A stretch of DNA of 63,767 bases, counting the filler, from Collodictyon triciliatum (Eukaryota): the NCBI GenBank assembly GCA_043381765.1. It is 5 parts of 5 records of this genome, joined end to end, with 100 filler letters (N's around TTAATTAATTAA, not from the genome) between each part and the next. Parts side by side here need not be neighbours in the genome. Positions count along the whole stretch, not along the records: positions 40,244 to 60,873 come from JBHJMP010001223.1; 4 more parts are not named here. One strand, written 5' to 3'. A model generated the notes under the pieces. The model was not told the origin of the DNA and made no database searches. It saw nothing but the letters and a program-made list of their open reading frames with translations. A program made the translations under genes and the position numbers. Shown here piece after piece: positions 1 to 63,767 of the stretch. The first letter of the stretch is position 1. Each line of letters begins with the position of its first letter.

Positions 1-149
1 AAAAAAAAAAACAAAAAAACAAAAAAACAAAAAAACAAAAAAACAAAAAAACAAAAAAAAAACAAAAAAACAAAAAAACAAAAAAACAAAAAAACAAAAA
101 AACAAAAAAACAAAAAAACAAAAAAACAAAAAACAAAAAACAAAAAAAA
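1..149. repeat. (AAAAAAAC/AAAAAAC)n A-rich microsatellite
   Basis: Directly visible tandem repeat at the window start. Confidence 0.9.
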
Positions 150-366
150 GACGCACTTCTTTTTCATTTGGTAGACATTACTTCAGAGTAAATCTCCTGT
201 TTTCTCTTTAGAATTGCACATTTTGTATTATAAGTGCACGTTGCGAATTCAAAATTGATGAAAACCTAGACTGTTCATGATAGTGCATTTACAAAATAAT
301 ATTTTTTCGAGTCTCAAATAAAAAGTTATTTACTGACATGCTATTCCCTTTTCGTATTTTTTTCAG

Positions 367-3300
367 CTTAGTACAAATCTTTCTCCTACAAATAAGCTGG
401 CCACAGCAATACCTCTTCTATGTGTACTATTTGCTAACATGATGAAAGAAGCTTATGAAGATTGGGTAATCATTTTTTTTTTTTACAGCACAAGAGAGTC
501 TCATGGTTCTTTTCTATCGATGCAATCAAACATATCTACCAATCCTATGTCAGCTATTTGTTTCTCTTAATCCTTGTGATATTTCATTTAAAGCTGTCTT
601 TATCACTGATGCCCTAACCTTAGTGTTTCACCCCTAATGTCAAAGTTAGTAACCGATTGATACCTTTACCCACATTCCCAGAGCCGACATATAGCTGACG
701 ATAAGCTCAATAATCAGAGATGTACGGTATTTCGAGATGGAGAGTTTCAAGAAATACTATGGAAAGAGATTGCTGTGGGGGATATTTGTGAAGTTCGTAA
801 CTCTGAAGAAGCACCAGCTGACCTGGTAGTCTTGTCATCTATGGAGAAAAACGGAGTCTTTTACGTCCAGACAGCTAATTTAGATGGGTTTGAATTATCC
901 ATCGAGTAGTCACTTTTGATTAAGAATATAATGGGATAGAAAATTTTTCATTTCAAAAAATAGCCTGTCTCATTTTGTGAATTACTATGATCCAGGGAGA
1001 GTAATTTGAAGACCCAGCTGGCCATCTCGCATTATTGCAAAATAGTGATGAATAGAGAAAATCAGGAGCTTGGAGGTGATAATCGCTTTCATGTTTAAAT
1101 GAATCTACCAAGATACCGAATTATTCATTACAAACGATGTAATTATAATCATGAGACCAATATCATGCTTTTCCAAAAAATTTATATGATTTCTCAATTC
1201 AGGCCACATAAACCATGAGCTTCCAAATAAAATGATACACGAATTCATTGGTACCTTGTACAAGGACGATATAGAATGTAATTTTAATGTTCAGTTCCTA
1301 TTTTACAGCCTTTCACGGTTGATGTTAGTTCATTAGTTCATTAGTTCATCGCCCTACAAATTTATCTTATATTTATCGTATCCTAATAATATATACCCTG
1401 GTATTTTGTTAAGGTCCGCTTAGTGCGAAAAACATGATGCTGCGGGGCATGGTTCTTCGAAACACATTAGCTGTTTATGGAGTGGTAGTATTTACGGGTC
1501 CAGAGACTAAAATGTCCATGAATTCTAGATCTGCACCGTCTAAACGTAGTGATCTAGAAAAGAATCTTAACATATCCCTTGGGTGCATTTTCCTCTGGTA
1601 AACCATTTTGTGACCTACCATATCAGTTTGAATAGCTGTATCTGGGCGTATCCGTCCTCAGTCTTAGTCAATATTTTCACATTTTTACCTGAACTAGCTT
1701 GTTGATTATTTGTGTGATATCCACACTTGCACACGCGAAGTGGGTTAAGGATAAGTATGCATTACAAGAGCAAAAATATCTCAACTTGATTTATCTATCT
1801 ATCTTTTATGTGTTCTCATTCTCTTAAAGCTCTAATTTTTTATTTTTATTTTTTACTAATGAACGACCTTGCATATTTTCAATGGATAGCACAAATACGC
1901 GTTACTTGATAACTGTAACGAATGAAAGCAACTTTGAATCCGCCACTGCATTTATAACCTTTCTCATTTTATTCAACAATCTTGTTCCTATCTCGTTGTA
2001 CATTTCAATAGAGTTGGTCAGGTAATGTCCAGATTTCAAAGGCGAATTGCGCAATTAGTATATTCTTTGTACATTAAGCGATCATTTTGTCTTACTTTTG
2101 GGCTCTCTTCATATCCATTAGATTTTATCAAGCTCGTTTGATAGAGTCTGACATTGACATGTATCATGAAACAACCGATTCTCCGGCTGTCGCACGAACA
2201 TCCAACTTGAATGAGGAACTGGGTCAGATAGAGTACATTTTTACGGATAAAACTGGTACTCTGACGTGCAATGAAATGGAATTTCGAAAGTGCAGTATCG
2301 GAGGCTGTGTTTATTATGTTGGAGACCCAGAAATGGCGAGGATTTACCTTATTGTACCCAGCACATAAGAAACATGATGACAAAGCCTTCTCTGCGAATA
2401 TTTTCTAAATTTGTTACATTTACTTCATATAATCACCACCATCAATAGAATGGAATCACTAGAAGCCAAGCTGCTACTTTAAAAAGCAGTAGGTTATCAG
2501 AACATTCTCCTATGGCGGTTATTGAAGAACACTCTCTTAAAGATAAAATCATATCGAACGCAAAGGATATTCACGAGTTCTTGATGGTATAGTTACTTTT
2601 ATATTAATTCATTTGAAAAAAAATAACATCAGTGAAGACATGGGATAACCTTTTAAACTTTGAAAAAAGATAATAGAGTTCGCCTAAAATTTTAAATTTC
2701 TTTTAATTTGGTGAATGTATTTGCCAGTGTTTGGTCATTTGTCACTCTGTGGTACCAGAAATTGTTTTACCACAAGACAAGACCGCCAAAAGTGATGGTT
2801 ATGAAGAACAGAAGATAACTTATCATTCTCACAGCGCTGATGAAATAGCCTTCGTCACGTATGCATGTTTCAATTTACCTTCTCATGTTTTTAGCAAATT
2901 GCGAAAGTAATAAAAAAAATGCATATGTTTACAAATATGTAACTTGACTGCAGGGCTGCCAGCAAGTTGGGGTATCAAATAGCGGAGCGAAATGGAGACC
3001 TTCGTCAGTTTTAGCACCCAACTACTTCATCAATTTTTCTCTGTGTTTAGTACCCACACAATCACAATATATTCATACTCATTTTTGTGTGATACAAATT
3101 ATAATACTTCTAAATAATTGCGCGCGCAGTGACTATTAAGGGCCCAACTTGGGTAGAAACAATAAAAATTCTTGTTATCAATGAATTCACAAGTTCGAGG
3201 AAGAGAATGTCCGTTATTTGTCAACGTGAAGATGGGAGAGTCCATTTGTATTGCAAAGTATTTCTTATCATATTCTTATATTGAGGACCTTTGTTAATCT

Positions 3301-6300
3301 GTATAGTATGAATCATAAACGCACATGCTCAATTTACCTATTCATCAAATTTTAAAGGGGGCCGACTCGGCCATGATACCAAGAATCCAAAAGAATTCTG
3401 ATTTATTGGGCAGAACCAAGAATCATATAGACCATTTTGCCATCGAAGGCCTTCGGACGCTTGTTTTAGCAAAGGTTCTTCTTTACGAAGACGATAGACC
3501 GAAAACAAACGCAAATCTATCCTCTTATCCTTTTCCTATCATGCTATCCTCTACAAAACAAGACTAAAGTCCAATGTCATCATAGGCCACACTTGACTAC
3601 GAATTCTTTGAATTTTGGAAGGAGAAGTACATTCATGCAGCAGCGTCGATGACCGCACGAGAAATACATATGGCAGAGGTTTAGAATTGATGCACATGAA
3701 AAATGAATGTGTTTAAAGTTTGATCTATCCACTGACTTTGTCTGATATGTCCATAAAAAAAAACGCACGTATAAAAAAGATTGCAGATTTAATCGAAAGG
3801 GACCTTGAGCTATTGGGCGCATCCGCGGTCGAAGATACACTTCAGGGAGGTGTTTCTGAATCCATCACTAAGTTATTACAATCAGGTAATCCTTCTACTC
3901 CCATACACATGTATATTTTTTTTAAAAAAAAGAATAATAATCAAAGGAGTTTCTTAATAGTGATAGAAAATTTAATTTCTGAATGCACATACATGTGAAA
4001 TGTCCCTTTTCTTGTCTAGACTTGGAGTTCATATTCAAATTACCTTTTATAAAGGAATAAAGCTATGGGTTCTGACCGGCGATAAACAAGAAACTGCAAT
4101 AAATGTGGCATATTCATCCAATCTTTTTGAACGAGAGATGGGCTTATTGGTTTTGAATTACTCTGGAGAAGAAGATGTTGCTACTGGCCTCTTACAAGCT
4201 CGACAAGAGGCTGAGCAGCATTTTGTAACAATTTCGGATTCACTTCTAGCAATCACTTTTTCAGCATATACGTTCATTCCGCATCATAACACATTAAACA
4301 AAAAGGTTGAAAGTCGGAAAATTGCTCTCGTCGTTGACGGAAGGTCACTCGAGTACATCATGGGAGATAGAGATAATCAATTTTGCTTCCTTGAAATAGC
4401 CAAATTATGTGCTGCTGTAGTGGCATGTAGAGTCAGGTCGGTTCTGCATCAGCTGCAAAGTTGATTTCATTTTTCAATATGTCGGGTTAATATAATAATA
4501 ACATTGTCCTGAGGTTCAAACATGCGATTTTTTTCATATTGAATTCATAATTATATTGGTTTAAAATCCATATCCAGTCCCATCCAGAAGGCTAGTATCG
4601 TGCGGATGGTAAAGGACATAGTCAAACCTGAGGTTTCTCTCTTATAGTTTATAGACTTTATGAATGTAATCTTTATACGACCAGCCGTCAAAGAAAACAC
4701 ACTACTACCTTCTTTCATTAACACTCTCCCCCTACAGCCAATCACCCTGGCCATTGGTGATGGAGCAAACGACGTCAGTATGATACAAGAGGCTCACATA
4801 GGAGTTGGTAATTGCAGGCATACCAATGCATATACATTAAAAAAGGAAAATATTTCTTTGATTTCCGAGTTGGAGGTTTTTTTTTTTTTTAGATTATACC
4901 ATGAAAACGACAATAGGGATAACCGGTAAAGAAGGAACTCAGGCCGTTCAAAGCAGTGATTTTGCAATTGCACAATTCAGATATTTGACCAGGCTCCTGC
5001 TGGTAAACCATTCGATTAAAATTTTAAAATTTTAATTTTTTTTTCATTTGTTGGTAGGAAAAGTAATCGCAATTCCTTTTTTTCTCAAAAAAAAAAAAGG
5101 TTCATGGCCGATGGAGTTACATGCGATTGTCAAAGCTCATATTATATTCATTCTATAAGAATATGACATTTGTTTTGACCTTATTCTACTTTGTGTTCCA
5201 AAACGGGTTTTCTGGAACAACGTTGTACGAAAGCTGGCTGGGTGCTGGCTGGAATGTGGGTTGGACTTTATTGCCTGTGATTTTTGTCGGTATTTTGGAT
5301 CAAGATGTCAGGTAGAAATTCAATATATGTATGAAATCAAACATCATGAATACCTGGTGTTTCACATAAAATTTTATAACATAAATAGTATTGCTGTTGT
5401 GAAGCTAAACTTCTCACATTAATTTATTAGTGATTTAACCGCACAATCTCACCCTTTTCTATATCGCCATGGACAAGCCAAAGTATTTCTAATTTCTTTC
5501 TCTGTTTTCCACTTGATTTCCTTTTTTTTTTATGCTTTTTTTTAAATAATAATATTCGTTTTTTGAAATTAATCCAAGAAATTAATCAGTCAATTACGGT
5601 AATAGCTTGGTTTCAGTATATGGACTTTTTTGCAATGGTCTTCGGCAGGGCTTATCCACTCGCTGATCGTTTATTTCTTTGGTGTATATTCCTATCGGGT
5701 TTGTTGGGATTATACAATATCCCTAATACAAGATATTATATTACTATCTGGTTTCAAACATCTTTGTTCTTATACTTATGATTATCTGTAAGATATGGCC
5801 TCTTACTCTACATGCTATTTATATGTTTATTACCTAAATACCAATTGATAGGGAATTACTTCGGTAGACGGTAAAAGTGATGGTCTATTCTCCATGGGTA
5901 CCATGATAAACTGTGTATTGATGCTGACAGTCAACTTAAAGGTAAATGATGACACCTTTAATTTTAATTACACAAAGAAAAGAGAAGAGAAGTGGCCATC
6001 CGAATCATATTGTACGTTGTTCATACCCATGCTTTTTTTTTTTATAGATTCTAGTAAATTAACTATGATTATACCGCCAAATATGAAATCAGATTTCCAT
6101 GGAAACACTTTACTGGACCTGGGTAAACTTTTTCGCTGTTGGTTGGAGCATTGTACTATGGTTCTCATTTTCAATACTATATTCCGATGCATTGGACATA
6201 AGTTCAGATTTTTACGACGTGGGCATAAGGATTTTTCAAAAGTATGGACTTGTAATCGTACCCCCAGCTTTATAAATTCCATTTATAGAACAGTATTTTG

Positions 6301-9300
6301 GTTGGTTTTCATTTATACAAATAATTATTTTTTTTTTAAAAAAACACAACAAAAAAAATGTATAGGTATATGTTCTGGGCCAGCATTCCTCTAATACCAG
6401 TCACATGTTTTCTAGTAGATATGGCTCTTAAAGCGTAAAAATTATCGTTCACATCCAATTGTGTTTTTAGAGATAAATGCAAAGCGTATACCATGTTGCC
6501 CTTTCTAAAACTATTTTGAGATTTAATACCATTCTCTCTCTTTTTTTAATCAGGGTGAGAAAGCTTTATTTTCCAAATCCTATCGATATAATCCGTGAGA
6601 TACAGCTGACAGAATTGTAATTTTGATGATTTGAATATTACTGATATCACTGGCCAGTGTATTATATCATGCCAAGAACTCATAATGAAATTCAAATTGG
6701 ATAGGACACTTGGCGATGAACCAATGCGTTCATCTCAAAGGGCGCACGACTCAGTCCTGCGCAGAAGTGCCTCGAGAAGGCCACGATCTATTATACCGAG
6801 ACTCATATCATCTTTGAACATGAAGTAAGTTTACCCATATGCCTCAGATGAATTTTTATTTTAATAAAGAATTCAATATCATTCTTTATGAATAAATTTA
6901 TGTGACCCGATACTTACAAAAATATTCAAAATAAAACTTGAAAAGCGAAACGGATATGACAGGATATGTATGTATTCAATCACTCTATAGTAAAGATATT
7001 ATATGATTTTCTGGACCAACTCGTTTTGTTAAAAATAAGAGATCTTTGCCTCGCAGATGAATCGAAAATTTGAAAAGTCGATCAGAACACAGATGAATTC
7101 TTACACACTTGAATTTCAGAATGATGAAAAAATTGAATCACAATTTAGGGTTAATACAAAAACATCAATAATAGCTTACTATGATTATGATTATTATGAT
7201 TATTATGATTATTTTGTCGCGACTCTCATTTCCATTCTCATTTCCATTCTCATTTCCATTCTCATTTTCATCCCCATTTACAACCATCATCACTCTTCAT
7301 GGCGCATTAAAACTCACTTAATAGGACTACTATTACATGGTATCTGTAAATCAAACCCGGGGCTCCTTAGTTTTGATTTTGATTATATTTATCATTTACA
7401 AGTATGGATTTTCCTCGTTTGGATACGAAAATAACCCAGTCCCAGGTTCATATGGAGTAGCAGTCCTCATTTTTTGTGGTGAGCTCTTGCCTGCATACCT
7501 GTGATAACAAATTTCTCATCACCCTTACGAATAAGTAGTACCGATGAAATATCTTCACAAAATTATTTAATTGACCAAGTAACTACTCTTCCAATCTAGT
7601 GTGCTTTGTTTTGTTCTGTTTGACTCGGTATCTGCGTTATGTTTATCAGCCACTACTTTTTGCGGGCTTGCTGTGTTCTAGTATTTTCAAAGTAACATTT
7701 ATATATTCTTCTAATTCTCGAGAATAACTAACTTATGGACTCTGCTTTTGATAACAGTCTTGATAATTAAATACAATCCCGATCTTTAATTTTTTTATAT
7801 CAATAAGACCATATCTATTGATGAAAGTGGAATCATTTCGGCAACAAACTTTTCTATCATTGCATTCATTGTCTTGAGACTACGTCTCAAATACGCATTC
7901 CTTGTGGCTTTATTTGATATGCTATTTTACCTTACATTTGTCGCCACGTGAGTGAAATATTAACCCATTTCCAAATTTAACTGACCATTCAAAATGTGAC
8001 ACAATATCTATATATGTTACTCAAAATGTTGAACAAAATCAATAGGTATGTACAAATCGGACCTATGAAGCTGATTGTTTACGCTATCGTTTTATCATGC
8101 ATATTTTGTCTCGGTGCTATCAGTGCTTACAATAACGAAGTTGGGATTCGAAGAGACTTTTTGTTGCAACAAGAATTGAATGTTGAAAGAGAACAATCAA
8201 AAGTACCTACCTTGAAATTATTATCATTATTATTATTTACATATTTAGAATAATTTTTAAGAATTTTTTTTAAAAAAATTGTATCAGAGCATTAATACGT
8301 TGCGTTTGTGCATATTTAAATCCTTTACAAACCATACATTCAGGGAATATTAGAGAACATGTTGCCTCCATTCATAACCAGGAGAATGCAACAAGGAGAA
8401 AAAATCATCGCCAATGCAGAGGTTTAGTTAATCACATACTATTTTCACATATATTTTTTTGTTTTTGATATATGTACGTATAATCTCATTCTCTATAAAT
8501 ACTTTAGGAAGAAGTTTCTGTACTTTTCTGTGACATACAGGACTTCAACAAACTTGTTTTCGATTTGAAACCGAACGAGTTTGTCAGTTTGTTGGACAGA
8601 ATCTATACGAGATTTGACAAACTGAGTACGCGTCGTTCTGTTCGAAAAATGGAGACGGTTGGCCCGACATATATGGTAGAATGATTAATCATTTTTTCGT
8701 TTAAACTGTAAACAATAATTTAATTATAAAAATTCTAAGGGATGTAGTTAGTTGTTATGTTATGTATAGTAGAAGTTTATTGAGATATTCAACATCTTAT
8801 TAATTTCACAGTTTAATGTGATAGTGTAAATTTAGAAGAAGAAAAAAATAACATATTAATATATATCCCTCTTATATGTCTACAACATAGGCGTGTGCTG
8901 GTCTCCAAGATTCCAACAATAGTCATGCTTTGGCTGTATGTCAGTTAGCTTTCGATATGCTGGATGAAATATCAAACTTTCAAACACCAAAGGGAGAACA
9001 GATAAGGTTAATTTCTTATTCTAATAATCCGTGCCGTTATCTGGAGCATATCAATATATATGTAGCTGTTTGCCCTACTCCTAATGCTTTGATTGTATTC
9101 AATCTCAGAATCCGAATAGGCGTCAATACAGGAAGAGTAATATCAGGCGTTGTTGGGTATAAGAAGCCACAATTTTGCCTTTTTGGTGACACTGTGAGAA
9201 TTACATTCAAATTTCAACAAAAAGAAATAAACATAAAGAATGATTGATATGATTGTTTTTCTTTAACAAGCCCAGTGATAATATGATAGAACTTGGCAAT

Positions 9301-12300
9301 AATATATTGTATATTCATGTGTAAACATATATAGGTTAATACAGCATCACGGATGCAATCTACAGGGATAATTTCATCCATTCAAGTTTCGGAGTCTACA
9401 TTTAAGCTACTTCAGGGATACTATGATGGCGAACCCAGAAAGGTATGACGAAAGGGGCTTATTTGAAAGGAAGAACTAATGATAATAAATCAAAAATACT
9501 CGATAATATTCAATTAATTTGTTACTGAAAATGAAGGTATAAGTATTTCTATTTCATTAATACGTATGTTGTTATTTATTTATTTATTTATTTATTTATT
9601 ATTATTATTATTACTATTTCAACCAAAAAGCTTAATTATATTTTTGTCAGGTCTATGTGAAAGGAAAGGGAGAAATGACTACTTTCATATTATCGAAGCG
9701 AAGACCCTTGACAGTTGCTGGATTATCTCTCAATCTGACAATGCTTGTAAGGCTTCATGACTCACTTCGAATAGACAAAAATAGTTATGGTAACTTGGTC
9801 AATTTTATACGAAACAGTGGATAAAAAGTAGTTAATTTTTCTTCTCTTATTGAAATAGACACAACAGAGCCTGGAGATTAAATCAGAAATGCAAATCCCT
9901 AAGGAAAATGTGATCCATAAATAAAATTTTCAGTTTTAGAATAACACTACTTCCTGATCTGGCCAAAAAGCCACTTTTTACCTTGTCAAGTCATCATTCT
10001 ACGAAATACTAGTTCATTTTATTAAACAAATTTAATATCTAAGGAAAATCATGCTTCAAAAAATGTTGATGAAAGGGAAAAGATTCCAATGAACATGATT
10101 ACCCTCCGATTTTCTGGGGACCGTAGACTAGAGGACGAATATCAAGTAGAAGTTAGAAAATTGATGGTCCATCAAGTGCGCTCATGCCTTGTTATTCTTA
10201 TAATTGGGTAAGACTTGCCTTATTTATGAAAATTCTTTGAGCGTTAAAACCATAAAATCTCGATTGCACAAAATTTGTGTAGATTCCTTGGGTCGTCTAT
10301 CTTCGAGCTCTTGAACGAGAGTAAAGTTAATAATATTCTGGCTGGTATATTCACGCGCCTTGGATTTATAGGTATGCCCATTAGTAAATAAAAAAAAAAC
10401 CTTGGCTACGGGTTCTTTTTTTTTCTCCTTTTGTCCTATAGGCTTTTAATGAGCTAAGGAGGATTTTTTTTTTATTATTTAACCATGGACAGAAATAATA
10501 TACCTCAAATTTGGTTACATATCCCAGTATTTCTGGTATTCTGCTATCATTTTTCGAAGACGCCTCGGTTTATCCACAACCCCCAAAAATACGCATTTGC
10601 AATATACACCCTGGAGGGAATAATAGTCACTGCAGTCAGTGTAATTAAGGTATTTTATATACTTTCCTTCGAAGAAACGTTATCTATTGCCACCATTCAC
10701 CCTGGAATAAAACAAAAGGGAAAAAAATCTATCATCATAAGTTATGATGTTTTACCTTTAATTTTTCTTTGTAAATTACTGTAGACTCCACTTATTTTTG
10801 ATTTTCATACCGGCTAATCTTATTATTTGCTCTTAAATCTAATATCGTCATATGAAGAATATTATATATACCCTGGATGATAGCTATGCTATACTGACCG
10901 ACAATCGTATATCAGACTGAAAAACTCGGGGAGTTGACAGCCTTAAGTGTAATCATTTCTCTCTATGTGGTGTTCAACATTGGCGGAATTTCATTTACTT
11001 ACGCCATGTGTTCATCCTTCATCACAACTCTGGCCTTTTCGTTGATTGGTATCGGCGCAGAATATTTCACAGACGAAAGTGAAGAGTCGAATTATCCATT
11101 CGAATTTTATGTTCTTTTTGTGGTCCTTGCGTTGATTGTTGACGCTGCATCTACCAGAACCAAGGTTTCCTTTAAAAAATTTTAAAAAAATCATTTAGTT
11201 CCAATCAAGGTAAACCAGTTGGCGGAGCTATGTTAGGATTATTTTTTTTTTATTTTTTTTACTTGATTGAATGTAGGAATTTTACATGCGCCGCAATTTT
11301 GCTCTTATAAGTTCAATTAAGAGTGAGACAAAGAAGTCTGATGAACTTTTGCATAACATGCTTCCTGGTCCCGTTGTCAGTCAGTTAAAGGCAAGACACT
11401 GGCACCCCAGTGACAAAAGATGATTTATATCTTACATATCCTTTTTTTTTTTTTTTTGAATGTGTATGTGTTTATATCCCTCACGGAGGAATATATCTGC
11501 ATCATATAGTCAGGAAGAAGTACAATAGCCGATATTCATGAGAATGTGGCCATTCTGTTTTCAGATATCGTTGGATTTACTGATAAGGCATCCCGCAGTG
11601 ACCCAGCCAAAGTAAGAATTTTTTTTCATGTACAAATCTCTCATAGATGCATTCGCTCAATTATATCCTGTGTGATGAAGTAATTAACTTGCTCATCTTT
11701 TCCCCTTTAAATACATACGCAGATTGTGGAACTTCTATCATCCATGTTTGGCATATTTGATGCTCTCACCGAAAAACATGGTGTCTACAAAGTCGAAACG
11801 TTTGCTTTTTTCCCTTTTAATCAGAGAATTCCACTTCATTATCGTTCGACTTTACACTTTTTTCCAATCAAATAGGCATAGATTCTTTGATACAATTTTA
11901 CTAAATAGACCATATTTGTAGAATTGGGGATGCTTATGTTGTGGTTGCAGGACTTCCAGCGTCGGCCAATAGCCTCGACCCTGAAGTCGAGAAGCGGCCA
12001 CCAGCAGAACGAATGATTCTATTTGCCCTAGATATGCAGCGAGCGGTTTGTTTCCCCACAAGAAATTCAACCAATTTGCTTAATTTATCTGATACGGAAA
12101 TGACTCTATTTGTGTCCCATACAAAGTTACGAGACATTCGCACATTCGACGGAGAAGAAGTCCGAATCAGGATAGGTATACACTATGGCCGGTTACTGGC
12201 AGGTTGGTGGGATGCTTCTTTACCAAATCGATATATTCAATATAACAATAACAATAATAATAATAAAAAAATAAAAAAGCTTTTAAATGAGCTAACTAGA

Positions 12301-12759
12301 CCTTGATCGAAACCTAATTTCATTTTTTTTTTTTTAAGCAATCTGTTAGCAACCCATTTCTAATGTCACATCCTTTAATCCCTTTTATTTGACCAAGTTT
12401 GTCTCTGACCGTATATATACCCAATGAAGGAGTCATAGGCCGAACGATTTTAAGGTATGATATCTGGGGTGGCGATGTATTAATTGCAGCGTCAATGGAA
12501 TCCCGCTCTGTTGCTGGTAGGTCTTTTAATTCAACCGCGAATAACATATAGATATTCTGTTTTCTTCTATCTCAACTTTTCTGAAGGCCTGTGCAATGCC
12601 ATAATGTGTCTTAATTTCATCCCAGGCCGGATACACGTGACCCAAGAATTCAAGGAGCAAGTCGAGCGCATCTATGAGTTTGAAGACCGCGGGGAGTCTG
12701 TCCTTTCCAGCGGGCGAGTAAACCACACATTCTTTGTCAAGTCTGAACAAAACCCGTGA
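367..12759 (+). CDS. P4-type ATPase (phospholipid flippase)-guanylyl cyclase fusion protein, multi-exon, 5' end outside the window
   Basis: Spliced exons give P4-ATPase motifs: [128 protein letters not shown]. The frame continues through hydrophobic exons into two class III cyclase domains. C1: [43 protein letters not shown]2: [44 protein letters not shown]. Stop TGA at 12757-12759. Confidence 0.93.
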
Positions 12760-13162
12760 ATAAAAGCCTGGAGCAAGAAAATATCGAATCCCAAATCAGA
12801 GGAAATCGTGGCCATCCTGTCTCAAGCCTTTTCCAGAATTAGTGCGTTGCCAGTTAGTATGCTTCCTTATTTGATACCTTCCAATACAAGAAACCCTTCT
12901 TCTTTCGGAATTCAGAGGGCAGAATCCGTCTGCTTTGTATCACCCAAAACCACTCATAAATCCTAGCGGACTCAAACACTTCAGTCATCCAACACTCACG
13001 CCGACGCAACCAAAACACAGGTTGCCTCGGGAAAGCGTGATTGAAGTCTAAAATAAAAAACAAAAAACAAATAAAAAAACAAACAGTATAATGTGTGTAG
13101 TAAAGAACAAAATGAATACAAACCAAAGAAAATATTAAAGCTTGGTTGACGATAACACCAGA

Positions 13163-16100
13163 ATGCGCCCTTTGGTTTGGCTCCGCAACGATCTTCGTCT
13201 TCGAGATAACATTGCCGTTCACGCTGCTTCGAAGGTACAAAAGAAACGATGAAGTATTGACGACAACTCTAAATAACAGAGCCCTGCATAAAATAGACAG
13301 GTTCGCCAATACTGTTCTTCTGCTTTGACAAACGCCAGTTTGCCCAGCTGCGCTATGGGTTTCGAAAAACTGGTGTCTGGAGAGGCCGCTTTCTTCTTGA
13401 AAGTGTATCAGACCTGCGAAGGTACTGCTCGCCATGTGACCATGTCGACATTATTGTATTCACCAACGATATTGCATATTTATATTATCAGTTTGCACAA
13501 AAATGCCATTGTCTATCTTTCAGCTCAACAACATAGAAAAGTGCCTAAAAACAAAAGAATTCCTATCTCTGACTCACACCCCACCTAAATCTTTAATTGC
13601 ACATAATCACGAAAATAACAGACTTAAAAAACATACAGGTCGTGCCAACTACTAAACTCGGATGTTGTAATCCGCGTGGGCAAGCCGAGTACTCACATTG
13701 AAGACATTATTCGAAAGTACAAAATTACGCAGTTGTTCTTGCAAACAGAGACAACAAGCGAGGAGGTATGTATGTAGTAGCCCTGCTGTCTGCAAGTATG
13801 CCATAATTATTTAGTTTTTTGTGATGTTGTCTCCATACCTCCTGCAATTATTAATTCGATGCCAACCATATTAACATACTAGTTGGATGCCGAGGAAGAG
13901 GTTCGAAAAGTGTGCGCAGCGAACAAGACACCAATAAACTCGGTTTGGGGAAGTACAATGTTCCACTTGGATGACCTTCCATTTGATGCCAGAGACTTGC
14001 CAGACGTATTCACAGCCTTCAGAAAAAGAGTGGAGAATGAATCCCAGGTAAACTCTCATCTAGTCCACATGTGCGTTCAAGTTGACTCCTTCGCAAGACA
14101 TTCAACTGAAACTTTCTTGCAAGTACACTAATTCACACAATTATGCTGTATGTTTCCAAACTTGAAGATACGAAGATGTGTCCCCGCACCAACCTCTCTC
14201 GATCCACTTCCTGAATGTTGGTCGCTCTTTCTACCTCAAGCAACACAATTTCATACATTTGAAATGATTCATTTTGCGTTTAAAAACTCAATCTGCGCGA
14301 TAAACATATCGATTTCCCTCGTCGCATACAATTCAAACCATGATTGTATTAACATTTACAGCGATACCTCCTGGGAATATACCGTCTCTCATAGAACTGG
14401 GCTTTGACGAAAGAGAAGCACAAAAGGCCCAGAGAAGACCAGGGAGTCAAACAGGATTTTCTCTTAATGGTAAAGTATACGGCCCTGATATGGCATGACA
14501 GATTCATGACTTTCGAGACCTGATTCCGTTGTACCCTTCAAAAGAACATCTTTAGATGGCCACCCAATTAATTTATATATCTCTGCAGGAGGGGAAAGCC
14601 ATGCTCTCAACAGAATGAACGATTTCATATGGACAAAAAACCTCCTGCGAGAATACAAAGTATGGGCTTAGCATGTCTCAATCCCGCCGCATCTCATTCA
14701 AAACACATCACCAACCATTCTTTGGCTGAGGTGGTTGATAACTAGAGATTTCATAGGATATTAGAAATGGGATGCTCGGCATGGACTATTCCACCAAACT
14801 ATCGCCTTATTTGGCACTGGGTTGCATTAGCCCCCGACAGATATACGAAGAGGTGTGGACTTAGCATCCTCAATATTACGTGCACATACTACCAATCTTT
14901 TGAGCAGTTTTCAAAAACCTGAGAACTGAATGGCTTTTTCCGAACCTTACATCCATGATTTTTTTATAGGTCATTAGATACGAAGCAGAACGAGAAAAGA
15001 ATGACTCTACCTACTGGCTCTTATTTGAACTTGTATGGAGGGACTACTTTCGGTTCGTGTCAATGAAATATGGAAGTCGCTTATTCTTCAGAGACGGAAT
15101 GATTGGGGCCGGAAAGCGCAAGAAATGGCTGTCGAATCCTGTGCACCTCGAGGCTTGGAAGCACGGAAAGACCGGATTTCCTCTCGTAGACGCAAATATG
15201 CGTGAAATGATGCACACAGGGTGAGTAATCAGGGAGAAAGGTTTCTATGTGATGAAAGTAGCTCATATATCTGCTCCAGGCTTGAGCTTAGAGTTCAATT
15301 GACCGTATTGTTTTATTTTTATTGTTATTGTTGCTCCTGCTGTTCTAAAACAAGAAAAAATTAATGCTGCATGCCGCAAACCAGATTTATGTCGAACAGA
15401 GGGAGACAAAACGTAGCCAGCTTTTTTGCTAAAGACTTGCAGCTTGATTGGAGAATAGGTGCGGCATGGTTTGAAAACTGCTTGGTAGACTATGATGTGT
15501 GCTCGAACTGGGGCAACTGGCAATACGTCAGCGGGGTAAATACTTAATACTTTATGTCATACTCAACCTGCCAATCAAATCATTACTCAGTCGCACCTGT
15601 TGTACTGTTCTGAAAGTAACTCACTTAAAATTGCAAACCTCACAAAAACAAACAAAAAAATTATTCCTAATGTCACCTGCCATTTATTATCCCCAGGAAC
15701 CCCATCACATTCATTTCCTTGCCTTTCTCTGTTCTTTGTTTTTTGTTTTTTTCTTTTTGTGTGATTTTTCCATTTTCTGGTTTCCCATACTTCCGTTAAC
15801 GCCCTTGTTCATCTACCAGGTGGGTAATGACCCCCGAGAAGACCGCCACTTCAACGTCACCCGCCAAGCGATGATGTACGACTCGAAAGGGGATTACATT
15901 CGATACTGGATTCCAGAGCTTGCTCAAGTTCCAACGAGTCAAATATTCGAGCCATGGAAACTGTCTCTTTCCGAGCAGGTATGAATACATCTGTCATGCA
16001 AATACCTCTTCCTTTTTTTTTTTATCTTCCAAAAGTGTCTACCAAATAGAATATTAATCTGCGTCGCCTTTTCTTCTTCCTTCTTTTGCAAAATCTATCG

Positions 16101-16335
16101 GTGCTCAGAGTCTTGATTTTGTGCATATGTTGCAGAATATTATTTAAATTGCGCATTCACACTTCTTATCTCTTAATTCACCCCGAAGGAGAAGTTTGGA
16201 GTCAGGCTCGGCGTAGATTATCCTGTTCCAATTATCGGCACCGACGCGTTCCGAACGCCTAATTCGAATCCCAGTAGCGGGCCAGGGAAAGCCGCGCGCG
16301 GTGGGAAGGTGGTTCATGGTTTCACACGGCGATAA
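13163..16335 (+). CDS. cry-DASH: Cryptochrome DASH (photolyase/cryptochrome family), multi-exon
   Basis: [16 protein letters not shown] start; [102 protein letters not shown]. These are DASH-subfamily-type signatures. Stop TAA at 16333-16335. Confidence 0.93.
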
Positions 16336-16588
16336 AGCCCGCACATCTGCTGCCAGTCTTGAGAATCTTTGGAAAGGACATAAACCAACAAATGCCCATG
16401 TCATCCCACTCTGCGACACTCATACCAGCCCATAGCCAAAAGGCATCTCGAGAAGGACGCAAACACATCTTGGTGGAATTCTTCGATAATTAATTAGTAA
16501 AAAAAAAACAATTGATGTTTAATAGTACTGCAGAATGGGATATCCTCTCTTCTTCTGTTCACTCGGGTGGACCGCGTAGTGGCACCGG

Positions 16589-18611
16589 CTAGGGACTCGC
16601 GGCTGCATTGCCTCTGGGGGACGAGTCGAGTTCCTTGGCCAGCTTGCGATACTCTTGGAAGTATTCCGTCTGTATGGTCATTTCCCACAAAGAAAATGAC
16701 AGGGGGAAAAAAACAGCTCAAAACAGGCGGTCAAAGAGGAGAGAGTATGCAGGACGAATGGCACAAGGGCGAGACATTGAATTGATATTGTAGAGGACAA
16801 ACAAAAGTGCGCGATTTAGACTCGAATTGCAATTTACCGCTTTGTGAATATCGCCCAAACACTCGTAAACGTGCCCGATGTTTGCATTCGATGCTGCCTC
16901 GTAGTTCCTTTACATTTCACGTAAATTAGTTTTTACAGCAGATATTCTACCATTATTTGCTACAAAGAGACGGTAGAAGCTAAAAGTTGTTGTTTTCTTC
17001 CTTTTTGTTTAAAAAAAAAAACACAGAGAATATCTAGAATGTAATTATTTAGAAGCATGTTAAGGTCACCGGTCACCAAGCTCAAGGGACATCATCAAAC
17101 AGCGTTGGAAAGAGTCTAGTCCCTATGATTTACAAATGATATTAGAACAGCCTATTCATTCGCCCTTTTATGTACGATTCAAGATAATTTACCCCGTATC
17201 CTCAATGCCAAAGATTATTAATTTAATTTTTCATTATCATTATTTATTACTTTAGAAATAGGTTTTGTTCTGTATATGTTAGTGCAATGAGCACCTTGAT
17301 GTGGTAAAGCAAGGGAGGAAAAGAGAAGTGAAGATAGACCTTTTCAAATTGCTTTGATTTGCAGAGAGCATGGCCAAGATTACAGCATGCTTTATATTCG
17401 TTTCTGGTCTCTGCCAGTTCTTCAGTCATACGCAAATCCAAGGTGTGATGCTCAATAGCCTTTTCGTGCCAACCTGGCCACAGTGAACGAAAGAAGAAAA
17501 CTGAACTAATTGTTTGAATTCGACTGGATAGATAGATTGAAAATGAGTTCATCTGGGCTCTTCATATAAGATAAATCACCTATAGATTGGTAACTAAGCC
17601 CAAGCCATGAATGAAAATCACACTCAATCGGCTTCGAACCAACAACACTTGCGTCCAATGCACCACGATGAAAACACTAAGGAATGAACAGTTTTGAATT
17701 AGCTTCATCCTTTTATCGAAGTATGTATGCTCCTCATAATAAATTGCCTGGAGGGCCTTCTGATGCAATTTGGACTCGTATAGCCGCTTTCCTTTGTGGA
17801 AATATGCTTCAGCTTGCTGCGGTGGTTGAAAATTTAATGGTAAGTGAAGAAAGGCAAATGAATTAAGCTATCTACACATCATCTAGCACGCCTCAAAAAT
17901 AATGTTACCCTAAGCCGCCTCATTTTCCATACAAGCTCTTCGTTGTCGTGTAAATTACCTCCAGATTCGTGAGCTTTCTGTTGAAACGTATATGATTCAA
18001 ACTTGATGAAATTTAAAAATTGACAGAAATATATTGCTGTATTTGTTTAAAGATTTCAAGTCTGGGGTGCGAAGTTGACTTGTGAACTTTGGTGCCAAAA
18101 GAATATCGAATGTATATCGGCATACATATAATACATTTTAAATGCATTTCTTGGCATATACTTTAGCTGATTGCGTTAGCACAGAGTATGCTTTCGCGAA
18201 ATTTGGTTCTTTTTCACATCGAAACCTAGACTTGTTTTGAAACTCCGATGTTGCTTTCCTTGTGTACTGCCTATGCCATCACCATATTTACGTTAACAAG
18301 TGCTCCACGATATCAAAAGTTCTTTAGGAAAAATGAAGGGAAAAGACTTATGAAGTCATCCTCATACACAAATGTTGAAAATCTTGCCAGCAGGAATATC
18401 ATAGGAGTTTGTTTCGGTTGTTGTATTTTCTTGATTCAAAATTTTGAATGAAATATGAATAAATCAATTACTTAAGCACGTGATTGACAACCAAACTGGA
18501 TGGTGGATCTAGTATATGGTCGACTCTCTATATCAGTGAGGGCAAATCAATGAAAATACATATATATTAGAAGTGCAATGCATCCATCACCAGATGAAAA
18601 TCAGGATGATG

Positions 18612-18678
<67 letters not shown>

Positions 18679-20272
18679 TAAAAGGCGCAATACAAATCAA
18701 CATTCCGAACCAGGTTCCCAACACGCTCCAAAGTATCCACCCATAACTGGGTAAAATTTATGGCTAGTTTATCTTGAGGGATTTTTGGCCTAGGGGCACT
18801 CCAGGTTGTTCGCGAACTGAAGTTTAATGATAATTTTCACCATATTAAAGTATTTGCATAAAAGTGAATGAGCTTCATGTGTTTACGTATATTCAGAGCC
18901 AGAAGTGAATAAACCACGACAAACCTCGTGCTCATAGACTTTGATGATGAGGAAGATACAGATGGAAGGACAAGAGGAATCTCAGAGAGGTTCGGGCTTT
19001 TCGATCTTCGGTTTTTTGCGTTGTTGGAGGGTGGTCGGTGAATCTGAAATCTGAATGTGGTAATATCCAGATTAATTCATCACACTTGTGAAATATCTTC
19101 CAATCATCCTGCTACTGTTAGTCAATGAGCTGAATTATAAAGAAAACTGATGATGTTGTTAAAAATGAGTACTTATTGGAATAATTCAATCTACGCACTT
19201 CTCATTTCATGTATGGATTTTAAAAAAATCAGCATTGCCAAAAAAAAATAATCATACTCGTCAGATGAAACGTTGTGATTCTCAGACATGTCATCGATGT
19301 TTGGAAATAACTAAAATTTTAGCTTCAATTAGTGAGGGGGAATTCAAGAAAAGTTCCATATTTTGAAGTCATGAATGTGTGTATTTTTATCATTTTGTAC
19401 ATTTATTCTTGACATCATCTGTGTGATGCATAAAAAATGCAACCTGATCAACAGGATTGAAGTCTGCCCAGAGTTGTTTTTGAAAGATCATTCTAAGGGC
19501 AACCTTTTTTGATTCGACCGGAAAAGGGCATAATTTTCTGAATAGAAAGTATCCTCATGTTTAATACAGGAAACATAGTGAACAGATTTTAATAAATCAT
19601 GTAGGGGATGCATTTATTAAGTAGTGAGCCATATGGATTCGTATTCGAAAGAAAAAATGTAGAAAGAGCTTTAAAGAATATACAGATGCTTTGAATCGAA
19701 TAAAGGGAAAATAAGAATATACAAATTATCGATTTAATGGAATGTTTTTTTTTATTACTCGGCTTCTTTCATGAATCCAGCCGCCGCTAAAGCAAGGCCA
19801 ACACACTCCAGACTTTCGCTCATTCTCATTTTATCTCCTATTTAATCATGTGTTTAATTAGCCTTCATTCATATTTGATTTATACATGAATTTAACATCA
19901 TCGAAAAGTAAAAAAAAAAACCTGTTTGTCGGACTAAATAAGCTCTCTTTTTGAAAGACTCCACCGATTTTTCAGTTTCATTCGATAATGCAAGTGCGCT
20001 GCCGTACTTGATTCATAAAAGGACTTAGTAAGGGTCTAATGAACATTCATTTCATTCATATAGCATGAGGATATAAGCGAGGCAGACAGAAAAATAAAAG
20101 GTACCATCCCGTAAAAGGTAATGAGAGTTTCCTGGTCCTCGATGTTTTGCAGGGCATCGATGCACAGTTCCAAAGGCGCAGCAGCATCCTTGAGATATAA
20201 ACCAATTACGTCATTGTCTTCTTTTTCTTCATTTTCTAAAGAGAATGTGTAAGCAGTTTTGGCAAGGGGCAT
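16589..20272 (-). CDS. Tetratricopeptide-repeat protein (C-terminal TPRs of the TTC28/GPSM type), multi-exon; start and middle exons uncertain
   Basis: C-terminal spliced exons read AIEHHTLDLRMTEELAETRNEYKACCNLGHALCKSKQFEK-GLDSFQRCLMMSLELGDRNYEAASNANIGHVYECLGDIHKA-TEYFQEYRKLAKEL, ending at TAG. Helical N-terminal exons (e.g. ESLECVGLALAAAGFMKEAE) and an S/P-rich linker lie upstream. Confidence 0.65.
18612..18676. repeat. (AAT)n microsatellite, intronic
   Basis: Direct tandem repeat. Confidence 0.9.
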
Positions 20273-20654
20273 GCCACATACGGGAACCAGAAGAAAAAAG
20301 TTTTGAGACGTGTGGCACTTGATTCTTTACTCAAAAAAATATATGGAAGGGACGAGTAGCAGAGGAAGGCTTCCTTGATTTTCATTCTAAATGGAAACGT
20401 GAGAAATGACCCCCACCTGAAACTGGTGCGATTCGAAGCTATCTACACTGCTCAGTAAAAGCCTGTTAACTTGTGCTATTTGGTGCCGTTGATAGTCGAA
20501 TGTGGGAGTATTCATATCTAAGGCAGCGAGGTAACTATTCTGTTTAGTTGACAGTTTGATGATCTTTTGTATTTTTGTTGGTTTTGGTTTTGGTTTTGGT
20601 TTTGTTTTTTGTTTTTATTTTTGTTATTGTTTCTTGTTTTTTTGTTTTTTTTTT

Positions 20655-20730
<76 letters not shown>

Positions 20731-20830
20731 NNNNNNNNNNNNNNNNNNNNNNNNNNNNNNNNNNNNNNNNNNNNTTAATTAATTAANNNNNNNNNNNNNN
20801 NNNNNNNNNNNNNNNNNNNNNNNNNNNNNN
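20731..20830. other. Artificial contig-joining spacer (N44-TTAATTAATTAA-N44)
   Basis: The same 100-bp spacer occurs four times; TTAATTAATTAA places stops in all six frames. Confidence 0.95.
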
Positions 20831-20866
20831 TTTTTTTTTTTTTTTTTTTGCATTCACACAAAACCT

Positions 20867-21780
20867 TTGTCTTTAAAGAAAAAGGCACTCAAAAAACCAC
20901 CGACACTGAAAAATGAAGACGATATGGACAACAGCGGGAAGGACTATCATGATTTTACCGCGTGTGAAGTCACAGTCGAACTTCATTTGGACAGTGATAG
21001 CTTCAGCGAGACAAGTGACGAGGCCAACACTGCCAACCATCCGGTTGAAGTTGAGCCAAACATAACAAGCTTTCCTTCTAGTGAGACTTGTGAGTATTTC
21101 TCGTTTGACATTATAGTATGCAAATTCTTTTAGGAGCGATTAGCTTCATTTTTCACGTCTGGAAAGCAAAATAAACTAATCAACTGAATCATCTATTCTA
21201 GAAACACTAATATGTTTTCATGGAACCTTTTTTTTTTTTACAACAATGATAGTAAATGCAATTTCGCTTTGTTAGTGATAGAATCGACAGAAAGCACAAA
21301 CGCTGGTTGTAAAGATGGAAAAAATGAAGACGTCGAAGTGCTTGAAAAAACGGGCTCGTAAGGTTGGCGAATGAAATGAGTTTTAGCCTCTATCGCGCTC
21401 ATCGACACAGATCTCAAATTCTCATCCTTCGCTCATCTTTTTTCTTTTTCGCCGTGAACATCTCCCACACCCGAGTTATCTCTCTTGAATGTTGAAATTT
21501 TCTATCTTGCTTTGTTTCCAAGACCTCCCATACCTTAATATCCTTCTCATGTTGGCAATCTTAAGACTAAATCTTTCTCAGATATGGCTATAGTGAATAA
21601 AATAAATCACACTCGCAGTGAGCTCTCAGGTTTTCTAAAAACTGCGCTCGTGAGGCCCAAATGTCATCATGAATATCTTGTTGCCAATTCAACAGCAGCC
21701 GTCCTCCTAATACATTAATTTGTTGAAATGCAGCCGGATTCCAAGATGGCGGCACAGCAGTTTCGGTGGGTGGTTTAACA
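20867..21780 (+). CDS. Possible 3' exons of an acidic, low-complexity hypothetical protein
   Basis: Acidic ORF (EDDMDNSGKD...SETSDEAN) ends at a GTGAGT donor near 21090. Plausible further exons at about 21276-21357 and 21734-21778. No recognisable domain. Confidence 0.35.
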
Positions 21781-22118
21781 TGTGGGGTATTATTTCTGGG
21801 CACATTGAATATCACGTTGATATAGCTCCAAAAGAAAACGGTACAAAGGATTTACCGTTTTTGAAATGCCTATTGTCTATTGCCTATCGTCTATTGTCTA
21901 TTGTCTAAAACAAACAGGTTGCTCATACTATACCACATGAAGCAACTGAAGTGAGTGATGATGTTTTCCAAGTATTCCCTGTTGCAGCATATCTGCATCC
22001 ACTTAACCCCTTCATAATAACTCGAATCATTTACAACAACCAACAAAGTGCAAGTTTCGTCAAGAGTAATAAGTCAGTAATAGTATTTGAAGGTATTCGT
22101 CGTCTTCTTTTATTCTTG

Positions 22119-22212
22119 GATTTTGATTTTGATTTTGATTTTGATTTTGATTTTGATTTTGATTTTGATTTTGATTTTGATTTTGATTTAGATTTAGATT
22201 TAGATTTAGATA
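22119..22212. repeat. (GATTTT)n grading into (GATTTA)n hexamer microsatellite
   Basis: Direct tandem repeat just downstream of the kinase gene stop. Confidence 0.9.
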
Positions 22213-22265
22213 TTCATCATGTCTGAGCTATATCAGCGATATGAAGCACAGAGTACGGACGTCAG

Positions 22266-33595
<11,330 letters not shown>

Positions 33596-34287
33596 ATTTC
33601 ATATGAAAAATAATTGGCATTCCAGATGCATAGAATTAATATAACTTGAGGGCAAATAATAGAGCAAACTNNNNNNNNNNNNNNNNNNNNNNNNNNNNNN
33701 NNNNNNNNNNNNNNNNNNNNNNNNNNNNNNNNNNNNNNNNNNNNNNNNNNNNNNNNNNNNNNNNNNNNNNNNNNNNNNNNNNNNNNNNNNNNNNNNNNNN
33801 NNNNNNNNNNNNNNNNNNNNNNNNNNNNNNNNNNNNNNNNNNNNNNNNNNNNNNNNNNNNNNNNNNNNNNNNNNNNNNNNNNNNNNNNNNNNNNNNNNNN
33901 NNNNNNNNNNNNNNNNNNNNNNNNNNNNNNNNNNNNNNNNNNNNNNNNNNNNNNNNNNNNNNNNNNNNNNNNNNNNNNNNNNNNNNNNNNNNNNNNNNNN
34001 NNNNNNNNNNNNNNNNNNNNNNNNNNNNNNNNNNNNNNNNNNNNNNNNNNNNNNNNNNNNNNNNNNNNNNNNNNNNNNNNNNNNNNNNNNNNNNNNNNNN
34101 NNNNNNNNNNNNNNNNNNNNNNNNNNNNNNNNNNNNNNNNNNNNNNNNNNNNNNNNNNNNNNNNNNNNNNNNNNNNNNNNNNNNNNNNNNNNNNNNNNNN
34201 NNNNNNNNNNNNNNNNNNNNNNNNNNNNNNNNNNNNNNNNNNNNNNNNNNNNNNNNNNNNNNNNNNNNNNNNNNNNNNNNNNNNNNN

Positions 34288-39908
<5,621 letters not shown>

Positions 39909-40078
39909 TGATTTCACTCGATTTGGTTTTATTTGATTTAGTTTGGTTTCGTTTTGTCTTGGAAATACGTATGCATCTATAAGTTCACATGGATTCATCA
40001 TCGTCTCTTTACATAAATACATTCATAGTTCATGATATCATATTTTCTTACCTGCTCTTTTGGTTTAACAAGGCGGTT

Positions 40079-40143
<65 letters not shown>

Positions 40144-40243
40144 NNNNNNNNNNNNNNNNNNNNNNNNNNNNNNNNNNNNNNNNNNNNTTAATTAATTAAN
40201 NNNNNNNNNNNNNNNNNNNNNNNNNNNNNNNNNNNNNNNNNNN
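40144..40243. other. Artificial contig-joining spacer
   Basis: N44-TTAATTAATTAA-N44. Confidence 0.95.
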
Positions 40244-40400
40244 TTCTTGTTTCTTCTTGTTTCTTCTTGTTTCTTCTTGTTTCTTCTTGTTTCTTCTTGT
40301 TTCTTCTTGTTTCTTCTTGTTTCTTCTTGTTTCTTCTTTTCTTCTATTCTTCTTTTCTTCTATTCTTCTTTTCTTCTTTTCTTCTTTTCTTCTTTTCTCC
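40244..40400. repeat. (TTCTTCTTGT)n decamer repeat decaying into a pyrimidine tract
   Basis: Direct tandem repeat at the contig start. Confidence 0.85.
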
Positions 40401-41532
40401 TTTCTCATTACATGATTCATTTGTGTGTGCTAGTTGCCATGTGATTGGAAAAGGTTTGAAGCAAGGCTATGGTTGTTGTGGCTCGCTCTGTCTTTGCACT
40501 CGCACTCTACGGTTCTTCAGCTCCCACGGAACTATGGGGATTGTGAGAGGCGGCCTTGTGTCCTGTCGAATCACTGTGTCTTGCCCACACACCAAATAAA
40601 ACGTCAGTCGAGCAAACTCATGCAGAAGTGGCACCTGACTTGAGTTGGAAGGCACAGTTGAATATTCTATGAATTCAACCAAAATTACTTTGATGGAATC
40701 ATTTGATTTACATAATTTCTTTGTATGTTTATTCTTTATGAATGTTCTAGGTTTCATGATATGGGTTGTTATTGTTGACCTTCCAAGAGACTCCAAGTTC
40801 AGATATCAAAATAATATATAGAAATCTTATTATTCCAAGGTTTTTTATATTACAATAATTTAAAAGCATATAATGATGGCTAATTTAATATTTACATATA
40901 TATTCCGCATTTAGTTTTCGTCTGGGGGTGTGATCTGCTCTTGTTTCGTGTGCTGGGTCGAAGATCACAAAGCACTCTCGTGTGTCGGGGTGGGCAGGTA
41001 GTTTGATGAGATCGACTCTCGGCTTGCTGTTGAATTCATACAATAGTTACAGGCCATGAAGCTCGCAAGCAAACAGAAGGATCTTCTTCACTGGGGGCAC
41101 AACCTCTTCAAAGGTCGGTTGCTCCCTTTATCTGTACCTGGCATGAAACAATCGCCGTTGCCTACTTTGACCATTCAGTCCCTGAAACCCGAAGGACCGC
41201 CACTTCTTCCCTTCCGCTCAGGCTCTCTATTCATGCATGAACAACAATGTATCATAGGAATTCCTACAGCATTCTCGCATCAGTCGACGACACCAAATGG
41301 CCGGCTTCACTCAAACTTTGTTCATGCAAATACAAACTCTCCAAGTATGCGAATATCTTGTGATGTCATCTTTTCAGTTTGTGTCGTTAATTCGTGCAAT
41401 ATAATATAAAGAAATGTTGGGAAAATATTAATGTTCAACATTTAAGTTAGTTTTTTACTTTTTCATTTATTTATTTATTTATTTATTTATATATTTATTT
41501 CAGTAAAACCTGATCTTATTGAACTGGTGTAG

Positions 41533-44500
41533 GTACTGTACTTGGAGAGAAGCAAAGAGATTTACTTACCCCCTCAGAAGAAAGAGATCTCGAGGAAATC
41601 ATCCGGTATGTCCTGATTAAAATCACGATAAAGATTTAACAGGAAGACTTAAAAAAAAAAAAGAACGGAAGAAAATGCAATCATAATTCCAGGAATTTGA
41701 ATGCACTATTTTCTTTTCTCTTTGAAAACAAAGAGGCTATTATCATATTTTGAACTTCAAGTTTATGATTTTTAGTGCCTAAAGAAATTAATTATGAATA
41801 TGCAGCGACTCTTCGAACCTTGAAAACATAGACATACTTGTGACAGGTCTTAACGAGCAAATCACCGAGCTTGAAGATGTAAAAAAAAAAAAAAATACCA
41901 GAAAATTGAATGTTTTGTAGCCTCTTTTCGATGCGATATCATGCACCTTCACTGTATCATGTAATTGCTACAGGAAAACATGCAAGGCATTTTGCGTGCA
42001 AACGAGCAAGTATCAAAGATTGTCTCTGCATTGGAAAACTGCATGAGCCAACTAAATCGCCTGGAGGGTTGGATTGGGGAGAATTATCAAGACCTCGAAG
42101 TAAACCAAATAATGTTTATCAAAAAAAATCATACTTAAAATCACTTTGAATTGATCAAGATTAATTATGTATCAGTATTTCAACATTTAAAAAAATCCGC
42201 CTTTAGAATCATGGTAGATGTAAATAAATATATAAATAAATAATAATCAGCGCATGAAGATCGATTTGAACAGCATCGAAGGGACTAATAGCAAAGTGCA
42301 AATAAGATCGACCAACCAACGGTTATTGCAAAAAGAGCTTAGTTTATTGGAGGTATGAATATCCATAATGTGGTGTAATTTATACAAGAAAAATATCAAA
42401 ATTAGTGACTTTCTTATCCCTCCCAAATATATATATATATTCCTTATAATGGTGTCTCGATATAAAGAGCAATATATCTTACTCTGATGACCGCTTGGAC
42501 TTTGACGTAATTGATTATCAAGACGAGAAAGAAGCAGAGCGGACATTGTCAGGTAATGAAGGCAGCAATGATCTGGTGTACACAAACTCTGCTTTCTATC
42601 TAATTATATTTTTTTATGAATATAATTCTCTGCCTCTAGCTGTTCGTGACTTGATGCAATTACGTGAGAGGATTAACACGGGAGAAGTTTCGGAGATGCA
42701 AACCATTCAGTTCATACTCTATTTAATGAATCATTTTATTATTTTAGATATAAACGCGCTTTTCGTATTAAAAAGGACATTTATGTGTAAATATGATGAG
42801 ATAATGATATCGTTTAATTTTATATACCTAGAATAAAAAGATATCAGATAGCTAAAATACTCTGCTTTTTCCCGTCTTTAGGAAGATTTTATCCCAACTC
42901 ACTCAACAGCAGCATGCATTTGTTAAAAGTTTTTCGCATCATGTAGAGACCAGGCTCGAAGATTTGGTTCTTTTTCCCCAAGAAAATTAAATGACGCGCT
43001 CAAATAATAAAAAAAAATATTTTAGTTACCACGTTTTTGTAAAGAAACCTATCTAAAATGAAACAAATACATCGATATGTTTGCACAAAATATCATGAAT
43101 CATCCTCTTCGTAAAGTTGCGTCTTTTTTTCCAAATTAAGTTCTAATTCATAATAATCCCTAAATCAGGCTGGTTCAGCCATCGAGAGTCGGCGCAAACA
43201 AACAAAGAAGGGTGATTTGCAGCTCAGAGGTAGAGTAAAATTAATCTAATTCATAGAGTATCCTTTTCTGTTTTTATTTACACGGGTCCTTTCTAAATAG
43301 CTATATGTAGCCTCATTTAATTGGCTTATTAATCAACAAGGATATTAAAATCGAAATTTTCACGCTTATGAACTTCAGGTTATCAAGGAGTACGGGAGGG
43401 ACTTTTAAAGTATGTAGATTTAATGGAATGCCTCCGCGTTATAGATCTAGAGGAACACAACAAATTCATGGAGGTATTTTTTAATTATTATTTTACTGGG
43501 ATGGTTTGGCTGAATGTAACGGCATTGTGTCCTCCTGTATTCAGGACTACAAAAGCACGATGAAAACGGTATATAAGAAAGCATTTTCTCACTTCTTTGG
43601 TGAACTGAGGCAGTATTCATTCAAGGTATACATCATTCGTACATATTTGGTGAATTTTAATTATATAAATGTATTACTACGTGTACGTCCTATCTATGAA
43701 AAGTAAAATAAAAGGTATAAATACATAAATATAGGACTTCAAAAAACACTTTAGTAAGTACGAAGAACCCATTCCACTTTCCTTGGTTCAGTCTTATTAC
43801 AGGAGATAGTCATTCATATGAATGTATCACACTACCTTGTTAACTAAAGAAGCTCCTGAATAAACTCAAATAAAGGACTTCTCCCTCTTGGGGATAAGCT
43901 GGAACACAAAGAGCCAAAAACCAAGAAAATGGCAGGTGCCAAAGGAGACTCGTCTAGTCTAACAACATCAAACCTATCAGACACGTAAACAAGCAAACAA
44001 ACAAACAAACAAACAAACAAACAAACAAACAAACAAACAAACAAACAAACAAACAAACAAACAAACAAACAAACACTTTTTCATCGAATATATATATATA
44101 TTCCCCTTCATTATACCCCAGCATCTCATACCTTATTGGATCACTCTTTTGCATTTTCATTTGCTATTATTTTACTTCAAACATCCTTCATGGCTCACAG
44201 CATTTCATTTTTAACTACCGATATGACTTACTAGAAATCATATTGCAAGATGTTCTTATCAGTATTAATGGTAGTAATGTTTAGGGAGAGTGAAATATCA
44301 TTCTTTATTGAGGAAGATACTATAGGTGCTGATTACTTGTTAACAAAACGTTTTTAGGTCGCTTTCGTTTTCTGGTGATTTCTTTATGCTCTCAAACTAA
44401 AATTTGAATCCTTTAGAGTCTGGGACACCCACATCAACAGAGATTAGGAATGAACCTAATTCGCCTAGAGGCGATAAGGGAGGGCTTAATGATAACTTTG

Positions 44501-46962
44501 CAAAGACAAAAAAGGGAGAAATGCTAAAAGGAAGCAGAGTTAGTACACTAATAATATCCCTTACCAAATAAATTTGACCACTATTCAGCCATTTCTCGCA
44601 CCTTTGAAGATTGACCATCATACCAGGCCTTTCAGTATGCCTTGTCATTTATACTTTCTGTGATAAAAGCGGAAACAGAGTTTGTCTGGGATTTCTTTGG
44701 ATTCAAAGCAAACGAAACAGATTCACGCTATTCCATGTAACTTAAAATTGTGGTTTATTCTCACTGTTCTATGAATTTAAATTTTGCACCTTTTTTGAAA
44801 AAAAATACTGCAAATTTTATCTTAACCAATCGATTCCTTGTTAAAGTCGCTTTGCATTCATCTAGATCAGTTCTCAACTGCAAACATATGTGCGCTGTGA
44901 TTTTTGAAACCTTAACTGATGAATTAAAAAGCTTTGGGGATTGGCTGGACAAACACGATCCCTTGTAAATTAACTTAATATATCGTGATGTATTCCTCAC
45001 AAAGAATATGCACTACATAAATACATTGTAATCAACTATGCCATTCAACTAAAAAAGAGCATAACCCTTCAGAAACAATATATCTATTATTTTGGCAATA
45101 GAGGAGACAAAGGAAAAACTTAAGGTATCGCATTAGTCAGTTGAGCCTATTGCTGAACCATTTATTTGCTAATTTATTCGCCTAACATAATTTAACAAAA
45201 ACTAGGAATCAAATTATTTTATTGTTGACAACTTGGATGACCTTCTAGAAACACATGAGAAAAAACTCCAGAAATTCATCGTAATTTTCGATTTTTTTTG
45301 AAACATTCCTAAAGTGCATTTTATTGTAACACCAAATATTTTTAGAAAGAACAAATTGATTCAATTCAAGAATGCAAAATCGGGGCCAAAAGATGCGGCA
45401 TTGTCCCTTGCTTCTTTAAGATGCCCGTATACCATTTTCATTGTTTTTATAAAACCATTTAATATTTACACATGTTGAATTAACCAATTATTACTTGATA
45501 CCTACCTTTTTTGAAAAAAATTCCGAATAAAGCATTTTGTGAGCGCTGTGGAATCAATGACAAACGGTATGAGTAGACCAAAGATTGACCAAATGTACAG
45601 TGGTATTGTGCGGACCATGTTTGATTGGATGATAACCATGGCCCAACAGACACCCAAGTACACTCAAATGGCGATCATGGGTAGGTGTTTTGCTCTTCAT
45701 CACAAAGCTGTATCTCTGGCAATCATATTCTTAATCATTCACGTATGACCAGTATATCATCTCACCCCTAAACAATACAGAAAATATGCACTTCTTTTAC
45801 ACTTCATTAGCGGAAGTAAATGTAAAACCACTTCAAGAGTACATCGAGAAGGTTTAAATACTCACTATTTCTCGTACTTACCATTCATCTCCCTTATTTT
45901 CCCATATATTAATCTAATACGGATTAACACATTACGAAGGCCAAGACTCTTTACGGAGAAAATCTACGAGGCTATTTGTCGTGGCATGTGGAGAAGCAGT
46001 TCCCCAAATTTGTCGTAATAACATTTTCAATGATAAAAGTGCGGTACCACAAGAGCTGTCCATATATTTACTTTGTGTCGCATTCATGTCATGTACGTAC
46101 TTTAAGTGTGATATAATACCCATAGAAATTCTTTAATGAGCTTATGAGGCTGTTACTCACTGTGTCAGGTATTATTTGCGTTCCAAAACTCCGTCTGTCT
46201 ATACCCAAATAATCTTAGATATGGATTGATAATTTACATAAAAAAAAAATCGTTTCAGAGGAAGAAGTTCAATTCGAGTCATCTCACTCAAAAGAGTCTG
46301 CCAAAAAGATGATTAGAAACTCCGACCAAAGTGTATGGCTCGTACTGTTCTATGAACAATAGTAGTGGCAATAATGGCAACATTGATGCTAATATTATGA
46401 ATATTTATGGTCATTCTTTGGCATTTATACTTCCTGACCCCTTTGTTGACTTGTGTAGTTTGACAAAAGCATTATTAAAATGTACAAACGGATGCGAAAG
46501 CACTTGGGGTCAGAAAATGAGCTTCTTTTTTACACATGGGGACTCTTAGTGGTAACTACATCATCTTACTCATTTCTCTGGCAAATCATATTCGATATGT
46601 ATGTTGCCTATTGATTTTTTGTGATTTTTTTTTGTTTTGCTTTTTAAAAATTACAGGAACATTTCGTTGAAAAGTATAAAGATTACGATGGGATGATTAA
46701 GCGCTGTTACAAAGGAATGTCCCTTCTTCCTGTAACTTATCTTCACTTCTTTTTGCTCTACCTTTCATTTTGTATTCTTTATTTTTTGCTATACGTTTGC
46801 TTTATGCAGTCTTTAATATGATTTTGGCTGTCATTATTCGATCTTAAGTTTAATTGACTTGTTAAATACTGTGATTGAACATCGAAGCAATCCGAGACCA
46901 TTCGAGACCGCATCGAAGCTATCATTCTCGGCTATCAAGCAAGACACAAAGATGGTAACTGA
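41533..46962 (+). CDS. EXOC1: Exocyst complex component Sec3/EXOC1, multi-exon; 5' start not resolved
   Basis: LTPSEERDLEEII; ILVTGLNEQITELEDENMQGILRANEQV..LEGWIGENYQDLERMKIDLNSIEGTNSKVQIRSTNQRLLQKEL (Sec3 coiled coil); DYKSTMKTVYKKAFSHFF; KAETEFVWDFFG; EQIDSIQECKIGAKRCGIVP; YKRMRKHLGSENELLFYTW; ..IKRCYKG. Stop TGA at 46960-46962. Confidence 0.85.
43987..44075. repeat. (AAAC)n microsatellite, intronic
   Basis: Direct tandem repeat. Confidence 0.9.
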
Positions 46963-47602
46963 ATCACAGCGAAGAGTCGCATACCCTTAACCTGAAGAAA
47001 AAGAAAAAATTTGTGGGCGTCTCATTTGTCTTTTTTTATTCTTTTTATTTATTTAAACATTCCGCGAACTACCAAATAACTTCCCCGTTTTCATTCGCTT
47101 ACTGCAGGGGCGTACGATTCTCCCTCGGAAACAGCAAGCACATTTTCGGTGGCAAGGTCATCTGTTCGGGCCTTTGGTTCGAGGAGATAAAATAATTACC
47201 ATCAACTACACGATGTGCATTTGATTCCCATCACTTTTTTTTTTTTTTTGTTACTTTTACTTCTTATTTATATATACATATATTTACTTTTTTGTTTCTA
47301 AATTCATTTGTCTGTTTTTATCTACTCGGCTCTCTTCATGCTTCAAAACTGGTTTTCTTGCCTGTGCCAGCATCCCAAAAAGTGTTGGTTTGCTCAACGC
47401 CCCCAAAGCCGTCTGGTTATTAAATATTCCAGATTAAGTATGTAAACTGGCAATAATCCGGCATTAAAATTACGGTACATATTATGTAATAAATATTGTG
47501 CGGTGTGTTTTTGGGAGACGAGAGCGAGGCCACAAATCGCATGCGCCCCAAAAGAAAGAAAGAGAAGAACAATCTCACACCGCAGCACAAAGCGAAAACA
47601 GG

Positions 47603-48774
47603 ATGGCCCAGGCAAAGCCGACAAGAAGCTGTGGGGTCTGCATCGACCAGCCTTCCAAGTACAAATGCCCGACCTGCGCAACTCCATAGTATGCCATTTT
47701 GTTTTTGGAATGGAACCCCTGTGTTTTTACAGTTTTGTAGCCAATCGCTTTGTATATCAGACGAAGGTATTTTTTAAGCGAGTGAATAGGCTGACGGATG
47801 CGATTTTATGTGCGAGTTGAGGTTTATGGCCGACTCTTCTAACTTTTTTTTTTTTTTTTTGTGTGTGTGTCTGTGTGTCTGTGCGTCCTGGGAATCTGGT
47901 GTAGCTGTTCTGTGATTTGTTTCAAAAGGCACAAAGGTAAGAACTATGGCATTCTATAGTTTTTGTATTATTTATTAAGGTATTTTTCTTCCTTTTTTAA
48001 AATAAATATAATAGCAGATAATTGATGCGATATTATGTTTCAATTTTTTACACTCTTTATATTCTCGAAATAATCACCAGAGATACCCTGTCGGCAGCAA
48101 ACGAATGAGTCACAGAAGGAAAGAACGAAGCCTATCGGTAACTATACCCAGTGATGTGCTGTTCAATGTGTTACTTTTATCGCAAGACAAAAGTGTGAAC
48201 ATCCAATCATCTAAACTATCTTCTAGCTTTATTTATTTTTTTTTTTTTACACATGAATCATCCCTCATCTTTACAGTCTCTTTATCTTATGAAGATTAAC
48301 ATCAAGTATCAATTTTGACTATATAGAGATAGATCCTGCCACAAAAGAAGAACAGCAGGAAGAAGATCCATCAAAGCTGAGCCATTTGCAGTTGGATGCC
48401 ATTCGTAAGGATTATATTACAAGGCTTACCATTACATCCTACTGCTTTCCTAAAGGATGCAAATCAATAAGAGGCTCTCTTTAAAACAAAAACTGATTCT
48501 CAGTGCTAATTTGATTGGTTCTTTAAAAAAAAAAAAAAAAAGAACCTTCTTGTTTTACTATATAAAAATAATCGTCCCTTTTTTAGTTCGTAGCCCACTG
48601 ATAAAGGAACTCCTCAAAAACAAGGATTTAAAAAGACTATTGAAGGATATTGACGAATCCAGTGACAGAGAGAAGCGAGCTCGCTCGGCCATGGGGCGTA
48701 AAGACTTCCTCGAATTCTCTGATTTAGTCTCTCAGATTGTAACAGATACTGCGAATCCAGTCCCTGATGCGTGA
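47603..48774 (+). CDS. ZNHIT3: Zinc finger HIT domain protein (ZNHIT3/Hit1-like, box C/D snoRNP assembly)
   Basis: MAQAKPTRSCGVCIDQPSKYKCPTCATP|YCSVICFKRHK is a zf-HIT. The C-terminal helical exon SPLIKELLKNKDLKRLLKDIDESSDREK..DFLEFSD matches Hit1-C character. Confidence 0.82.
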
Positions 48775-48859
48775 TATAATTACGGCAATATCCTCCATGT
48801 AGAACATATGACGCTATAATCGACTGCTGTTTGCTGGAATAAATTCCCCAGTTTTATTG

Positions 48860-48960
48860 TTGTTTTGTTTTGTTTTGTTTTGTTTTGTTTTGTTTTGTTT
48901 TGTTTTGTTTTGTTTTGTTTTGTTTTGTTTTGTTTTGTTTTGTTTTGTTTTGTTTTGTTT
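48860..48960. repeat. (TTTTG)n microsatellite
   Basis: Direct tandem repeat 3' of ZNHIT3. Confidence 0.9.
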
Positions 48961-49404
48961 CTGTTGGGAAAGAAAGGGAGAAGAAAATACAAAAGGACTA
49001 ACACCAATTTGTTCTGAAGTTTGTGGTAATCTCACCGAGCGATATAATCGCCCGCATATTTTGTTCTCGCCCTGGATACAGTTATTTGTATCTACTCCCA
49101 TATACCTACTCAAACAATAAAGAAATCTAGAAGAAGAAAAAAGGATTTACGAATATGTAGGTGTGATGATGCTCTGGTTGGAAGGAAACTAATTAATCAA
49201 TTTAGGTTTTCGTTTACGACTTTACAATAACCCACATTTTACCAAACAAATATCTAGCCATAATTAAGGGTTTTACGGTTTTGTCTTGGCAGTAATCATA
49301 GCACAAGAAAATCATAAATATATCCCCTATTGATGAAGTTCATACATACAAAGTAGTTTGCGAAACAAGTTTGCCTTGGATAAAGTAGATATTATAAAAC
49401 AGTC

Positions 49405-51087
49405 TCAATGCAAAGGGGGGAGAGAAGGGAGTGCAGGAACTTTTGTATCGGCGAATGCTGTCTGATTAACTTTGGTTTGACTATCCCTTGGGAGAGATTC
49501 CTTTGCATTTGGTGATTGTGTAAATGCTGCCTTCGACCGGCTCGGTGGTGTTCTTGGAGATGCTTTGGGGTATAGTCCTGTTTTCCTAGAGAAAGGTGTA
49601 GGTATGTTCAATTGGAACGGTGTTTTCTTGTGAGAGCTGCTGTTTGTGATTGGCTTATATCCATGCGGCGACTGATTAGGTTCTACGGCTTTTGTCTGCT
49701 GGCTTTGTGGATGCATCTGTATTTGCTTCACTGCAACTGAGTGCGTATGCGTCAAATCAGGTCTTGCTGAAAACACCGACGAGTCTCCTGTATCGTTCGA
49801 TTCTGATAAAAAAGGTGGCTCAGCAACGTCCTGTGTGAAATGAGTAGAAGAGACGTCAACCCTGCGAACAGACTTGGGTGCAGCATTATGGGAAGAGGGC
49901 TTCTCATCTGGTAACGTCGGGCGGTGGACGAGATCCGCAGCTCGGGTATGACCCAGCATGATGCTCAAAGCATCCCACAGATTACGAGCCAACCGAGCGC
50001 GGTATGATTCGGGCGATGTTTCATCCTGTTCTGTGTCCTTCAGCTTTTCCTCGTCGATGGGGATAACAGGCGCACATTGAATCACAACAGAGCCTGTTCG
50101 AGGGTACAGACAGTTCTTTGGGCACAAGCGAAAGGCCCCGTGTATTGCAACGGGGAGTATTGGAATGCGGGCATCACAGGCCAGATGAAAGGCGCCTTTC
50201 TTAAAGGTTGCAAGGCGGCCGTTTTTTGAGCGAGTACCTTCTGGGCTGATGGCTATGGACCGCTGGCTTTGCTTGATATCTGCGGCTGCCTTTTTCAAGG
50301 AGCGGATGGCAACGGCCCTCTTGGACCGATTCACAAAAACGACGCCGTAGACGAAAAACAAAGCGTTTACAAAGGGATAATACATGGTCTCGGCCTTTGC
50401 TACGAAAGAGACCGAGACTGGGCTATAGGCCGCAACAAAGACCCCGTCGAGTGCAGAGGTGTGGTTGAAGGCCACCAGGAAAGCACGGCGCGACTCTGCA
50501 TCTCTCGCAGGCTGAGGCCACTCGCCTTTCACATAGACGCGGATGCCAAGCGTGAATATCAGCCAGCGCAGGCAGGACCGATGGAAGTGATACAAGGGCA
50601 GCTTTTCCCAGCAACAGAGGCCCTTTCTGTGCACAAGGATCTCAAGAACACGAAGCGGGCACAGAAGGAGCGAGACAACAAAGTACACAGCAACAGACGG
50701 GGCAAAGACAAAGGCCCGCAATAGAAGATGCAGAAGGCTGCCGAGTGCAGAGGGCGAGTCCACCGCGGCATCGGGATCCTCGTCGGCCTCGTGGTCGGCC
50801 CACACATCCGCACTCAGTGGCTCGGGGGCAGCCTTCCCAGGTTGGTATGACTCGGCGGGCTGGGCTGCAGGCGGTCGAGTCCGCTGCTGGGCCGGGCTGG
50901 GTGGTGATCGATAGAGCGCCTGCTCTGTGGGTTGGCCCAGAAGAGACGCGCTTTGGAGGGGGCTTTGTGCTGGCGCTTTGCTGTCTCCGGCCTGCAGGTT
51001 TTGGTCTGCGCTCTGCGTCTCTGGTGTGACTTTCAAGCGGGGTGAAGGCGGACGTGGGAAGGACTTGCGGCTTGGCTCTGATGCCAT
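49405..51087 (-). CDS. 1-acyl-sn-glycerol-3-phosphate acyltransferase (PlsC/AGPAT/LPAAT family), single exon, 560 aa
   Basis: Motifs NHTSALD (HX4D), FVAKAE, VFVNR, ISPEGTRS, FKKGAFHLA, IPILPVAI. Hydrophobic segment N-terminal to the catalytic domain. P/S-rich N- and C-terminal extensions. Confidence 0.93.
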   Translation of the reverse strand: MASEPSRKSFPRPPSPRLKVTPETQSADQNLQAGDSKAPAQSPLQSASLLGQPTEQALYRSPPSPAQQRTRPPAAQPAESYQPGKAAPEPLSADVWADHEADEDPDAAVDSPSALGSLLHLLLRAFVFAPSVAVYFVVSLLLCPLRVLEILVHRKGLCCWEKLPLYHFHRSCLRWLIFTLGIRVYVKGEWPQPARDAESRRAFLVAFNHTSALDGVFVAAYSPVSVSFVAKAETMYYPFVNALFFVYGVVFVNRSKRAVAIRSLKKAAADIKQSQRSIAISPEGTRSKNGRLATFKKGAFHLACDARIPILPVAIHGAFRLCPKNCLYPRTGSVVIQCAPVIPIDEEKLKDTEQDETSPESYRARLARNLWDALSIMLGHTRAADLVHRPTLPDEKPSSHNAAPKSVRRVDVSSTHFTQDVAEPPFLSESNDTGDSSVFSARPDLTHTHSVAVKQIQMHPQSQQTKAVEPNQSPHGYKPITNSSSHKKTPFQLNIPTPFSRKTGLYPKASPRTPPSRSKAAFTQSPNAKESLPRDSQTKVNQTAFADTKVPALPSLPPLH

Positions 51088-52131
51088 GGCGTCTTGGAAG
51101 GCGGCTCGGTTCTTGTGGGTCTGTCTTTCGGTGGCTTTGCTTCTTTGTTGCGCCTGTTGGCTTTAGTTTTTTTTTTTTTTTTGCCTTTTGTTGTTGTTGG
51201 CTTTTGTTTTTTGTGTATGTCTGTTGTGTTTGTAATTGTGTTTCGCACTGAACAAAATGACGAACACAGTAGGTTATTAAGAGTTTTAGGATTATCTTAA
51301 GTTTTGGTGCATATGTATATAATATGTGACTAAAACCAGACTTTTCAAATAAAATATATGCAATATATGTAGCAAAATGATACGAAATTTATATTTTCCA
51401 GAGTATGAAATCCGTTGATCTACTATTGGAAATTGGTTTCGGCCTCGAAAAACGACAGAAAAGAGGGAGTGATTTTAACGGCTTTTTTAATTGGAACAAG
51501 AACAGAAAAAATATTCCCAAAAGAGCATTTCAATGAATCCTAGTCCAGAAAAAGATATTCATCTGCACATAACACTCTGCAGAGTCTCTCTGGAGAAACA
51601 TCAAACTGAGGCCACCGCCCTCAGTTAGTCGAAGGGCGGAACATACTCCAAACAGGCCAGCTTTCTTCATATCAAACCCAGCATTCATCCCAGCAGCGAT
51701 GGAAGATCCAATCAGCCGGAAGGATTGAATCTGAGCAAACAATCAGACCGGATCCGAGTGCGGCGGTTTAAAACCTTCAAACGAAAACGAAGGCAACAGA
51801 AGCAGCGCAGGGCATTGCCAAACATCTTCGCTACTCAACACTCCGCAAGGCTTCGATCGCCTGGTGGAAGAGCGCATCGCCTTGTATCTTGCATGGCCTT
51901 GGTCCTGTCCTTCCCCTTATTCGCGCGCCCAGGAAAAATGCCCAACCGCAAACACTCACACACAAATATACAACCACCCACCCACTCACTCACTAAAACG
52001 CTCGCTTGCAGAATCTGCACCCGCCCAGGCAGCCGAGAGCGTCTTAAAGGAAAAAAAAAGAAGGAAAAAAAAAAAGAAAAAAAAAGGAGCATCACTCGCA
52101 ACAAAAGGCCAATATACTACACACTTGAAGA

Positions 52132-55100
52132 ATGGAAGCGGAAAAGGACGTCGTAGTTCGCGAAGCACCGTCTCTCACAAACGAGACTCCGTCGGAAGGA
52201 GGGAGTCAACCCCGCTCGTTTGACCTGCGCGCCATTGCCGGGAAGGCAGGCAATCAAGCGAGCCTCAATGCAGATATCAACATGGCCTCGCAAAGCGTCT
52301 CGCGCACAATGGCGCCCGGCCAGCCCGATCAGAAGCGTCCTCACACGGCGAAGATGGCCGATGCTGTAGTTGCGATGATGAAGAAGCGCAAGAAGAAAAA
52401 GATGGTTGCGCGCTCGGGCATTGCGGCCTTCTTCAAAGGAGAAGGGAAGAAGGAAGGGGCAAATAATCAGAACCCCGAGCAGGAGGCGGTCAGCTTTGGT
52501 AAAAAGGTAGAAAAGTTCCTGGCTACTGCAAAGAAAAAGGTGAATGCGCTCCTGATCGAAGGAACAAGCGTACATATATTCTTTTTCTTTGCTGGGATAC
52601 TGATGACCTTCACCATGTTTTATATCATACAATACATTATCGTCCAAGCAATTGCGCAATACACAAACCCACCAGGGTAAGTAACCACTCATTACACTGA
52701 ATATTCTTAATCATTGATTTTTTTTTATATTGTCCAACATGACTGATGTATATATATGCATGTGAGTATATATATTTCCTCTTTATTCGATTCAAAGTGC
52801 AGCGAGGTTATGGGAATATCTCTGTTTAACAATTACATTGAATTATTTATGGTGAAGAGAAATCATGACCCTTTGCAAATAAAATCATACAATTTCGTAT
52901 TTTCTATCGTCCTCTGTATTATATATTGGGTTGCTCTCCTGTTCTCCCTTTCGTTGAATCTTTTTGGCTTTATATTCAGGGAAGTTTTTTTTTAAAAAGA
53001 AATCATTAATTTTGCCACAATAGTCAGTTTTCAATTGAATACGCATCATCTCTTGAGACACCTGCGGTTCGAATTTGTCCCGACCAGGTATCCTTCGTCT
53101 TCGTTACTTCTATCTGATACCATGACTTACGTTTAGCAGAATCATAATCAATATAAACTCAATTCCAAATATACCACTGCAGCTTAGGGGCTTTCTTTAA
53201 AAATTCACTCCTTATATTAAACTACGCAGAGAGGGATAGATATCATCTTTGCGGAGTCAAATGGTTTCGAACCAGTATGTCTCACTCTAAAAGATAATGA
53301 GATAGATGGGGATTGTGGTTACACCAAAACCCTGGACATATTTGGTGACGACACGACAAATACTTGTTACGTATTCAATACCCAGAAGGCTGTGCAGGAT
53401 AAAATACTCTTTACAGAGACCGGCCAGAGCATATTTATAGCTTTTTTTGCAAAAGGTGCTCACTAGTGGAGAGATAATCTCATTCAGCTTCCTTTTCTTC
53501 CTCTTTTCTTTCCTCTTTTCTTTCCTCTTTTCTTTCCTCTTTTCTTTCCTCTTTTCTTTCCTCTTTTCTTTCCTTTATATCTTGGATTACTGCCACTTGT
53601 GTTCCGACTTTTAATCGTTGTGCTAGCTATCCATACGCCATCATATATATTTTTTTACTGATAAGTGGAAAATTTGCTGATTTCACATTCATTTGATTAT
53701 ATATATAGCAAACACCTCGGACCCAGATTTAGCGTATCTTGGAGTCCCGTTCACTCTCTTTCACGACACTGAGTACGATCCAAGTGACGAGCTCCCAAGA
53801 ACAGGCTATATTCCTTTTGGATACTCGGCCATGGTACATGAAGTGCTTAAATGAAACGACCTCATCATAGCTATATTGGCACTTGGTTTTGAAGGGATTG
53901 TTTCAAAAAAAGTCAATTTACTCTATCAAAGCGTCCTTCTTGTACAAACCAAGATACCAGAATCTTATTTTTAATTTACTCTGTCTTATTCCGTGTATAC
54001 TTAACATATAAATCTCAGGCAACCGTCACTCTTGACAAGCATATTTCCTTATCAGGAGATCAAACATGGTATTTCACGACCCCTGGTCTAACAACCTTGG
54101 AAATGAGGTAGGGGATATTCTTCTTTTATCGAAGGAAGACTGATTTTCGATCATTTACACGAAAGAAGGGGATTCGAGGGTGATACTATTCGATTTGTCT
54201 CTACTATATTTATGTCAAAGTTCACTCATATATGAATGTACAGCGAAGAGTTAGTAGCCAGTGCAATGAGTAAACTAGTTATCGATGATGAGATCAAACC
54301 GCTTATGCATCTTCATGTTCTTAACATCAGGGTGAATACGCGTTATTAAGCATACATCATCACCGCATAAAAATTTATTTAACACACCAAAAAATTACCC
54401 ACATTGAATCGAGTCCCTCATATTCTAATCTAATCTATATGAGTTCAGTTTGCATCCCTGCAAGTCACCACAACCCAAGAATACATCCCGCTAGGACCTC
54501 TCGTAACCACTCTCTTGATTTTCATATGTATCTATTCTATATATTTTTCTTAAAAAAAAGGAAGTAGTCACTATCACCGAATTCTTTTCCTGACACATAT
54601 AAAAAAGGTGTCGTTTTTCATTAATCACTACTCTGTTAATTTGTTTGGTAATCATAGGAAATCATCGCAGCCTTGGGAGGTATCTTATCGCTTGCCTCGG
54701 GAATTTTGGTAGGGAGACCGTACTTTCACATTAGTGGTTGCATTCCGAACTATTATCTCCTTTTACAATTCAAGTATTAAAATTGAAGGCATGAATAGCC
54801 ACTGACCCGGAAAAAAAAAAGAAGTCGCTAACCACCAGAAATATTAGCAATCCCTTTATCCTCCCGCAGAACGCCTGAAGCGCCGCTTCATCTTTGATGT
54901 CGTTGAGGTATTACGTCTATTTCACTAGTCTCACCCTACAGAATATTTGAGCGTTCTGTGTTCATGCCACCCAACCACCCATTCTTTTTTCCCCATTCTC
55001 CAACTTTTCATTCCTAGCGTCACAACTCTTTTACCCATTTTATAATTTTATCTTACTGACAACATGCTATTATTTCTGCACAGGAGCAAGAGGTCGAAGA

Positions 55101-55140
55101 GGTGGAGAATCCAGCTAGCCCTAGGGCCAAACAATCATAG
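52132..55140 (+). CDS. Two-transmembrane DEG/ENaC-superfamily-like ion channel subunit with a compact ectodomain, about 10 exons
   Basis: TM1 IFFFFAGILMTFTMFYIIQYIIVQAIAQY, then TNPPGQFSIEYASSLETPAVRICP (cf. FPAVTxCN); TCYVFN (cf. GNCYTFN); GVPFTLFHD..GYIPFGY (cf. GxxVxIH..PG); LNIRFASLQVTTTQEY..EIIAALGGILSLASGIL (cf. F.sl.y..i.e..ll.diGG.lGL). The last two exon junctions are less certain. Stop TAG at 55138-55140. Confidence 0.72.
53491..53575. repeat. (TTTCCTCTTTTC)n 12-mer pyrimidine repeat, intronic
   Basis: Direct tandem repeat. Confidence 0.85.
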
Positions 55141-55203
55141 GGACATGCGATGCGAAGACTAACGCGCCTTCGTCCCTCGTTGGGAATAAAATAAAACTAT
55201 CCT

Positions 55204-55489
55204 ATCACACATCACACATCACATATCGCACATCACACGTCACACATCACACATCACACATCACACATCACACATCACACATCACACATCACACATCACA
55301 CATCACACATCACACATCACACATCACACATCACACATCATACATCACACATCACACATCATACATCACACATCACACATCACACATCNACACATCACAC
55401 ATCACACATCACACCTCACACATCACACATCACACATCACACATCACACATCACACATCACACATCACACATCACACATCACACATCAC
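55204..55489. repeat. (ATCACAC)n heptamer tandem array, about 40 units
   Basis: Direct tandem repeat with occasional variants (ATCATAC, CTCACAC). Confidence 0.92.
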
Positions 55490-56069
55490 TCGTCACGTAT
55501 CATATCGCAAATGTGGTGCCGTTTCCTGTCGTTCGTTCGGATCACAAATTCCGTGGTGCCGCCCACTTTGTCTTTTCTGTTGTGATGTGAAGCCAGGTAC
55601 AGAAGAAAGTTGACAGGACGCTGAATCTGGGATACCTGTTGATCACAACCCACTAGAAGTTGGCCAACAGAGCCTTGGCGTTGAGAACTTTGATCACCCT
55701 CCCACCCGTTCTATTGGCTTTCTCTGACTCCCTATGTTTTCTTCTTTCTTCCTCTCTTTCCTCAGTCCTTCCAGCCTTGTGGGGAGATGACAAGGAGCAA
55801 ACACGCGCACCCTTTGCAGCGCATCTACTTTGGAATCCTCTTTGTTGTGGACGTTCTTGCAACACTCTTTTTGTACCTGTGTCTACATGCCACGGCAGAG
55901 AAGGGCTGGGCTCAATCGTGGGAGAGCCAAGTGTTGGAGTACGAGTTTGATTCCTCCTGCTTCGACTTAGTCGTGAGTCTTGCTTGCCCAACGCCATACT
56001 CGTCACGTCCTGCAAAAAGGGATGTTCCTTGATTTTTCTCATATACATATGGAACACCTAGCAGATATA

Positions 56070-56947
56070 TAAAATACAAGAAGATAAAACACAGGAAGAT
56101 AAAACACAGGAAGATAAAACACAGGAAGATAAAACACAGGAAGATAAAACACAGGAAGATAAAACACAGGAAGATAAAACACAGGAAGATAAAACACAGG
56201 AAGATAAAACACAGGAAGATAAAACACAGAAGATAAAAGATAAAACATAAAAGATAAAACATAAAANNNNNNNNNNNNNNNNNNNNNNNNNNNNNNNNNN
56301 NNNNNNNNNNNNNNNNNNNNNNNNNNNNNNNNNNNNNNNNNNNNNNNNNNNNNNNNNNNNNNNNNNNNNNNNNNNNNNNNNNNNNNNNNNNNNNNNNNNN
56401 NNNNNNNNNNNNNNNNNNNNNNNNNNNNNNNNNNNNNNNNNNNNNNNNNNNNNNNNNNNNNNNNNNNNNNNNNNNNNNNNNNNNNNNNNNNNNNNNNNNN
56501 NNNNNNNNNNNNNNNNNNNNNNNNNNNNNNNNNNNNNNNNNNNNNNNNNNNNNNNNNNNNNNNNNNNNNNNNNNNNNNNNNNNNNNNNNNNNNNNNNNNN
56601 NNNNNNNNNNNNNNNNNNNNNNNNNNNNNNNNNNNNNNNNNNNNNNNNNNNNNNNNNNNNNNNNNNNNNNNNNNNNNNNNNNNNNNNNNNNNNNNNNNNN
56701 NNNNNNNNNNNNNNNNNNNNNNNNNNNNNNNNNNNNNNNNNNNNNNNNNNNNNNNNNNNNNNNNNNNNNNNNNNNNNNNNNNNNNNNNNNNNNNNNNNNN
56801 NNNNNNNNNNNNNNNTAAACATAAAACATANNNNNNNNNNNNNNNNNNNNNNNNNNNNNNNNNNNNNNNATAAAACATAAAACATAAAACATAAAACATA
56901 AAACATAAAACATAAAACATAAAACATAAAAACATAAAACAAAAACA
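56070..56947. repeat. (AAGATAAAACACAGG)n 15-mer array grading into (TAAAACA)n, interrupted by N gaps
   Basis: Direct tandem repeats flank the gap at 56267-56815. Confidence 0.88.
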
Positions 56948-58196
56948 NNNNNNNNNNNNNNNNNNNNNNNNNNNNNNNNNNNNNNNNNNNNNNNNNNNNN
57001 NNNNNNNNNNNNNNNNNNNNNNNNNNNNNNNNNNNNNNNNNNNNNNNNNNNNNNNNNNNNNNNNNNNAAAATATAAAATAAAGTAATGAGTAGGTCTAAA
57101 GTTACATTATGACTGTGCACAAGACATCGAATAAAGGAAAAAAATGATTGGACACAAGACTATCATAATGCATTTATTGTACGATACTATTTCTATTGAA
57201 TATATTTCTCTCAGCCCAACAAAAACTTAACAATTATGTAAAAACGCCTCCACCACAGACAAACTGAAAGAAATAATTAAAACAATACAACATTTACTTT
57301 TGCATATTATTATGCAAAATTTCATTTAATGGTCTGAAATATCATCTTATTTTGGTAAAGCTAATCTATCGGTTTCTTACATCAAATTAACAATCCAATA
57401 GATCATGGCTATACTGCGCTGTGGAATTCTCTTGTATTTTTATTCATACAAAGGGGACAGATCCTTGTTAGTTATTATTGTAAGACCTTCCACAGATTAA
57501 TTGACTATAACACTGCCATTATTTCACCTGATGTGTGAATGAAGCCAACTTTGAGTTTTAACATTTTGTTTCGAATCAAGGAAGAAAATTTTGATCCTTA
57601 ACATGCAATCATTCGGTTCAAATACTTTTATCTCAAAGCAAACGCAATATTATCGTTACGTAGGGAGTTTTCTTTTTCTCGGTGACCTTATCATCTGTCA
57701 AGATTTCGAGCTTCCAATCGACCGACTTGCTTCCTACTATAATTATAGGAATTTCTTATGTATCGGTCATCATGGAACTCTATGTTATTTATCGGAGACT
57801 TAAACAGCATACTGTAATTTACACATTCAAACAATTCTCTAAAAATGAATTCAAAGGCCACACTTTACTTCCGAATAGTCTGTCTCTAAACCAACGGCAT
57901 ATAATCCTTAATTTCGGGGGTAATTTTTTCCCTAAAAAATAGGTTCGGCATCGAAACCCTTTTTTATCTGGAAACGACTCCCTCATCTCAACAAACCATC
58001 CTGGAAACACGGTCGATTCTCAAATAGTTCTGCTTTCCTTTCAAATCATGCTATTTATATTGGGGAAACATAACACATGGTGTGTCTATTATTCTAGATA
58101 TATTTATACATGCGCGCGACTCACAAAGACCATATCCCAGTTGTCGCACTTGACACCGAGCTACCTAAGCATACAGAAAAATGCAACTGATTCAAG

Positions 58197-60777
58197 ATAC
58201 GTGCCAACAACACTTCAAAAAAAGGCCGAGTGGGCGCAAGGGATGCAGGACCACATTATATCATCACTCGTATCAGAATCTAGAAACAATAACGATTGGA
58301 GATTACTCATCGACCATTCAGTAAGAAATATCATATTACTTTCTCTAACATATATTGCTTTCCGAACCTTAATCGAGGTAAGAAAAAATGCTATATTAAA
58401 ATCGGGATTGTTGCATGTAAATTTGAAGCCGAGCTATGATGTATTTAATATTCTATCGAAATACAAAGGACATCTTCGTATTCAACAGAGAAGGCAGCAA
58501 GAAATCTGTAGTGTGCTTCAAAACCATGGCTGTTTTAGATTCAACCCCTAAGGTTGAAAGCGAGATAATGCTTATATTCCTTTTTTATTTTTATTTTTAT
58601 TTTTTATTCCTTTCGAAGTCGAGTCTCATCAACCTGCAGAAAACGAGTGCGGGTCATGCTTTAAAACGGCTATGAGTGTTTCCTCCCTTCTTTTTAATGC
58701 ATCGGTTGCTCGAACAGTCAATATATATTTCATATGTAAGTATGTATCACACGATGTTTTTTTAAACTACATATCAATATCTAGACAATAAAAAATTTCT
58801 TGCAGTACGACAAACAGTACAAACTCTGGAATCCACTTTTTGACAGCTTTGCACAAGTTGAGGAGATTAGCAGGGATACTGATATTGCATACATAACAAC
58901 ACCCATGTTTGGGCCAATTCTGCCGCGAGATTTCTGTTGCATTCGATTTTCAAGGTGCATATATCTAAACTTAACTGGTGTATACTAACTCTGTTTTAGT
59001 GTGATCATTATTACAAAGACATAAACGCACATGAACGATATCTAATATACATGTTTTTAAACCCAAATTTATAGAGACACCATGGAAAAGGGATATGTCA
59101 TCGGAATGAAGTCTATATTTCATTCTGACAAGCCAGAAACCCAAAAATACATCCGTGGAGACTTAAGTATTCAGGGATACGTGATTAGGCCTCACAAAAC
59201 GAAGGAGAACACATCCATTTTATACCACATAATCATCGCGGACTTGAGGTTTTTCTTCAATTACTTTCAAGAATCTCTCTGAATTCAACCACTCAAGATA
59301 AGCTCTTAAAGGAAGAAAAAAAAAACGCGAAATAGTCCTTATAAAAATATACATTTCATTATATCAGGGGATGGCTACCAAACAGAGTTGTTGACTTACT
59401 TGCTGAGACTCAAGCAAAGATTATGAATAATATACGTACCCGCCTCGCTTGCGAAGAGAAGTTGCTATCATATATTCCTGATCGCTCCAGTGATGCATAT
59501 TTATCTCCCGCCACCAGTCCGTCTCTTTCAAGGTTTACTTCAAAGTCGGATACTCGACTATTGCAAAGGAGCATAAATTACATCAGATCACATCCTTCTT
59601 TTCAAGATAAAATTGACTATTAATCTTCATATAATGCCGTTGTGAAAGCCTCGATCTTGTGTGATTCTAATAATTTAAGTCCTCTATGTTTTCTATATAT
59701 TCTGCAACAATAGGGGTCGAGGTGGGACACGAGGCGTTAGCAAGAATGAGCACGAAACGGATGTTTCTCGTCTGCTCAATGAGGCCACTTCTAATGTAAG
59801 AACCAGCAGCGGAAATAGCCGAAAAGCCACGAGTGCCGATGGAGCAAGTTTATATGGAAATCTCCTTCCTCGCATCCAGACTAGTGACCTCCCAGTTGAT
59901 TCTTTGATGGAGTAACTTTTCGAACCCATCCCATGGTGTATTCATATGAGCCTAGGAAGCTACACAAACAATTATTCATGAAAAATGATTTTTTTTTTCA
60001 TACTATATAATCTGAAATTTGATACGAGCCATCATAAAAAAAAAAAAAGGAACTATGATGAGTTTATCCAAAATTGGAGGAGTTTGTTGGTGACAGCAGT
60101 TGATCTACACTTGGAGGACCGAATTGCAGAGGTAATGTACCCAGCTACCCCGGAGTATAGTCCATCGATCGGAAAGGGAGATGCATTCATTTAATGATTG
60201 CAAAAACCTTATTGTTACACAATTGCATATGTATAAACATGCAATCTTATTATTCCTTAGGCTGCGAGTGTTCTTCAGGCAGTCCTTCGCTCGGTTGAGC
60301 ATCATAGAACTTATGTTCAAGAACACATCGATGAAGGTTTCTCCTTTTCGTACACCGAAATATATAATTTATCATCAAAATTCAAATCAAAAGTAAATCT
60401 TTACATGAATATGATTTAGAATCTTTTAAATATCAGATAGTCGCAGTTATTATACTTTATCATTCTTTATATATTTGAATTTTATTTAGATGAATTTTGG
60501 AAAAAGGATTGTGAATTAGCCAAAATTATTCAAATTCTCGAGAGGAATCCCTACGTCTCTAAAATTCAGAATGACTTGATGGATGCCGAAATTTGGATTA
60601 ATGAGTTACAGAATAGACAAGGTAAGTTTACCAATGAAGTTTGTATTGGACCCCTCCCTTGAGTGTCAAGTAGTAATCCAATATCTCTAGGTTGGCAATC
60701 AGTCTCTCTCCATGAAGATATGCAAATATGGACACGAATAGAAGCCGAGCAAGGGTTTCCATCCTTTTTGTGTGAAG
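58197..60777 (+). CDS. START (StAR-related lipid transfer) domain protein, probably with a second START domain; partial at both ends
   Basis: NDWRLLIDHS-DIFVFNREGSKKSVVCFKTMAVLDSTPK..YKLWNPLFDSFAQVEEISRDTDIAYITTPMFGPILPRDFCCIRFS..KYIRGDLSIQGYVIRP..IIADLRGWLPNRVVD is a START signature. Exon 60690-60777 (GWQSVSLHEDMQIWTR..FPSFLCEG) looks like the start of another START domain. Further small upstream exons are likely between about 57200 and 58010. Confidence 0.8.
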
Positions 60778-60789
60778 GTATAGTTTCTG

Positions 60790-60873
60790 TAAACCTAAAC
60801 AAAAAAACAAAAACAAAAACAAAAACAAAAAAACAAAAACAAAAAAACAAAAACAAAAAAACAAAAAAACAAG
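60790..60873. repeat. (AAAAAC)n-type A-rich microsatellite at the contig end
   Basis: Direct tandem repeat. Confidence 0.8.
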
Positions 60874-60973
60874 NNNNNNNNNNNNNNNNNNNNNNNNNNN
60901 NNNNNNNNNNNNNNNNNTTAATTAATTAANNNNNNNNNNNNNNNNNNNNNNNNNNNNNNNNNNNNNNNNNNNN
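60874..60973. other. Artificial contig-joining spacer
   Basis: N44-TTAATTAATTAA-N44. Confidence 0.95.
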
Positions 60974-61027
<54 letters not shown>

Positions 61028-61076
61028 TTTTTTTTTTTTTTTTTTTTTGTGATTTGATTTATGTCTTCAATCCTAG

Positions 61077-62432
61077 GGGCGCTTGACTCTGATGACACAA
61101 ACCTACCTATTCCACCTGAAATGATAAATGGTCTTGCAATTGGAGAGGTTTGTTCAACATTTCTGCAAAGTTGGCGCTGTTTGAAAGGCCAGTTCATTTT
61201 AATATCTTACGTCCAAAGATGATAATTCTTCACTCTGGGATATGTTTGTGTCATATCCAATGATCCAACCTGGTTCAGTTGAAAGGATTTGGAATATATT
61301 TCCCTCAATCATGGATTTTATCGCAATAGGTCGACTTTATGGAAATTATTTTGACTGAGTTAGAAAAGGTTAATAAATTCTACTTAGAGACTTTGGGTAC
61401 CCTTCATACAAAGTTTGATTCATTAAAGACAAAAGTCACTCAAATAGTAAGATTTCTTTTTTTTTTAAAAAAAAAAATAAGCTCTTGGATTCTTAAACTT
61501 TTTGCAACCCTAAAATCCTGATAGCAAAGAGAAAAAAGTACAATATTTGACTTCGATATATCATCCACTTCATGTACCTAATCGTTCAATATGGCGGCTA
61601 TAGATGTCCCCCTCTAACTTCACTGCTCTCCCGACCAGGGAACAAAGAAAAATCAAGAACAAGGTGAAATCATTTTTCTTTACACTTTATCGAGAAATGG
61701 TAATGCTAAGGTACTAATTATCACTTTTTCCAATGTGAGATATACCTCTACAGTTATTATTTTAAATTAAGGAACAAACTATCGTATACACTTATATTAT
61801 GTTACACTGTTTTATGCGATTAAAAATATTTTATGCCTTTTATTTTATTTATCTTATTTATTTTATTTTAAAAAAGCAACTTTTGTTCGATGAATGCTGA
61901 AGGATTTCGAAAGATAATAAAGAAGTTTGACAAACGATGGTTAGCTTTGCTTTAATGATGCACATACCTCCTATGTATTTTCAAGATCCTTGGAAAATAG
62001 AATCACATATGAATAACTTTTTTTTTTTGATAAGAATCAACTAATACTTGAAATTACAGCCTTCGCGAAGTATCACCAAAATTTTCATTGCATCTATCTT
62101 CTCAGCCTCATTTCACTAAGGAAGAATTACAGAAAATACTGTCTGGGCTAGAGGTCAAAGAAACCTCATGATAAACCAATTAAAAGCAAATAAACATTTA
62201 AAACAATCAATCAATGCACTAAAGGAAGGGGATAAAACGACCTTTCTCATAATATTTCAACTTTATTACTGCTATTTGTAAAAAAAAAAAAAAAAATTGG
62301 TCAGTTTTTTCTAACATTTTCTCTTTTTCTCCTTATTCAGAGTTTGTATGCTTCGATTTTTACAGAATCTAACGTGAAAAAAGCTGCATCAGAACTTCGA
62401 TACTCTCCTCAAGACGTGATCGAGGACGAAAG
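61077..62432 (+). CDS. SPX-domain protein fragment (possibly SPX-EXS/XPR1-like), internal exons only
   Basis: FMEIILTELEKVNKFY (SPX ELxKVNxFY); NFCSMNAEGFRKIIKKFDKR (SPX lysine cluster); SLYASIFTESNVKKAASELR resembles the post-SPX linker. Confidence 0.82.
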
Positions 62433-62587
62433 GGTTATTTCCGTTTTTTAACATTATTTTGATTTGAAAAAATGGCTAAATATATAAAAGCATTTTTTTT
62501 TTTTTTTTTTTTTTTTCAAATTTAAACATATATTAATTTTTTTTTAAATTTTTTTTTGTAGGACATTTTTTTTTGTTGTTATTTTTT

Positions 62588-62687
62588 NNNNNNNNNNNNN
62601 NNNNNNNNNNNNNNNNNNNNNNNNNNNNNNNTTAATTAATTAANNNNNNNNNNNNNNNNNNNNNNNNNNNNNNNNNNNNNNNNNNNN
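62588..62687. other. Artificial contig-joining spacer
   Basis: N44-TTAATTAATTAA-N44. Confidence 0.95.
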
Positions 62688-63767
62688 CATGAAGGGCTCT
62701 CACCTACCACAAAAGCATCTCGACACACTGGAGAGCATATGCGTGCACCTTCATCACAACAAAGAGACAGCAATACAAATTCAAAACACTGAATAGCTCC
62801 CACAGAAGGAGGCGTTGACTCATCACACCCAAAACCGCATGGATATCACTGACCATGAGTGGTGGGCAGACATGTTCATGCAGCCGAATGGTTTGGCAAT
62901 TGGGATGTGGAAACTCATCACCAAACATGTTCAGACTTAAAACACAGTTGCAACAAAGGACAATCCCACGACCACCTCCAAACACACCCGAGCCTTTGCT
63001 CTCGCGTTGGCAGATTCTGTATACTCACTGCGAAATGACAATACCCCTGAACGAGCCATTGGCAGCAGAAAAAATGCTGGGACAACAGAAAGGCTTCTGC
63101 ATCATCAACAGGTTCACGAAGGCAACGCGGCCACCTCAAGAAACTCATTCAAGAAGACGGCTGACATCACAAGCCAGCTCCACGGCATTCCGCACACAAG
63201 ATGCCAGCCAACCACAGCCGTCCTGAAATAACAAAGGGGAAGTGGCGCTCATGTGAGACCATCCATACTGCATCCCGTCGCCATCTTTTTCCGCCCCAAG
63301 AATGAACGCTTTGTCTAACGGTGCGCAGTCTTTACAGTTCTCGATGGCTTTGTCTTACTCCAAATTCTTTCGATACAAAATATCGCCGCCGACACCCTAC
63401 AAAAAGTCAAAACATCAACGGTGGGGAGAAACACTGGGCATCACCCACACCCCGCTCACCGCGAGCTGGAGACAAGCACGAATCCCGTAAGTCCTTCCAA
63501 ACCACCGCTCTCTAATCTTAATATCACAATAGGAGCTATGGATAGGCACACGCGCGGCAAAGCTACAAAGTCTCCCAACAATGCACACTTTGCAGCAACG
63601 GTGATGAATCCATTGAGCACACATTTGTGCAATGTCCCTTCGCTCAAAACCTGCGCGAAACAGCCGGTGAGATTCTTCGACTGACACTCAAGACGGCTGC
63701 GGCTGTTGGCCCAATCCAGGCGATATTTTTGCCTCTGCAACAGCTGCGTCCAGATGCAAAAACATTC
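62688..63767 (+). mobile_element. Decayed non-LTR retrotransposon (L1/Tx1-type) ORF2 3' region
   Basis: Intron-free, GC-richer segment. Frame at 63564-63767 reads YKVSQQCTLCSNGDESIEHTFVQCPFAQ, the CxxC..ESxxHxFxxC zf-RVT motif. An upstream PTEGG remnant (about 62800) resembles the post-RT EGGLG motif. In-frame stops and frameshifts lie between. Confidence 0.75.

Follow-up and report, generated by a model that had tools for sequence, protein, structure and literature searches.

A spliced gene of Collodictyon triciliatum that probably encodes a remote, strongly reduced relative of the DEG/ENaC channels

Can a protein that carries several short motifs of the DEG/ENaC channels, but not their Cys-rich thumb, be counted as a member of that superfamily when it comes from a non-animal eukaryote? 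The question is raised by a gene of Collodictyon triciliatum at 52132-55140 on the + strand of the window (the whole stretch of 63,767 nucleotides, filler included, that was analysed). DEG/ENaC channels are treated, in the sections available of two published accounts, as an essentially animal family with a few protist outliers that resemble animal forms (PMC10507113, PMC9822975). It is argued here that the locus is probably an intact eukaryotic gene, rich in introns, whose 452-aa membrane product is a remote and strongly reduced member of the superfamily.

Joining ten exons gives a single frame of 452 aa (1359 nt including the stop), and the predicted gene runs from an ATG at 52132 to a TAG at 55138-55140. 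All nine introns have GT..AG borders, and in each of the nine the upstream frame meets a stop 1-23 codons inside the intron. The GC content is 48.0% for exons and 33.1% for introns, with each exon GC-richer than the introns adjoining it. In the stop-to-stop ORF list only exon 1 (a 183-aa ORF) and exon 3 (an 81-aa ORF) reach the usual ORF-track length, the other exons encoding 17-42 aa each. The statement in the initial annotation that the ORF track misses most of this gene is thus borne out, and its splicing of the exons into one two-TM protein was reproduced in silico with exactly the same coordinates.

Exon 1 (52132-52676, aa 1-181 plus 2 nt; all exons are on the + strand) supplies the start codon, a Lys-rich N-terminus of ~142 aa that is predicted to be cytosolic, TM1 and the first residues after it. 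Exon 2 (53024-53087, aa 182-203) carries P-A-V-R-I-C at 53061-53078, aligned to the family F-P-A-V-T-i-C columns, and exon 3 (53230-53455, aa 204-278) carries Cys220 and Cys232 as well as T-C-Y-V-F-N at 53362-53379, aligned to the family n-C-Y-t-F-N columns. The segment G-V-x-x-x-L-F-H...P...G-Y-I-P-F-G, at 53741-53821 in exon 4 (53709-53833, aa 279-320), is aligned by both hhalign and the core HMM described below to the family a-G-v-k-v-v-i-H...P...G-i-s-v-p-p-G. Exon 5 (54019-54107, aa 321-349 plus 2 nt) encodes the strand after this PFG segment and is the site where the Cys-rich thumb block of the family would be, but is absent. Exon 6 (54244-54331, aa 350-379) contains a helix-like segment that aligns to the knuckle columns, and in it the pre-TM2 strand begins (L-N-I-R), which exon 7 (54449-54502, aa 380-397) carries on as F-A-S-L-Q-V...Q-E-Y. 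The core of TM2, L-G-G-I-L-S-L-A-S-G-I-L, is encoded by exon 8 (54658-54708, aa 398-414), its end and a following basic stretch, predicted to be cytosolic, by exon 9 (54848-54907, aa 415-434), and an acidic C-terminus with the TAG stop by exon 10 (55084-55140, aa 435-452).

The gene model is at its least certain in the 3' exons 8-10. The exon 9 acceptor was placed at 54848 because the alternative acceptor at 54870 yields an in-frame stop. Exons 7-10 are just 51-60 nt each, and exon 7, if read into intron 7, acquires a hydrophobic tail and meets a stop after 16 codons; nor was any annotated protein with exon 3 present in the protein databases searched. These observations would suit a locus for which the model is wrong, one that is unexpressed or makes a shorter product, or a decaying pseudogene. 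Such an outcome is improbable, however, given that all ten exons join without a break in the frame, with canonical borders and a GC content above that of the flanking introns. The splicing model is also supported by the family alignment, which spans the exon joins 1/2, 6/7 and 7/8, passing through the last two into a TM2 that has the family L-G-G pattern.

Hydropathy (windows above 1.5) identifies two membrane segments in the spliced protein: TM1 at aa ~143-172 (52558-52647, + strand) and TM2 at aa ~397-418 (54500-54859, + strand, running from the end of exon 7 through exon 8 into the first four codons of exon 9, with two introns excluded). Each aligns to the corresponding TM columns of the family, and the basic residues following TM2 suggest that both termini are inside. 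The ectodomain between the helices measures ~224 aa and holds all four Cys of the protein (200, 220, 232 and 249), in agreement with the ~220-250 aa and four Cys that the initial annotation had given. The four DEG/ENaC hallmarks that it had listed could all be located, in the order claimed: P-A-V-R-I-C (195-200), T-C-Y-V-F-N (248-253), G-V-P-F-T-L-F-H...P-F-G (290-316) and F-A-S-L-Q-V...E...L-G-G (380-405). The post-TM1 family motif F-P-A-V-T-[IV]-C has its counterpart in T-P-A-V-R-I-C (aa 194-200), and the beta-ball motif C-Y-T-F-N in C-Y-V-F-N (aa 249-253), both in family columns.

In an alignment of 80 family sequences, exactly four columns outside the thumb (97, 166, 173 and 188) are conserved as Cys at a level of at least 97%, and Cys200, 220, 232 and 249 are their counterparts, the match being exact at columns 97 and 188 and at or near the column for the other two (one on 166, one 2-3 residues off 173). 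Ten more Cys columns (at least 85%) all lie within the thumb block, and these have no counterpart in the spliced protein, from which the thumb itself is missing. The four non-thumb Cys presumably pair as two disulfides. For ASIC1, the portion of the literature available describes a disulfide C291-C366.

The likeness to the family was quantified with profiles built locally from 220 PF00858 proteins, a set seeded by sequences fished with the motif F-P-A-V-T-[IV]-C-N-x-N, which we take to be a DEG/ENaC signature. Profile A1, made from four fished full-length ORFs and used as the seed of the first family search, matches ASIC1 in the PDB at 5.8e-71, and also ENaC, FaNaC and pickpocket chains. Against the spliced protein, a sponge-type profile scores 7.4 bits (P 6.7e-5) and a non-redundant profile of 80 sequences from several animal phyla scores 14.8 bits (P 3.9e-7, corresponding to an E-value of ~0.01 in a Pfam-sized library search). 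A score of 11.0 bits, from a profile that included the motif-fished ORFs, was set aside because the fishing motif is over-weighted in it. The 14.8-bit match consists of three colinear pieces, namely TM1 with P-A-V-R-I-C, C-Y-V-F-N, and the pre-TM2 strand with L-G-G. Full shuffles (2000) peak at 5.6 bits and block-preserving ones (20,000) at 10.0 bits, none of them reaching this score. The window's own ORFs reach at most 3.7 bits against the family profile; they are the only usable ORF control, since the fished loci are contaminated by true family exons. The same colinear layout, with the exon-4 segment included, was returned by hhalign (query 104-440 against template 8-484, P 0.0022). Pairwise phmmer gives scores above 0 bits with 47 of 164 real family proteins, whereas 2 reversed and 1 shuffled decoy (164 of each kind) do so; raising the cut to 3 bits leaves 19 real proteins and no decoy of either kind.

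The alignment requires deletion of the thumb columns 278-358, whose limits are set by the Cys block of the family itself, and of ~49 finger columns. Removing the thumb columns from the profile raises the score to 17.6 bits (P 5.6e-8), and removing the finger columns 104-152 as well, with boundaries that were picked after the alignment had been seen, raises it to 21.1 bits (P 4.9e-9), a score that again none of 20,000 block-preserving shuffles reaches. The match to this core profile is a single 18.0-bit alignment from TM1 to TM2 (aa 117-410 against core positions 14-303). The score thus climbs both with a more diverse profile and with deletion of the thumb and finger columns. The description 'thumb-less' in the initial annotation is therefore apt, the thumb columns and their ten Cys being missing, but does not cover all that is absent, which includes the finger helices and two motifs, HG and GxS, considered below.

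How much of this similarity lies beyond the named motifs is a separate matter. Masking the four motifs lowers the score to 0.9 bits (P 0.007), and the ectodomain taken alone, once its two short motifs are masked, scores -3.9 bits (P 0.2); P-A-V-R-I-C is worth ~9 bits and the exon-4 segment ~4 bits. Since the signal resides almost wholly in the named motifs and the helices, the profile test quantifies the motif observation and is not an independent proof of it. The protein might then be a lineage-specific two-TM protein unrelated to DEG/ENaC, in which four or five short motifs have been matched by chance or convergence. The lack of detectable similarity in the ectodomain outside the motifs and TM helices fits such an origin, as does the lack of a family match from library and database tools queried with pieces of the protein, and an Atlas feature search with exon 3 leads to CUB-like clusters at 0.88, a lead only. 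Moreover, a per-protein P of 4e-7 overstates the significance, because the gene was chosen by a motif-seeking reader over very many windows. Chance, however, would have to place the motifs in family order and at the positions that they hold in the family with respect to both TM helices, to bring all four Cys to or near the four non-thumb family columns, and to produce a score that 20,000 block-preserving shuffles fail to reach and that grows with profile diversity and with thumb and finger removal. An unrelated protein is thus unlikely, though it is the likeliest of the competing explanations for the locus.

The searches with pieces of the gene have their own limits. PF00858 was not matched in Pfam at E up to 10 by nine exon pieces or by two single-frame, stop-masked translations that read through the introns, and no ASIC, ENaC or PAC chain was found by phmmer in the PDB with two stop-masked translations, exon 3 and exon 4 as queries. 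The sole outcome of those four queries was SEC39 (E 0.12), which is unrelated. From the tool's stated filter limit it is estimated, rather than measured, that such Pfam and PDB piece searches are blind below ~18 bits per piece. The idea in the initial annotation of a reduced superfamily member thus stands as regards colinear similarity to the local profiles and the absent thumb, whereas the PF00858 match was not obtained with single exons or stop-masked translations. In a search of 1.84 billion representatives, no relative of exon 3 came to light among the matches inspected: three of the four at E<=1e-3 proved to be unrelated repeat proteins, the fourth having a length of 5670 aa. A word-indexed homologue search with exon 3, aimed at longer proteins, gave 20 candidates, none at E<=0.01. 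With exon 3 lacking relatives in these searches, no orthologues are visible from which a profile could be built. Within the window, tblastn of the spliced protein found no paralogue, and Rfam and tRNA scans gave no match. A neighbouring gene encodes an acyltransferase, for which an Atlas search gives bacterial-type acyltransferase clusters only.

The protein could also belong, or lie nearer, to a different family of trimeric two-TM channels, PAC/TMEM206-like or P2X-like. In ectodomain size (~224 aa) and in having no peripheral domains it resembles PAC. P2X receptors have ten conserved ectodomain Cys, compared with the four Cys of the whole protein here. With pieces as queries, phmmer against the PDB at E up to 10 turned up neither a PAC nor a P2X chain, a weak test, and no PAC or P2X family of Pfam was matched by the exon pieces or the stop-masked translations. 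The motifs that do match, moreover, are those of the DEG/ENaC family. A place in or nearer to either of these families is accordingly very improbable. PAC has the ASIC/ENaC core fold in common with that family and has no discernible sequence similarity to it (PMC7904269), whereas the Collodictyon protein, similar to PAC in ectodomain size, has the DEG/ENaC sequence motifs.

As a reduced DEG/ENaC member, the protein would retain TM1, a beta-strand ectodomain core (palm and beta-ball, with two non-thumb Cys pairs), the pre-TM2 strand and TM2, and in addition the short segment that falls on the knuckle columns. It lacks both the finger helices and the Cys-rich thumb. By analogy with the structures of ASIC, ENaC and PAC, it may assemble as a trimer with the TM2 helices lining a central pore, and movements of the lower beta-domain may gate it. 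Candidate stimuli would be protons and mechanical or osmotic force. The pore motifs differ from those of the family. The pre-TM1 His-Gly motif is absent, the family t-a-H-G columns falling on a Lys-rich stretch, and the only His nearby is residue 148 at the start of TM1, which is followed by Ile. The G-x-S (GAS) filter is also absent from TM2, where positions +7 to +9 from the conserved G-G read G-V-S in the family and G412-I-L in the protein. Since neither HG nor GxS is conserved, a channel formed by this protein would be expected not to be Na+-selective in the manner of ENaC.

In common with metazoan DEG/ENaC proteins (ASIC1-5, ENaC subunits, FaNaC, degenerins and pickpocket; PF00858), the Collodictyon protein has two TM helices around one ectodomain and, in the same order, P-A-V-x-I-C, C-Y-x-F-N, the strand pair G-v-x-v-x-i-H...P...G...P-G, the pre-TM2 strand and a TM2 that begins with L-G-G, and it has counterparts at or near the four non-thumb Cys columns. 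In contrast to them it has no Cys-rich thumb, finger helices or HG, G-I-L replaces G-x-S, and TM2 is short. The lack of finger helices contributes to an ectodomain of ~224 aa, compared with roughly 345 positions in the family profile. Two compact arthropod DEG/ENaCs with solved structures, the centipede PDPNaC1 (421 aa) and BRTNaC1 (431 aa), both among the PDB chains that the family profile matches, are similarly short. PDPNaC1 also has no canonical HG motif, and its authors, in the part of their paper available, tie this to broader cation selectivity (PMC12714832). Compared with these two, the Collodictyon protein is without thumb and finger and keeps the segment aligned to the knuckle columns.

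Homologues outside the Metazoa have been described in Cafeteria roenbergensis and Tunicaraptor unikontum, with candidates in Symbiodinium, and in the sections available of those accounts the sequences from protists group with ordinary sub-clusters of animal ASIC/ENaC (PMC10507113, PMC9822975). Judged by these published descriptions, so far as they go, the Collodictyon protein is far more divergent. No reduced or thumb-less protist DEG/ENaC form was found among the papers listed by literature searches, which does not prove absence.

It is possible, though doubtful, that the gene represents an ancient, pre-animal and minimal DEG/ENaC lineage in a non-animal eukaryote, a core-only channel of two helices and a 12-strand beta-domain that has kept the ASIC/ENaC motifs. 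If so, it would provide a sequence-level bridge from ASIC/ENaC to the PAC-type architecture, and the thumb, finger, HG and GAS would be later animal additions. The value of the locus is tempered by a homology drawn from few motifs and by the lack of orthologues in the searches. Nevertheless, a natural core-only protein with DEG/ENaC motifs would be a minimal scaffold that may show on which parts of the ectodomain gating depends and what form the ancestral channel took, and its altered pore motifs would make ion selectivity a directly testable question.

By its sequence, the stretch at 52132-55140 (+) is a eukaryotic split gene. The initial annotation had described a spliced gene here, mostly missed by the ORF track, and both points hold. 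In a stop-to-stop list only exon 1 (a 183-aa ORF) and exon 3 (an 81-aa ORF) are long enough to stand out, and joining ten exons gives a single open frame that starts with the ATG at 52132, stops with the TAG whose last base is 55140, and runs for 1359 nt, encoding 452 aa. The splice borders were picked by eye and then checked by script. Exon 1 (52132-52676), which begins at the ATG, and exon 2 (53024-53087) are followed by exon 3 (53230-53455), the largest ectodomain exon, then by exons 4 (53709-53833), 5 (54019-54107), 6 (54244-54331), 7 (54449-54502), 8 (54658-54708), 9 (54848-54907) and 10 (55084-55140), the last closing with the TAG. All nine introns have GT..AG borders, and in each the upstream frame meets a stop 1-23 codons in. 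GC content is 48.0% in exons versus 33.1% in introns overall, and each exon is GC-richer than its adjoining introns. As far as sequence can show, the ten-exon gene is real, the small 3' exons being the least certain portion of the model. Intron 3 carries a tandem pyrimidine-rich repeat of ~12 nt (CTTTTCTTTCCT-like) within 53480-53580.

Upstream, a 560-aa ORF with an acyltransferase domain (49408-51087, -; PF01553, E 7e-26) is read divergently, its start codon ~1 kb from that of the channel-like gene. It is GC-rich (54.8%) and has no introns, in contrast to its AT-rich, intron-dense neighbour, and its matches in an Atlas search were acyltransferase clusters of bacterial type only. About 70 nt past the stop of the channel-like gene, a long microsatellite with a CACACAT-like 7-nt unit (55205-55490, including one N) translates into extended ORFs of His/Thr/Ser repeats, which do not represent genes. 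Runs of N at 33650-34290 and 56100-57000, the latter flanked by another microsatellite, are assembly gaps; the window holds 1678 N overall. Elsewhere are a cryptochrome/photolyase-type gene of several exons (13880-15990, +; FAD_binding_7, E 5.6e-12 on 15700-15984), protein kinase exons from one or two genes (22269-25685, -; Pkinase and PK_Tyr_Ser-Thr matches on 22769-23233) with the catalytic loop H-R-D-L-K-S-A-N-I, and a kelch-like exon (30201-30392, -). At 63546-63767 (+), where the window ends, a partial ORF has a C-x2-C...H...C pattern typical of the zinc-binding tail of retrotransposon reverse transcriptases. Rfam and tRNA scans of the window gave no matches.

The topology of the spliced protein is also as first described, with two membrane segments by hydropathy (aa about 143-172 and 397-418), a stretch of ~224 aa between them (220-250 had been estimated) and only four cysteines (200, 220, 232 and 249), every one in the ectodomain. 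The four motifs on which the DEG/ENaC assignment was based occur in the order claimed.

Seeds of a family set for profile comparison were fished from metagenome contigs with the back-translated short DEG/ENaC family motif F-P-A-V-T-[IV]-C-N-x-N. Of the 120 loci returned, four contain intronless full-length ORFs of 491-611 aa. These DEG/ENaC genes of the animal ASC type (L011:2143-3975 (-), L073, L006 and L084) include three close kin that match sponge-annotated database proteins. A profile of the four retrieved at least 120 proteins, all of those listed having PF00858, and its PDB matches include ASIC1 (5.8e-71), ENaC subunits, FaNaC and pickpocket chains. A second profile, from eight diverse fished ORFs, added 101 further PF00858 proteins from cnidarians, molluscs, echinoderms, hemichordates, a fish and a nematode. 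The main family profile comprises 80 non-redundant full-length proteins drawn from both searches.

The spliced protein scores 7.4 bits (P 6.7e-5) against the sponge-type profile of 120 sequences and 14.8 bits (P 3.9e-7) against the 80-protein profile. The latter match consists of three colinear pieces, aa 117-200, 248-269 and 375-409, containing TM1 with P-A-V-R-I-C, C-Y-V-F-N, and the pre-TM2 strand with L-G-G. Full shuffling (2000 replicates) never gave more than 5.6 bits, and 20,000 shuffles in which the N-terminus, TM1, ectodomain, TM2 and C-terminus blocks stay in place never gave more than 10.0 bits; neither set reached this score. hhalign gives the same colinear layout (query 104-440 versus template 8-484, P 0.0022) and adds the exon-4 segment. 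Compared pair by pair with phmmer, 47 of the 164 family proteins give a score above 0 bits, as do 2 reversed decoys and 1 shuffled decoy from sets of 164 each; 19 family proteins but no decoy of either kind exceed 3 bits.

The missing thumb claimed for this protein can be placed on the family alignment, where the non-thumb part has exactly four cysteine columns with a conservation of at least 97% (97, 166, 173 and 188) and ten more, at 85% or more, all fall within positions 278-358. In ASIC1, the C291-C366 bond bounds the thumb block. A paper on this channel describes the bond as linking the beta-turn with strand beta10 (PMC2701601). Removal of thumb columns 278-358 raises the score to 17.6 bits (P 5.6e-8), and further removal of finger columns 104-152 raises it to 21.1 bits (P 4.9e-9), the latter gain being partly post hoc since the finger boundaries were set after the alignment had been viewed. 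Against this core profile, aa 117-410 align without a break to core positions 14-303 (18.0 bits; null maximum 10.5 bits over 20,000 shuffles). The only four cysteines of the protein lie at or near the four non-thumb columns, with Cys200 aligned to column 97, Cys220 to 166 and Cys249 to 188, while Cys232 sits 2-3 residues off column 173 because its loop is longer. Given these gains and this arrangement, the protein resembles the core of the family minus the thumb and finger helices.

Masking attributes ~9 bits of the score to P-A-V-R-I-C, ~8 to the pre-TM2/TM2 segment, ~5 to C-Y-V-F-N and ~4 to the exon-4 segment. With all four masked, 0.9 bits are left (P 0.007), and the ectodomain alone with its two short motifs masked has no signal left (P 0.2). 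Thus, the profile test quantifies the motifs already observed and is not independent evidence. The gene was chosen for these very motifs out of a very large scan, the motif used to fish the family seeds is one it partly shares, and P 3.9e-7 equals an E-value near 0.01 in a Pfam-sized search.

Similarity to the ASC family was seen with local profiles of PF00858 proteins but not with Pfam, which was run on pieces. Nine exon pieces gave no ASC (PF00858) or other credible Pfam match; nor did two single-frame translations across introns, with stops as X (exons 1, 3, 5, 8 and 10; exons 4, 6, 7 and 9), give any. Among all PDB chains, none from ASIC, ENaC or PAC was matched by any of four phmmer queries. 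For exon 3, no relative was found in a word-indexed protein database or among 1.84 billion representatives, where three of four matches at E<=1e-3 were inspected and are unrelated repeat proteins. The one lead from an Atlas feature search, CUB-like, is weak. These negatives show that the protein is without close database relatives and that no single exon has a strong family signal; being blind below ~18 bits per piece (estimated from the tool's stated filter limit), they say little on the whole protein.

The protein departs from the family at two pore motifs. Where the family has H-G, ahead of TM1, the alignment puts a Lys-rich stretch, and G-V-S of the G-x-S (GAS) belt, counted from the conserved TM2 G-G, is replaced by G412-I-L, shortly after which the helix ends in P-P and basic residues. 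In a centipede family member without HG, cation selectivity is broader, and the authors tie the two (PMC12714832). With neither motif conserved, and given this precedent, we would not expect ENaC-like Na+ selectivity.

The non-animal DEG/ENaCs of Cafeteria and Tunicaraptor group with ordinary animal sub-clusters (PMC10507113, PMC9822975), and compact solved members of the PDPNaC1 type retain the thumb and finger (PMC12714832), whereas the Collodictyon protein appears to have neither. PAC overlaps with ASIC/ENaC only in a 12-strand core and two helices, without discernible sequence similarity (PMC7904269); the protein described here is PAC-like in extent but has DEG/ENaC motifs. Among the papers listed by our literature searches, none deals with reduced protist forms of this kind, which is not proof of absence. 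True homology to DEG/ENaC is, in our judgement, quite probable, and the protein is most likely a strongly reduced member of the superfamily, without thumb and finger and with a rewired pore.
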